Assembly (NCBI RefSeq): GCF_011745625.1
Contig: NW_027191470.1
Coordinates: 248,001 to 312,000 of the forward strand
Length of the DNA stretch: 64,000 nt
Origin: Cladosporium halotolerans
Taxonomy: Eukaryota
Reading direction: 5' to 3'
Position numbers and translations under genes: made by a program. Positions 1-64,000 of this stretch are shown piece after piece (the first letter of the stretch is position 1; the number at the start of each line of letters is the position of its first letter). Below the pieces are notes generated by a model, which was not told the origin of the DNA, did no database searches, and saw only the letters and a list, made by a program, of their open reading frames with translations.

Positions 1-2575
1 TGTCCAAGCCCTTCTCCGCCCTCTCAAAAGCCTCATCGCTACGGTCCGTAAGGATTGCCAAATCCTCATCGCTAAGCAGATTCTTGCCCTCGGCGATATC
101 GATCGCCTCGCCATCAGACTGGCCGAGCAACTTCTGCAACTCCGCAAAGTCAGCGCCGGCAGTGTCGCTGCGCATAGATTTGAAGCGGCCCTTCTGGATC
201 ACGAGCTTCTCCAATCTGCGCTTGCTGTCGGCCTTCTCCAGAAGCATCTGCTCGACTGTGCCCTTGGTAGCGAAGCGATAGACGATGACAGGCCTTGTCT
301 GACCGATTCTGTGCGCTCGGTCTTGGGCCTGGAGATCCTGCTGCGGGTTCCAATCGCTGTCGAAGAGAAGCACAGTATCGGCGGCAGCGAGGTTGATGCC
401 TTGGCCGCCGGCCCGTGTGGACAGGAGGAAGATGTTAGTCTCGCTTTCAGGGTCATTGAAAGACTGGATCTGCTCCTGTCGGTCTACTTGGGCGATTGAG
501 CCGTCGATGCGGCAAGTCGGCCATCCTCGAAGGACATCGCAGTATGTCTCCAGCAGGTCAAGCTGGGTCTTGAATTGCGAAAATATCAGCACCTTGTGAC
601 CCTTATTGAGTAACTCTGGCAACAATCGATCCAAAAGGAGCATCTTGCCACTCTCGGTGACCAGGGTTTCGTCCACGGGCGTATTATCATCCATTTCAAA
701 TGGGTAGTAGAAGTTGTGGGGAGAGTTGCAACATTGCCGCAATTGCATGACTGGGTTCTGGAGCTTCTTCTGGGCAATCTCACGCTTGGCCAGCGCAAGA
801 GTCTTCGCTCGCTCGCTCTCTTCCTCGTCTTCCTCGTCTCCGTCTGGCAATGGTGACTCAGGCTCTTCTTCCAGCTGTTTGAAGTACTTCGTATCAGATA
901 GCTCCTCATATTGCTGGTTTTTCTTAGCTTTCCGTGAGCGAGTTCCGCTGCCATTTGCAGTCGCCGGCGTTGACGCGCGGCTTGTCTTGGTACTCTTCGA
1001 CGGCGTTGCAGTCTCGTCACTTGCCTTTCGTTTACGGCTCGTGCTGCGTGTGCTTCCCGGAGTCGCGCTGCGGCTGATACTCTCAACGATTTTGTTTTCC
1101 AGAAACGCCCTGCTGTTGCCGTCAAGAATCTCCTGGTAGAGGTCCCGCTGAGTTTGTGTCAAAGGCGCATAGAGCACGTACTCGCGTTTCTGCGGTAGTG
1201 ATGTCTCTACGTCGGCTTTGATCCTACGCAGCAAGAATGGCTTCAAGACGGCATGGAGACTGGTGACAAGCTTCTTCTGACGGTCTTCCGAAAGAATTTG
1301 TTCGTAGCCGCCCTTCTCCTTCAGCGCGCTGAAATCAAACCACGATTCGAATGATTCGAAATTGTTGAAGATGCTAGGCATCAAGAAATGCAGAAGTGCC
1401 CACAGTTCGGCCAAATTATTTTGAAGCGGTGTTCCAGTGATCAGCAATCGATTCGCGGATTGGTAGGATTGCAGTTCCTGGATAAGTCTGCAGTTCATGT
1501 TCTTGATGCGGTGACCCTCGTCGATAATGATAAACTTCCAGCCATAGTGAGCTAAGTGCTTTCGATCGTTCATGCAGATCTCGTAGCTCGTGCAAATGAC
1601 GGGGAAGTCTTTGCTGCTTGGGTTTCGCAGTCGTTTCTTGCGAAGCTCCTCGCGTTCTTGTTTGCTTCCGTGGTAAAGTACGACAGGGATGTCAGGCGTC
1701 CATTTCTTGAACTCAGCGACCCAATTGCTGGTAGTACTCAGGGGTGCAGCAATGAGGAACGGTCCATTGATGCCCTTCTCCCGCAGGAAAGCAAGGAATG
1801 AGATAACTTGAATCGTCTTTCCTAAACCCATCTCATCTGCCAATATTCCGTTCAGTCCGTTCTCATACAATGACTGTAGCCATTCCAAGCCTTCCAGCTG
1901 GTATGTTCGCATGAGCCCTCCTGTGACCAGATCCGGCTGCTTGGCTGATCGCAAGTCTTGCATGCCAATATCGCTAGGTTTGACATCATCCTTCGACTCC
2001 TCCGCTAGTGCCTCTGAGATAGACGCTTGCCCAGCTTTGGCTTCTAAATCCTCCTTCTTCAAGTAATCTGAGATTTTGCCGGTCTTTCCGGCTCTGGTGT
2101 TCTTTGCTGGCCGCCCGCGGCCGCGTTTAGGAGGATCTTGATCATTTGCATCCGCGGGGGATTCGGTAGTCTGTTCGTTCGTGTTCCCTCTCCTTGTTGC
2201 ACGCTTTTGGCTTGCTACCGCCGCTTGTTCTGCCTTTTCTTCCTTTTTCGCCGCGCGCTGCTTGCTCTTTTCGTCTTTCGCAGTCGCAGCCTCTTCTTGT
2301 TGCGTCATCTGCTGCAACATGATCGTAGAATACAGCTTGCTCTGGCTCAACAAATATTCCAGAGCTTTGTACTTTGTGTCCACTGCGTCCGGTCCTCCCT
2401 TAAGATCCTTTTCGCGCTCTGCGGCTAGCTTACGCTCGCGTTTCGCTTCCTCTTTTTCACGAGCCTGTGCCATCTGCGCTTCCTCCTTCTGCATAGCTTC
2501 TGTGGGTCCATTGTCGCGCGTCTCGGGAGATGTTGGTGGTGTTGTTTCGGCCGAGGCCATTGGTTCTGAAGACAT
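1..2575 (-). CDS. IRC5: SNF2-family chromatin remodelling ATPase, LSH/HELLS/DDM1/Irc5 type (3' end outside the window)
   Basis: ATG at 2575 (ccaccATG). Minus-strand motifs ILADEMGLGKT, IIDEGH, TGTPLQNNL, LSTRAGGQGINL and QDLQAQDRAHRIGQ; the first and last were checked to be in frame with the ATG. Absent from the ORF track because it runs off the edge. The subfamily call is inferred from the N-terminal coiled coil and QPDLVTGG region. Confidence 0.85.
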   Translation of the reverse strand, partial: MSSEPMASAETTPPTSPETRDNGPTEAMQKEEAQMAQAREKEEAKRERKLAAEREKDLKGGPDAVDTKYKALEYLLSQSKLYSTIMLQQMTQQEEAATAKDEKSKQRAAKKEEKAEQAAVASQKRATRRGNTNEQTTESPADANDQDPPKRGRGRPAKNTRAGKTGKISDYLKKEDLEAKAGQASISEALAEESKDDVKPSDIGMQDLRSAKQPDLVTGGLMRTYQLEGLEWLQSLYENGLNGILADEMGLGKTIQVISFLAFLREKGINGPFLIAAPLSTTSNWVAEFKKWTPDIPVVLYHGSKQEREELRKKRLRNPSSKDFPVICTSYEICMNDRKHLAHYGWKFIIIDEGHRIKNMNCRLIQELQSYQSANRLLITGTPLQNNLAELWALLHFLMPSIFNNFESFESWFDFSALKEKGGYEQILSEDRQKKLVTSLHAVLKPFLLRRIKADVETSLPQKREYVLYAPLTQTQRDLYQEILDGNSRAFLENKIVESISRSATPGSTRSTSRKRKASDETATPSKSTKTSRASTPATANGSGTRSRKAKKNQQYEELSDTKYFKQLEEEPESPLPDGDEEDEEESERAKTLALAKREIAQKKLQNPVMQLRQCCNSPHNFYYPFEMDDNTPVDETLVTESGKMLLLDRLLPELLNKGHKVLIFSQFKTQLDLLETYCDVLRGWPTCRIDGSIAQVDRQEQIQSFNDPESETNIFLLSTRAGGQGINLAAADTVLLFDSDWNPQQDLQAQDRAHRIGQTRPVIVYRFATKGTVEQMLLEKADSKRRLEKLVIQKGRFKSMRSDTAGADFAELQKLLGQSDGEAIDIAEGKNLLSDEDLAILTDRSDEAFERAEKGLD

Positions 2576-2774
2576 GGTGGCGTATGAGCCCGAAAGGATG
2601 AAATGCTTCGGTTTGCACCACTCGGGCGATAACAATTCAATGCTTGTATAATTGAAGAAGATCCGAGAATAAAGAAAATGCCAAATGTGTCAAACACTCA
2701 AGAGGCAAAGACATCAGTAGCGATATAGAGTGGAATGGCGACGATGTCATCACTTTCGAAAAGCACGAGCCTAC

Positions 2775-2793
2775 ACGCGCGCGCGCGACGCGA
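2775..2793. promoter_or_regulatory. CGCG/ACGCG (MCB-like) cluster upstream of the SNF2 ATPase
   Basis: ACGCGCGCGCGCGACGCGA about 200 bp upstream of the ATG. Confidence 0.4.
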
Positions 2794-3526
2794 TCGTGGT
2801 GGAGTGGCACCAGCAGATCGGATCGCGCCCTGTCAGATCGCTATGGGGGAGCTGCATGAAGCTAGTCCGCATCAAGCACAGCCAACTCCAATAATCCTAC
2901 CCACACCACGTTCGTCCTCACCATCTGCCGCTATCATACCTCAAAAATGGCAATGAGAGCCTCGAGGAAAGCATCCACGATCAGAAGCGTATGCTACTCC
3001 GTCGCAACGGCAGGAGACTGTCATTGACCATGATGCCTTGGTAATTGCAGTGGTTTCATTCGTCAAGTGGAATTCTAAAGATCTCTTGTAAGATATAGTA
3101 TCCCGCTGACTAAGTTGACCTCACTCTTCGGCGATGCCAATAGAGCCGAGATACCGATCAGTAGCGTTGGCTGATCGCAGCTGTATATGCCATGACACTA
3201 AGCACAATCCTATTCTGCATCCCCACGCCCGCGGAACTATCGCCCAGATTCATGCACCCCACTTGCATCGACGTCTCTGCGATTTCGTCACGAAGGATTG
3301 CTGCGCTCATACAATTCACGGTCGCGACTTCTACAAGTAGGGAGTGCAACCACGTCACACTCTCCTCGAGCTCGAGGCGTGCCTGCCTCGTTCACCATCG
3401 CAAACATGGACCTCCAACACTGGGCAATCCGCGATCTGCGGCCAATCAACCAATTCACTTTATCATACCAACTCTGTATTTCACCAAAGCATAGCTTATC
3501 AGCGCGACGCCTCAGGGCAGACTACC

Positions 3527-4768
3527 ATGGCACCGGTGACCCCCAACGAGGGCCTTGGCCGCGCCAGGCGCCAAATCCGCCCGACGCAACGAGCAATTGA
3601 GTCTGACCTTCACATCTCCGGCATAAATACTCCACCGCAATCCACTATAACATTGAGGAGTCGTCCTTCCACACTCGCATCATCGAAAATTCTGGATAAC
3701 CCATCGCTCGCCATGGATCGTTCCGTCAAGACCGAGACTGCTGGCGCTGTGCGAGCTATCGTGAAATCTCCGACTAAGTTTACGGTTCCACCGGCTCATG
3801 AGGGATCTGCCGCCCTGATGCCTCAACAAGGTGTTGCGAACAAGAAGAGCGCTGCGGACAAGAGGGACACCGCGAAACCACCCCGGAAGACTCGCAAGAC
3901 AAAGGCTACCACCGACGCTGTGCGGAAAGCAGCTCCTCAAACGAGGAAGAACGCTGCGCCACCTAAGGACCCCCAAAGCTTTGACACAGACGAACCGCTA
4001 CTGCAGCCTTGGAGGTTCGCTGTCTATTTCTGGGAGACTCCAAGACCTACAGACTTCCTCAACCTCCCAGAATCCAGGAAGCAATGGAAAGCGGACATCG
4101 ATGCCGACATGGAAGCTGCTGACGATTCCCCGGAATTGGACGACTGGCACGACTTCTGCGGTGTTATCTCGGATCTCGTGCCCGACCTTACACTCCAACA
4201 GTCCGTGGCGCTCAATTTCGTGTCGCGAGGCAAACGAGCCTTCCGCGCAGGGCGCTCCTGGAAGAGCTTCGAGGAAGAGGAGCTCGCCATCGACAGCAGA
4301 GCAGGCGCAAGAGCTATTGCCGATCCCATCGAACGCGATATCGCCCTCTCATCGTCTCTCGACAACGACTACAGGCTCTACATCTTCGGCCAGATCAAAG
4401 TGCGCTTGTGCCACGAGATCTGGCTGCAAGCATATCCTTGGCCAGGCACCACGCCGGAACCAGAGGAGCCAACGAAGAAGAGAGACAGTGTCATCAACCC
4501 GGGCGCTGTGACGCCTTCGTCGCCTAGCCCTCCCAAAGTAGAGACTTCAGGTAGTGCCAACTCCTCCAGCGGACTTCCTCCGCTTCCTCTGACAGAAGGT
4601 ACACAGGGCCGCACAAAAGCTGAGCTACCGGGCGACAGAGAGCTGCATCAGCCTCAAAGCCGGCGATTCCGTGCGACGCAAGCGAATATGCAGGGTCTGA
4701 ACCTCTCCTATGAAGAACAGCTTGAAGGTATAGGACTAGACATGGCGACGAGTAGCGAAGAGGAATGA
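3527..4768 (+). CDS. Hypothetical protein (~413 aa): basic, disordered N-terminus and a Trp-rich central domain
   Basis: Long ORF 3344-4768 with a good Kozak ATG (accATGg) at 3527; no recognisable domain. Confidence 0.65.
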   Translation: MAPVTPNEGLGRARRQIRPTQRAIESDLHISGINTPPQSTITLRSRPSTLASSKILDNPSLAMDRSVKTETAGAVRAIVKSPTKFTVPPAHEGSAALMPQQGVANKKSAADKRDTAKPPRKTRKTKATTDAVRKAAPQTRKNAAPPKDPQSFDTDEPLLQPWRFAVYFWETPRPTDFLNLPESRKQWKADIDADMEAADDSPELDDWHDFCGVISDLVPDLTLQQSVALNFVSRGKRAFRAGRSWKSFEEEELAIDSRAGARAIADPIERDIALSSSLDNDYRLYIFGQIKVRLCHEIWLQAYPWPGTTPEPEEPTKKRDSVINPGAVTPSSPSPPKVETSGSANSSSGLPPLPLTEGTQGRTKAELPGDRELHQPQSRRFRATQANMQGLNLSYEEQLEGIGLDMATSSEEE

Positions 4769-4930
4769 GCAGATTCGTTGGACATGAGCTTCACGATCAC
4801 TCTATGTTTGATTTCTCGCTAGTTGGAATATGCAGGTCATGAATCGAGGATCCTCCTTTCTCTAATTAGCGCCGCACCCGTTTCACGTGGAGTTGTAAAT
4901 GTTTATCCTGCCATCATTCCCTGCGCCTAT

Positions 4931-4959
4931 GGGGTTGTTAGGGTTAGGGTTGGGGCGGG
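4931..4959 (+). repeat. Interstitial telomere-like G-tract (TTAGGG)2TTGGGG with G-quadruplex potential
   Basis: GGGGTTGTTAGGGTTAGGGTTGGGGCGGG. Confidence 0.7.
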
Positions 4960-5240
4960 TAAAGATACCCAAATTTATTATGCACGCCGTAGATCTAAAT
5001 CGCATTGGTTACGTTCAATTGGTGGTCGCTACTCAGTGTTTTGTCACATTGGTCAACGAGGAGAACTTGAATGTTTTGGTAACTGGGCGAGCGTTTCTAC
5101 GCTTGTCTTTCGGACTGTATCAACCCGGGCTGTAACCACACACGCCACGACAAAATCTAGGACACAATCGTAAGAAAGCGGCAGAGGACGACATCAAAGT
5201 ATGGAGAAACTTTTCCGCTATCGCTCATTATCTACAAAAT

Positions 5241-7136
5241 CTATCGTCCAAACCCAAACCAACCCCTCTTCTTCTCCTGCGCCGGCTCCGGCTGCGCCGC
5301 CGGCTCATCAACGTCCATCTTGCCGTTGACATCTGCCGCGGGCTCCTGCGCAGCTCTGCCGGGGTAGTCGATGTAGTTCCATGCTACGTCTAAGAAGAGA
5401 GGCTTGACGGGCACCGGTTGGATCTTCGGTGGGTAGGAGACAAGGTTGTTCAGGTCGACTTGAAGGCCGGGCGTGGGGTAGTCGTGCAGGTCCTGGACAA
5501 CGGGCGCAGCCGAGGTCATGTTCTTCTGGGCTGCGATGGCGGAGTTGGTGGAAAGCTTGTGCAGCTCGACGAGAGCGTGGGTTCGCGAAAGAAGGTTGGC
5601 GACGTGGGTGTTGAGGTTCGATGACTCTGATGTAGGGATGTCGAGGGTAGGGGGAGTCGAGGTCGTGGCGGTCGAGTTGGGAGCTGAGTTGGCGGCCAGC
5701 AGGTCATGCGCGCGTTTGAGGAGCGCAAGGGCATTGAGGTGGTTGTCCAACAACGAGTGCGAGTATGAGATGTTGACGCACTTCAAGGCGCGGAAGTATG
5801 CCGACTTGCCGTCAAGCTCACGAACGAAAGTTTCGTCTCTCATGGCACCGCGCAGATCCTTGACAGACTCAATGCTCTGAATGGTGGCGTCGTAAAGAAC
5901 CACACGCTCTCGCAGACGGGCAAGTTTTCTGCCTCGGCCTTCTTCGACTTCGGGGAAGGGTGTGCCGTCTTTCCGTGTGCGCTGAGGCTTCTTCTGCTTC
6001 TGAGCTTCGAATGTGAGGCCGTCGTTCTCGCCAATAAGAATCCTGTTGCGGCCAACACGCCAGGAGACAAGGTCATAGTTGACTGCCAGGCTGGTAACAC
6101 GGAGGTCCTGCATGCGCGCGTCACCCTCATCAACCCTCTCCTTCTCCAGCTCATCGGTCGCACGTTTCGAGGCATCCGCAGCATCTTGAGAGGCGATCAG
6201 AATCTCATCATAGGCGGCCGCCTTGTCTCTTGCAGATGCCGAAGGGTGCTCAGAAAGGTATGCCTTCAACTTAGCCTCCGCAGCTGACACCGAAGCCAGC
6301 GCTTGCCCAATGGATGCATCAACGATGTTTGCTTTCCTCCCTCTCCAAGTCACAGAGTCGGGCACAGCCAAAGGTCCTTCCTTCTTTTCCTCTCCGGCTT
6401 CCGCTTTCGGCTTCTCCTTCAACGCGAAAGAGTCTTCCGACTCCACCAACTTGACCGCCTCCTGATCGTCTTTCGGGAAGTATTTCCTGGCCACAACCTC
6501 AATCGCAATAGTCCTACTCAATCGTGCCTGGTACGCCGCGTAGCGAATCGTCGGGTCGACTGTGTTGGCCAGCATCTCCCTGAACAACTCAGCCCTCTCC
6601 TTCTCCCAAAGGGCAGCATATCCCACTCTCGCCTCACTCCATCGCCTCAAGCACTTGCTCCACCTCTCGTCGCCGCCCTCCTTCGCAATGCCCTCAGCCT
6701 GCTTCTCAAATTCCTCCGCGCCAGCAAGCATAGCAGCGTACGTCCTCGCCTCGAGCAAGTCCCTCTGTGACCCAGCTTCCCTCAGCACATCCACCAGCTC
6801 GCCTGCAGTCTTCGCCGCCTTCCATAGCTTCGAGCAGATCTGCGCTCTTGCGCTGCCAGTGATTCCCCTCTCATCCTCAGTGTGAGAGTTCTTGATGTGC
6901 AGCGCATGCGCCCAGGCACGCTCGGCGACCATAATCTGCAGGTGGACGAACGCGACATCCTTCTTGACATCGGCGGCCGTCAGAGGCTTGCGGGCGAACT
7001 TCTCGCGCTTGGGAGTTGCGGTGCCGAGTCGCTTGCGGGTCGCGAGGATCTGTCGGGAGAGCTGGGCGCGGTAGGTCGCATGATCGGCGATCAGCAGGGT
7101 TTCTCGCTTGCCAGCGATGAAGGTAGTTATATCCAT
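5241..7136 (-). CDS. SRP68: Signal recognition particle subunit SRP68
   Basis: MDITTFI...YRAQLSR, AERAWAHA, VDPTIRYAAYQ, PVKPLFLDVAWNYIDYP, C-terminal KKRGWFGFGR. An upstream ATG at 7190 is possible. Confidence 0.92.
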   Translation of the reverse strand: MDITTFIAGKRETLLIADHATYRAQLSRQILATRKRLGTATPKREKFARKPLTAADVKKDVAFVHLQIMVAERAWAHALHIKNSHTEDERGITGSARAQICSKLWKAAKTAGELVDVLREAGSQRDLLEARTYAAMLAGAEEFEKQAEGIAKEGGDERWSKCLRRWSEARVGYAALWEKERAELFREMLANTVDPTIRYAAYQARLSRTIAIEVVARKYFPKDDQEAVKLVESEDSFALKEKPKAEAGEEKKEGPLAVPDSVTWRGRKANIVDASIGQALASVSAAEAKLKAYLSEHPSASARDKAAAYDEILIASQDAADASKRATDELEKERVDEGDARMQDLRVTSLAVNYDLVSWRVGRNRILIGENDGLTFEAQKQKKPQRTRKDGTPFPEVEEGRGRKLARLRERVVLYDATIQSIESVKDLRGAMRDETFVRELDGKSAYFRALKCVNISYSHSLLDNHLNALALLKRAHDLLAANSAPNSTATTSTPPTLDIPTSESSNLNTHVANLLSRTHALVELHKLSTNSAIAAQKNMTSAAPVVQDLHDYPTPGLQVDLNNLVSYPPKIQPVPVKPLFLDVAWNYIDYPGRAAQEPAADVNGKMDVDEPAAQPEPAQEKKRGWFGFGR

Positions 7137-7761
7137 CGTGGGATATATCGTGCCGCGGGACGTATAGTTTGTGGTTGGGTAATTGGACATGTGGCTCAGA
7201 ATTGCTCGGACGCTCTGGAGCGCTTTTGGCGGGGCGAGCAGAGTGTGGGGAGACGAACACCACCGCAGCTCGGCAACATGTGCCTAAGGCAACAATATAT
7301 TGAGGTGCAATCAACGAAATACGATTTCTACTTTTAGAAAGATACCACGCGTAGGGTGTCTAAAAATTCCATGAAAAGAACGTGTTACCATTTATCCGAC
7401 AGTCTGTGGTTTTGAGCAGCTTCCCCGGCCTCCTCTGGTCAATACCACCATCACACGCTCTGTAGGAAATGGTCGCACCTCAAGCTCGTATCTAGACGAC
7501 GTAGAGGCTTCTTGAACGTGAACAAAATCAACCCCCCCAAGGGATGTTAACTACATTACCGTACTCCTTTCCATTCTGGATAATCTCATGATGGTTCCCG
7601 ATTGGAGAACCTACCAGTTAGGACGACAAATTTTCAGACAAGTGGTGATATGAACGATCCAATATATAGTTGATGTTCTGTCGGTGATACGCTTTCCGCG
7701 TGACATTGGATCAAACTCTCAATTAGTTACTCGGTACTGCATTATTGTCTTCACTCTCATA

Positions 7762-8989
7762 TCACGTTGCTTTCCTCTCGTAAACAAAAAGAGCTTCGTC
7801 TTTGCCAGCAAAGCTCGGGAGTGGCACCTGACATACTTTCTCCCAATCTGGCATCTCACGAGCGAACCAATCCGTGAGCAACCCCTTGGCGAAAGCCGTG
7901 TAGCCGTTACCGTTCTGCGATCCGGCAATGACAATTGTAGACCCATCTGCAGTACACGTCAGTAATTGAGATGCGGCATTACAAGGTAGATCGAGTCTTA
8001 CGATAAGCCTTGATTGTCTTCGCGGTGAAGTCATGGCTGACTTGCGGATAGACCAAGAGCAGCACATGGCCCTTGCCGTTCCCATTCTTCTTCAACCACT
8101 CTGTGCTGTCCATCTCAACAGTATCCGGGACCCACAGAGTGCGCCAGTCGCTGAGCCCGTTGTCGATTGGGACAACCTCAAGGTTCTTCTTCCCGTCTTT
8201 CATCCGACGGAGCATGTACGTCCAGTATCCATTTCCAGATCCAACATCTGCAATTGGTCGGCCCTTTGCAACCAACCGTATGATCTCCAATGACTCAAAG
8301 CTTGGGCAAACACAGCTGAAGTGGTGGTAGAGCACAGGCAGCAATGCGTGGGATATTCTGATCTTCTCTGTGGTGCTCTCCGGGCCAGCCCATTCGAGAT
8401 TTTGATTCGCCCATGCGAGAACATCGAAATAAGGATTCACGTGGCCCTTATTCTTCGGCACCGTAATCTTTCTCTCAGGCGAAGGCGGCTGATACAGCTT
8501 TTGAAGGTGATTCGCAACGTCCATGCGAATCGTCTCTTTCTTCGCGTTGGCACCGAGCGCTTTCAATGCATTCGCAGTGTTTGTGGTCGGCCGGAAAATA
8601 TCGTTGTATGCGGCGATGTCGACAGCCGGAGGATGTGGTCTCTGTTCGTCATGATCTTAGGTTCTGTCCGTCCGTATAAGAGTTGACGCCTAGCACATGG
8701 CTGGTGATGAGTTGCTTACCTCGTTGCCCCCTCCGTCGACATACCACTTGTGCAGTCCGCCCTGCCCACCAAATTCGAGGTACGTCTGAGCCTGAAGGAG
8801 TGTGACCTCTGCAATCGCCCGGTAGACAAAGTTATCATCCGGTCTCAGCCCAAAGGCCCGGATGACAAACTTGCGGAAGTCATTGTCGTAAGGCGGAGTG
8901 ACCTCTTCCTTGGCCCAAGCATCGAAGAACTTCTCTGGGTCAAAGGTCGTTGACCCTTGCGTTTCCGTGCGTTGAGGTATCTCCGACAT
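7762..8989 (-). CDS. Conserved fungal protein with a class I SAM-methyltransferase-like motif; 3 exons (8989-8720, 8641-8002, 7946-7762)
   Basis: Introns GTAAGC..CTAAG..ACAG (8719-8642) and GTAAGA..CTGAC..GCAG (8001-7947) join three ORFs in frame; motif IADVGSGNGYW. Confidence 0.8.
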
Positions 8990-9240
8990 GTCGTTGTTCA
9001 GTCGATTGTCGCGTCGACGTCAGTGGTCGAAGCTCTCCAGTCCAGTCCAAATGCGGTCCAAGCGTCGCTGACTAAATGATTGGAAATGGCCGCTAATTGA
9101 TGATCTTCCTCTCAATGGGCAAGTAAGCATGACAAGAACATGACTATCCCGTCGTGGAGCAACGGAGGACGCGCTAGAAGTGTCCAACATAAGTATCATT
9201 CAGTATAAGTATGATTCCTTCCTCCTAACATACGCTCTCA

Positions 9241-10224
9241 ATGCCATCAAAAGAAGAACAACACCCTGCTCCCGCCACCGCTCAAACGTCGAACAACTCA
9301 TTCAGGATCATCGCAACTCTAGTAGCGATAGCAGCAGTCATCCTGGCATTCTATCAACCTGTCAAGACCGCCTTCTTGAGGCAGCTGCCCAAATCCCAAA
9401 CCGCACCTTTGATTCAGCGCTCCAAAATGTCAACCACCAACTCCAACCTCAAGATCGTGAAACGGCCATGGAACGCGCGCGGCCATGCAGACCACGGCTG
9501 GCTGTACACCTTCCACACCTTCAGTTTCGCCAGCTACTACGACCCTTCCTTTGAAGACTTCGGGCCTCTCCGCGTGATCAACGAAGACCGCGTCCGCCGC
9601 GGCACCGGCTTCGGCACTCACAGCCATGCGGAGTTCCTCATCTGGTCGTACATCGTGAACGGCGAGCTCGAGCACAAGGACAGCATGGGCAACCTCGAAA
9701 AGCTGCGCCGCGGCGAAGTCCAGTTCACTTCCGCCGGCACCGGTATTCGCCACTCGGAGTACAACCGCAACCAGAACGAAGACGTGCACTTCCTCCAGAT
9801 CTGGGCGAAGCCGAACGTCAGCCGCTTGGCGCCTTCGTACAAGACCCGCAAATTTACCGACGAGATGAAGACCGATCGCCTGCTGAGGATCATGGAGTCT
9901 GTGGATCGCCACTCTGGTAAGGACGAGGAGACGGAGCCGATCCCAATGCACGCGGACTTGAGCATGAGCGCGAGTATTCTACACCCGGGAAAGAGTGTCA
10001 CTCATGACCTTGTCAAAGAGGGCCAGAGGAAGGTCTATCTGCACGTTGTGATGGGCGACAAGACTCAGCCAAAAAGCGGAGGAGCGAGGATCAAGATTGG
10101 AGAAGTCGAGTTGGGCGAGGGCGACGGTGCCTTCGTCACTGGTGCAGCTGGGCCAGGGAAAGTTGAGGTCGAAAGTGTTGGCGAAAAGCCAGCAGAGTTT
10201 TTGTTGTTTGATATGGGGCAATAG
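9241..10224 (+). CDS. Pirin family (YhhW-like) bicupin protein
   Basis: RGHADHGWL, TFSFASYYDP, FGPLRVINEDRV, GFGTHSH, HKDSMGN, SAGTGIRHSEYN, HFLQIW; second in-frame ATG at 9427. Confidence 0.92.
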   Translation: MPSKEEQHPAPATAQTSNNSFRIIATLVAIAAVILAFYQPVKTAFLRQLPKSQTAPLIQRSKMSTTNSNLKIVKRPWNARGHADHGWLYTFHTFSFASYYDPSFEDFGPLRVINEDRVRRGTGFGTHSHAEFLIWSYIVNGELEHKDSMGNLEKLRRGEVQFTSAGTGIRHSEYNRNQNEDVHFLQIWAKPNVSRLAPSYKTRKFTDEMKTDRLLRIMESVDRHSGKDEETEPIPMHADLSMSASILHPGKSVTHDLVKEGQRKVYLHVVMGDKTQPKSGGARIKIGEVELGEGDGAFVTGAAGPGKVEVESVGEKPAEFLLFDMGQ

Positions 10225-10735
10225 AGGCATTGAATACTGTAGGAGGTTGGCGTGCCAGGATTGAACAAGCTGTATTATTCATTGAGGAATACTTTTAGCT
10301 CCCTATCATGAGTGACAGCCAAGTACATGCGTATACCCCTGCGACCAGGATAAGGACGGAAAATTTGAAGACGCGAGATTGATAAAGCTCCTCCTCGAAG
10401 GATGAAGACACTGTCAACCATTCCCCAATGCCGAAGTAATGTCCGAAATTGCGCATTCTTCGTTGCCACATAGTGCGTTGGCCATGCCTTTCAGCATCAG
10501 CCTTCTGAGCGGCGCCGAAGCTCGATAACGAGGTGTTTGGGGCCTGCACAACGGCAGAGTCTGAAGTTATGCCTGGGTGCTGTTTCACAGTCACGTAATT
10601 CATTGGCACGATTTCGATTCTCCTGGCTTCGTGGGGATCCTGTCGGTGCGCTGTGCCTGAGGTCGGGGATTGGGGTGCTGCTGGCGCACTACACGCCGTC
10701 TGTCAACGGAGTTGCTCAACTTCACGAGTAAGTTG

Positions 10736-12162
10736 CTATACGTGCCTGTTCGCTGGAGGTGCTCGCATCGTGAGACTATCCTCTAGTTGACGTTGCTTGT
10801 AGGCTTCTACAGCACGTCAGCATCGATCAGCATCGCGGCGTTACGCCATCTCTTCAACCTCGACAGGCGTACCATAGATGGCTTCCAAGATAGTCGACAG
10901 GGGGATCAGCAACAGAAAGATCGGCACAGCTTGCCCAAAACCCCATCCATCCTCATTACCCACTCTGCCATTTCGGCCAGCATAGTCTCTCAGCACGAAA
11001 ATTGTCTGTATGCTCGTAATTAGAAGGAGCCAGATCCGTTGAAGATCGAGTACTTCGGAATTGAGAACCTCGCACAACGTGAATATCACTGCAGCCATCA
11101 AGAAACAGCTCCACTCAAAGATTGACCACAGAATGGTTGCCAACTCTGTTTTCGCCAAAGCTCGCTTCCGTGCGCTAGCAAAATACGCTGTGCGAGGGAG
11201 CAATATGGCCTTGAGAAAGTAGATGTTTGCCGCCCGTACGAATGCATTGTCGAAAGCCCAGGAAGATAGCTTTGGGAAATAGTCATCGACTGTGACTATA
11301 ATAGCCCATGTGTAGAGAAACAATGAGGTCCCCATTACGGCAGACTGCGGCGTGTTGGATCGAATATTGCCATTGATGCTGTTCCAGATGCACTGGACAG
11401 GAAGGCCGTAGCTGACGAGCCAGTATTGGTGTCCCGAAGGAATTTGGGCTACCAGTGCCATCATCATGAAGCAAATGACGGCAATCGCTTTGTAGGCTTG
11501 CATGTTCACGCTATGATGCGTCGTTCTATGTCGAAGAACATTGGCGACAGAGTCATGCACGACTACTGTCAAAGTCGCAAGGTTCGAAACGAGAGCAAAA
11601 TGATACTCTGTCATTGTCCCCGTCTTCGCGTAGCCGACGGTGATGATGGCGAGTCCCGTGATGATTTGCTGGTCCGTCAATATCACCAATATCGGAAATA
11701 GCGAGTCGCCTTGTACCAGCACTTGCCACATCCGATGCAGCTTCCCGTCATTTGTGATTAGCCGGGCGATGGGAGTGAAAAGCCAGGTACAAGCTCGCCG
11801 GACCTCAGTGGTAATTGTGCGATCAAGTTTGCCAAGGGGCGCACGTTTGTCGGATTGCAGTGCAAAGAAGTAGGTGTACAAGACCATGAGATGGGTTGTG
11901 CAGGCTGTGATGATGAACGAGAGAAGGATCTGTGAGGGAGCTTGGTCAATAGTCAATCAGCGTTGACGTCGGCGAAGACAGCAACGTACCCCTATGCCAG
12001 CCTGAGGAATAGGGCGGTTAGTATGGAGGATGTCTGGTAGTTGTGCGAGGGCTGAAGACGCACAATGTCCGGGTCGGCTTCAAACAGGCACAGAGAGTCG
12101 AGCCCGTCGGAGCAAGAGCAGCCCTGAAGTACTACCTGGCGGCCTTCGAGCGAGGTTGCCAT
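10736..12162 (-). CDS. Multi-pass fungal membrane protein of unknown function (DPDIAGIG...DQQIITG...WGFGQ type); 4 exons including a 12-nt microexon
   Basis: Exons 12162-12064, 12001-11990 (AGIG), 11929-~10872 and ~10806-10736, with GT/AG ends and branch points; many hydrophobic helices. The last exon is less certain. Confidence 0.7.
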
Positions 12163-12950
12163 CTTGAAAGGTCCTGAACTCAGGAAGCTGTGACCGGGTT
12201 CGATCCAGTGGCATTGAGACGCGAACCGCGCAGGTGGCTAAGGTAGCTGGTGTACATCTGTTGGCGCGTGCTTTCAGCGTTGGCCTCCAGAGATCTGCAG
12301 AGGCAAGCGGCAACTCCACTTTGGACATCCACCAACTATACTGTTCGAATATGTGACGGAGATCCTGTGACGCCTGTGAACTGATGATACGAGTTGCGTT
12401 CAGCTAGGGTCGCAGCTGACAAATAAGGTTCAAGGAACCGAAGTCGTGCGTTCAGCTTCCGACCTCACCTCTGATCTGTAGGCCATGGGAGACTCCGACG
12501 CGTTTTGGAAGAACTGGTGTTTCAAGCTCTCCGCGTAGCAATTCGGTCTTACTAGCTGGGAAAAAGGTATCATGTCGAAAGTTCATTAATTTGAGGAAAT
12601 TGGAGACATCCAGAGATCAAAATTCCGTTATAAATCTCGTAGACCTTGATTTTTCGGATAACGACCGCCGCATCGCTATGAAACCAAGACCTTGGACCGA
12701 ATTTGCACGCAATTCCTGCATCCTTCCATCGTGACAATTTAGAAGCTGCTCGTTGGGGCACATTTGCTCATTCACTTTTGCCCAACGCCATCAACACTCA
12801 TCTTCAAAGGGTCAAGCCCACAACGCATGCGTCCGGGAAAATCAAGCAGAGCACAATCCCACTTTTGCTGGTCGACCCGTCTGATAGACTGGGGATGCCA
12901 GCCTCCCTCTCCCCGTACAGCATTGTTCTGCATTTAGGATGTAACGGGCT

Positions 12951-14924
12951 TCACCCAGTCAAGGCGGCACCCATTTGTCCCCAGCCATCTCCTTCCTCTT
13001 CTGGTCCTGACCCTTTTCCGCCGGCAGATTGACTCCAAGCCTTCTCGACATTGGCCCATGTCCACTTCGATTTCTCCCTCCAACCCTCAATCTTCTCCTC
13101 ACCAGCGTCTTCTGCCAACTGTAGAACATCCCAGCATCGACTGTCCTGGACCTTTGCCAGTTGCGTGGCCAATTTCGACACAGTGCCAAACCGCGGCATC
13201 AACCCAAGAGGCTGCATTTCCATGAAATGCTGGGTGGCCCAGTCTAGAAGCATCTTCACGCGAGCTGTGCCATCGGTCTCCCCACCTGCATCTGGCGCAG
13301 AGGCAGCGGGACGAGCGTGATGCTCACTTGCAAGAGTGTAAACCAAGATAAGGCGATCATAGGTCAACGAGTTCGGCTCGACACGTAGTGCTCGCATTTC
13401 GCCCGCCAGGAAAGAAGCCTGCGCCTCGTCAGGTGGATTCTCGGTGCGGCAACCCTTCAGGAGAAGATTGAAAGTATCAACGTTGGCAAGTGTCTTCGGT
13501 GCGCCGGATGTCTGCGGCGCGAAAGTGTGAATCTGCTTGTAAACTCTGAGTGCTTCCACCAGGTTCTTCTGATAGATCCATGACTCAATGAGTGCATTGA
13601 AAGCCGCGATCGGGACGCCGCGACCCTCTTCGTGAAGGACCCGCAATTGTGCAAAAGCGGCATGTGTAAGATCTGGCGAATTGCGAATACACAGAAACAG
13701 TGATCGCGTTTGCCAAACAGTAGGCTGCAGCTTTTCTGCAGGCATTAAGGTAAGTATACTGAGGGCTCGAATGACATCTGGCGGCGAGGCATTAAGATAA
13801 GCGTCGATAAGGAGCTGGTAATGCAGGGGTTTGAAGACCTCGCCGCGTTTGGAAAGTTGCGTAAAGACCGCCGTGGCTAGCGAAGTATCGCCGCCCCGTG
13901 ATGCAGTCGACAGCACGTTTAAACAGGTGCCACTGCTGGGGTTTATGTAGCCCAAGTTGACCTGAGTCTTCCAAGCCAAGGAAGTCGCATCCAGGTGGTT
14001 GGCGGCGCTGGCTTTTTCGAGGACGTGATGCCATAAGGATCGACTCATGTTGAGCTCGCCGTTCACGTGACGAGCATTCATGATGCTGTATGCTTCTCCG
14101 AGCTCACCAGCTTCACAGAGCATATAGACAAACATGTCCAAGAGCCAGCTTTGTGTGACCATCTGGCGTATTCCCATGCCATCCAGCCTCTCCAAAGCCT
14201 GCTCGAACAGGCCCTCCCTTAATAGACCAGCCGTAATATCATGCTCACCGTCCTCGGACACAGCTATCCACTTTGACCGCATATATTCCAGCAAATCCGT
14301 CCGCAGAAGGTGGTCTGGGTGCACCGCCAGGACCTTGAGAACTGCATGACACGTCGCAGAATCGAGTTTGAAGCCGCTTTGTAGCATCTCTTCCAGCAAA
14401 TCGGTCACTCTCCAGGCCGACCCTGGGTCTGTAGAGATGTTGGCCAGTATGAGTGCATTGTAGTGTTCCAGACTAGGCCTTTCTCTCCTCTCCTTAACCA
14501 AGAACTCCACCACTTCGCGGACTAGCTTGTGCTGTCCTTTTCTCGCAGCGAGCCTCATTTTACTGTATAGCGAGCTTGTCGACTCTGCAGAAAATCCCAC
14601 CGCAGCGGGTTGCTGACCCTTGCTTTTGCTTTGCGCCCAGTTCCGTCCAAGATTCTCTTGTTCATTGCCTCGCATAGGCTGGTCAGAGGGAGGGCTGGAG
14701 ATCGCATCGAGGGGTTGATTCGTAGGTTCCAGAGGGTTTAAAATGGGAGGTTGCTCTGCCAGCCTCAACCTCCCCGAGGCAGAGTACGCTCGACGAGTTG
14801 GGGCATTGAGACATCGTGGTATTTTACGGGCGGTTGATAACCTAATCGGTGCTTTTGATATCGTTGTCGCATTCCAGCTGGGACATAGACATGCCCAAAG
14901 TTCGTCAATGGCAATCCTAGACAT
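12951..14924 (-). CDS. Pentatricopeptide repeat (PPR) protein, probably mitochondrial
   Basis: 657-aa ORF; PPR-like repeats (PSLEHYNALILAN, AAFNALIESW, NVDTFNLLLKGC, PNSLTYDRLILVY); Arg-rich presequence-like N-terminus. Confidence 0.85.
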   Translation of the reverse strand: MSRIAIDELWACLCPSWNATTISKAPIRLSTARKIPRCLNAPTRRAYSASGRLRLAEQPPILNPLEPTNQPLDAISSPPSDQPMRGNEQENLGRNWAQSKSKGQQPAAVGFSAESTSSLYSKMRLAARKGQHKLVREVVEFLVKERRERPSLEHYNALILANISTDPGSAWRVTDLLEEMLQSGFKLDSATCHAVLKVLAVHPDHLLRTDLLEYMRSKWIAVSEDGEHDITAGLLREGLFEQALERLDGMGIRQMVTQSWLLDMFVYMLCEAGELGEAYSIMNARHVNGELNMSRSLWHHVLEKASAANHLDATSLAWKTQVNLGYINPSSGTCLNVLSTASRGGDTSLATAVFTQLSKRGEVFKPLHYQLLIDAYLNASPPDVIRALSILTLMPAEKLQPTVWQTRSLFLCIRNSPDLTHAAFAQLRVLHEEGRGVPIAAFNALIESWIYQKNLVEALRVYKQIHTFAPQTSGAPKTLANVDTFNLLLKGCRTENPPDEAQASFLAGEMRALRVEPNSLTYDRLILVYTLASEHHARPAASAPDAGGETDGTARVKMLLDWATQHFMEMQPLGLMPRFGTVSKLATQLAKVQDSRCWDVLQLAEDAGEEKIEGWREKSKWTWANVEKAWSQSAGGKGSGPEEEGDGWGQMGAALTG

Positions 14925-15064
14925 TCTTCTGCGTTGGTGTCGCAGTACAAATGTTGCGCGTCTTCGCGAATACCAAATGGAGAAGTCGGCGATCTCACTC
15001 CCGATGCGCGGGCGAAAAATGTTGCAAGCAATATATTATTTTTATGCTTCCCATTTATCACCAA

Positions 15065-15159
15065 GCATTGGTGGTTTAGTGGTAAAATTGGCCGTTGCCA
15101 TCTGAAGCTTCTCAGCTCCGAATGTCGGCCAGCCCCGGGTTCGATTCCCGGCCGATGCA
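15065..15159 (+). tRNA. tRNA-Gly(GCC) with a 24-nt intron (15101-15124)
   Basis: Acceptor stem GCATTGG/CCGATGC, A box TGGTTTAGTGG, anticodon stem GGCCG/CGGCC with TT-GCC-A, T arm CCGGG-TTCGATT-CCCGG; 71 nt when spliced; followed by a T6 terminator. Confidence 0.95.
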
Positions 15160-15363
15160 TTTTTGCTGACTTGGCAGGTCCCGGTGCTTGCGCAATCCTT
15201 CTGCACTGAGGGGCGCACATGAGTATGTTGCAAGGAGACCGGGAGAAACGCTTAGCCCGAGTCGTGTTATTTTTCATTGTCGGTCATACAAAATACATAC
15301 ATGTGATAACACGAGGCCACTGGAGGGGGCGATTCTTCCGATACAAATACTACCCTATCAACA

Positions 15364-18300
15364 TCATTGACCTCGACTGCTGGTGGGCCTGTCTCTGCCT
15401 CTTCTCTCCCTTTTGAAACATCCGAACTCGCCCTTAGTGCCCTCTCTCAGCTTCTTTAGCACGGCCCTCATCTCAGGTAGCTCGCCCTCCAACCTAGTCC
15501 TGGCGTCATTGTCCGTCCTCTCATCCAGAGCTAGATAGACCTGGCTTTGCACCTCACTGGCGCGATCTGTGGTATAATTGTTCAAAGTCTGAGCCATGAA
15601 TTCCACATCCAGCGTGGCTTGCATGAGAGCCGGAAGCGTGTACCGTGGGCGTTGCTTAAACGCCGCAATCAACGCCAGACTGCTTTGCTCCAGAAGATAA
15701 GAGAGAATCTGGTTCGTGAGAGATGACGCTGTTGTGCTGACTTCGCTGTGGACAAGCACCAACTCAAGTAGAACGTCATAAACGTACGGTTGGGCGTCAG
15801 TAGGGCGACCGGATGCAGGCGCCCAAGCTTTGGAGGTGATTCCTGCGGTGATTGTGGTCTGAAGGGAGTCGACGATGGGTTTGACATAAGATTGGAACAG
15901 CCGCGCATCAATCTGGGAGAGGACGTCGCGGATGGTCTTGCTTTCATCCGTGAGCTTGACAGAGAAGGATGACTCAAACTGTGAAATGAGTTGAGGGATG
16001 ATCTCAGAGCGCAGGTGCGCGAGGTTAGAGAGCGTAATTAGGCGACGGACATTCTGAATATAGTCAGTAGGTGGCCCTTCACAACGATGGCCAATGGCAT
16101 CTCTTACCTGGTCTCGGAAGTTGACCAAGACGGTCTCCCCATCGCCACGACCCCCTGCACCCGAAACTAACGTGATGCCGTCGGGATCGTCCTGTCCAGC
16201 ATCATCTAATGTACGTCTCTCGGCATTCTCCACCATGCCACTGAGAGCCTTGTAAAGGCTGGTGACGAAGCAGCCTCTAATTGTTTGCAAAAGCTTCGCG
16301 CTTGGAGGCACGACGACCTCCTCACCTCGCCCTCCAACGCTGGCGGCTTCGGAGATGTATGCAATCTTTTGCATGCCACCGAGGACTTTCTCTTCGAAAG
16401 CAATGAATGTACCTGGCATTGTGGTCAAATCCCGCCTGTCGGGATGTCGCTGCCACATCTCCATATACTTGCACCGTTCAGCATCTGGAACCCAGGCCGC
16501 ACAAACAGCTGCTACACTTCGCTCCCTCACAGCACCAACAAGCGTCTTGAGACTTTCGGTGCCGGACCGCATTGTATTGACGACGCTCAGATTGGCCAGC
16601 TCGCTAGCGGCAGTCCCGACTAGTACAAGGATGCGGCCAAGGTAATGGGCGCCACTCAAAGAATTTCCACCCGGAGGCCAGAAAGCGAACTTCTCCCAAG
16701 CATCTCCCTTGCTTGGATTCAGCGAAGGCACGTTGCTGGGATCAAAGCTAAAGTTTCTGGTAGCACTCGGCGTGCTAGCAGATCCCGGGGTGATAGGAGT
16801 TGGCGGTATTGGTGAATACAGATCAGATAGATCCTGCACAGGTGCGTCTGAGAAGAATGCGAAGGTGCTTTCCCGGAATTGGATGACTAGCTCTTGTGCA
16901 CCAGAACGAAGATTCGCGACATCATCCGGCTCCAGCTCGAGATGCTCAAGACCGGCCGCGAAAACTGCGGTCGGGAATGATCTTTGAGCTTTGTTGTCAA
17001 TGAAGGACTGTGTCGTTTCCCAGAGCTCGATAACTTCACCCAGTAGCCCATTGGTGGGCGAGAGCAGTGCGTTCATCGAGGCCAAAACCTTCTCCCAAAA
17101 CGCAACAACTTTTGTTGAATCGATATCCTTGTTACCTTCTCGTAGAAGACGGACAGACCCTGCGTCCGTTGCTGAGCGTAAATATTTCGCTAGAACCTTA
17201 GGATCAGTGATGGCGTTGTTCGCAAGCTGTCTGCGCTGGATTTCAATCTCGATTCGTATCCTCTCAAAAGATCGGGCGATCCTGTCTTTCAAATAGAGCG
17301 AGCGACTGTTGAGCCAATGCCAGATGGGGTTCTCGTCCACGCCGAGTTGAAGCAAGATGCCTATCAGCTCCATGTGGGATTCTTTATCGGTCTCATCAGA
17401 AATAGCTGCGGGTTTCCGGCCATGTGAAGTTTTGAGGCGCTTCCAAACGTCGCGTTTGTAAATCTCGATCTGGGCGGAAACATCGTGCCACATGCGGGCA
17501 GTGAGGATGATCTGGTACACGTCTCCCTCGGATAGAGTGACATTGCTTTCTTGAGCATACTCAGCAGCGCCTCGGGCTTCTTCCGCGTACTTATTCGCTT
17601 TCTTCCAATCTGCGATAATGGTGTCGAAATCGTTCTTCCTAACAGCCTCATGCACGCTGCCGCCTAGCCTGAAGATCTCCCGATGTTGATCCAGTGAAGT
17701 CAAAATACTCTTGAGACTCTCCTCCTTGTCTCTTCCACCCAACGCAGGGCCCCAGACTTCTTCCGCTCTAATTGCGAGCTCCAGCAATGGCATCTTGATT
17801 CCCTGCACGCCATACTCGCTCTCCTTGGTGAGCGCATTCTTCTTCTTGTCGGCAGATGCTGGTCTGTTCGCAGGACTGAACGGGTTGCTGGAGTTCCTGA
17901 AATGACTCTTACTCGTCTGTCGTGAATGAGGTCCTCTGCCAGCAGTTGAGAGACGCTGATCCTCGAGCGGATCAGCACCCTGCGTGCGCATCTCGGTGTA
18001 AACATTATCAATCGTAGCCTTTGCGCGCACGAACTTCTCAAAATTGCTCTCGACCAGCACCTTCAGCGAAGCACTCTTCTGCTCGATGCTCCTGCTCAAA
18101 AAGTCCAGACCCTGCAGTAGCTGCTCCGTGCTTGCATTCTGGTGAACTTGCGACAAGAACATCTGAGGGGAGAAGCTGGTACTCGAGAGCATGAAGCGAT
18201 TCCGCAATTTGACGTTATCCTCCACAGGCAGCCCTCTTCGCTTGAGCTCCGTAGCAACACTCGGCGCCATGCCTAGCGGATCCGCTTCATCTTTCTGTAC

Positions 18301-18576
18301 CAGGCTGTCCTCCCCACTAGCCGTCTTTTGCGTCCCCGACAAGCTGGACCGTATACTCGCATGGCGGTCTATGTTCTTGTACGTGCTCGAGAGCTTTCTT
18401 GACTTGGTGGAGGCATTTGTTTTCTGGCGCCCGGGCAAGCCATTGGCGACGGCGTCTTCGTCCGAGTCGGTGTCCTCCTCATCGTCGTCGTCCTGATGCG
18501 GCCATTCCGAGGGATACAGGCTGGTAAGATGATATTTGTTGAGAAGCTCGCGCTCCTTGTCCGCAGTTATAGGCAT
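15364..18576 (-). CDS. SEC5: Exocyst complex component Sec5 (EXOC2); one 54-nt intron (16107-16054)
   Basis: FSPQMFLSQVHQNAS, LKVLVESNFEKFVRAKATID, LMQATLDVEFMAQTL; start MPITADKE (accATG). Confidence 0.9.
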   Translation of the reverse strand: MPITADKERELLNKYHLTSLYPSEWPHQDDDDEEDTDSDEDAVANGLPGRQKTNASTKSRKLSSTYKNIDRHASIRSSLSGTQKTASGEDSLVQKDEADPLGMAPSVATELKRRGLPVEDNVKLRNRFMLSSTSFSPQMFLSQVHQNASTEQLLQGLDFLSRSIEQKSASLKVLVESNFEKFVRAKATIDNVYTEMRTQGADPLEDQRLSTAGRGPHSRQTSKSHFRNSSNPFSPANRPASADKKKNALTKESEYGVQGIKMPLLELAIRAEEVWGPALGGRDKEESLKSILTSLDQHREIFRLGGSVHEAVRKNDFDTIIADWKKANKYAEEARGAAEYAQESNVTLSEGDVYQIILTARMWHDVSAQIEIYKRDVWKRLKTSHGRKPAAISDETDKESHMELIGILLQLGVDENPIWHWLNSRSLYLKDRIARSFERIRIEIEIQRRQLANNAITDPKVLAKYLRSATDAGSVRLLREGNKDIDSTKVVAFWEKVLASMNALLSPTNGLLGEVIELWETTQSFIDNKAQRSFPTAVFAAGLEHLELEPDDVANLRSGAQELVIQFRESTFAFFSDAPVQDLSDLYSPIPPTPITPGSASTPSATRNFSFDPSNVPSLNPSKGDAWEKFAFWPPGGNSLSGAHYLGRILVLVGTAASELANLSVVNTMRSGTESLKTLVGAVRERSVAAVCAAWVPDAERCKYMEMWQRHPDRRDLTTMPGTFIAFEEKVLGGMQKIAYISEAASVGGRGEEVVVPPSAKLLQTIRGCFVTSLYKALSGMVENAERRTLDDAGQDDPDGITLVSGAGGRGDGETVLVNFRDQVRDAIGHRCEGPPTDYIQNVRRLITLSNLAHLRSEIIPQLISQFESSFSVKLTDESKTIRDVLSQIDARLFQSYVKPIVDSLQTTITAGITSKAWAPASGRPTDAQPYVYDVLLELVLVHSEVSTTASSLTNQILSYLLEQSSLALIAAFKQRPRYTLPALMQATLDVEFMAQTLNNYTTDRASEVQSQVYLALDERTDNDARTRLEGELPEMRAVLKKLREGTKGEFGCFKRERRGRDRPTSSRGQ

Positions 18577-19525
18577 GGTTGCGCGCGAAGAGCCGCGCAG
18601 GCGCGATCCAGTAGAGTATGGTGGGCGTGGTGGGACACCTAGCCAAAGTTCAATGATACGCGAGACATGCCTGGGGTCATCCGGGGACAAGGTGGGCCCA
18701 GCTGCAGCTGCCCGCTGCGCAGAGCCTCATGGCTTCGGACTTCATGTGTTGACTCCATTTCCGAACTGCACTTCAACAAATGACATGTGGAAATCAAGAG
18801 CCACTTAGTAGTGCCAGTGTGACCAAAAGTGCTTTGAAGTCTATACAAAGCCGATAAACTTGATCGACGAAGTTCCTGCTACCTATTACACGAAACCAAT
18901 CGAAAGCTCGTGAAATACATCGGGCTAAAATGTGGCAAGGCATATAGATGGCTGTACCTTTTGAGGGCATTGGTATTTGAATATGTTGCTTCGCAAGTGT
19001 GTTTGATTGAAACGGAAAATGCAAGTGAAACAGACGGGGCGATACGACCTTGAGTTAGTTAGCTTCACTCGAACATCCACCCTCATGTTACGTCTTTGCC
19101 TGCGGACGCATTACCTGCGAGTAATAGTCGCAGTCTAGAGTAGCCCTCACCAAAACGAAAGGGGCACGAAAGATCGGCAACTTGCTTTGATCAATACCAG
19201 ATCTTCGTTGAAGTACCTTCGCTCCCAAGGCTTAGTGAAGTGATGGCGGCCAAGATTGACACAACTGATGAGGGAGACGTTTACCTTGAGAAAGAAGCTT
19301 TGGACCACACTTGATCGAAGCCGTTCTAAACCTGAAGATTAGAATACTAAGTTGCGCCCGTTGACCCAGAGTACTATGCGCAGATTACCACAATGAGCTA
19401 AGACGATCCGGTCAGTTTGTACCAATCGTCAAACCAAGCAAACACCCCTCAAGTCCACCTCACTGCCCTTCCCTGCGCCCAGCCTACATATGCCATGTTG
19501 CACCACTGCTGCCGTTCTACGGAAC

Positions 19526-19681
19526 GGGACCCCCCTCGAACCGGCCCTAACCAGGTCGGCGTAGTTTAGTGGTTAGAACGTTGCAAACCGAGCTGAGCGA
19601 TCTCTTTGCTCCTAAGAGTCTAGGGTTGTAGAGACGCGGGTTCGAATCCTGTGATCGAGGTAAGAGGTCCCCCTTTTTTTT
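19526..19681 (+). ncRNA. tRNA-like putative Pol III RNA, pseudo-tRNA or SINE head
   Basis: A box TAGTTTAGTGG (19562), D arm, B box/T arm GCGGG-TTCGAAT-CCTGT, oligo-T terminator 19674-19681. It has no canonical anticodon loop or acceptor stem. Confidence 0.6.
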
Positions 19682-20178
19682 GCAACTTTGTTTGCAAGAT
19701 TGTGTTGTCCATCTGTCTAAAGCAGAGAGTTGCCCTCTCCTGCAAGGTACCAGTGAGGATCTCTAGAGTTTTTTTTCGTGAGTATTGTTGTTGTGGTACT
19801 TGCAGCATGCCGGCTGTCGTCGCATAGCAACGCTCGGGTATGCTTGATGGTGGACAGCTCGGTCGCTAATTGTTCGCCTGCCCTGCTACTCAATCAGTAG
19901 AAGAACACAAGCCCTCCTGTGCCATGCGGCAGGGAAGAGCCGATGCTGCGTGGTTGTCAGTCGTATGACCAAGACAACCAAAGAATGACAATTGCCTGTG
20001 TTCCTGACGGACTCCGAGATATCCAAAGCAAGCACCACCAATGAAGCGGCCGTGTAAAGGGGTGGATGTAATCCATTCGCTTCTTAGCATATTTACAGAT
20101 GTCTTTACCACAGTCGCGTCGCGCGCTGCGTGTCCCATGAACGCCGTTATTCCACATCGAATCCTTCGCGATCTCGAT

Positions 20179-20587
20179 CTACGAGGATCCCTCGCCAGCC
20201 GCCTTCTGCGCCGCCTCGTGCTCCTTGATCTGCCTGGACCAGTATCTCGAAGGGGCGAACCTGTCAGGCTGTTTCCAATGCAATCAGTACATAGCACACT
20301 CTATCAATCCTCAGGCCGGCCCTCGACTCAATGCACACATACCTCGGGGATCTTGTACCTGTGCTCCCTGTCCGCGCTCACGCTCCAGGCCATGGCTGTG
20401 ACTCCGACGATAACACCAATCATGACGGCGGTGTTTGCGCGCCAGTTCTTGGGCTGGGCGTACCAACCACCGGCCGGGGACCAGACGTGCTTCGGGTACC
20501 TGTAGTCGCGATGTCGTCAGCCATTGGTATTCCGTGCGCTCTTCAGAATAGCTGCTACACATACGGGACCTTGGCGCCGCCGCCCAT
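20179..20587 (-). CDS. Small mitochondrial membrane protein, NUUM-like accessory subunit of respiratory complex I; 3 exons (20587-20565, 20499-20343, 20268-20179)
   Basis: Spliced product MGGGAKVPYPKHVWSPAGGWYAQPKNWRANTAVMIGVIVGVTAMAW...PDRFAPSRYWSRQIKE; both introns GTATGT..CAG. The NUUM resemblance is recalled from memory. Confidence 0.75.
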
Positions 20588-20903
20588 GAGTGCTTGTGTA
20601 GGCTTCATTGTTGTTGTGAGTTGTGCTGTGCTTGCGCCGGGAGCTGCCAATCATCTGGCTGTATTAGTGGAGGTGAGGTTGGAGGGCGAAGTGCGGGCCA
20701 CGGAGGTGCTGGCTGGATGCGGCCTAGCGCATTCTCTGTGTCGTGTGCATAGCTTCGCAGCGGGCGATTTTCCCAAGTTGCGGAGCGCATAGGGAAAGGG
20801 ACCACGGAACGACTGCATTGCGACAACACTCGTTTGCCGAAGACACCAGTAGCCATCGACCGACACGCACGCGCCCGCTGCGTGTGCCTGGAGACTGTGC
20901 TGG

Positions 20904-22337
20904 ATGGAGGCCCTAATGAAGCGCATGCACCTGGAGAGATGGGCCGGTCACATACAAGCGCCACGGAATCCCCGGTTACCCTGCCGCGATGCTGCGAGAA
21001 TCGAGCACAGGAGGATCACTGCGAAGGGAATTCAGGTACAACAACAATGGGCGCAAAGGAGGGCCTACACCGTGTCGGCAAGGAGGATGGCGGAGGTGGA
21101 ACAAGTTCAAGAGGCGGACATCCCATTGAAAGAAACCGGAAGCACTCCTGCGAAGGCTGCTAAAAGACAACCACCCGTAGCACGGGTAAGGAACTTCTAC
21201 CATGACCTCCAGACACCCTCACATGCGCGAGCTACACAGTCCGCGAAGCTGGCCGCTCTCCACGCCAGACTGTCGCTGCCTTCGAAACTCCCCTTGCAGA
21301 CCCTGGCGAGATGTCTGATAGATTCATCTGTCGATCCTAGGCCCGGATACAACAACGCCCCTCTCGCTCTCCTTGGTCAAGACTTGCTCGGTTACTATAC
21401 ATCAGAGCACCTGCTTTGCCACTATCCCCGCATCCCAATGCCTGTCCTCTTCGCCGCGCAGTACGGTTACGTCGGTCCCGCAACCCTCGGAGCACTGCGT
21501 TCGGAATGGGGTGTTGAGGTCGCAGCCGCGCCTGGTCAAGAAGTCGACCCTGGTCTTTTGCAGCTCAAGCGCGTGGCACCTGGAAATGCTCTCAGTGAGG
21601 ACGGAATGACCCTGAAGAAAGACATGCCCAGCCTCAGGCGTCTGCAAACCGGCCGTCGCAACGAAGAATACCACTACCGCCGAGGCATTTCCAGCCGCAT
21701 TGTATACGATGACCAATTCGGCGATCTGCAGACTGGCATGCCCGACCCTGACGCGAAGCCTTACCCCGGCGTTCCTATGTCATCCCGCCGTGAAGAGCAC
21801 AACACCGACGAAGTCGCAAAGCAGGAAGCCCAGAATGTTGCTCCTGAGGAGCCTCAAGAAGGCGTCACCGTCGAGGCCGCCAGTGCTTCCTTCGTCCGCG
21901 CGCTGGCCGGTGCCCTCCACTTGCACGCCGGCGCGTCTGCCAGCAAAGCATTCCACACCGAACACATTCTCAGCCGTCACCTCCAGCTCCACCAGCTCTT
22001 CAACTTCAATCACCCCACCCGCGATCTCTCCCGTCTTTGTCTCCGCGAGAACTTCGAGCCCCCTGTCGCTCGTCTGGTCAGCGAAACCGGTCGTCACTCT
22101 CGTAGCCCTGTCTTCGTTGTTGGTGTATACAGTGGCGATGAGAAGCTGGGCGAGGGCGCAGGAAGCAGTCTGAACGAAGCCCGCGTGCGCGCAGCAGCGG
22201 CTGCGCTCCGCAGCTGGTACCTGTACTCGCCGACCGTGTCGGAGGTCATGGTTCCCAGCGATATGGAGTTGGCAGAGGTCAAGGCGAGAAGGAGCTTCAA
22301 GCCGCAGATGGTTGACGTTGGCGAGATCATCTCCTAG
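20904..22337 (+). CDS. MRPL3: Mitochondrial large-subunit ribosomal protein mL44 (yeast MRPL3), RNase III-like plus dsRBD
   Basis: SAKLAALHARLSLP, PGQEVDPGLLQ, PTRDLSRLCLRENFEPPVARLVSETGRHSRSPVFVVGVYSG; start at 20904 or 20916. Confidence 0.9.
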   Translation: MEALMKRMHLERWAGHIQAPRNPRLPCRDAARIEHRRITAKGIQVQQQWAQRRAYTVSARRMAEVEQVQEADIPLKETGSTPAKAAKRQPPVARVRNFYHDLQTPSHARATQSAKLAALHARLSLPSKLPLQTLARCLIDSSVDPRPGYNNAPLALLGQDLLGYYTSEHLLCHYPRIPMPVLFAAQYGYVGPATLGALRSEWGVEVAAAPGQEVDPGLLQLKRVAPGNALSEDGMTLKKDMPSLRRLQTGRRNEEYHYRRGISSRIVYDDQFGDLQTGMPDPDAKPYPGVPMSSRREEHNTDEVAKQEAQNVAPEEPQEGVTVEAASASFVRALAGALHLHAGASASKAFHTEHILSRHLQLHQLFNFNHPTRDLSRLCLRENFEPPVARLVSETGRHSRSPVFVVGVYSGDEKLGEGAGSSLNEARVRAAAAALRSWYLYSPTVSEVMVPSDMELAEVKARRSFKPQMVDVGEIIS

Positions 22338-22876
22338 ACGGAGACGTGTCCGGCGAGCGTTATAATCCCGAAGCGGGCAAGTGATGTGCTGCCAGCCGCG
22401 GATGAGTGTACAGATATAAGCGGAAAAGCGAGCGGGACTGCATGATGGCATGGCTCGTGTTAGGATTCGGAGCATCAAATACTAGGTGGCGTCGGGCGCT
22501 TTCTTGCCCACCACTCATGTGTGTAGATATATTTGCATAAAGGTTCTTTTACATTGTTTTTGCGCCTCCTGCTCGTGACAAGAAGCTCTATTCAAGTGTT
22601 TTCCTTCACGGCTTGGGTATCTTCCAGCAAGTCATATTCTCCTCCCAGCTCTCCCACAATTCCAAATTCGGCTTCGAGGAGCGTGATTTCAGCGATTTCG
22701 CCAATGCACGACATGTTCGGCGCAGATCCGCCTGACCATCCGGCATCTCTAGCTCAATTTCATTGTCCATCGTCCGCATACCTTCTCAGCCCTCCTGTTC
22801 CCCGGCCGAACCGCAGCGGACTCTTAATCCTCGAATCTTAGTCGTGAAAGCATGAACCGTCGTCTTATCTCGTCCT

Positions 22877-23400
22877 TTAATTACCACGACCGCGACCTCT
22901 CCCACGCCCGCCCCGGCCCATACCGCGACCGCGATCGCCTCTTCCACCACCGTGATCTCCCCTACCGCCGCGGTGTCCACCTCTCTGCGCCTGTGCGCTC
23001 GCCTGCTGCTCTTTCACGATGTCGACGATCTCGTCCGGTACACGGAGGTACTTGACCTGTAAAAGCGCGAAAAGGTCAGCATATACGTTGCGATTGCGCT
23101 CCTTTCTAGCTTGGTCGTGGGGAATTGCTTACGTTGTTTCCGCGCACATAGCATTCAGGCAGGCGGAAGAACTTGTCGCCTTCGGGGCTGGTTTGCACAA
23201 CTTCCTTGAGGGTGAGGTTCATGTAGGTGTCGCATTGTACCAGGTGGCCGTTGAGGGTTTCGCCGTTCTTGAGCTCGACGAGCATGGGGTGGCCTTGGGC
23301 CGCGGTGAGGAGGCCGAGCGGCAGCTGTGAGTGGGTTTGGTGTTAGTTGCGCGCAAGTCGTAGATGGGAGGTATTGAGGGTGTATGGGCAGGCGTACCAT
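22877..23400 (-). CDS. LSM4: U6 snRNA-associated Sm-like protein LSm4; 3 exons, the first coding exon being ATG only
   Basis: [43 protein letters not shown]...[16 protein letters not shown] followed by an RGG tail. Confidence 0.95.
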
Positions 23401-23843
23401 GCTGGGCCGATTCTTGAAGTGCTCGTAAACAAGATGCGACTGCTATCCGCTTGTATTGAGGCGTGGACTGCTGCAATGAATAACTGCTCTATCCGCTCGA
23501 TGCGCTTGCTGATTCGCGCCAGCTTCACCTTGACGTGAGGTCGCTTAAGCCCGATCGAGCTGCGGCGTTGCGAGATCGCGTGCCTGAGGCCGCTAGCCTA
23601 TCGATAATCCACAGCCTTCTACAGGTGGCTAAGCCACGGCCGTAGCGAAAGCGAGCCGCCGCCAGGCTGAGGTACAATTATTGCTGCCTGCCCGCTGCCG
23701 AGTCGCGCGCCCTTTTCTGCCCCATAGTCTTCGCTGCCATTGTTGGAGGGGAGCGGAGCTCGTGATTGTATCTCTACTGCTGAAGGAGGAAGAATCCACC
23801 TTCACTGGGCCTGAGATGCTGTGAGGCGACAACGGCGATCACC

Positions 23844-25899
23844 ATGCGCTCGTTCTTGACCACTGGAGTCGCAGCAGCTGCTGTCATCGCCTTCACTTAC
23901 GCTGCGCCAACGCCAGCCAGGGAGATCGAGGTCCTACAATACGGTATGCTCCAGTCCGATATGAATCCACATATCGCTGCCTCCACAGGATTAGCTAACA
24001 ATCAATGCAGACGTCCAAACACAGCACGCGATATTCTCTCTGCCTTGTGCTAGCTGCGAGGCCGCGCAAGCTGACCTGGTATGTCCTCCGCCGCATATGC
24101 TTCCGCCAAGCCCGTGATCCTCCGCATCTTCAGTCAATGCATCTTTGTCGTTTAGTGTTTCGTTCCTGTTTATCCTGAGGTACTGATTCTGAGTGCCTTA
24201 GATCTTCGACATCCAGCCCGCGGCCCCGACGCCACGTGAAGGCTGTGAGGACGTTGTCGACCTTGTCTTGAATGGACAACGACTGGACCTTTGTTTTACC
24301 AAGGCAGTCTTCCACCAGCAATCGACGGCTGGATCCAGCATTTTGCTGAATGTTTCTGATTCTACATATCATTATCACACTGTCAACGTGACTGCCGATG
24401 CTCACAGCACCTCTCAGCCGGCCAAGAATGACAGCGACCACGATCTTTACACTTCGGACATCTTTCTCAAGCTGACATCAATTGACGAGACTGTCCTCAC
24501 ACCCCCGACAGAGATTTTGGCCCAGCTCGACATCCTGCCAGAGAGAAGACTCAAGACACTGCTCTATCACCCGTCACCTCGTCTCATAAACTTCGACAAG
24601 TACCCACAATCATTTACCACCTTTCCTACACCATCCAGAATGGAGAACTTTGAGAAGGATATCGTCCTCGACATTGAGGATGAGCTGGAGGTTCTTCGCA
24701 TGTTGGAGGCGGACGCCGTTGCTCTTCAAGCCGAGCTGACTGCTCGAAAACTGGCCATCAACCAACGCTTCCAGAAACACATGGCCAAGGTGCCGTTGAA
24801 GGAGCTTATCGAGCACTGCGATGGAATCATGTGTGCTGCCAAAGTCATCGCTGGGCGCCTTTGCGACAAGATGGGTGTGGCGGCTGACAGTCCGCCTGAC
24901 TATTCTCAGATTGACTCTCACCTACAGTACATCGTTGCATCATCCGGCAAAAGCGATAGCGACGAAAAAGCAAAAGACCTTTCCTACAGCGAGGTATCGA
25001 ACAGCGGTGAAAGGGTCTCCATCACGTCGTCCAGCGCATATTCAAAGCCTAAGGGCAATGATAGGCCCTCTTCAGCGTCGACCGCTAGCTTTGGCCAACG
25101 GGTCTCTTCCACGATCGGCACATTGGAAGGAAAGCCGCAATTCACTTCAAAGAAAACACTTTCCAACCCTCTAGTGATAGCTCTGGAGATCCTCGCCGGC
25201 ATCCTCGGCCTCTCGGCGCTATGTGCCTTTATCCGCAGAAAATGCATGTCCATGCGCAAACGCGTTGAGCGAGCCGCAGACAAAGAAGAGAGACGGAATG
25301 CCCGCGCCTACCGCCGAGCGGCACGACGCGCGCTCCTGCGCAAGCGATGGGACAACTTCGTCAGCGCCATCTCCTGCTTCGGCACAGCCAAAGAGCCAGA
25401 ACCCCAGTGCTACGAAGAAAAACGCGCGTTGATCTTGCAAGACGCCTTCCTGGAGCAAGACATCGACCTCGCGGAGAAAGGCGAAGTCATGGAAGCTGAG
25501 ATCCGCGAGCTACGCCACGCGCACGACATCGTCGCCGGCCTGATCGGCGTCGACGAGCACCGCTACGACCTCGCAGGCCACCCTCCACCTCCTCCGCACG
25601 CTTACATCCCCGGCACCCTGTCGCGACGGAGCACCGGCGGCACGCTTCCTTCCTACACTTCCGAAAGCCTGCCGGACTACACCTCAACACCAGACACAAC
25701 CGAAGCCAGCGGCAGCGGCGTCGCGGACGGCTTCGCTCATTACACGCCCACCGATTCCGTCTCCGAACATGGCGCCTCGGGATCCACGACGACTTCCGGC
25801 AGCAGGCGAAGCCGGTATACACCTGACAGCAGCGTGATGGCCATCTCGCCGCGGTGCAGCGAGGAGACGCTACGGACGAGGCAGAGCGGCGACTCGTAA
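23844..25899 (+). CDS. Hypothetical type I membrane protein (signal peptide, one TM, basic juxtamembrane segment); 3 exons
   Basis: Signal peptide MRSFLTTGVAAAAVIAFTYAAP; introns ~23945-24010 and ~24079-24201; TM LVIALEILAGILGLSALCAFI; PSY/PDY motifs in the tail. Confidence 0.75.
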
Positions 25900-26748
25900 A
25901 CCTTTTTTTTCCTCTTGTTTCGGCGTTCTTTGGGGGCGAACACAGCACAGCACACGAGGAGACACAGCGGACGGATCAATTTCACTTTCAGTCTTGGGCA
26001 TTACAATGCCGGCCTGCATCCAGGCCTGGCTGGGCGTTTTTACGAATGGGACCCAGACTACTGGGAGCAGACGGACGCGTGTACAAGAACGCGAAGCGGC
26101 ATGTTTTAAATCGTTCGATTCCTTGTCAGATCTTCTTCACGAAATAATGTGTAAATAGCGGGAGCCACTTGGGCTGTAGGAAAGGAACGGGACGGGATAG
26201 GGCGCATGTGTGGGATATATCACGTACAACAATTCGATTGAAGTTTCAACAGCAATGGGCTCTGACAAAGTCCGGACGTTCATGCACACGCGTCGGTCCA
26301 CTCAAGCAAATGAAACCTGGAACTCTGAAGTGACAAGAGAGGTAACGGAGTAAGCATACACTACGAAAAGGCCCACGCGCGAAACCTCCAATAAACCTAC
26401 AAGATTCCACGCGCGGCGAGAAGAAGGTCGAGATCGAAAATACAAGTTGGATGAGTACCGAAAGAACAGGCAAGACAAGGAGAATCGTCGCTGCCTGGTC
26501 GGCTGGGGTCTTTTTCTTTTTCTTTTTCCATGGTCCTTTCCTTCCACCGAGCACAAAGAGAGAGTCAAACTCCGACGCTTTTTTTTGCTCCTTCCGAGAA
26601 CCGAGAGAATCGTGATCGTAAGAGAAGACGGAAGAAAAGAAGTACAAGGGGAAGTGGGTGAGGGAGTGAATGAAGCAGAACAGGCCAAAGGACCCGCCGC
26701 AGCAAAGCCAAGGGAAAAAGACAAAACGAGATGCATCATGCTCCACAC

Positions 26749-29700
26749 TCAGCTGGCCCTTTCCCTCCTCGCAATATAGTACGTCAGCAGCCCGAGCCTC
26801 CCCTCGTCGACGCCCTTGAACTCGCTCCAAAACCCGGCTTTATCATCGCCAAAGCGCGCGAAAACCTCGCACGCAAGCTCGACGTCAGCCTTGCGCACCT
26901 CGGCGTCGCCGTTCTCGACGTAGCGCGCGGCGGTGCGGGCGAGAGCCGCGTCGGTCTCGGGGTTGATCTCGACCTTGCGGGAACGAGCGGTGATGAGGAG
27001 AGCGCGGAGGGTGTTGAGGGACAGTGCGGTGGCGCGGGCGGAGCTGGGGTCTTCGGCGTCGAATGAGGGCAGCTGGTCGTTGACGGCTTCGAGGCAGGCG
27101 ACGGGAGGGGCGAGTTTGATGACTTCCTCGACGGTACGCTCGATGTCGGAGACGACGTTGGGCTCTGCGTGTTGGCGCGCAGCGAGGACGGTGGCGAGAG
27201 AGTTGGCGTACCATGCGGCGGCGTATTTCCGCTGGAGTGTCAGGAGGGCGCGCACGACGCTGAGGGCTTGAACTTTGAGGCCGGCGCTCTTGCTAGAAGC
27301 GAGCTGGTTGAGCCTAGAGTCTGACTTGAAGGAGCGGAGGTAGTCGAGGAGTACGGACATGAGCTCGTCGTATTTGGCGCCGTTGTCCCAGATGTCGAGC
27401 TGGGATTTCGCGAGGTCTTGGACGCGGCGGAAGCCGTGGGCGTCGAGTGCGCGGTTGCGGATGCGTTCAATGCTTGAAGTGACTAGGCGGCGGTTGCGAA
27501 GTGCCTCTGAGCGGTCCTGCTCGGGTGCGGGTGATCGTGATTCAGATGCGTGTCGCGATGGGCTCACGGCCGGGCTAGTGTTGGAGCCAACAGATTGTGT
27601 CGGGCTTTGGCGGACATTCTCGTTCAAAGAAAGCTCGCTCAGAACCTGTCGATCGCCGTTGACGGGAGCCTCGGCCTCGTCGTGGGCCTCAGGATCCTCG
27701 TAGATTTGGACTTCTGCATCTTGCGGCGATACGGATTTGGCCGGACTTGCGCGCCGCGAGATGGGACTCTTGCGAGATGTCTCCATGAAAGGATCGCTCT
27801 TATTGCGACTGTGAGCCGAGCTGGGTCTGTCGAGCCTCTCGCGCGCCTCCTCAAACATGGATTTGAGTGGGCTGCGGTAGTTCATAGGCGATCCTTCCCG
27901 TTGTGAATGGCTGAAGCTAGGCATGACCATCGTGAAGTTGTCCTCATCTGCCGTATGTGGCATACCACTGTCGACCGACGTTGTCTTGTCCAGAGCAGGT
28001 CGTGTTGAAGCGGGATCCGCCGAGCGCCTATCGTGTCTCGAGATGTCCCTGCCTGATGGCAGGACCATGGTGAAGTCGTCCTCTCGAGGACCAGACAGGT
28101 CATCTGTCGGCGGAGCGTTGCTGCCCTTGCTGACTGGTCTTGAGCTTGGCAGCGGCTTCGAACCAGGCAAGGGACTCCGTCTGGGGATCATAGGGCTGCC
28201 CTCTCGACTCCCTCCCGATGGGGCAGCAGTCCTTGCGCGGTTTCTACTTGCGCTGGACCCCGGGACGGAGCCTTTTGATACACCCGTGTCTTTGGGCGGG
28301 CTGTTGGAAGGTGTGCCATTGGCTGGTGTCTCCGGCCTCAAGAGACGCTTGGAGGCGTAAGGATCGGCCGTCTGTGGTCGGGGCATTTCAGGTCTCCGAG
28401 GTCTACGGACGGGGCCAGACATCAATGAACTACCCTTCGAAGTTGTCGAAGACTCAGCAGATGCGTTCGAAGCAGTCGACATGACCCTGCTGTCAGGTCG
28501 CAGCTTTGAGGGTCCTCGGCTCTGAGCACGAAGCTCAGGCTTTGATTTCGATGGTGACAAAGTCGCCATCGCGGAGTTCGGGCGCTCAGGAAGGTTCCTC
28601 GCCGCGCTCTTCGCCCTGCGCTGCTCAGCCATCATCTCCTTAAGCGTCGATCGTCCGCCAGGTCGTGTTGTTGACGAAGTGGATGAAGTGGAGCCTCCGT
28701 GTAGCGCCGCATTGGGATTGTTCGGATCCTTCTCGAGCATGCTCCGTGACTTAGGGTCCAGCTTGTCCATGATTGCATTCGCCTTGTCCGTCCACACCTT
28801 GGCAAACGTCCAGTAAACGGCTCTCATTCCCTCCTTCACCTTAGGGTTGGCGTCGTCCAGTCCTTTCTTGATGCACTTCTCCGCGAGATCAAGGCCGCCT
28901 GAAGACTCAAAGTACGATTTGTAGCCTGTCTGCCTTTTTAGCATTGTTTTGAGCCACTCCGTTGCGCACTGTCTCGTTGATGCGTTCTTCTCTTGCATTG
29001 CGCTCCAGATGTGCTGCATGAGGCGCACATTGTAAGTACAATGCTGGAAGATCGAGTCTGCTGTCTGCTTGCCGTTCTCTGCGGAAATGTGTTTCGTGGC
29101 GGAACTCATCTTGATAAAAGATTGCAAGAGAATCTCGGTATTAGAATCCATCGCAGGTCCAAGGGTCTTCATGAGCTCTTGCACAAGCTGGCAACCATTT
29201 GTAGACATGGTAGTTCGGAGCGAGTTCGCGACTTTGATGAAACCGTCCATAAGAGATTTAATGCCAGCCATGAACGCGTTGTGATATTCACTTGGCGCGT
29301 TTCCTTTCAAGAGTCTCCTGACTTTCAGGGTCGATTTGTCTCTCGGCATCCAGTTGTGTTCCGTTTCTTTGCCCTCGAAGTGTGGCTGCATGTCGCGGAA
29401 TGCATCGGTAAGCTCACGTTCAGTGTGCACGTAGATGGGGTCCATGGGTACGGTCTCGACAGGCGGAGGCTTTGCAGCCTCGCTGTTGATACTGGCGGCG
29501 AAAGCTGTAGCGTGATCGATGGTTGGGAGGCTCCTTGTCGAAGCGTGCATGTCAGCATCCTGCTCTTGCACCGCCGGAGCAGCAGCAGGTCGAGCGTTCA
29601 CGCCGATCTGGGCCAGGATATGGCTCTCAATACCGTGCCTCACTGAATGCGCCTTGAGCTGCTTCTTCAGATCCGCTTTAGCACGATCACTCGCGCCGCT

Positions 29701-30279
29701 GAACAGCTCAACCAACGCGTTCTTTGCCGCGTCACGCACGTGTTCGTCTGCATTCTCCAAGCAAGCCACGATCGGGCCCACGTAGCTCTTGAAAGCCATG
29801 CCTTGTTCCTTGTTCATGCGCACGACCCATGCCATAGCCGTTTCCTTTTGGCGCGCGTGCGTACCTCCAAGCGCGTCTTCCCGAATGATGCGCTCGACAT
29901 CTCCTCCCAAGTACGGGTAGATGTCGGTCATCGCTTGGCTTGCGCTTGCCCGCATCGGCTCCCTGAGATCTCCGAGGCGGTCCTGAAGCGCGGGCAGCAG
30001 ACGGGGCATGAGCTGCTGGATACTGTTGCCGCTGGCATCTTGGATACTGAGTCTCTTTATAAGATGGCCGAGGGTGGAGAAAGCCGAGGCGGCGAGATGC
30101 GCGGAGGTTTGCTGGGTGATGGCGAGCTTCAGACACTCGAAGATGGTCGCCTGGGCGCTCTCCGGCACGCGATAGTGCTTGATGTCGGACTTGAGGCTGT
30201 TGAGCGCGTTGATCTTGGATTCCGAGTTGACGGCGGGACGCTTCAGGTTGCTGAGCAGACTGGCTGCTTGTTGGTCCAT
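26749..30279 (-). CDS. STU1: CLASP-family microtubule-associated protein Stu1
   Basis: HEAT/TOG N-terminus, CLASP_N domain (FEGKETEHNW, SLRTTMSTNGCQL, LDDANPKVKEGMR), Ser/Arg/Pro linker, C-terminal LLTYYIARR. Confidence 0.9.
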   Translation of the reverse strand: MDQQAASLLSNLKRPAVNSESKINALNSLKSDIKHYRVPESAQATIFECLKLAITQQTSAHLAASAFSTLGHLIKRLSIQDASGNSIQQLMPRLLPALQDRLGDLREPMRASASQAMTDIYPYLGGDVERIIREDALGGTHARQKETAMAWVVRMNKEQGMAFKSYVGPIVACLENADEHVRDAAKNALVELFSGASDRAKADLKKQLKAHSVRHGIESHILAQIGVNARPAAAPAVQEQDADMHASTRSLPTIDHATAFAASINSEAAKPPPVETVPMDPIYVHTERELTDAFRDMQPHFEGKETEHNWMPRDKSTLKVRRLLKGNAPSEYHNAFMAGIKSLMDGFIKVANSLRTTMSTNGCQLVQELMKTLGPAMDSNTEILLQSFIKMSSATKHISAENGKQTADSIFQHCTYNVRLMQHIWSAMQEKNASTRQCATEWLKTMLKRQTGYKSYFESSGGLDLAEKCIKKGLDDANPKVKEGMRAVYWTFAKVWTDKANAIMDKLDPKSRSMLEKDPNNPNAALHGGSTSSTSSTTRPGGRSTLKEMMAEQRRAKSAARNLPERPNSAMATLSPSKSKPELRAQSRGPSKLRPDSRVMSTASNASAESSTTSKGSSLMSGPVRRPRRPEMPRPQTADPYASKRLLRPETPANGTPSNSPPKDTGVSKGSVPGSSASRNRARTAAPSGGSREGSPMIPRRSPLPGSKPLPSSRPVSKGSNAPPTDDLSGPREDDFTMVLPSGRDISRHDRRSADPASTRPALDKTTSVDSGMPHTADEDNFTMVMPSFSHSQREGSPMNYRSPLKSMFEEARERLDRPSSAHSRNKSDPFMETSRKSPISRRASPAKSVSPQDAEVQIYEDPEAHDEAEAPVNGDRQVLSELSLNENVRQSPTQSVGSNTSPAVSPSRHASESRSPAPEQDRSEALRNRRLVTSSIERIRNRALDAHGFRRVQDLAKSQLDIWDNGAKYDELMSVLLDYLRSFKSDSRLNQLASSKSAGLKVQALSVVRALLTLQRKYAAAWYANSLATVLAARQHAEPNVVSDIERTVEEVIKLAPPVACLEAVNDQLPSFDAEDPSSARATALSLNTLRALLITARSRKVEINPETDAALARTAARYVENGDAEVRKADVELACEVFARFGDDKAGFWSEFKGVDEGRLGLLTYYIARRERAS

Positions 30280-30580
30280 GGTTGCCTCTGCCTGTCTCTC
30301 ACAGCCGAGAGAAGGGGGCGCGGTGGTGGTCGCTGGGATAGGGTGAGTGCGAAGGCCGGTGGGCGTGGTGTTATTGTTGCATGTGGGTTGTCGCAAGAGC
30401 AGATCAGCGAGCGCAAGTCAGCCTGACTCGGAGTGGTATGGGCGTGAAGTAGTGTCCAAGCGCTGCCGTTTGTGTTTCTGGTGGAGACGATGTTGTTTTG
30501 GTCGCGTTGCTGCACGGAGCAACGCTAGCCCGACCCGCTGCGCCGGGAAGGCGAGCTGGCTATAAAGCCCAAAATGCCTC

Positions 30581-30616
30581 ACGCGTGTGATGAGGTATTT
30601 CAACTCTTGCGCGCGT
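30581..30616. promoter_or_regulatory. MCB elements upstream of STU1
   Basis: Perfect ACGCGT at 30581-30586 and GCGCGCGT at 30609-30616. Confidence 0.45.
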
Positions 30617-31458
30617 CTATCTTTATCCGGCTCAGATAGTAACCCTCTCAGAACATATGTCTTGTGGACAACAGCTCCGTATCAAATGTGATATATCACG
30701 TATTATCAACAAGTCTGGTCGATTGGGAAACCATCGAGCGGCGCGCTGACACGCGCATCCCTGTTCCGCAAGAGCTTCTCGGCTCCGGCCTGCGTCGTCT
30801 GATAGGTAGAACCAAACGGAAACATGACAGCTGCACAAGAAGACGAGCTTTCCTCCGCGGTGGCGATACGAGCGGACGGCACGTGAATGGCTTACAGCAA
30901 TGCCGATGCCCAGGCGCCTTGCAAAGGCTAACAGTCTTTCGTTGATGTGAGCGGGACGTAGGCGTGAGGAACACTTGGTCCGACACGCATTTATTAAATG
31001 CGAGCCATCTTGTGGACAAAATCGCCTTGAAACAATTACTCCCCACGATTACTGGAGTAAGAACATGCCACCGTGATCGCGTTAGAGCAGCTATAAGCGC
31101 AGAGCGAATGACCGAAGGTGGAATGCCATAGCACGAATTTTGTTTCATTATCATTGTCGAGACCACTGTAGCACGGTTTGTGCACCTGCGATATGTGCTC
31201 CGCACGCTCAGGCAGGCAGTTGCGCACATGCTCGTTGGCTTGAGCGGCGGTCCGGGCCACGCTGGCGCGCGCGGGGCTTTGCCGCAATTCGAGGGCTATG
31301 AGTCTACCGCTTGAATTTCATATCGCGGGACGAAACGACATCCACCAGGCTTCAACACCACCTACACCACACGAGCATCTCACCCCAGCCAAGCGGCGCC
31401 CTTTGAAGCCTCAGCAGCAATTACCGCGAGCCCAGCTTCGCCCAAAAGGACCGCAAAC

Positions 31459-32394
31459 ATGTCTCTCACCAACTGCCGCTTCTACGAGGAGAAATTCCCG
31501 GAAATCGACTCCTTCGTCATGGTCAACGTCAAGCAGATCGCCGAGATGGGCGCATACGTCAAGCTGCTGGAGTACGACAACATCGACGGCATGATCCTGC
31601 TCTCCGAACTTTCCCGCAGACGTATCCGTTCCATCCAGAAACTTATTCGCGTGGGCCGCAACGAGGTCGTGGTCGTGCTCCGTGTGGACAAGGAGAAGGG
31701 CTACATTGATCTGAGCAAGCGCCGTGTCAGCCCGGAGGATATCGTCAAGTGCGAGGAGCGCTACAACAAGAGCAAGATGGTGCACAGCATCATGAGGCAC
31801 GTCGCGGAAAAGACCAACACCCCGATCGAGGAGCTCTACCAGGACATCGGCTGGCCGCTCAACAAGAAGTACGGCCACGCCGTCGACGCCTTCAAGCTCA
31901 GCATCACGAACCCGGACGTCTGGAGCGAGGTCACATTCAAGTCCGACACCATCAAGGACGAGCTGCAGGGCTACATCTCCAAGCGTCTCACACCCCAGCC
32001 CACCAAGGTGCGCGCGGACGTCGAGGTTACTTGCTTCGGTTACGACGGCATCGACGCTGTGAAGACCGCGCTCCGCGTGGCCGAGTCCAAGAACACGGCC
32101 GACACCCAGGTCAAGGTCAGGCTGGTCTCTCCGCCCCTGTATGTTTTGACCAGCCAGACGCTGGACAAGCAGATCGGTATCGACGTTCTCGAGCAGGCCA
32201 TCAAGGACATCGACAGCTCGATCCGTGCCGCCGGTGGTATGTGCTCGGTCAAGATGGCGCCCAAGGCCGTCACCGAGAACGACGACGCCGAGCTGCAGGC
32301 TCTCATGGACAAGAAGGAGAGGGAGAACCAGGAGGTCAGCGGCGACGAGGACGACAGCGAGAGCGACGAGGGTGTTGTTGCCGCGAACAACTAG
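31459..32394 (+). CDS. SUI2: Translation initiation factor eIF2 alpha
   Basis: MSLTNCRFYEEKFPE, ILLSELSRRRIRSI (regulatory Ser51 context), KGYIDLSKRRV; intronless. Confidence 0.98.
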   Translation: MSLTNCRFYEEKFPEIDSFVMVNVKQIAEMGAYVKLLEYDNIDGMILLSELSRRRIRSIQKLIRVGRNEVVVVLRVDKEKGYIDLSKRRVSPEDIVKCEERYNKSKMVHSIMRHVAEKTNTPIEELYQDIGWPLNKKYGHAVDAFKLSITNPDVWSEVTFKSDTIKDELQGYISKRLTPQPTKVRADVEVTCFGYDGIDAVKTALRVAESKNTADTQVKVRLVSPPLYVLTSQTLDKQIGIDVLEQAIKDIDSSIRAAGGMCSVKMAPKAVTENDDAELQALMDKKERENQEVSGDEDDSESDEGVVAANN

Positions 32395-32649
32395 ACGCCT
32401 CGCGGACGAGTGATGTTTGAAATGTAGACGGACGGCATGGCGTCTGGCGTTGCAAGACGAGAATCCAAAAGAAAAAAGCATGCATGCTGCTTTTGATGTA
32501 TCAGCGGAAAGCGTGGCGATGCTACTTTTATTTCGGCTCCAATGAGATCCGACCTGCTTTTCTCGCAATTAGACAGATATTTTGGGGTATCACGAAATGA
32601 ACCAAGAAATTCTACAACAAGAACAGCGCAATCCCCCGTTCGCACCGCT

Positions 32650-33690
32650 TTACTTCTTCTTCCTCCCCCTACCACCTCGAGCAGGCCTCCCTCTGCCCCT
32701 CCCACTTCCACCCCTGCCAGATCGAGGCGCAGGAGTATTATCCTCGCTCCCCTCCTCTTCCTCCTCACTGCTCTCCTCATCCTCATCGTCCTCTTCATCC
32801 TCGCCTTCCTCCCCCTCACTCTCACTCTCACTCTCCTCATCCTCCTCCTCCTGCTCCGGAGCCTGCCTCGCCGACCTTCTCCTATTCCCCGCCGGCGCCT
32901 CCTTCGCCGCCTGCGCCCCGGCCCTCGCACTCGTGCTCCCCTTCGGCCGCCCCCTCGGCCTCTTAACCTGCTCCTCCACCTCCGGCGTCACAACGGGCTC
33001 CTCGCTCTCCGCCCTCGCGCGCAAACCCCGCACATAGCCCAGCGGCGGCTCGCGGTCCATGTTCACCTCGGGCAGCACGGCGGGGCTCTCGCTGCCGTCG
33101 CGGCGCTCCTTCGCGCCCGGCAGGCGGCGGCGCCACGCCTCGTCGGCCACGAACGCGTCGTCGTCCGGCAGCGCGAACGGCGCCGAGTGGATTTTGTTGC
33201 CCGCCAGGCTGTAGACGTCGTCTTCGGGCGCGGAGTCGTCGGAGGCGGAGGACGCGCGCGAGTCCGCGACGTCGGACAGCTGGCGCGCGTCTTCGCGCTC
33301 GTCGAGCGACTCGAGGTCGTAGAGCGTGGCGAGTTTGGCCCAGAGGCCGGAGATCGAGGTGTGGGGGCTTTTGGGGTGGATGTAGCGGTTGTCGAGGAGG
33401 TATTGGCGGATTTGGAGCATGCGGAAGTGTTTGTGGATGCCTGGGGTGTTGGGGTTAGTTAAGGGATTTTTTGAGAGCAGCCATTGAGAGGGTATGGGTG
33501 GCTCACCGGTCGGCTTCCATTTCACGACGGCCTTGAAGAGCCCGATGGCTTCCTCGTCGGTCCACGGGTCGTTCAGGACGTCTTCATCTGGTTTGCTCGG
33601 AGACTGCGCGGCAGGCGTTGGTGTTTTGTGCTGGTCAGTCGCAGCAGGCGAGGTCGCCTGTGATACTCGCGCACGCTTTTTGGGCGGCAT
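32650..33690 (-). CDS. EAF7: NuA4 subunit Eaf7 (CT20/MRGBP family); one 66-nt intron (33506-33441)
   Basis: DPWTDEEAIGLFKAVVKWKPT|GIHKHFRM, GLWAKLATLYDLESLDERE; AT-hook-like RPRGRPK; acidic tail. Confidence 0.88.
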   Translation of the reverse strand: MPPKKRARVSQATSPAATDQHKTPTPAAQSPSKPDEDVLNDPWTDEEAIGLFKAVVKWKPTGEPPIPSQWLLSKNPLTNPNTPGIHKHFRMLQIRQYLLDNRYIHPKSPHTSISGLWAKLATLYDLESLDEREDARQLSDVADSRASSASDDSAPEDDVYSLAGNKIHSAPFALPDDDAFVADEAWRRRLPGAKERRDGSESPAVLPEVNMDREPPLGYVRGLRARAESEEPVVTPEVEEQVKRPRGRPKGSTSARAGAQAAKEAPAGNRRRSARQAPEQEEEDEESESESEGEEGEDEEDDEDEESSEEEEEGSEDNTPAPRSGRGGSGRGRGRPARGGRGRKKK

Positions 33691-34268
33691 GATTGTGGAG
33701 GTTTGCTTGAACGAGGACGTGTTGACAGAGCTCGATCGTGGTTCAGTGGTTTGACATGTGACTGATGCACGCTGGCCCGCGATTCAAGGTTCGGGCCTTT
33801 GCGCGCCTCACGCGCCATGACATCGGTGTTCTTGGAAGTGGTGAGAGCGTCTGTGGAACAAACTCGTGTGCGGTGACACCGTTTGCAGTCGCACGAGATG
33901 CATGAATCTCAATCGTGACCGACAGGTCAACCTGTATGCGCACATATAGCACGTAGCACAAAAATATCATTTAGTACGTTGCAGCGAACGAGGTGTCCGA
34001 TCGATTCCGCGGCACCAATGGCTCGCGCGTTTCGCTTCCAAGCCTGATCTGCCCCGCTTCCAACCTCTCCGACCGCCAGCAAGCTCCAGCGCGAGGTGCA
34101 GGCGCGACTAATAAAGCAGGAAATCGCGCTCTCTGTTCCTCGACCTCACGTTTGCTGTTGCGCGGTGACTCTCTTCTCGCTCTGTGTCCGCACATCCCTA
34201 ACTCTAGTTCCATTCCTACCTAACGAACGCGAGTGACTCTCAGGATAGGATCCACGCCTCTGGACGCA

Positions 34269-36312
34269 ATGGTTCGCTGGGCAAAGTTGGTCGCCCTGTT
34301 TCCATTGGGAGGAATTTCTCAAATATGATTGCTGACGATTTTCTCAAGGCTGTTCGGCTGGGATGCACGGGATCGTCGGCATATTCACGATGAGATCCAG
34401 GCCTTGCTGCCGTCTCATCGCGGTGACGCCATCCCATCTGCTATTCCTGCTCGAGATGTCACCCACATCGCGCTTCGTCTGAAGTTCCAGCTCGAGATGG
34501 TCATTCCCTGCGAGCTGCCCGAGGAGCGCGTTACAGCAGCGCACAGCAATGTCATCACAGATGCTGTAGTGGCAACTGCCAAATCGGCTGGCAAGCTAAA
34601 TGACAAGGACTACTCTTCTTGCGTGGTCTACTGTCTGCTCATCGTCAAGAACTGGTTCAAACGCCAGGCGAAGCTCGAGCTCTGGGACTGCGAGCTCCAC
34701 GAGCTCCGTGCCGAGGCTTGCGAGGTGATTGCTAAGAAAATCATCGAGGCCGAGGACGACATGACCTTCCTCATGCAGGACATACTGCTCAAGCGTTACA
34801 GTATTGTCGTTGACGGCGAGGACACTAAGCCTGTCAACGCGGTGGAGAAGGCAGTTGATCTGCATGCCGTAAGAGTGATTGGCAGCTCTGGCTATCAGAA
34901 GTGCGTCTCTTATCTGTGGCGCGGCTGGCTTGTTCAAGACGACGACGACCCTAGCCGCTTCGTCGATTACCGAAAGAAAGCCAACACCGACTACTGGGCG
35001 CACTTCGATCCCGACCGCATGCGTGTGCCCCTATACCAGAATGCAGTTCAGATCGCGTTCAGTCTCATCTTCTTGGGTCTCTACACTGGCGCGATTAATA
35101 CGATTAACCCAGAAGGTGACCTGGATGTCGTCGAGATTCTGCTGTACATCTTCACTCTGGGCTTCGTCTGCGATGAACTCGCCAAATTCTGGAAGGTGGG
35201 TAGGTACTACATAGGATTCTGGAACGTGTTCAACAGCACGCTCTACATGCTGCTCACCGTCAGCTTCATCATGCGCATGATTGCTCTGGCTTATCCTGTG
35301 GACACTGCGATCCGACTTCACTACAATGAGCTCAGCTATGACTTCCTGGCCTTCAGTGCGCCAATGTTCTGGATGCGCTTACTGCTCTACCTCGACGGTT
35401 TCCGCTTCTTTGGTGCCATGCTCGTTGTGCTGAAGGTATGAGTGTCCCTTCAATCGTCATCTAGCTATGGAACTAACACGTCACAGGTCATGATGAAAGA
35501 GTCTCTAATCTTCTTCGCCCTTCTCATCGTCGTCTTGATCGGCTTCCTCCAAGCATTCGTCGGCATGGACTCCGCAGATGATAACGCCGTCACCGCCGTC
35601 GGATTCATCTCGACACAAATGGTAAGTCATCTCGGCATGATCAACACCCACCAGAACGGCACTGACCTCAATCCCCCAGCTGAACGCCATCATGGGCTCT
35701 CCCGAATTCGACCAGTGGGACCGCTTCGCGCCCCCCTTCGGCCTCATCCTCTACTACATCTACAACTTCATCATCATCGTCATCCTGCTCAACGTCCTCA
35801 TCGCCCTGTACAATTCCGCCTACGAAGACGTCACCGACAACGCCATCGACGAATACCTCGCGCTCTTCAGCCAGAAGACCCTCCAATTCGTCCGCGCCCC
35901 GGACGAGAACGTCTTCATCGCGCCCTTCAACCTCGTCGAGATGGTCTGCCTCTCGCTGCCCTTCGAGTGGTGGATGAGCAAGGCGCAGTACGCCCGCCTG
36001 AACGACTACGTCATGGGCGTGCTCTACTCGCCGCTGCTGCTCGTGACCGCGTACCTGGAGACGCGCACGGCGCGCAGCGTGCGCTTCAACCGTAAGCGCC
36101 ACGAGGCTGACGACGACACGATCGAGGAGTGGGAGCAGCTGGCCGAGGAGCTGGATGTCGAGGGCTCCGGCTGGGCGAAGAAGGTGCAGGATACCGCGCC
36201 GAACGTTGTCACGGATGCTACTTCGCTGCAGCTTAAGGAGCTGAGGCAGGACGTTAAGGAGTTGAAGGAGCTGTTGAGTGCTCTGCGGGGGATCAATGGG
36301 AACGATGACTGA
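34269..36312 (+). CDS. YVC1: Vacuolar TRP cation channel Yvc1; 4 exons (introns 34286-34348, 35436-35486, 35622-35679)
   Basis: AVEKAVDLHAVRVIGSSGYQKC, FDPDRMRVPLYQN, FFGAMLVVLK|VMMKES, LLNVLIALYNSAY, FVRAPDENVFIAPFNL. Confidence 0.92.
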
Positions 36313-36700
36313 GTGGCGTTGGTGTCTGGTGATGGTGTTCTGCTGGGACGTGGGCCCAGTCGTTTGCCAGTATCAAGTGACGTCGATGGGAGGATGGCAG
36401 ATTGACAGGGATGCGGGTGCGTGTTGGATTGAGAGATTGATGAAAGAGTGTATCAAATATTGGTTTTGATTGTGTACCTAATATTAGTCACGAAGGGTCG
36501 CGTCGAACCATTTTTCTTCGAAACCAAAAATCCTTTTCTTCCTGAAGAAAACGCGATGTACGAGAATTCCTCCTTCCGTGAAGCATTTGGGTATCGTGCA
36601 CTATTACTACCATAAGGGAAACCGTTCCCTTCTCCTTTCCCCCAAAAAAATAAAATAGAATCCGGTCCAAGCCAAGCCAAGAACAGCGCCACGGTGGACT

Positions 36701-38071
36701 CTAAGCCTTGTGCCCATTCACCCCGTTGGGCACTTCAGCAGGAGCATTCACGGCCAGCTTCCGCGGCTGCTTTTTGTGCACTAGTGGCGGTGGTTGCTTG
36801 CCGCCTTCGCTCGCCCCAGCCACAGACTGCTCGTCGTGCGAAAGCGAGCCATTGCTACTCGCGCGATTGAGTTGACGCACAATGGAATTGAAGCGGTCCT
36901 CGGGCAGTTTCCGCGGACTGATCGTCTCGGCGATGATGTTCATGCGGCGCGACGCTTCTTTCGCAGAAGCAAGACTGGGTGCCGCGAAACTCGACGACCG
37001 CTTCGCTTCGGGCGAGCCGTTCGACGTCCTCGAGCCGTTGGCGCTCGCGGGCCTTCGGGGCGTGCTCTTTCGAGGCGTGGGCGAGGGCGAGGGCGGCGGT
37101 TGTATTCGGACTCTGCGCGGGGTGCGCGGTTGCGGTTGCGGTTGCATTTGGGGGTTTCGGATGTCGACCGACATGCGCGAGGAGGTGATCCGGCGCATCA
37201 TTCCTTTTTGGTTCACGCTATGAGTATATTATTCTCAGAATGGTGGTTGCTTTGGACAGGGGTTCAGGGGGTGGGATTGCTCACCTCTTGCGCTGTTCTT
37301 GCTGTGGCATTGTTGCCCGTCTCGGTGGTCGTGGTAGTCGCACGGCTCGCCTTCGGTGGGGTCGTCGAACAGCATTCCGCCGGACAGTGAGCGGATTGCG
37401 TTGACCATTTCGACGGCGAAGTCGGGGTTCTTCTCGAAGCACTTGCGGTAGCTTTCGGCGTCTTTGTCCTCGTCTGGATCCATAATCTGGCGCGCCGCGA
37501 TGTTGGTCATGAGTTTTCGGAAGGGCGAACGCGTGGGAGAGGCGCGGTAGATCTCATTGATTTCGTCCGGATCCGGGACCAGTTGCGCCTCGTTGAGCTC
37601 GCGCCGGTAGCGGTCCATGGCGATGTTCTTAAGCCGCGTCATATCGAACTTGTCGCAAAGCACGTATAGTTTGTGGCAGGCGACCGCGTGCTCGTATTTC
37701 TCCATGTCCGTCATCCCCGCCGCGTCTTCCAGCGCGCCCTGATACAGCCATTTGACCAGCAGCTCGAAGCCCCTAGGGTCTCCGTCCGGCAGTTCCAGCG
37801 TGTTGGCGCCATCACCCGCCTTTCCCTTGCGCGGGACCTCGTGGCCCACGAGCTCGGTCTCGAAGTACGACGAATGGTGGCAGAGCAAGTTGCGGTGCAG
37901 CGTCCAGTGGCGGCGTTCGGCGCCCACGAAGATGTCGACGGTGGGGCCCGCGAGGAGTCTTTTGCGCAGGGTTTTAGCTTCCGCGCTCTCTTTCTGCCCG
38001 TCCACGACCTCGCCCGCGCCGATGGCGAACCACAGGTGCGAGCGCGCCGGCGAGCCGACGAAGGCGCTCAT
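36701..38071 (-). CDS. BTB/POZ-domain protein with a disordered C-terminal tail; intron 37284 to ~37204
   Basis: VDIFVGAERRHWTLHRNLLCHHSSYF, LPDGDPRGFELLVKWLYQG, LYVLCDKF, CDYHDH; the start codon and splice acceptor are uncertain. Confidence 0.8.
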
Positions 38072-38963
38072 GGCTGCTGGCCGGCGGCGGCGCGTCGTGG
38101 TGCTGGGGGCACTGGGCAATGGCAATTGAGAGGGACAAGACGTACTCGGCAAACACGGCGGCGCTGGTGTCGCGGATGCTCGAGCCCGCCATGCGCGGAC
38201 CCGGCGAGACAAGCACGGGTTTGGTGTCGGAGTAGGCGAAGTCGCGCGAGTAGATGGGCGGCGGCGTGAGGTGTGCTTCTTTGCGCCGGGAGGCGTGGGA
38301 GGTCGTAGGATCGGGCGATCGACTGCCCATTAGGTCCGGGTGTTGCGCTGGGTGCAGGCTACACGTTCGGCGTGCTCGCGCAAGCAAGGGCGCATGGTGG
38401 AATGTGTACGGGAATGCAACGGGCGATTGTTGCGCGGTTTGCGCGAAGCATGGGAGCTGGGACGCCGTAAGACAGGTCTCACTCTCGCTGATGACATCAC
38501 GCTTCGAGATTGGGAGCATTGAGCAAAACAATATCCGAACGGGTTTGACAAACAAACAGTGCTTTTGTGCCTTGTTCAATGAGTCAGCGTTTGAAGCTCT
38601 TTTCGTGGTCCTGAAATCTCGCTCAATCTACCTGACATTCCGTCGTTTTTTGACATCGTTTTCTGATCGTTTATTCGTGATACTACCTGATCACTTGACA
38701 AGCACGATTGGACGATAGCAGTTCAAGCAATGTCTGTCAGTCTGCAAAGGTAGGTCATCGATCGAATACGTGCTCGGGTCTCGATCTTACTATGGAAAAT
38801 AATCGATACCTGAATTGAATGAAGCTCAACATAACGAATCGTCATGTCAACGATATCCTGTTTCTTGACAACCCAATGCATGTTTCGGAATCCTTTGATT
38901 TCCTCATTTATGATACATCGATGCTGCACACGTTTCTTTATGTTTCATACACTCGTAAAGCAA

Positions 38964-40997
38964 TCACCAACGATCGTCGTCGTCAGCGACATCAAATGCG
39001 TCCATGGACTCCACGGCCGGCGCAGCTGGCTCGCTCACATCCATCTTGTAGTCCTCCTGCGCTTCGTTGCCGTTGCCGCTCGATCCATTGGGGACGACGG
39101 TAATAGGTGGGTTCGGCTGCCAGCTCAATTCCACCTGACCGATGTGTGGGATTCCGGAGGATGCTCCAGCGGCGGCCATGAAGTTCTCTGCGCGGTAACG
39201 CTCTTCGAATGCCAGAAGAGCAGCATCAGCGCGATCCGGATGCTTGGACAGCTCTGCATGCTCCAGGTTGTTGCTTAGTAGTAGATACTGCCTCAGCGCC
39301 TCGTCATGCTGGTCATAAGTGCCACTCGGGAAGACAATCGAAACGGTCTTCGGTCGGTTGTCGAGACGCTTGACAGCTCCTCCTCTCATACTACCACCTC
39401 GGAATCCTGGGTTCCAGCCTCTACCTCTGAACCCACCGCGGCCACGGAAACCGCCCCTGCCGCGGTATCCAGACGCTCCAGACCATCCGTTGGGTGCAGC
39501 TTCAGGGTCAATGCCCAGACTATGAGCCTCTGCCTCAAGCTTCGCCAACTGTTCTTGCAGTCCTTTCGGGTCACCTTGCGAGTTGCCGCCGTTCGTACTC
39601 GGTGACTGCGCGGCCGCTGGGCTAGCAGGCTTGCCACTCCTTTTCGCAAGCATATCGGCCAATTTCTTCTTCTCTGCCTCCATTGCCTTGATCTTTGCAT
39701 CAACGTCAAGCCTTTGCTGTTCTGTCTCTGCTCTCTGCTTTGCAGATTCATCATGCTTCCGCTGTGCTTCCTCCTGGCGTCTCGCAAACTCCTCGGGGTC
39801 GATCTGAGGCTCTTGCTCCTTCATTTCGACATCACCCTCGCCAGCTCCTCCAGCATTGCTAGGCTTGTGCGATGAGTCGGACTTGTGCCAGTAGACTTTC
39901 ACGAACCTGTTGTCAAAAATGACCTTCGGGCTGTCGTAAGCGGCTTTCGCACCATCGTAAGAATCGTATCTGACTGTCGCCAGGCGCTTGTGTGGCTGCA
40001 GACCAACTTCCTCGATGGTTCCAAACTCACTGAAGAAGTCGCGTACCGTCTGCTCGTCAAATTTATCCTCTGGGATTTGCTCAACGACGATAGTCGTGTT
40101 CGATCGATCGAAGTTCTGCCCTTGAATCGAGATGTCTGCTCGTCTTCCGCCTCCCCTGAAGTTTCCGCCACGTCCGCGACCGCGGCCTCTTCCACCGCCG
40201 CGACTGGAGTCGCCGAACTGATCGACCGGCGGAAATCCTGGGAGAGCAGAGTTTGAAGGATCGTACTGCTCAGTAGCCGGCGCAATGAGTGCCTCGTCTC
40301 CATGCTCATACGGGCACGATGCGCCACGCGCGCAGAAACCCTTCCTGTCGTAGTCAAAGCAGCGACGTCCGGGCTTCTTCTGGACCGGCGGCGCTCCAGG
40401 CATAGGCGGCATACCCTGCATGCCCATCGCTTGCTGCATGGCCATGAGCATGGACATGGGGTTATTCGGATCGTATGGCGGCATGCCTGGCGGAGGCGCG
40501 GGCATCTGACCCATCTGAGGCATGGGCGGCATTTGCCATTGTTGCTGCTGCATGGGTGGTTGCGCAAAGCGGCCTCCGCGACCATCGAATCCTCCTCGAC
40601 CGCCGCCACGGCGCATCTGCTTCACGGGCCTGTCGCCTCCCTCATATGATTGTATTCTCCCAGTCTGCGCCTCATCATCGTCGAATGCTCTCTTCCTGGA
40701 CTCGAAAGGCTGCTGTTGCACGAATGAGGGTGCGGGCGCGGGCGCAGGCTTTGACGGGTCGAAAGATTTGGTCTGAATGGCGGCGATGATATCTTCGACA
40801 AAAGCCTCCGTTCCGTCCTGTAAGAAGTCTTTCAGGTTCTCCACGCAATTGTCTCTGACAATGGGCTCCGGGTCGTCCGTCTTCACCAGTGCCAGAACAT
40901 AGTCTGCCATGACATCGCCGTCAGCGTCGCTGATATCCTCGAGGCGCTTCATGACCCATTGCTTCAGTAGCTCCGTTTCATTATCGTCGAGCTGCAT
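38964..40997 (-). CDS. PWI + CCCH zinc finger + RRM RNA-binding protein (RBM26/RBM27/Rmn1-like)
   Basis: LEDISDADGDVMADYVLALVK (PWI), CFDYDRKGFCARGASCPYEH (CCCH), AYDSPKVIFDNRFVKVYWH (RRM), LDNRPK. Confidence 0.9.
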   Translation of the reverse strand: MQLDDNETELLKQWVMKRLEDISDADGDVMADYVLALVKTDDPEPIVRDNCVENLKDFLQDGTEAFVEDIIAAIQTKSFDPSKPAPAPAPSFVQQQPFESRKRAFDDDEAQTGRIQSYEGGDRPVKQMRRGGGRGGFDGRGGRFAQPPMQQQQWQMPPMPQMGQMPAPPPGMPPYDPNNPMSMLMAMQQAMGMQGMPPMPGAPPVQKKPGRRCFDYDRKGFCARGASCPYEHGDEALIAPATEQYDPSNSALPGFPPVDQFGDSSRGGGRGRGRGRGGNFRGGGRRADISIQGQNFDRSNTTIVVEQIPEDKFDEQTVRDFFSEFGTIEEVGLQPHKRLATVRYDSYDGAKAAYDSPKVIFDNRFVKVYWHKSDSSHKPSNAGGAGEGDVEMKEQEPQIDPEEFARRQEEAQRKHDESAKQRAETEQQRLDVDAKIKAMEAEKKKLADMLAKRSGKPASPAAAQSPSTNGGNSQGDPKGLQEQLAKLEAEAHSLGIDPEAAPNGWSGASGYRGRGGFRGRGGFRGRGWNPGFRGGSMRGGAVKRLDNRPKTVSIVFPSGTYDQHDEALRQYLLLSNNLEHAELSKHPDRADAALLAFEERYRAENFMAAAGASSGIPHIGQVELSWQPNPPITVVPNGSSGNGNEAQEDYKMDVSEPAAPAVESMDAFDVADDDDRW

Positions 40998-41317
40998 CTT
41001 GGCGAGATTTGTGCACGCAAAGAGGTGCAGTGCTCCAGATGTGCTTGTGTGGAAAGTGGTTGTAGGAAAAGTCGAGACGTGAATCTGCAGCGCGCGTCTG
41101 ACGCAACGCGAGCGAGCTGGGGAAAGCTGCTGCTGGCTTGCGCGGGATTGCGCTCGAGGACATCCGTGCACTTTCACATGCTCTTGGATCTGCGACAGCT
41201 GCTTGCGATTCCATTCTCGTCTTGTATTCTCGATCGATGTTGGTCCGGTGCGCGCGTTTGTCGGTCCGCAAGGCACTATGAGGGAGGCTCACGTAGCGCC
41301 CCTCCTTTCGCGACACC

Positions 41318-44300
41318 ATGGCGGACTTGACCGCGTCGCCTCTGGGGCCCTCTGGAGGCTTCAACTGGGTCTTCCTCGTTGATCTGCTGGTTTGCGCGGT
41401 CTTGGCCCTGTTCTTCCTTTTCTACTTCAATCGTTTGTTTGCTACGGTCGTATCGTACGGCATTCGAGCCTGGACCTGGCACAAATATCGCGCGTACATC
41501 GACATATCCGCCCTGCAGATCAGCTTGCTGGGAGGGCGACTGTTCTTCAAGAGCATTCGCTACCACGCGCATAATGAGACGGTTCTTGTACATGATGGAC
41601 ACATCACCTGGAGATACTGGCTGCGGGCCGTACAGGAGGCTGAGATCTTCCAGGAGCTGGAGAACGACAAGCTGCAGAAGGAGAGGTCTTCGAGCATGTC
41701 AGGGGACGGACAGAGCGAGAGCAGCGGCAGCGAGAAGACGAGAGATCGCAGTCGGAGTGTGGGCAAGGCAGAGGCTGGAGGGAAGCCAAAGAAGGAGCAG
41801 CCATGTCGTATCTCCGTGAAGGTATCGGGCGTTGAGGCTTTCTTGTACAATCGCTCTCCAGCCTACGACATGATCGTTGAAGCTGCGAGGAAACAGACCG
41901 GACGATCAGGTAGCTCCAAAAATGCTTCGGAGAAACCAGACGGCCCTCCTGCCTCTTCCGGATCCGATTCCAGCAACATACCAGAAGACAACAAGGAGAA
42001 GTCTGACTTGCGGAAGATGGACACGACGGCCACAAGTGCAAGCGATGAGCGACGCCAGGCGCCCGAGCCTCCTTCCTTTCTCCGGATGCTTCCTATCAGA
42101 ATAGATTGCAAGAAAGCTGCTGCTGCTGTGGGCAACGAAAACACGACGAGCATCATCACCGCAAAACTCGACAACGCTGGTGGTACTTTCGATGCTGGCA
42201 AAGCCGGCTCTCTCGACATCTTCAAGCTACTGATGAAATTTGAATTCAAGAATGTCAAAGTTGCGATGAAGCCGAACAAAGACTTCAAACAGCTGCAACT
42301 AGATGCTGCAAAGCGAATCGTGCGTGAACGCGAGCTCACCGACAAACCAATCGAGAGGCCGACTTTCCATCCCTTTGAAGGCTTTAAGTCCCCATTCGAA
42401 GGGTTCGCCAAGTTCTTCCGTCGGCGCAGGCGGAATAAGGGCTCTATAAGGACCGCTTCGATTACGTCAGATGTGCAAGACGCGCCGACTGCGGCAACCC
42501 AAGATCCTATACCTGGTCAAGCTCAATGGCACGGTCTCATGCGCTATCTTGACGATAACGACGAGGAGGTCAATGAGTGGCAAGACGTAGAGTATGCAAA
42601 AGCATCCACTCTAGTCGACGTTGAGCAAATCGGCATGCGTTTTTATTGGGACATCCCAGGCAAAGTGCCAGATTCATCTGCCGAGCATGATCGTCTTCTT
42701 CAAAGTGATCAAGAGGACCACATGAACGGAAGCAAGCCTCCTGACTATGGTTTGGACTTTGCGGTACACGGTGGTTTCATTGTCTACGGCCCTTGGGCAG
42801 ACCGCCAGCGAATCAATCTTCAGAATGTCTTTTTTCCGGCTTCCTATGTGGATGCTATCCCGTCGCAACCCTTGAAACCTGGCACAGACCGTGTCTCAAC
42901 GATCTTTAAGATTTTTATTTCTATCGAGAAAGACGTCACTCTTCGTATCCCAACACGCGAGCCATCAAAAGACAGCAAGTGGCATGGTCGAGCCAATCGC
43001 AACAAGCCCGATGCTGAGCAAGATACCTCTGGCGGTAAAGGCAGACATGGCAAGAAGTCCAAGCATGGTCGACGCCGCAAAGCGAAGAAGAGCGCGCCAG
43101 CAGATGCAAGGCCATATGCCTGGCTTGATATCAAGGTGAAAGCTGACACGACGGTGAACTACGTGATGGACATGTTTGCTCGACAGAATGGCTATCGAAA
43201 CAGCCTTGATTTGGAGGTCAAGGGGACTGAGATTACCAGCAGCGTCAATCATGGTTTGCTCTGGCGAGCCGGCGCGCTGAACATGGAAGCCGATCTGTCG
43301 TACCCTATCGCTTGGAACACCCTGCGTGACTGGCCTTTCAAATTGACTTGCGACGACCTTGAGCTCTTCATCTTGCGCGACCACATGTTTCTCATCACTG
43401 ATCTCGTCAATGATTGGTCTTCCGGGCCTCCGCCTGACTTTTACACCTTCGTACCTTACAAGTACGGGATGGATCTCAACTTCCGCAATTGGAAGATGTT
43501 TCTCAACACGAACGACGCCAACATCATCAACGATCCAGCCGAGTTTGACAAGAATGAGTTCCTGACCCTCGAAGGCCAAGATCTGAAAGCCGTCCTTGAC
43601 ATTCCGCTGAGAAATTTTCGACCTAAAGTGAACGACATCTCTTTTGATGTGCTCTCGCTGGGAATGTCCATGAGGATGCTGAACTCGCCACGCAACACAT
43701 TGAAAACCCTGCTTCCCGAGAAACAAGTTGCTGAATTGCCAAAGTTGACCCTCGTAGGCTCTTTCTCCGCCAATCAAGAATCTGCGGCTGGGCTTTGCGA
43801 TGTCCTGCGCATGGACCTTGTAGGCTATGGTCTGTCGCTAAAGGCCTATGGGTTCTTGGTGCGGCACTTCATCAACGTGAAAGAGAACTACTTCGGCGAC
43901 TATGTTCACTTCAAAACGCTTGAGGAATTCCAAGATGCTGGTCATGACTTGAAAGAGTCCAATGAGATGACCATCAGTCTGCCTAAGCCCCAGACTGCAA
44001 ACGAAATGGATGTCATCTTGTGCATTGCTGCTGAAGAGGCAACCGTCATGTTCCCGACCAATCTCTATCAAGCAGAAGAGTTCGTCCGTGTCGACGTGCA
44101 ACATGCCGCCATCGACCTAAGGCTCACCAGCTATTACATGGATCTTGCGATCAACTTCTCTCCGATCAACTGTCTGCTGGGTGCCTCTTCCGGCGATTCC
44201 GATTCACCAGACGACAACGTTTCTAACACACAACTCTACATCCACCACGTTGACCTCAATGGGCATCGAGCTTTCGGCCTCCCCCCTAATGAACCGGCTT

Positions 44301-47300
44301 ACGCTGCGACGTGGTCTGTCGATGTCGGCGCAATCACTGGTGAATTACAAAGCAAGTTTGTGCATGACCTGGCATTGGCAGGACAGGCACTTGCGTTCAC
44401 TTTCACAGATGGTGAGAACGCTTTGCCAGTTGAGACACCTAACGTTTTCTACGAAGTGACATTTCTTCAATTGAGGACGGACATCTTGAGGGTCTGGATT
44501 CATGCCGGCAGCGATGCGTTTCTACTTTCAACGGATCCAGTCAGCGTTAACTTCAACGACTGGGCAGACAGAAGATTCTCCGAGAGAGTCAGCGTGCTCG
44601 TTCCTAACCTCACAGTTGCGTGCGTTGATGGAAAGAGCGCTTCGCGCCATCGAGTGCGAAAGCATAGCCGCCAGCCCGTCAGGACTTACGCCTACCTTCA
44701 GACGAGTGTCGCTCTGAACGTTGTAGGTCGCAAGGTTCATTCTGAAGAAGAACTGGAGAAACAGCAGGGTTACCTTCACAATAATGACAAGCGTACCGGA
44801 CGGATGCCTTTCCTGCAGCGAAATATCCAACGCCGCCCGAGCTTCGAAAGCGTCAAATCGGCCGATATCAACAATCCTACTGTGCCCTGCCCTTCATTCC
44901 CTCCGCCAATCGACAATGAAGGGAAGCAGCATTCACGCCCGATGTCAATAAAATCAACCGAAACCTACGTTAGTAAGACGTCGCTCAGATCAAAGGCATC
45001 CTCTTCTTCGTTGGCAGCATCAATTCAAGCAGGCGGCAAATTGGCCGTACCAAGAATAGCTGGAGCTCGATCTCGATCTCGAGGATCATCCTCGAGGTCA
45101 GGACGGACTCCTTCATCAAACGCCTCTGGTGAGTCTTCACCTGAGCGGCGAGGCACCCTGCCTAGCGATCGCGAGCGTGCGAAATTCGGTCTCCCGCCCT
45201 CTACGATGGCTTTTTCGAGCTCGTTCGCTGAGCCATATTTTCCGCTCGACTTGGTCGAGCCTGACGTCTCGAACGTCCCCGAATTCGAGTTACCGGGCGA
45301 GGACAAATCACATGCGTCAGAAGATGAGCCTACCATTGAGCTCGAGCAGGATGACAAGTCAAGTCACACGTCAATCATGATCAAGCTAGTCCCAGGCCTT
45401 CGCGCCTACATCGAGCCAAGAGCTGCTCTCGCTGCTGCAAAAGTACTCCGAATTCTTCAGCCCAAAAAGCCTGATGATATCATGGATGCTTACCAAATGA
45501 GTGTCATGAGCACTATCGTCAGTCAACAGCAACAGCAGCATAATGTGGGAACTGTGCTCGAAGTCAAGATTGACGTACCTTCAGCGCCTCTACGTATTTG
45601 CGTGGCACGGAAGCATGAAGAGCCCCCAGATGTGGCTGATGTTTCTCTCAAAGCTCTCACGTTCATGATGCGGCAGAAGAAAGAGCCTTCCAATGAGGGC
45701 CACGATGAGAAGCTTGCTTTCCACCTCGTCCTCTCATCTCTGAGAGCATCTTTGCACGAGGGGATTGAACGAACTGTGAACAGTACGGCGCTGTCGCTTG
45801 GTGTTGATAACGTTACAGCCTGGTGCGCGCTTGCTGCTATTCGGACGTTTCACGTATCGATCAGAGACATTGCAATTCTGACTGCAAGCAAGAAAGCGGC
45901 ATATCTGACAGCAATGGCTCAGCGCCTGACGCCTCTGGTGCAAAACCTGCAAGAGAGCTTTAGCAAGCCGCTCACCGCCTCGCACAAGCGCCTCCAGGTT
46001 CTCATCTATACATTGACTGAGCATGGTGAGCACATTGGCGATCCACCTTTCATGTCGCGTATGACCTACATTCTACGAGCTTATCGAAACCACTACCGCA
46101 ACCAAGAGTCTTGGAAAGTGCTCATGCGCTTCAGGCATACGCTGCAATGCATGCCGAAAGGAGTACTGTTCGAGCTTGAGACTCACTTCAAGGGTGACGA
46201 TATCTCGTGTCCTGCCAACATCGGCGACCAAGTGCTCGAGTCCTGGACAGCATGGCGGAACTGGGACGTGCCGAACATTGGTCGTACAACAGCTTTGCAG
46301 ATGTTGTTTGGTGAACCTGTCGAGAAACCGCTAAAGTCTTCCAGGGAGAGACCGCTCGCTTTGACCTGGGACACGGAGTCTTTGAGGATCGCTGTTGACG
46401 AAGGTGAGGGCGCGAACAAGGTTGTTGTAGAAGACGTCTCTGTGGGCCTGGAAATTTCGCCACCCAAGGTGCCAACTGGACTCATGCTTGTCGACGAGAA
46501 TAAGCGGAAGAAGACCCAATTGCAGATACACGCCGCTGCCATCGCCTTTGGAGTTGATTGGAACATGGTCAATATCATCGAAACGGTGGTGCCAGAGGTG
46601 CACCGGTTGATCCGCACCGCCCAGCCTGAGCAAGAACACCGTAGCCCTTCGCAAGCTCTCGAAGATGGCCTTACTAGGCACGATTTCCATGTGGTCATCT
46701 CGACCGACGCTGGAAGTATCCTCTTGCAAACAATAAATCTTCGCCACCAGTCGCAAGCGAATGGTCTGCGAACGTCGGTAATTGGAACCACACAGGCGAG
46801 TGAAAAGTATGGCGAGTGCATGAGCGTGGTGATACACGCCGAATCAGGGGTTTCCGAGCTACACTCCCAATCGACCTGCATTTGGCAAACCTTGCTCACA
46901 GGCCCGAATATTTACGTCGACTACCTGCAACCCGCAAGAAATGCCGACACGCCACCGACAGTAACGTTGGCACTTGCATATGGTGAACTTCAGATCGACG
47001 TCAAGGAGCAGGTCCCTGGTATTCTTCAGATCGTCGACCACATCGTGAACGATGAAGTCTCGCGAGTGCAAGGCCTCGTCAAGCTGTTGGAAAGTTCGAA
47101 AGTCTCAAAGCCACGAGCTACAGAGGACGCGGTGGCAGTCGCCTCCAAACCCGTCAAATTCCACGCCGCAGTGCTTGCAGGCAGACTGCTGCTGAATGTT
47201 TCGCTCTTGCAAGCCCTCAGTTACCGGTTGGAAGCGACAGCAACAAGAGTCCGCGTAGCTCCCAGCTTAGTGAAGCTTCAAAGCCTCGGTATCGATTTTG

Positions 47301-50300
47301 ACGTTGGCGCACAAAACCATGCTTTCGTCAATCACAGCGGTAACGAAGATCATGAGCAAAGCCTCTTGCAGATACCGCCCATCAACGGGCACGTCGGTCT
47401 CGACCTTGGGCCCAAGGAGACTCGGATTTCGGTAACCACAACCATCAGGAGGATCGAAATAGATGCTGGCACTATCCAAGGTATCGTCACCGTCCTCAAT
47501 AAGAAGGAGGTTCAAGACATTTTGTCCGAGATCAAGTCTGGCGTGGAAGACATCAAGGACAGTGTGGGCGAAGTCCTTCCGGAACCACCTGAGTCGGAGC
47601 CGCAGCAACACTTCAGGCCCGCATCAAACAAGCTATTCGTGTACGACGTTCGCTTTGCGCTTTATGGCATACGAATTTCAGCAAGGACACCGCACCTTGC
47701 TGCGCGTTCTACCGCCGAATTGGAGCTTGGAATCGGGCCACTCCACGCGAAAGCCTCGAACCAGGCGAACATTGATGCCGGCGACGTTTCCTTGTTTCCC
47801 GAAGTCAAAGGCTCCGTTGAGGATGTTGGTGCGAGCCTCACCATTATTGAAGGTCGGACTAGGCGTCAGGTCGGCAATGCTAAGCTCGCTGCCACTCTGG
47901 ACATAACTCTGTGCAAAGATGAGAATGGCGCCTTCATACGTGAGCTTGCTCTGAGAAGTCCCGGGGTCAAAGTCAACGCGTACCCCGAGACCGCGTCGAT
48001 CATCGTGGATGTCGTCAATCACATTCAAGACCGGATCAAAGGACTAGACCTGTCTCGTGAGGTTGAGTACATTCGTCGCCTGCGGGTGCAGAGGAAGCAC
48101 CGTTTAGTCAAGACGATTAGTGGCAGAGAACGAAAGGGAAGTGAAGCCGGAATGCCATTCTCTGCCACTGATCTATTGGCCATGAGAGTGACCCTCGACT
48201 TCAATGACATTCAAGTCGCATGGCTGGTCGATCCTAGCTATGCTCCGAACGCAAAGTCTGAGGTGCAAGACCTGGTCTTATCATTGAGCAAAGTTGAATT
48301 CGCTACGAAAGGTGGACATGAGGCACGACTTACAATCCAAGACCTACAGATGCAGCTCGTGCCCAAAAAGGCAGACAAGATCAAACGCACGCTCAATTCG
48401 GCATTGCTACCGGAAGTCATCTTCAGCGTCGGCTACTGGTCGCAGGAGAAAAATCGCAGTCTGGCGTTCAGAGCGACCGGCAAGGCCCTCGACATTCGCT
48501 TAGAATCCAGATTCATTGTACCCGTCAGCGGCGTGCAAAGATCAATTGAGTCTGCCGTAGAGCGATTCCGGACGGGCACGGCCAACTGGCAGAGCATTCC
48601 AACAACATCGGGCCTGCCGAGAGCGAAGATGCTAGGCAACAATCATTTTGCATCGCTGCTCGTCGAGGCTGATTTTGCGGGAGCTCACGTGTACTTGCAA
48701 GGCTCTGGCCCTGGAGGTCCCGCTTTATCGACAATTGCTGCAGCTTCACAGGAGAAGGCAAAGCGTGGTCGCTACGGACAATTCTCGCCTGATGGAAGCC
48801 TCATCAATACCTCACTCAAGGCGCCAGGCATTGCTCTCAAGCTTGAATACAACGACACGGAAGCCCGCCCAAGCGTCAGCGGAGAGCTACGTGTCGATGC
48901 GTCTAAGAACATGTTACTTCCGAATGTCGTGCCGTTGATTCTCGAGGTCTCTGAAAGTGTCAAGGAGGTTATGCAAAGCCAAGAAAATAGAAGCACTCCT
49001 GCAACTCCAGCAGCACCGGCCGAGAAGACCGATGTCAAGAGTCAGCAGCGCTTCTTCCAGGACGAATCGATTGTCAAGGCTGATCCGACTGCGATATTCG
49101 GCAAGACGAAGGTCAACCTAGGTCTGCGAATTTGCAAGCAGGAGTTCGGTTTGACCTGCCAGCCTATTGCCAAAGTGGACGCCACAGCGCAGTTGGAAGA
49201 TTTCTACTTCACGGTCAACACTCTAGACAGCGAAGAACAAGGCCACTTTTTCGCCATGTCTGCCGTTCTGACGAAGCTCAACACTCGCGTAAAACACGTC
49301 TACTCCCGCGAACCAACGTTCAGCTTCGACATGGATTCTATTGTCATGTCGCTGATGAACAGCAAGCACTTCAGTGGGGTCAATGGAATTTCTGCGATCC
49401 TGAAAATCAATCCAACCAAGACGTTGATCAACGCCAAGCAGCTACAGGATCTCCTACTCTTCCGGGAGATTTGGATGCCTCCCGAGATACGAAATTCACA
49501 GCCTTCAGGACAACCCTCGCAGAGTACTTCGTCGGACGACTACCTGGTCCAGCGCTACCAGAATGTAGCTGCGGCTGCGGCGTTTCCCTGGAATGCCACT
49601 GTTTCCATCGCCGAGCTCGGAGTCGAACTTGACCTGGGTCAGAGCATTGGCAAATCATCGTTCACCATCCTCAATCTCTGGGCCTCTTCGCAGAAGACGT
49701 CCAACTGGGAGCAGAACCTTTGCATCGGCATAGATGATGTAGCCGCGAACAGTCACGGGAGGATGAGTGGATTTATTCAGCTGAACAAGTTTGGCGTGCG
49801 AACCTCGATTTGCTGGCCTCAGGAATCCCAAGGATCCCGCAAGACGCCGCTCATCCAAGCGTCCATCGGCTTCCAGCGATTGCGTGCGAAGGCGGCTTTC
49901 GACTACCAGGCCTTCGCTTTTGGAGACATCAAGGGCTTCGATTTCCTCATGTACAATGTCCGCGACCCCAGGGCTGAACACCGAGATCGACTGGTCGCTG
50001 TGCTCGATTGCGCTAAAGCCTATGTGTTCTGCACTTCCACCAGTCCCGCGCAGGCTTACGGATTGTACCAAGCTTTCGATCGTCTCATTCAAGAAAAGCA
50101 GAACGCTTTCGAACAGTCACTCAAGGACATCGAGAAACAGCTGCGGCGCGACAGCACGGCATCAAGCAGCCGATCTGCACCGCCGCAAACCACAAGGCCA
50201 ACGTCCACGCTCGCACGAGCGGCGTCCAGAACACCATTTGCGCTACACACAGATGTGGTGGTCACGGTCGGCGAGATCAGCGTGGGTGCGTTCCCCGGCA

Positions 50301-51076
50301 CATTCTTCGATAGCCAGATCCTCAAATTCGAAGCGACAAACATTCAAGCGCGCTTCGCCGTCGGCCTGGAGGACGGCAGGATTCACAGCGGCCTGGGCAT
50401 GACGCTCGGCCAGCTACAGGTCGCGCTCGGGTCCGTGAAGCGCGTCACGGTGCCCAAGACGCTGGGCGACATCACGGTGGACGAGGTGATCAGCAGCGCG
50501 GTCAACTCGCGCGGCGGCACGATCCTGCGCGTGCCCAAGGTGGTGGCGTCGATGCAGACCTGGCAGGCCCCGGACTCCAACCAGGTCGAGTTCGTCTTCA
50601 AGTCGCTGTTCGAGGGCAAGATCGACGTCGGCTGGAACCTGAGCCGCATCAACTTCATCAAGGGCATGTACGTCTCGCACACGCGCGCGCTGGCCTCCAG
50701 GCTCGGCAAGCCGCTGCCGCAGCAGTCCGCGGTCAAGATCACCGCCGGCCCGCAGCAGGACACCGCCGCTGCGGAGGCGGAGCAGGAGGCGCCCAAGGAT
50801 TCGGTCAAGCCGCCTGGGAGCGATGATCGAGAGCAGCAGAAGATCACGGCGGAGGTCAACCTGCCACAGTCACGGTATGAATACACGGCGCTCGAGCCGC
50901 CGGTCATCGAGACACCGCAGCTGCGCGACATGGGCGAGGCGACGCCGCCGCTGGAGTGGATTGGCTTGCATCGCGACAGGCTGCCGAACGTGACGCACCA
51001 GATTGTGATTGTGAGTCTGCTCGAGGTTGCGAAGGAGGTGGAGGATGCTTACGGGAGGATTCTGGGGAGTTCGTGA
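41318..51076 (+). CDS. CSF1: Csf1 bridge-like lipid transfer protein (BLTP1/KIAA1109 family), 3252 aa, intronless
   Basis: N-terminal TM followed by FYFNRLFA, ISLLGGRLFFK, YGPWADRQR; C-terminal PQLRDMGEATPPLEWIGLHRDRLPNVTHQ. Confidence 0.93.
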   Translation: MADLTASPLGPSGGFNWVFLVDLLVCAVLALFFLFYFNRLFATVVSYGIRAWTWHKYRAYIDISALQISLLGGRLFFKSIRYHAHNETVLVHDGHITWRYWLRAVQEAEIFQELENDKLQKERSSSMSGDGQSESSGSEKTRDRSRSVGKAEAGGKPKKEQPCRISVKVSGVEAFLYNRSPAYDMIVEAARKQTGRSGSSKNASEKPDGPPASSGSDSSNIPEDNKEKSDLRKMDTTATSASDERRQAPEPPSFLRMLPIRIDCKKAAAAVGNENTTSIITAKLDNAGGTFDAGKAGSLDIFKLLMKFEFKNVKVAMKPNKDFKQLQLDAAKRIVRERELTDKPIERPTFHPFEGFKSPFEGFAKFFRRRRRNKGSIRTASITSDVQDAPTAATQDPIPGQAQWHGLMRYLDDNDEEVNEWQDVEYAKASTLVDVEQIGMRFYWDIPGKVPDSSAEHDRLLQSDQEDHMNGSKPPDYGLDFAVHGGFIVYGPWADRQRINLQNVFFPASYVDAIPSQPLKPGTDRVSTIFKIFISIEKDVTLRIPTREPSKDSKWHGRANRNKPDAEQDTSGGKGRHGKKSKHGRRRKAKKSAPADARPYAWLDIKVKADTTVNYVMDMFARQNGYRNSLDLEVKGTEITSSVNHGLLWRAGALNMEADLSYPIAWNTLRDWPFKLTCDDLELFILRDHMFLITDLVNDWSSGPPPDFYTFVPYKYGMDLNFRNWKMFLNTNDANIINDPAEFDKNEFLTLEGQDLKAVLDIPLRNFRPKVNDISFDVLSLGMSMRMLNSPRNTLKTLLPEKQVAELPKLTLVGSFSANQESAAGLCDVLRMDLVGYGLSLKAYGFLVRHFINVKENYFGDYVHFKTLEEFQDAGHDLKESNEMTISLPKPQTANEMDVILCIAAEEATVMFPTNLYQAEEFVRVDVQHAAIDLRLTSYYMDLAINFSPINCLLGASSGDSDSPDDNVSNTQLYIHHVDLNGHRAFGLPPNEPAYAATWSVDVGAITGELQSKFVHDLALAGQALAFTFTDGENALPVETPNVFYEVTFLQLRTDILRVWIHAGSDAFLLSTDPVSVNFNDWADRRFSERVSVLVPNLTVACVDGKSASRHRVRKHSRQPVRTYAYLQTSVALNVVGRKVHSEEELEKQQGYLHNNDKRTGRMPFLQRNIQRRPSFESVKSADINNPTVPCPSFPPPIDNEGKQHSRPMSIKSTETYVSKTSLRSKASSSSLAASIQAGGKLAVPRIAGARSRSRGSSSRSGRTPSSNASGESSPERRGTLPSDRERAKFGLPPSTMAFSSSFAEPYFPLDLVEPDVSNVPEFELPGEDKSHASEDEPTIELEQDDKSSHTSIMIKLVPGLRAYIEPRAALAAAKVLRILQPKKPDDIMDAYQMSVMSTIVSQQQQQHNVGTVLEVKIDVPSAPLRICVARKHEEPPDVADVSLKALTFMMRQKKEPSNEGHDEKLAFHLVLSSLRASLHEGIERTVNSTALSLGVDNVTAWCALAAIRTFHVSIRDIAILTASKKAAYLTAMAQRLTPLVQNLQESFSKPLTASHKRLQVLIYTLTEHGEHIGDPPFMSRMTYILRAYRNHYRNQESWKVLMRFRHTLQCMPKGVLFELETHFKGDDISCPANIGDQVLESWTAWRNWDVPNIGRTTALQMLFGEPVEKPLKSSRERPLALTWDTESLRIAVDEGEGANKVVVEDVSVGLEISPPKVPTGLMLVDENKRKKTQLQIHAAAIAFGVDWNMVNIIETVVPEVHRLIRTAQPEQEHRSPSQALEDGLTRHDFHVVISTDAGSILLQTINLRHQSQANGLRTSVIGTTQASEKYGECMSVVIHAESGVSELHSQSTCIWQTLLTGPNIYVDYLQPARNADTPPTVTLALAYGELQIDVKEQVPGILQIVDHIVNDEVSRVQGLVKLLESSKVSKPRATEDAVAVASKPVKFHAAVLAGRLLLNVSLLQALSYRLEATATRVRVAPSLVKLQSLGIDFDVGAQNHAFVNHSGNEDHEQSLLQIPPINGHVGLDLGPKETRISVTTTIRRIEIDAGTIQGIVTVLNKKEVQDILSEIKSGVEDIKDSVGEVLPEPPESEPQQHFRPASNKLFVYDVRFALYGIRISARTPHLAARSTAELELGIGPLHAKASNQANIDAGDVSLFPEVKGSVEDVGASLTIIEGRTRRQVGNAKLAATLDITLCKDENGAFIRELALRSPGVKVNAYPETASIIVDVVNHIQDRIKGLDLSREVEYIRRLRVQRKHRLVKTISGRERKGSEAGMPFSATDLLAMRVTLDFNDIQVAWLVDPSYAPNAKSEVQDLVLSLSKVEFATKGGHEARLTIQDLQMQLVPKKADKIKRTLNSALLPEVIFSVGYWSQEKNRSLAFRATGKALDIRLESRFIVPVSGVQRSIESAVERFRTGTANWQSIPTTSGLPRAKMLGNNHFASLLVEADFAGAHVYLQGSGPGGPALSTIAAASQEKAKRGRYGQFSPDGSLINTSLKAPGIALKLEYNDTEARPSVSGELRVDASKNMLLPNVVPLILEVSESVKEVMQSQENRSTPATPAAPAEKTDVKSQQRFFQDESIVKADPTAIFGKTKVNLGLRICKQEFGLTCQPIAKVDATAQLEDFYFTVNTLDSEEQGHFFAMSAVLTKLNTRVKHVYSREPTFSFDMDSIVMSLMNSKHFSGVNGISAILKINPTKTLINAKQLQDLLLFREIWMPPEIRNSQPSGQPSQSTSSDDYLVQRYQNVAAAAAFPWNATVSIAELGVELDLGQSIGKSSFTILNLWASSQKTSNWEQNLCIGIDDVAANSHGRMSGFIQLNKFGVRTSICWPQESQGSRKTPLIQASIGFQRLRAKAAFDYQAFAFGDIKGFDFLMYNVRDPRAEHRDRLVAVLDCAKAYVFCTSTSPAQAYGLYQAFDRLIQEKQNAFEQSLKDIEKQLRRDSTASSSRSAPPQTTRPTSTLARAASRTPFALHTDVVVTVGEISVGAFPGTFFDSQILKFEATNIQARFAVGLEDGRIHSGLGMTLGQLQVALGSVKRVTVPKTLGDITVDEVISSAVNSRGGTILRVPKVVASMQTWQAPDSNQVEFVFKSLFEGKIDVGWNLSRINFIKGMYVSHTRALASRLGKPLPQQSAVKITAGPQQDTAAAEAEQEAPKDSVKPPGSDDREQQKITAEVNLPQSRYEYTALEPPVIETPQLRDMGEATPPLEWIGLHRDRLPNVTHQIVIVSLLEVAKEVEDAYGRILGSS

Positions 51077-52003
51077 GGGCACTCGTTTACATTTTTATTT
51101 TCTTTTGTGCCGCGTTCCAAGCGAGGCGTTTGGTTGCTGCAGGTGTGAAGACTGCTGCATGGAATGGTGCTCTACTTTGTACACATGTGGACATACGGGC
51201 ACGTGTTTACTGCGATATTTCCCATAATAATCACCGTTCAAGCTATCGGCTACCTGGGCTCTGCAGACACGCTGCATGCGGATCCTGGCCTGGCCGCCGC
51301 ACCACGCAATCCGCGTTCCCCAACCATGCCCGGCCAGCCACTCTCGGCTGCTGTCGCTGCCCACCGCTATGTGGGGGCCTCTCGCTGCTGTCGCCACTCG
51401 CCTGGGGCCCGGAGATATCGGGCGGCGGCAGCGTCGAGTGGTGTCTCCAGTAGGTACCTTGTTAGGTGTATGCGGTGCCTCAGGCGGGCAGGTCTGACTG
51501 GTAGATACCAAAACGGCCACCTCACTTACCGCCCTCGCCGATGAGGTCGTGATGAAGCAAGCAGCGCTGTGAGTCACGGGAACGGGCGCCGAATCGAAGA
51601 TCCCCAAGAGGGGCCATGATTACATCGTCCGCCCGCCGCTGAGCGCTAACGCGGGCAGGCGGGCGCAGGAAAGAAAAACGAGGTGGGCAGCAGCCAGCAC
51701 GGGCCAGCCTAAGCGGGGCACGATTTTGCTCGCCGCACAGCAGCGCCCAAAACCTTCACCTGGAACCTCACTCGCCCATCCCTCCGCCAGACCATCCATA
51801 ACGCCTTTGACAGGTGCGCCGCCCCATCCCTCCCTGCCGCCGCCATCACCCAGCACCCCCTCTGACATCCTCACTGCAGGCAGGCAAACCCAAGCGGTCC
51901 ATTAGTGCTCATACCGAGCGCTGCAAGCGGGGCATTTCACAGCCTCTAGGACAAGAGTCCGAAAAACTTTTCCCACAACCAACAACCCACAAACACCGCC
52001 AAG

Positions 52004-54720
52004 ATGGTCAAGTAAGTCGACGTCGAACCGCCGAGGGTGCTGTCCGCGGCGAGAAAGAGCGCAGAGGACAGCTCCGGGCGCCCCGGAATGTGGTGGAGGG
52101 CGAGACGGGCGAGCAGAGCAGCCAGCTGACAAGATGCGCCCAACAGCTTCACCGTCGAGGAGATCCGTGGTCTCATGGACAACCCCAAGAACATCCGTAA
52201 CATGTCCGTCATTGCTCACGTCGACCACGGAAAGTCCACCCTTACCGACTCGCTCGTCCAGCGTGCCGGTATCATCTCCGCCAAGAACGCCGGTTCTGCG
52301 CGTTTCACCGACACCCGTGCCGACGAGCAGGAGCGTGGTGTGACCATCAAGTCCACTGCCATCTCCCTCTACGCTCACCTCGAGGACGAGGAGGACCTCA
52401 AGGACATCCCCATTCCCACCGAGAAGAACGAGTTCCTGGTCAACTTGATCGACTCGCCTGGTCACGTTGACTTCTCTTCCGAGGTCACTGCTGCCCTCCG
52501 TGTCACCGACGGTGCTCTCGTCGTCGTCGACACCATTGAGGGTGTCTGCGTTCAGACCGAGACTGTGCTCCGCCAGGCTCTCGGTGAGCGTATCAAGCCC
52601 GTCCTTGTCATCAACAAGGTCGACCGTGCCCTTCTCGAGCTCCAGCTCGGCAAGGAGGACCTTTACCAGAACTTCTCTCGTGCCATCGAGTCCGTCAACG
52701 TCGTCATTGCCACCTACTTCGACAAGGTCCTCGGTGATGTCCAGGTCTACCCCGAGAAGGGTACCGTTGCCTTCGGTTCCGGTCTTCACGGCTGGGCCTT
52801 CACCATCCGCCAGTTCGCCGTCAAGTACGCCAAGAAGTTCGGTGTTGACAAGAACAAGATGATGGAGCGTCTCTGGGTAAGCATCTCCTATTTTCCGTCA
52901 AGTGGCCGCAGAATGTCCGCTAATAAGCATTGTAGGGTGACAGCTTCTTCAACCCCAAGACCAAGAAGTGGACCAAGTCCTCTGACGACGGTGTTGAGCG
53001 TGCCTTCAACCAGTTCTGTCTTGAGCCCATCTTCAAGATCTTCGACGTTGTCATGAAGGGCAAGAAGGAGGCCGCCCACGGCCTTCTCGAGAAGCTTGAC
53101 ATCAAGCTTGTTGGTGAGGAGAAGGAGCTCGAGGGCAAGCCCCTCCTCAAGGTCGTCATGCGCAAGTTCCTGCCTGCCGCCGACGCCCTCCTCGAGATGA
53201 TGGTTATCCACCTGCCGTCTCCCGTCACTGCCCAGAAGTACCGTGTTGAGACTCTCTACGAGGGTCCTCAGGACGATGCCTCTGCCATCGGTATCCGTGA
53301 CTGCGACCCCAAGGGTCCCCTCATGGTCTACGTCTCGAAGATGGTGCCGACCTCTGACAAGGGCCGTTTCTACGCTTTCGGTCGTGTCTTCTCTGGTACC
53401 GCCAAGTCTGGTATCAAGGTCCGCATCCAGGGCCCCAACTACCAGCCCGGCAAGAAGGACGACATGTTCCTCAAGTCCATCCAGCGCACTATTCTCATGA
53501 TGGGTCGTTACACTGACCCCATCGAGGATGTGCCCGCCGGTAACATCCTTGGTCTGGTCGGTATTGACCAGTTCCTGCTCAAGTCTGGTACCCTCACCAC
53601 CGACGAGACCGCCCACAACATGAAGGTCATGAAGTTCTCCGTCTCCCCCGTCGTGCAGCGCTCCGTCGAGGTCAAGAACGCCAACGACCTGCCCAAGCTC
53701 GTCGAAGGTCTCAAGCGTCTGTCCAAGTCCGACCCTTGCGTCCTTACCTACATCACCGAGTCTGGTGAGCACGTCGTCGCTGGTGCTGGTGAGCTCCACC
53801 TTGAGATCTGCTTGAAGGATCTCGAGGAGGACCACGCCGGTATTCCCCTCCGCATCTCCGACCCCGTCGTCCAGTACCGTGAGTCCGTTGAGGGCGAGTC
53901 CAGCATGACCGCTCTCTCCAAGTCTCCCAACAAGCACAACCGTATCTACCTGACCGCCGCTCCCCTCTCTGAGGAGGTCTCCAAGGACATCGAGTCCGGC
54001 AAGATCGGCCCGCGTGACGACTTCAAGGCCCGCGCCCGTATCCTCGCTGACGAGCACGGCTGGGACGTCACTGACGCCCGTAAGATTTGGTGCTTCGGTC
54101 CCGACACCAACGGTGCCAACTTGCTCGTTGACCAGACCAAGGCCGTCCAGTACCTGAACGAGATCAAGGACTCCGTCGTCTCTGGTTTCCAGTGGGCCAC
54201 CAAGGAGGGTCCCGTTGCCGAGGAGCCCATGCGCTCCGTCCGCTTCAACATCATGGATGTCACCCTCCACGCCGATGCCATCCACCGTGGTGGTGGACAG
54301 ATCATCCCCACTGCCCGCCGCGTCCTGTACGCCGCCACCCTCCTCGCCAACCCCGGTCTCCTCGAGCCCGTCTTCCTTGTCGAGATCCAGGTCCCCGAGA
54401 ACGCCATGGGTGGTATCTACGGTGTCCTCACCCGCCGTCGTGGTCACGTCTTCGAGGAGAACCAGCGTCTGGGTACTCCTCTGTTCTCCGTCAAGGCCTA
54501 CCTGCCCGTCAACGAGTCCTTCGGTTTCAACGCCGACCTCCGCGCCGCCACCTCTGGCCAGGCTTTCCCCACCATGGTCTTCGACCACTGGCAGATCCTC
54601 CAGGGTGGTTCCGTCCTCGACAAGACCTCGATGACCGGCAAGATCGTCGAGACCATGCGTATCCGCAAGGGTCTCAAGCCCGACGTTCCCGGCTACGAGA
54701 ACTACTACGACAAGCTCTAA
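52004..54720 (+). CDS. EFT2: Translation elongation factor 2; 3 exons (introns 52012-52146, 52877-52935)
   Basis: [38 protein letters not shown], diphthamide loop [15 protein letters not shown]-terminal NYYDKL; strong codon bias. Confidence 0.98.
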
Positions 54721-55527
54721 GCTTGTGCGTAGTAAGCATGATGGAATGGCGGCAAACGGTCACAAAAGTTTCGAGCACAGATGGATGCCACACGTCGCTG
54801 CCGCCGCCGCTCCCCTAATCGGGGTCTGGCAGCGGACAGCGCAATTTCTCTCTATAGTTGGCAGATAGACCGCCACGCGATGCAATGATTGACACGATCA
54901 TAAGGGGGACGGTTTTTTTCTAGAAAAAGAAATAAGACGAAATGACAAGAGTGGAATGGTTCTTTCCTTTGTATGCTTTTGGTTTGTGACATCTTGTCTC
55001 GATTTCAATCGTTTTGCATTCATTAGATGGGTATGCTTCGATTTTCCCTTGGTATACTTGCGTGATTCTGATGTTTATTGTGTCCACGCTCAGGCTCAGG
55101 TCGATTGTCCCGTCACCACAGTGCCGGCGCTCAGTGGGCCTGCACCTCAGGTGTTTTTGATGTTTGCAAAGATGAGATAATGCTCCAGAAAATTATAGAT
55201 GCCCTTGCAATAGCTGAATAATGGAGACAGGATATTTTATCTGCCATGAACGGGGCCGTTGATTCGCCGGCGTGTGTGAAGGCACCACCTGACGCGGCGG
55301 GCGTGTGATGCTCCAGTTTGGATGGACCCTGTGATGTTGCAGCAAGCAAGCCTGCAGCTTGCGAGAAACAGCATCATCGCGAATTGCGCTGCCTGGAAGC
55401 CACGCCACGATCTTAAGCCGGTCTCTCGATTGCTGAAGTACACATTCGTCGCTGTACAGACAGGGCTGCGGAATCTGCGAAGATGCAGTAAAGCACAAGA
55501 GCTTGGAAAATACACGCGCTTTAGGCC

Positions 55528-57655
55528 ATGGCTACTTCAAGCCCCCTCAACACCATGGGCGGCGAACAGAACGAGCCTTCCGGCACGGGCTCTGGGTTTG
55601 GGAGGATTGTTCTTATTTTGGCGGGTGTCTCTTCACTGGTCGCCTGTCTCCTCACTATCCTGTATGTCGCCTACCCTTGCGAAAGCGCGCCAAAGTATAC
55701 CATACACAACCATTTCGGCCACTGACCAACTCTTCCCTCCCAGCACGACGATCCTCCAATCCAAGAACTACCGCAAACCCCTCCTCCAGCGCCATGTCAT
55801 CCGCATCCTCATGCTTGTCCCGATCTTCAGCTGTGCCTCATGGGCCAGCCTTACCTCCCTACGAGTCGCCTTCTGGATTGACCCCCTCCGCGATGTATAC
55901 GAGGCTTTCGTGCTCTACACTTTCTTCCAACTCCTCATAAACTTCCTCGGCGGTGAGCGCAGCCTCATAATCATGATGCACGGCCGTCCACCCGTGGACC
56001 ACCTGTGGCCTTTGGACTACGTGCTACCCAAAGTCGACATTAGCGACCCTCACACCTTCCTCAGCATCAAGAGGGGCATTCTGCAGTATGCCTGGATCAA
56101 GCCTGCGCTCGCTATTGCGACGCTTGCCATGAAAGCGACGGGGACATTCAGGGAGGGCATCATTGCAGTGGACTCGGGATACTTCTGGACAAGTTTGATC
56201 TACAACGTCAGCATCTGCTGGTCTCTCTACGACCTCGCGCTGTTCTGGGTCTGCATGAGCGCAGACTTGCAGCCTTTCAGGCCGATGCCCAAGTTCCTCG
56301 TTATCAAGGGCATCATCTTCGCCTCCTGGTGGCAGGGCTTCTTCCTCTCCATCCTCGTATGGCTGGGTGCGATCCCGAGCATAGGCGGCGGCTACACGGC
56401 GGACAACCTGGCGGCGGCGATCCAGGACGCGCTAATCTGCTTCGAGATGCCCTTCTTCGCGCTCGCGCAGTGGTACTCGTTTAGCTGGAAGGACTTCGCG
56501 GACGTCACCATCTCGGACGCGCGCATGCCCATGCGGTTTGCCTTCAGAGATGCCTTCGGGCCGCGCGACCTCATTGAGGATGCGAAGGAGACGTGGAGCG
56601 GGCAGAAGTACGACTACAGGTATTTCGATGCGACGGACAACGTCATGGCGCACGAGGATAGCACGAGCAGGGCGGCGAGAATGCAGGCGGGCATGAGGTA
56701 TGAGCGAGGCGGGCGCGGCAAGTACTGGATCCCTTCGCCTGGAGCGGATGCGAAACAGCCGCTGCTCTCCAGGTGGGCCGATAGCCACGCGAGGACAATG
56801 AGCCCTGGCAATGGGAGGCACGGCAGCCGTTCGAGCAGCAACACGGGCACGAAGGGCTACGGCACACAAGTGCAGCCCGAGGAGCCCGAGCTCGACGCCG
56901 AGGAGGAGAGACTGTACAAGAAGTCGCGCGACCTCGAGTACGGCGACTGGAACTACCCCGTTATCAACACGCACTACGCCTCGCGCGAGGACCGCCTGCA
57001 CGCGGATCCCAACATGCTCTCGCAGACCACCAACCGCGCCATCCTCCAGCCCACCAAGGACAACAAGCAGCGACGCAAGAGCCGCATTCAGGACATCCAA
57101 GCCAACGTCCACCAGCACGACAACCCCTCCTCCGACCAAGCCAGCGGCAGCCACGGCAGCTCCTCTAGCAAAGCGCAGAAAGCGGCATCCAATCTCCCCG
57201 TCGTCGGCAAACTGCTCCGCGAAAACTCCTCCGACTCCGCGCAGTCCCACTCCAGCCAGCTCGTGGACCTCGTCGTCGAAGACCACGAGGCCGAAGCGAT
57301 CGAGCGCGTGCGCGCGCGCAAAGAAGGCGGGCCCGGCTGGAACAGCGTCGAGCAGCGGCACTTCGTCAAGACGTACCCGGACGAGCCGGAGCAGGAGGAG
57401 GTGCGCCAGGGCTTTAACCCGGACCGACCGGAGAAGGCGATCACGGACGAGAACCACACGCTCGACGAGCCGTTTGCGCTCAACGATAGCGAGAACGACG
57501 ACTTGGAAGCGGTGGTGGACGAGCCCGGGACGGACGAGACGGCGCACGAGCAGCCGTGGGAGAATAGGATTGTGGGGGATGGGAAGGGGAAGGGGAAGGA
57601 GAGGGAGAGAAGGAGTCCGGACATTCCAGAGGAGAGGAATCCTTGGTCTGATTGA
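55528..57655 (+). CDS. TMEM184/OST-alpha (DUF300, Hfl1-like) membrane protein; intron 55662-55743
   Basis: KNYRKPLLQRHVIRILMLVPI, RDVYEAFVLYTFFQLLINFLGGE, KRGILQY, PKFLVIKGIIFASWWQG, IQDALICFEMP; start at 55528 or 55555. Confidence 0.9.
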
Positions 57656-58086
57656 GCGGTGATCGTGGCTTGGTGTTTGGTCTACTGCTCCGTTGCTGCT
57701 GCACTTAGCGATGGCGTTTTTTTTGTCCCTATCTTAGGGATGTGTTCTTCATGTACATGTGTCTCGATGTCAACTTTTCTCTTCATTGTGCCGTTTGACG
57801 ATGCTTGTACGATCTTTCTTTGCTTCGTCACGCTCTGTTTATTTCTGTGTCTCAAAATCTTCCATGTCCGCCCGAGACGTGATTTGATAGTGAGGGTCAC
57901 CGTGTGTCGTTGCTTCGGTGACGTCGAACAGCGCAGCAGCAAATCGACACGGTGCACGACAAAGAAGCTCCAGCGCACAATGTACGTAGTATATCATATT
58001 AGTAGAATCGGGAAACGTTGATGGGAACATCAAACATGAGAAGCTCTGCAGTCAAAAAGACGTTGAATGATATCTGACAGATGAGA

Positions 58087-58111
58087 GGGTTTAGTAGGGT
58101 TAGGGTTGGGG
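58087..58111 (+). repeat. Interstitial telomere-like G-tract with G-quadruplex potential
   Basis: GGGTTTAGTAGGGTTAGGGTTGGGG. Confidence 0.7.
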
Positions 58112-58224
58112 TTGCGTAGTTAAAATCGACCAGATGATGACAGCGCAGGACGATGGCTACTAAGCCAGCCGGTCTGACAGCGTAACTGTGGAGTGGCATG
58201 CTGAACTGAGATCAATTGTTGAAA

Positions 58225-58706
58225 GTTGACTCGAAAAGGGAAGAAATGCAGACCGCCACTAGTGTCAAGTGTACAGTGCCCAATGAGCTCTCAGCCGCGC
58301 CTGTGTGTAAGTGAATTGACACCTCCCAGCGGATTTAATTCGAATAGTAAAAGTTGACTCGAGTTCGGGAGATATGCGAGCACCCACTAGCGTCAAGTGC
58401 CTAATGTCCAATCAGCTCTTCGCCGCGCCTAGGTGTAAGTGAATTAGCAAATGTTAGTGAACATGTTGCAAATAAAATAATAAAATGTTGACTCGAGTTC
58501 GGGAGATATGCGAGCACCCACTAGCGTCAAGTGATCAGTGGCCAACCGGCGCTCAGCCGCTTCTTCATGTAAGTGAATGACACCATGGTATTATTTCAAA
58601 TATAAAGGAAAAAATGTTGACTCGAGAAGGGAAGAAATGCGACCACCCGCTAGCGTCAAGTGACCGGTGGCCAATCAGCTCTGACCGCGCCTGCGTGTAA
58701 GTGAAT
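58225..58706. repeat. Array of four 91-92-nt conserved units separated by unique 36/42/37-nt spacers
   Basis: Units start with GTTGACTCGA at 58225, 58353, 58487 and 58616, and end with TGTAAGTGAAT at 58316, 58444, 58578 and 58706. Confidence 0.95.
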
Positions 58707-59001
58707 GCCACTTTGATGTTTTTCTCAAGATAATAAGATAATGGAGAAGAGAAGACATGCAAGTAGCCGCCAAGCATGTGGAAAGATTTAGAGCGAGAAC
58801 GTCTCATATATCAAAGATGTCTACAAGACACTAACCAGCGACAGCCGCATTCATCATCACCATCCAGGTATCAAAAGCCCCTCGTAACCATGGTGTCCTG
58901 ACAGTCCAACCCAATGCCCCTCAAACGCCCAATACACGCCACGCAAGTCGCTCAAACATCAAAGACCAAAAAGCACCCCCAGACCTCATACTACTCGTCG
59001 C

Positions 59002-61740
<2,739 letters not shown>

Positions 61741-61904
61741 GGTGAACTACGATTGCCTTGCAATATCGCCTGCCGATTTTGCGAATAGTTGTTCTTGGTG
61801 AGGTGGCCGATTTGCGACTTGCAGTAGGAAACGAGTGAGGTGGTGGGGTGTGGTGTGTTTGTTCTCGAGGGGCTGTCGCTGTCGATAAAGCCGCCCAAGC
61901 AACC

Positions 61905-61953
61905 GGGCGCGCAAAACGCCGACGCGACTCGCGACTTTGACGCGAGAGCGCGT
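61905..61953. promoter_or_regulatory. Cluster of MCB-like CGCG elements upstream of MCM3
   Basis: GCGCGCAAAA, ACGCGA, TCGCGA, ACGCGA and GCGCGT within ~50 bp, 165-215 bp upstream of the ATG. Confidence 0.55.
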
Positions 61954-62998
61954 TAAGCGGATTTAGAGTTTAGTGCTTGCAGCTCCCGGCCATCACCCTA
62001 TCACGTCTCTTCATCTTCAAGGTGTCACTTCACTTACGTCTCTACACACGAACCACGTGGACGCGCATCATTACGCGCATTGTATCTCAAAAAACCCGGG
62101 TGGTCCCGTGCACGACCATGTTGTCATGGTACGCGCACGAGCAAGATGAGATTGGAGAAGGTAGCAGCGTACCTACTATGGCCAAGTATATATTGCCAAA
62201 ACATCTTGAGACCTCTTCCACTCGAAGGTACAAGTGTAGATTTCGCCGTGTTCAGCAGGTCCTAACAACCGAATATGCATGCTCTAGGCGAAATGACTTC
62301 TTTGTTCACCACAAGCCGCGAACGAACATTCATCGCAATTCAAACAAAGGCATGGTTTCCTCATTTTGGATTTCATCATTCGGATCTTGACGGTTCTCGC
62401 ATTCTGCACTTAACAGTATGATTTAGATCTTAAGTCGAAAAGATGGCTTTCTGGTGGGGCATCACATCAATGATCCGATCTAGTGCACCCGAATGTATTC
62501 CACCGAGCCGCATTATCGCTCCACTAACACAGAATTTTGGATCCAGCATCAGCAGAGCAGGCGCCATCACTAAGCATCAAACAGCATTGGCTACCCGAGA
62601 CGGAGGACGAGGCAGCGATGTAAGCGTCAAAGATGGGTACCAGCTACAGAAGCGCAACCTAAGCGATAGGGAAGCGAAACTGCCTCGAACCTTGAATGCG
62701 AACCCAGCACCCAGTACATATTGCCTCACGGGAACAAATTACGAATGGATGCAAAAGTCAGATCAAAACATGGAACATCAATGGAAACAGACTTGACAAC
62801 GGTGCAAGCGATTGCAGAAACAGAAATCATTTGAAGAGAAGCGAGGAATACGGCACGATGAAATATATCTATACAGGATCCTGAATGAGGAAATAGCTCT
62901 ACAATCAAGCCCAACCCTTAGACTCGTGAGAATGGATGGCCCCCCTCGTCGCTCATCGCAAACAACGCAAACCCCGACATCACAGTTTCCCCCCTGAA

Positions 62999-64000
62999 TC
63001 ACTCAGATGAGGTATAGCGACTTGTGTCGACTACGGCACTGTGCTCTACGCCATTCGCATTCTTCGCGTTCACAATCTCCTGACGAATCTCCAGCACGCT
63101 CCGGCCCGAGGCCTCCGCAGCAGCTTCAATGGCGTGCGTCAAGCGCTTCGTGATAACGCAGACGTTCTTGATACCGCGGGGAGTCGCGGCGTTGATGCGC
63201 TCGAAGATGTCGGTATTGCTGTAGTTACGCGCGAGACGGATGATGGCGTCGCCTTGGATGAGTTCTGGACGAGACGCGAAGAGCTCGTCGTCTGAAAGAT
63301 GGTCGTGCTCGAACTTGAGGTATGCGGTGTGACGGGGCTTGCGAGTCGGCTTCGGGACAGTCGCACTCGCGGGCTGGTGTACAGGCGTGGGTGCAGGTGC
63401 AGGAGCAGGGGCCGGTACGTCTGCCATTGGAACGTTGGTGTTTGCTTGCTGCTCCACCACATGCCCACTGAAAGCGCGCCAGTACTCCTCGTAAGCGCCA
63501 TTGCCATCCATGACACACCATCTGTACAGCCAAACAGTGTCAGTGATAGTGCCATCTGCAGCCTTGAAGGTCTGCGCACGGAAGTGCGTCTTGAACCCAT
63601 CGACGGTCAGAGTGACCACTCCCACCTGGATAACCGGCCTCTTGGATCCGGTCTTGAGCTCCTGATACCGAGCAACGAACCGAAGAATGGCGAGAACTTT
63701 GGCAATGTTTTGGTTGACAAAGTTGGGCTTGCCGAGGTGCTGGATCGAGGTCGCAGGGTCGAGAGTCTTCAGTTCGAAACCGAGCGCCTCACGCTGAGAA
63801 TCTGACAGACCTTTTATCTTCTCGACGTCTGCTGGGATGCGGCCAGCCTTCTGTAGGTGGCTGATTGTGGCTTGGAGGGCGTACGAGGCTTCTGAGGACC
63901 CTTCTGGTGCTACTGAGGAAGAGATACTCAGATCAGCTGCAAGGGCTTCAGAAAGGAGGTTCAGATCGTTGGATGTACCCCATACTGGCGCCGGAGGTGA
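62999..64000 (-). CDS. Hypothetical protein (5' end outside the window)
   Basis: The frame of ORF 62999-63625 stays stop-free to the right edge (over 330 codons); no recognisable domain. Confidence 0.7.
   Translation of the reverse strand, partial: SPPAPVWGTSNDLNLLSEALAADLSISSSVAPEGSSEASYALQATISHLQKAGRIPADVEKIKGLSDSQREALGFELKTLDPATSIQHLGKPNFVNQNIAKVLAILRFVARYQELKTGSKRPVIQVGVVTLTVDGFKTHFRAQTFKAADGTITDTVWLYRWCVMDGNGAYEEYWRAFSGHVVEQQANTNVPMADVPAPAPAPAPTPVHQPASATVPKPTRKPRHTAYLKFEHDHLSDDELFASRPELIQGDAIIRLARNYSNTDIFERINAATPRGIKNVCVITKRLTHAIEAAAEASGRSVLEIRQEIVNAKNANGVEHSAVVDTSRYTSSE

Follow-up and report, generated by a model that had tools for sequence, protein, structure and literature searches.

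In yeast, relics of tRNA genes (tDNA relics) are conserved among close relatives. According to PMC5356446, ZOD1 is an ancient yeast tRNA-Ile gene where TFIIIC, TFIIIB and Pol III are all present and transcription is weak, while the YGR033C locus is a yeast relic with a tDNA-Arg ancestor. The locus described here lies at 19526-19681 of a 64-kb window (the whole stretch of DNA that was analysed). We give about even chances to the reading that it is a conserved tRNA gene relic like ZOD1, probably bound by TFIIIC and weakly transcribed. As a relic, it is present in a single copy in the window and has remodelled ends and a remodelled anticodon loop, while the intragenic Pol III promoter, the core of the L-shape and the T-run terminator are intact. 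Like ZOD1, YGR033C and the ETC sites, the candidate is an intergenic, degenerate tRNA gene that keeps its A and B boxes, and like the relics of the ZOD1 type it is conserved beyond its flanks (0 versus 36 listed substitutions, in one lineage). It has no sequence relation to the yeast relics and belongs to a different fungal group; unlike them, it has a 20-nt insert before position 8, a second insert of 34-41 nt within its anticodon loop, and the option of pairing in an acceptor-like manner elsewhere. Whereas occupancy and transcription are described for ZOD1, for the candidate we infer factor binding, transcription, the start site and function.

Several other systems invite comparison. The candidate is like the disrupted tRNA genes of Cyanidioschyzon merolae and archaea in that its parts are interrupted in an unusual way and a cloverleaf can be recovered in silico; unlike disrupted or permuted tRNA genes, it lacks a bulge-helix-bulge (BHB) motif at either boundary, and its arms are not circularly permuted. 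A permuted tRNA was rejected on this last ground, the order being acceptor 5' strand, extra hairpin, D arm, interrupted anticodon arm, T arm, and acceptor 3' strand. The candidate also shares a tRNA-shaped elbow without decoding function with mascRNA/menRNA, with the Arabidopsis GUT15 tRNA-like RNA, and with YrlA, a bacterial Y RNA that combines a terminal closing stem with a tRNA-like module. However, these RNAs are either bacterial or processed out of Pol II transcripts, unlike the candidate, and the candidate's own closing stem is not beyond chance. Finally, the candidate resembles tRNA-derived SINEs such as rodent B2 in having a tRNA-like head that carries a type-2 promoter for Pol III; MgSINE of Magnaporthe is another such SINE. 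Unlike these, the candidate is single-copy in the window, and has neither a body or tail nor a clear target-site duplication. The features of the locus, all on the plus strand, are as follows.

19458-19525, plus strand: zone expected for TFIIIB, upstream of the candidate, with zero listed differences in the contigs of relatives
19526-19531, plus strand: 5' strand of the outer closing stem, GGGACC, with its partner at 19666-71 (inverted repeat)
19534-19541, plus strand: acceptor-like 5' strand, CCTCGAAC, with its partner at 19653-60 (7/8 positions, one A.A mismatch)
19541-19559, plus strand: extra hairpin, CCGGCC-CTAACCA-GGTCGG, with a loop exactly complementary to D-loop bases 19570-76
19555-19561, plus strand: GTCGGCG, the 7 nt adjoining position 8, the usual site of an acceptor 5' strand
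19562-19579, plus strand: U8-A9 and the D arm, including the A box (Rfam alignment)
19562-19572, plus strand: A box, TAGTTTAGTGG (sequence)
19564-67 and 19576-79, plus strand: D stem, GTTT/GAAC (sequence)
19581-85 and 19627-31, plus strand: anticodon stem, TTGCA/TGTAG (Rfam alignment), extended as TTGCA(A)/(T)TGTAG to 19581-86 and 19626-31
19581-19631, plus strand: anticodon arm including the insert, predicted to form an irregular rod with a UCUCU tip
19595-19600 and 19606-11, plus strand: inner hairpin GAGCGA/TTGCTC, inside the anticodon insert (sequence)
19632-19635, plus strand: variable region, AGAC, 4 nt (Rfam alignment)
19636-19652, plus strand: T arm, GCGGG-TTCGAAT-CCTGT, with two G.U pairs (Rfam alignment)
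19639-49, plus strand: B box, GGTTCGAATCC, perfect (sequence)
19653-19660, plus strand: acceptor-like 3' strand, GATCGAGG, directly adjoining the T stem
19666-19671, plus strand: 3' strand of the outer closing stem, GGTCCC (inverted repeat)
19674-19681, plus strand: T8 run resembling a Pol III terminator (sequence), longer by 4 T in the X6 contig and by 7 T in the X8 contig
19682-19719, plus strand: downstream stretch with TTGCAA-CTTTGT-TTGCAA and zero listed differences in the contigs of relatives

The candidate locus certainly derives from a tRNA gene. The Rfam tRNA model (RF00005) matches 19562-19652 locally with 22.4 bits, covering model positions 8-63 with a 41-nt insertion in the loop, at E = 0.025 in a 401-nt search and E = 4 for the whole window. 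The 18-nt string of the D arm has one match in the window, where 0.01 would be expected, and the B box at 19639-49 is the sole perfect copy in the 64 kb. The D arm, the T arm, the 4-nt variable region and the conserved tertiary-contact bases are all kept; in standard tRNA numbering, the latter are U8, A14, G15/C48, G18 G19, A21, G26/A44, G53, T54 T55 C56, A58 and C61. Sequence inspection found every motif named in the initial annotation within 19526-19681 at the place it had been given, including the intact A box, the D arm, the T arm with its perfect B box, and the T8 run.

With equal certainty, the candidate is not a standard tRNA gene. Its 22.4 bits stay below the RF00005 gathering cut-off of 29 bits, and ARAGORN, run with introns at default thresholds, makes no call at the candidate. 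The Rfam check proposed in the initial annotation thus returned no high-scoring standard tRNA, and its description of a tRNA-derived, non-standard locus with Pol III-type signals holds. As a control, ARAGORN with introns allowed did call the window's tRNA-Gly(GCC) at 15065-15159, with a 24-nt intron; this gene scores 47.6 bits (global) in Rfam's E-value mode, versus the candidate's 22.4 bits (local). Bacterial-mode ARAGORN and a gathering-mode Rfam scan gave zero matches across the whole window, and these negatives carry little weight because the genuine intron-bearing tRNA-Gly was missed as well. It should also be noted that ARAGORN at an 80% threshold gives three poor, overlapping calls (Leu-GAG, Asp-ATC and Glu-CTC), which were judged to be artefacts.

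The comparison with tRNA-Gly(GCC) locates the departure from a standard gene. Both have D and T arms, A and B boxes, a variable region of 4 nt, a T run and extra sequence in the anticodon loop; unlike tRNA-Gly(GCC), the candidate has neither U33 nor a canonical 37/38 intron reading, and its acceptor 5' strand is displaced. Where a 7-nt anticodon loop belongs, the candidate has 41 nt (19586-19626), with AACCGAG following the 5' strand of the stem and no U33, which bears out the earlier description of an insert of about 40 nt in an anticodon arm lacking that base. The earlier statement that no acceptor stem lies right before the D arm is likewise borne out: nothing on the 3' side pairs with GTCGGCG (19555-61), as its complement is matched downstream at no more than 4/7 positions. 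Pairing of the acceptor type is instead available to a 5' strand displaced 20 nt upstream of the normal position. Given the absence of a 7-nt anticodon loop, of U33 and of an acceptor stem in its normal place, the candidate as encoded cannot be a decoding tRNA.

A working tRNA could be restored on paper if two intervening sequences were removed, one of 20 nt between positions 7 and 8 and one of 34 nt between positions 31 and 32. The product would be tRNA-Pro(AGG) with the anticodon loop CTAGGGT, the sole loop-like reading of this arm, which depends on the insert at 31/32. When the 5' insert was removed in silico across a range of boundaries, 24 of the 168 constructs did receive a default ARAGORN call, with a 34-nt intron at 19586-19619; the resulting loop carries T33 and G37, and the insert is predicted to pair with anticodon-loop bases. 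However, Y32, T33 and R37 would be expected by chance in about 1 in 16 cases among the 7 nt before the 3' strand of the stem, and the restored tRNA needs an 8-bp acceptor (19534-41/19653-60) with an A.A mismatch. Its D arm and acceptor, moreover, are presumably dissimilar to those of eukaryotic tRNA-Pro. A scan of 19520-19680 revealed no bulge-helix-bulge motif around 19542-61 or 19586-19619; the five strict motifs that it did detect would all excise core parts of the tRNA. In the tables of PMC4033280, Cyanidioschyzon merolae is the one eukaryote listed with multiple-intron tRNA genes, and the permuted tRNA genes of eukaryotes are confined to algae and a nucleomorph, with no fungal example of either kind. 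We therefore regard a working tRNA-Pro(AGG) as very improbable.

The initial annotation had drawn attention to structures outside the cloverleaf core, and these are present as it described them: the inverted-repeat listing includes both closing pairings, CCTCGA (19534-39) with TCGAGG (19655-60) as the inner stem and GGGACC with GGTCCC as the outer one, as well as the extra hairpin at 19541-59. Its further contention, that complementary flanks and structured inserts amount to a designed tRNA-mimic fold, did not survive comparison with shuffled sequence. In the 441-nt region around the locus there are 34 inverted-repeat pairs of at least 6 nt. When the 5' flank (19526-61) is paired with the 3' flank (19653-73), the most stable duplex has -21.3 kcal/mol, a value reached by 125 of 2000 dinucleotide shuffles and, for natural, equally spaced positions of the window, by 52 of 3000. 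In 1944 of 5000 shuffles, the 7 nt that follow the T stem encounter an acceptor-like partner (at least 6/7) within the 60 nt upstream. Of 1000 shuffles each, 159 do as well as the extra hairpin, 203 as well as the anticodon arm including its insert, and 543 as well as the insert by itself, while the fold of the whole 148 nt has z = -2.23, with 6 of 200 shuffles equally good. Hence, the extra structures are mostly at or near chance level, and the argument that complementary flanks imply design is weak. Upstream complements of the D arm at 19502-07 and 19513-19 were also considered and set aside as chance-type 6-7-mers, whose helices would cross.

These counts bear most directly on the proposal, which we consider unlikely, that the locus produces a trans-acting tRNA-mimic ncRNA of about 150 nt, its ends closed by the two stems into a five-way junction that also bears an extra hairpin and a long rod at the anticodon arm. 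A more novel reading would have Pol III produce, from this fungal gene, a stable tRNA mimic that does not decode, with an elbow, an acceptor-like helix, an extra 5' hairpin whose loop can pair with the D loop, and a rod of about 20 bp replacing the anticodon arm; we consider such a gene unlikely, and doubtful to the same degree a selected role at the RNA level, for example the binding or titration of a tRNA-handling protein. Both closing stems do exist, and the inner one sits flush against the T stem, where the 3' strand of an acceptor belongs. The closing stems and the hairpin are found both in the free minimum-energy fold (-55.8 kcal/mol) and in a fold constrained to the cloverleaf core (-51.9 kcal/mol). 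The hairpin loop CTAACCA, a perfect 7-nt complement of the D loop, is a rarer feature, since only 87 of 20000 random 7-mers are complementary to the core in this way, and we give it little weight as it was found post hoc. Against the mimic stand the shuffles for the closing duplex, the hairpin and the arm with its insert, together with the Rfam search, in which no family other than RF00005, mascRNA-menRNA and Y RNA included, matched 19400-19800 at E up to 10. For a tRNA-like RNA, trimming by RNase P and RNase Z would in any case be expected to take the outer stem away.

The geometry of the Pol III signals also bears on whether a closed RNA is made. Start sites of Pol III can be shifted by upstream elements. 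According to PMC5356446, in S. cerevisiae tRNA genes the A box begins at position +8 of the mature tRNA, initiation is usually 10-12 nt upstream of the mature 5' end, boxes A and B are separated by 31-93 nt, and T-run termination occurs less than 20 nt beyond the mature 3' end. The box starts of the candidate are 77 nt apart and its T run begins 13-14 nt past the acceptor-like 3' end at 19660, both of which fit the yeast limits. Carried over to the candidate, where yeast spacing may not hold, the same rule predicts a start 18-20 nt before the A box, at about 19542-19544. A start at this position would leave the 5' strands of both closing stems outside the RNA; if the fungus obeys the yeast rule, the closed RNA of about 150 nt would thus not exist. 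On the other side, the conserved block begins 68 nt upstream of 19526, which would give room for an upstream start and hence for the mimic. The upstream DNA is GC-rich and is without an AT-rich, TATA-like tract of the kind found before the window's tRNA-Gly; a weak TATA-like CATATG at 19487-92 is the only such string upstream of the candidate.

Conservation was assessed in sequencing runs. A run search returned 20 rows from 14 studies with the stretch or part of it, 14 of the rows with at least half of the sampled words, and contigs of two DNA runs from different studies and with different organism labels, X6 and X8, were compared over 18000-21000. Single contigs cross the locus in both (X6, 18000-20689; X8, 18317-20597). 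Given that X6 and X8 share nearly all their differences, they constitute one effective comparison; their divergence is only about 2-3%, with about 3-4% in the flanks of the block described below. The substitutions listed for X6 and X8 are distributed as follows.

18578-19457: 31 substitutions
19458-19719: 0 substitutions
19720-19772: 5 substitutions

In the 262-nt block 19458-19719, about 10 substitutions would have been expected and none is listed, the sole listed change being the longer T run (4 more T in X6, 7 more in X8). A further 54 differences stand outside the listing, whose rows of equal support run in coordinate order up to 19772. For X6, this zero depends on a list inferred to be complete up to 19772, as 39 of its 63 differences are listed and the remaining 24 are taken to lie in the 917 nt beyond; for X8, about 4 differences of its own are outside those listed and could be placed anywhere in 18317-20597. 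Under a uniform model with 36 listed substitutions over 18577-19772, a gap of at least 262 nt has P = 0.005, and the absence of substitutions from 19526-19681 has P = 0.0065, although for the tRNA core alone the value is only 0.058. Judging from this pattern, the block appears to be under purifying selection. The lack of change in close relatives makes it probable that the candidate is retained for some use. The initial annotation's view that the locus is not a product of random decay is supported to this extent, zero substitutions being listed across the candidate while its flanks differ by about 3-4%, in X6/X8 and thus in one lineage.

The pattern has to be weighed against the possibility of an inert pseudogene, that is, a tRNA gene wrecked by two small insertions or rearrangements and left without function, its invariance being due to chance, to a cold spot of mutation, or to constraint on a Pol II regulatory element that overlaps it. 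Much about the locus agrees with this: it is sub-threshold as a tRNA, it has lost its acceptor, and every one of its extra stems is at chance level. G.U pairs make up 2/5 of the T stem and 2/5 of the anticodon stem, and these four of ten pairs look like decay. The same intergenic region also has other difference-free gaps, of 182 and 124 nt, and the comparison spans only one related lineage. However, a pseudogene does not readily account for a block of 262 nt with zero listed substitutions versus about 10 expected, nor for the joint retention of the A box, the B box, all the tertiary-contact bases and a T run of at least eight. We consider an inert pseudogene somewhat unlikely; if the conservation is due to chance, the candidate is an ordinary pseudogene.

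A further alternative, already raised in the initial annotation, is that the locus is a short tRNA-derived SINE or a copy of some other mobile element. Besides the tRNA-like head with its A and B boxes, a 13-nt direct repeat of 85% identity at 19464-76 and 19731-43 could be taken to speak for this. The flanking repeat is nevertheless pyrimidine-rich, misplaced and at about chance level, and T8 would halt Pol III 49 nt short of its right-hand copy. The head is followed by no tRNA-unrelated body and by no A-rich or simple-repeat tail. There is one copy of the candidate in the 64-kb window, and given that the X6 and X8 contigs cross the locus unbroken, it is probably not a multi-copy, near-identical repeat, at a resolution of 31-mers. 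The single window copy, the unbroken contigs, and the lack of a body, tail or convincing target-site duplication make a mobile element highly improbable.

A scan of metagenomes for the pattern of the D-arm string, a gap of 45-75 nt and the B box found no homologue; its three matches (L001-L003) are all unrelated, AT-rich, intron-bearing tRNA genes and were rejected. A 22-mer scan of prokaryote genome contigs had 0 matches, and the 18-nt D-arm string had none in a full-text literature search. Among the literature matches listed for fungal tRNA-like Pol III RNAs, non-canonical tRNA introns and tRNA-derived SINEs there was no comparable locus, a statement that does not extend to subscription journals.

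For the conserved tRNA gene relic, the following course of events is proposed. TFIIIC would bind at two sites, the perfect B box at 19639-49 and the A box at 19562-72, and would place TFIIIB on the invariant upstream stretch; Pol III would then initiate some 18-20 nt ahead of the A box, at about 19542-19544, and stop at the T run, yielding a non-decoding, tRNA-like transcript of about 130-140 nt. The candidate lies in an intergenic region of about 1.6 kb, about 950 nt upstream of the ATG of Sec5 (15364-18576, minus strand; Pfam Sec5, 574 bits) and some 500 nt beyond the stop codon of a small neighbouring gene. What is selected may be the Pol III complex bound at the locus, with an effect in cis between the 3' terminus of this small gene (20179-20608) and the Sec5 promoter, of the kind that has been proposed for the tDNA relics and the ETC (extra-TFIIIC) sites of yeast, or alternatively the RNA itself. 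We lean slightly towards the role in cis, because none of the non-tRNA structures of the RNA exceeds chance. It should be noted that invariance of the whole 262 nt, and not of the boxes alone, is unlike the prediction for a pure TFIIIC site.

The candidate is a modest curiosity and not a new kind of RNA. If the selection is real, a dead tRNA gene would have been kept as a Pol III/TFIIIC landmark or for its tRNA-like RNA, and this outside budding yeast. Were the tRNA mimic to prove true instead, it would be a counterpart, made by Pol III in the eukaryotic nucleus, of bacterial YrlA or vertebrate mascRNA. The position of the candidate between two housekeeping genes is simple and testable. For annotation, the lesson is that standard tRNA finders miss such loci, just as the gathering-mode Rfam scan missed the window's genuine intron-bearing tRNA.

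The small neighbouring gene, at about 20179-20608 on the minus strand, has three exons. The label 'NUUM' that the initial annotation had attached to it could not be confirmed, as the peptides of its exons 2 and 3 match no Pfam family at E up to 1. Contigs from two RNA libraries, X15 and X18, were aligned over 18000-21000. They end outside the candidate and, being assembled contigs, cannot show the absence of a small Pol III RNA. They cover part of Sec5 and the spliced gene at 20050-20620, where they support introns at 20269-20342 and 20497-20561, and X18 also covers 20827-20977.

The loop of the extra hairpin of the tRNA-derived element, CTAACCA (19547-19553), is perfectly complementary to TGGTTAG in the D loop of its tRNA core (19570-19576), and the complementary D-loop bases take in G18 and G19. 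In a post hoc test, a comparable complement in the core was found for only 87 of 20,000 random 7-mers. This complementarity could be the product of a templated insertion, or it could reflect an alternative fold. At its 3′ end, the element is followed by a T run:

19674-19681: T run 3′ of the element, 8 T in the window sequence

The length of this run differs in the contigs from X6 and X8, two sequencing runs of relatives that effectively represent one related lineage: the X6 contig has 4 additional T and the X8 contig 7, and a shortened run was found in neither.

Among the differences listed for the relatives' contigs, none falls within 18579-18760 (182 nt) or 19060-19183 (124 nt) of the region upstream of Sec5, the minus-strand gene at 15364-18576; these two stretches may correspond to the Sec5 5′ UTR or core promoter and to another regulatory block. 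In the Sec5 coding sequence, the 5′-terminal ~577 nt (18000-18577) likewise contain none of the differences listed for the X6 contig. The intergenic DNA adjoining the Sec5 coding start diverges by ~3-4% in the relatives' contigs. The X6 difference count over 18000-18577 is lower than synonymous sites alone would predict; it hints at either mosaic divergence between these lineages or strong constraint.

On the other side of the element lies a small gene supported by RNA contigs:

20179-20608, minus strand: small gene with three exons, ~96 aa, one hydrophobic stretch

Both of its introns (20269-20342 and 20497-20561) have GT..AG ends on the minus strand and are backed by RNA contigs from two studies. 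The initial annotation had labelled this gene 'NUUM'; since a Pfam search with its exon 2 and exon 3 peptides matched no family, that label is not confirmed.

Three further features were found in the window, the two open frames being described by their domain content:

15065-15159, plus strand: normal tRNA-Gly(GCC) gene
12951-15035, minus strand: open frame with PPR/fungal TPR repeats
20853-22337, plus strand: open frame with a double-stranded-RNA-binding motif

The tRNA-Gly(GCC) gene carries a 24-nt intron in the anticodon loop, an AT-rich tract upstream and a T5 run immediately past its 3′ end. It was detected by ARAGORN once introns were allowed and by Rfam in E-value mode (47.6 bits); bacterial-mode ARAGORN and the whole-window Rfam scan in gathering mode made no call of it. 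The products of both flanking frames are plausibly mitochondrial RNA-handling proteins.

Follow-up and report, generated by a model that had tools for sequence, protein, structure and literature searches.

The conserved units between the Ostalpha/TMEM184-like gene and MCM3 are copies of a tandem repeat of about 130 bp, present four-and-a-bit times, rather than elements of a repeat-spacer system. The array belongs to a low-copy dispersed family with at least two or three other loci. We favour, with roughly even confidence, the reading that a ~130-bp segment derived from this family was duplicated in tandem long ago and gave a non-genic, minisatellite-like array that evolves in concert. An initial annotation of the window (the whole 64-kb stretch of DNA that was analysed) had instead seen conserved cores of fixed length, thought to be under selection, with unrelated spacers between them.

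Structure of the array

Four head-to-tail units were located within positions 58221-58707 (Table 1), with core lengths of 92, 92, 92 and 91 nt and intervening spacers of 36, 42 and 37 nt. A repeat search recovered four 96-nt copies whose starts lie 128, 134 and 129 nt apart, TRF reported a period of 134 with 3.5 copies (74% matches, score 423), and an nhmmer profile of the four units matched every unit at E 7e-30 to 4e-28. The units, lengths and spacers of the initial annotation were confirmed, and the six invariant blocks that it had named were all found in the units. Elsewhere in the 64-kb window the next best place for the profile reached only E 0.44, and a 16-nt core pattern was confined within the window to the four unit positions. 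The array is the sole long-period tandem repeat in the 64-kb window. The only other tandem repeat there with a TRF score of at least 60 is a TCC/TCCTCC-rich low-complexity tract at 32741-32857 (periods 6, 9 and 21; TRF scores 61-63).

Core-versus-core identity was 75-85%, and GC content was 0.51-0.57 in the cores against 0.21-0.39 in the AT-rich spacers. Every unit ends, on the plus strand, in an invariant GTAAGT. CCAAT is present in three of the four units and reads CCAAC in unit 3, and the TTGAC/GTCAA inverted pair measures 5 bp only. The longest invariant blocks, GTTGACTCGA (10 nt) and TGTAAGTGAAT (11 nt), adjoin the spacers.

Metagenome scans with two core patterns returned no stretches with the first and seven with the second, at one match each. 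These seven were rejected as relatives: only the pattern blocks were common (longest BLAST match 19 nt), as expected by chance. Full-text literature searches with four core motifs gave, among the matches listed, only unrelated sequences, apparently from primers or cloning, and among the matches listed for fungal minisatellites none was pertinent.

Table 1. Coordinates of the array, its parts and the two flanking genes
Feature	Position	Strand	Remarks
Ostalpha/TMEM184-like gene	55280..57655	+	3' end toward array; Pfam Solute_trans_a, E 5e-94
Unit 1 core	58225..58316	.	92 nt; a-type 5' half; nhmmer E 4e-28
Spacer S1	58317..58352	.	36 nt; GC 0.39
Unit 2 core	58353..58444	.	92 nt; b-type; first 47 positions equal to unit 3; E 7e-30
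Spacer S2	58445..58486	.	42 nt; GC 0.21; S1-S2 and S2-S3 each z 2.4
Unit 3 core	58487..58578	.	92 nt; b-type; CCAAT changed to CCAAC; E 2e-29
Spacer S3	58579..58615	.	37 nt; GC 0.24; S3-S4 z 3.0
Unit 4 core	58616..58706	.	91 nt; a-type; 1-nt gap; E 3e-28
Spacer-like S4	58707..58743	.	Homologous to S3; 71% repeat pair, z 3.0
Decayed partial fifth unit	58743..58772	.	Without GTTGACTC start; GAGAAG.GAAGA.ATGC block in register
MCM3	59002..61347	-	3' end toward array; Pfam MCM and WH_MCM3_C

Spacer homology and the right edge

Spacer similarity was measured by global alignment scored against 300 shuffles. An alignment as good as the real one was obtained in 1 of 300 shuffles for S3 against S4, in 3 for S2 against S3 and in 6 for S1 against S2. 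The repeat search also paired 58557-58605 with 58685-58733 at 71% (family D2). The spacers had been described as unrelated and impossible to align, a description that does not hold given this mutual homology (z 2.4-3.0) and the 71% repeat pair; they are weakly similar, diverged homologues. Identity between spacers was 50-64%, compared with 75-85% for the cores.

At the right edge, 15 of 17 positions of a fifth unit matched in register at 58743-58760, and none of 200 shuffles was as good. The nhmmer match to this unit (58744-58772) was insignificant by itself (E 6.1). The left flank, 58087-58220, showed no similarity to the repeat period (z -0.8 to 0.1). Because the spacers are homologous and the fifth unit is in register, the array constitutes a ~130-bp tandem repeat in which the AT-rich third has diverged faster.

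Mosaic units and substitution pattern

Units 2 and 3 were 100% identical over the first 47 core columns and 67% identical over the rest. Units 1 and 4 had the other 5' type in common, with 5' halves 83% alike, as the initial annotation had seen when it described the units as mosaics. Along the array the 5' halves run a-b-b-a. The full 5' identity of units 2 and 3, set against 67% in the remainder, is the signature of a short tract of conversion or unequal exchange with its start exactly at the core boundary.

Substitutions summed over the six core pairs comprised 57 transitions and 54 transversions. RIP produces transitions, and the pattern is therefore not RIP, in agreement with the many transversions remarked on earlier.

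Invariant columns made up 61 of the 92 core positions. Permutation tests of their clustering returned p 0.24 when scored by the longest run (11), 0.05 by the sum of squared runs and 0.03 by the presence of three runs of at least 8, and the invariant columns are thus clustered marginally beyond random placement. Selection on the cores had been argued from block-wise conservation. The blocks themselves stand; however, with marginal clustering, homologous spacers and a visible conversion tract, selection on cores between freely diverging, unrelated spacers is not established. Conversion tracts homogenise the alignable part of a repeat and skip the indel-ridden AT-rich part, so that conserved-looking cores may appear without selection.

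Flanking genes and their transcripts

The convergent TMEM184-like and MCM3 neighbours named in the initial annotation were confirmed by Pfam matches. The stop codon of MCM3 lies at 59002-59004, the low end of the ORF. Since the Ostalpha/TMEM184-like gene is on the plus strand and MCM3 on the minus strand, the array sits between two 3' ends. RNA contigs ended at 57724-57912 for the Ostalpha/TMEM184-like gene and at 58811-58863 for MCM3.

The RNA contig sets came from two samples of one study (X2 and X3) and from another study (X16). All three represent spliced RNA and skipped the same introns, at 55661/55744, 61335/61388 and 61611/61668. The skipped segments, 55662-55743, 61336-61387 and 61612-61667, have GT..AG ends on the coding strand, which confirms them as introns of the Ostalpha-like gene and MCM3. 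Long stop-to-stop ORFs accordingly overstate the exons at the 5' ends of these two genes.

Two further observations concern neighbouring transcripts. X2 and X3 RNA contigs skipped 49 nt at 62228-62276 (+), in the next gene, with GT..AT ends and a one-letter ambiguity of placement; the gap reflects either a non-canonical intron or a shift in the alignment. At 54500-54955 RNA contig depth was 20-70x that of the neighbours (about 1100-4600 versus 54-132), and a highly expressed gene thus ends there.

The array in a close relative and related loci

In the X6 run, DNA from a close relative, 217 of 8001 positions differ (2.7%) and there are 21 gaps. A single X6 contig spans this whole 8-kb stretch and keeps the array with the same unit number. 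In this one comparison with a relative no variation in unit number was seen. Only two indels, of 1 nt each, were found in or just after the X6 array: an extra A behind 58683, through which unit 4 measures 92 nt in X6, and a missing letter at 58719 in S4.

Contigs of the runs were aligned to the 8-kb stretch at a likeness of at least 85%. Five X6 contigs aligned and, besides the orthologue, two of these carry array-like pieces. X6 record 18, at single-copy depth, has an a-type unit start (matching 58619-58659) and a b-type start (matching 58356-58396) 131 nt apart, each 36/41 alike. The spacer before its first unit has GCAAATAAA and an AAAATG end in common with S2. In X6 record 15 the junction of unit 1 and S1 (58299-58324) recurs, 24/26 alike. 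Since record 18 carries an a-type unit and, behind it, a b-type one, the two unit types are older than dispersal.

An RNA contig of X2 and X3 matched 58407-58445 (a unit end), continued with 28 other letters and then matched 58614-58655 (a unit start). It is bordered on both sides by sequence unlike the array, and it represents a different, transcribed locus with unit-spacer-unit structure. By eye, 19 of the 28 middle letters agreed with S3 over ungapped positions, and the left loose end of the contig had the 11-mer CACCTCCCAGC in common with S1; spacer types thus travel with units. The contig retains the part from GTAAGT into the spacer, and its RNA is therefore unspliced at GTAAGT. Both paralogous units that were read had CCAAT, and in both the distance from CTAGCG to CCAAT was 15 nt, as in the array (by eye).

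The depth of this transcribed paralogue was ~5x that of the MCM3 contigs in one study (266 versus 54 in X2, 342 versus 70 in X3). No RNA contig of X2, X3 or X16 lay on the array of the window itself; absence of cover is no evidence here, and small RNAs would escape poly(A)-type libraries. The apparent depth in bins 58238-58771 (X2/X3) came from the paralogous contig (266.1 x 39/267 = 38.9; 266.1 x 42/267 = 41.9).

A telomere-like tract, GTAGGGTTAGGGTTGGGGTT, was observed at 58094-58113 (+), 110 nt left of the array. The same 19-28 nt also occur on three other X6 contigs (records 15, 16 and 17), one of them 464 nt from the contig end. The tract could be an interstitial telomeric remnant or a TTAGGG-binding-factor site; such sites occur in Tbf1-type promoters. 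A reading of the minus strand of 58094-58113 as a telomerase-RNA template was dropped because the 19-28 nt recur on the three X6 contigs and no matching 5' splice-site motif was seen by eye on that strand.

Possible binding-site modules

On the strength of its motifs, the array might, as the initial annotation had also proposed, consist of composite protein-binding (cis-regulatory) modules and be a candidate enhancer, insulator or fail-safe terminator between convergent genes. Each unit would carry a CCAAT box, a TGACTC bZIP half-site and an imperfect inverted pair, TTGAC(T/G)C.AG, and the spacers would serve as nucleosome-poor linkers. CCAAT is presumably bound by the CCAAT-binding complex, and TGACTC is taken by us to be a bZIP half-site. 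The better preservation of cores than of spacers, the fixed core length and the unit number shared with X6 are consistent with such modules. So are the retention of CCAAT in three of the four units and in the paralogous units, and the position of the two longest invariant blocks at the spacer borders. However, the clustering of invariant columns is marginal, every motif could come from one ancestral copy, and unit 3 has lost CCAAT. The array also lies at the 3' ends of both neighbours, where it has no downstream gene to drive. We therefore consider this explanation tentative and its probability modest, clearly below even.

Mobile-element tests

The best inverted pair flanking the array joined 58133-58159 with 58832-58858 (27 nt, 70% complementary) and scored 11, with +1 for a match and -1 for a mismatch. 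This score was equalled in 17 of 40 dinucleotide shuffles, and any terminal inverted repeats are thus at chance level. A 4-bp ACCA was seen by eye on both sides, and as a target-site duplication it was not above chance with the boundaries left free. No transposase-like or retroelement ORF was found near the array. Dispersed pieces at a likeness of at least 85% were present on two other X6 contigs and on one RNA contig in X2/X3.

A relationship to transposons had been one of three candidates in the initial annotation. The related unit-spacer-unit pieces elsewhere agree with that proposal, while the presence of such pieces on only two other X6 contigs and a flanking inverted repeat at chance level do not. 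In its full form, this explanation would make the array a mobile-element remnant: internal or subterminal tandem repeats of a non-autonomous DNA transposon, or repeats of a retroelement LTR or UTR, that were dispersed to a few loci and then decayed. It would account for pieces with the same unit and spacer types on other contigs, one copy of which is transcribed, and for a and b types older than dispersal. Against it stand the very low copy number (two of five aligned X6 contigs besides the orthologue), the inverted pair that shuffles readily reproduce, the lack of an element ORF nearby and the lack of a RIP-like excess of transitions. These results suggest that a mobile-element origin is unlikely.

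Coding tests

Units 3 and 4 have an ATG start with A at -3 and stay open for 28 codons up to GTAAGT, and this frame is open in three of the four units. No frame was open in all four units, as the initial annotation had stated when it reported no conserved ORF. Variable core columns were spread over the codon phases as 11/9/11, which indicates that the units are not coding. When a 39-aa stop-to-stop frame was compared with 1.84 billion representative proteins, the single match was a translated satellite. This match was rejected as an artefact of 13 identical repeats (8/25 identities per repeat), in what is a weak test with a short query.

The units could in principle be decayed copies of a 5' gene module, made up of a start codon, ~27-28 codons and a 5' splice site, or duplicates of an exon plus a short intron, and thus pseudo-exons of an expressed paralogue. 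The open frames of units 3 and 4, an exon-like part of 81 nt in units 1-3 and the transcription of a paralogous copy would fit this origin. However, units 1 and 2 have no ATG, the 1-nt gap gives unit 4 a different splice phase, and in the transcribed paralogue, which is unspliced, the GTAAGT-spacer part is kept. Together with the interrupted frames, the even spread of variable columns and the artefactual protein match, these findings make a pseudo-exon origin very unlikely.

The transcribed paralogue also raises a functional reading, to which we give only a very slim probability. The arrays would be a small family of functional modular loci built from a 92-nt module with a CCAAT box and an unspliced consensus 5' splice site, and the copy in the window would be a conditionally silent member. 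If so, the row of exposed 5' splice sites in the transcript might capture U1 snRNP and thereby lead to nuclear retention or surveillance or act as a silencing trigger. Alternatively, each period might be a promoter-plus-first-exon cassette giving alternative first exons.

Small-RNA tests

Rfam gave no match in the array at E up to 10 and nothing in the whole window at gathering scores, and ARAGORN found 0 tRNA-like genes. Single-unit folds, four per strand, were in 8 of 8 cases less stable than the shuffle average (200 shuffles; z +0.28 to +2.0). The consensus fold was -6.1 kcal/mol on the plus strand, with 2 of 21 pairs compensatory, and -9.3 kcal/mol on the minus strand, with 0 of 15, from four sequences that lend the counts little power. 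Rfam and covariation analyses of the cores, both suggested in the initial annotation, thus yielded no match and 2 and 0 compensatory pairs.

The minus-strand T-runs after the units were T3, T4, T4 and T6, so there is no uniform Pol III terminator, and three of the four runs are too short for a fungal one. The earlier candidate of tandem small ncRNAs ending at a Pol III terminator finds no support, given these runs, the weak folds and the lack of Rfam or tRNA matches. A C/D snoRNA reading of the units was rejected as well, no C or D boxes being seen by eye.

Tandem small or modular ncRNAs, whether ~95-nt minus-strand Pol III products or plus-strand RNAs with an exposed 5' splice site, are the least probable explanation: a T-run follows each unit on the minus strand, the invariant GTAAGT ends each plus-strand unit and a related array is present in RNA, but in addition to the results above no conserved Sm-like site was seen by eye in the spacers, and the paralogous RNA contig runs continuously over unit, spacer and unit, which argues against discrete small RNAs.

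Two snoRNA-like segments were noted beside the array. On the plus strand, 58129-58212 has by eye a box C/D snoRNA-like layout (ATGATGA at 58134-58140; CTGA at 58174-58177, about 58201 and 58207). It had no match to Rfam snoRNAs at E up to 10, and its terminal stem is only about 3 bp. On the minus strand, 58821-58903, in the presumed MCM3 3' UTR, gave a weak match to Rfam snoR9 (C/D box; 12.8 bits, E 5.3). This match was rejected as probably due to chance, being far below the gathering score of 90 and without a D box by eye.

Comparison with known systems

The array resembles a minisatellite or tandem duplication under concerted evolution in its head-to-tail ~130-bp period, decayed edge unit and conversion mosaic, and in being non-coding and intergenic. 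Classical minisatellites are usually more homogeneous and variable in length. In contrast, the units of the array are old (75-85% alike), their number is the same in a relative at 2.7% difference, and divergence within the period is strongly uneven.

Known tandem arrays in mobile elements include central or subterminal repeats of non-autonomous DNA transposons and repeats in LTRs or UTRs. The array is like these in having few units of ~100-200 bp at several dispersed loci, some of them transcribed. It differs in having neither terminal inverted repeats above chance nor an element ORF, and in the two to three other loci detected.

CRISPR-type arrays likewise alternate conserved and variable segments of roughly constant length. 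Here, however, the repeats are 92 nt long and 75-85% alike, the spacers are mutually homologous and the context is eukaryotic.

Tandem small-RNA gene arrays, such as polycistronic snoRNA clusters and spliced-leader RNA gene arrays, also have ~90-nt units and short AT-rich spacers, and spliced-leader RNA genes are further similar in that the units of the array also end in a 5' splice-site-like motif. Unlike such genes, the units have no C/D or H/ACA boxes, Sm site, stable or covarying structure, or Rfam match. Spliced-leader trans-splicing is not known to occur in fungi.

Introner-like elements of Dothideomycetes are described as hundreds of near-identical copies within unrelated genes, where they are spliced (PMC4457414). 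By that description, the array shares with them a fungal host, a short repeated element and a consensus 5' splice site, but it is intergenic, tandem and low-copy, its conserved part lies mostly upstream of GTAAGT, and its transcribed paralogue is unspliced.

Origin and significance of the array

The concerted tandem duplication that we favour draws support from the head-to-tail periods of 128, 134 and 129 and from the more diverged, truncated unit at the right edge. Such edge decay is typical of tandem arrays. We infer that unequal crossing-over or replication slippage multiplied a ~130-bp segment. Short gene-conversion tracts within the array, and probably also conversion with the few related arrays at other loci of the genome, would then have restored some uniformity to the GC-richer 92-nt part. 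The AT-rich third, through faster substitutions and small indels, may have fallen out of the conversion tracts. The outcome would be apparent conserved cores with variable spacers, probably without any sequence-specific function. CCAAT, TGACTC, GTAAGT and, in units 3 and 4, ATG would most simply be inherited from one ancestral segment rather than being four independently maintained sites.

The contrast between core and spacer, the fixed 92-nt core, the stable unit number in X6 and the transcribed paralogue count against a purely neutral reading and fit some constraint or use.

As read here, the array is a well-preserved, diverged tandem duplication in a compact fungal genome and matters little in itself. 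It illustrates how a repeat-spacer design can be imitated by short tracts of conversion together with an AT-rich segment that evolves fast, and it counsels caution: block-wise identity among only four paralogous copies is poor ground for inferring selection. If the cores were constrained across species, or if the transcribed paralogue were a modular ncRNA, these fungi would possess a new, small family of repeated modules, regulatory or RNA in nature.
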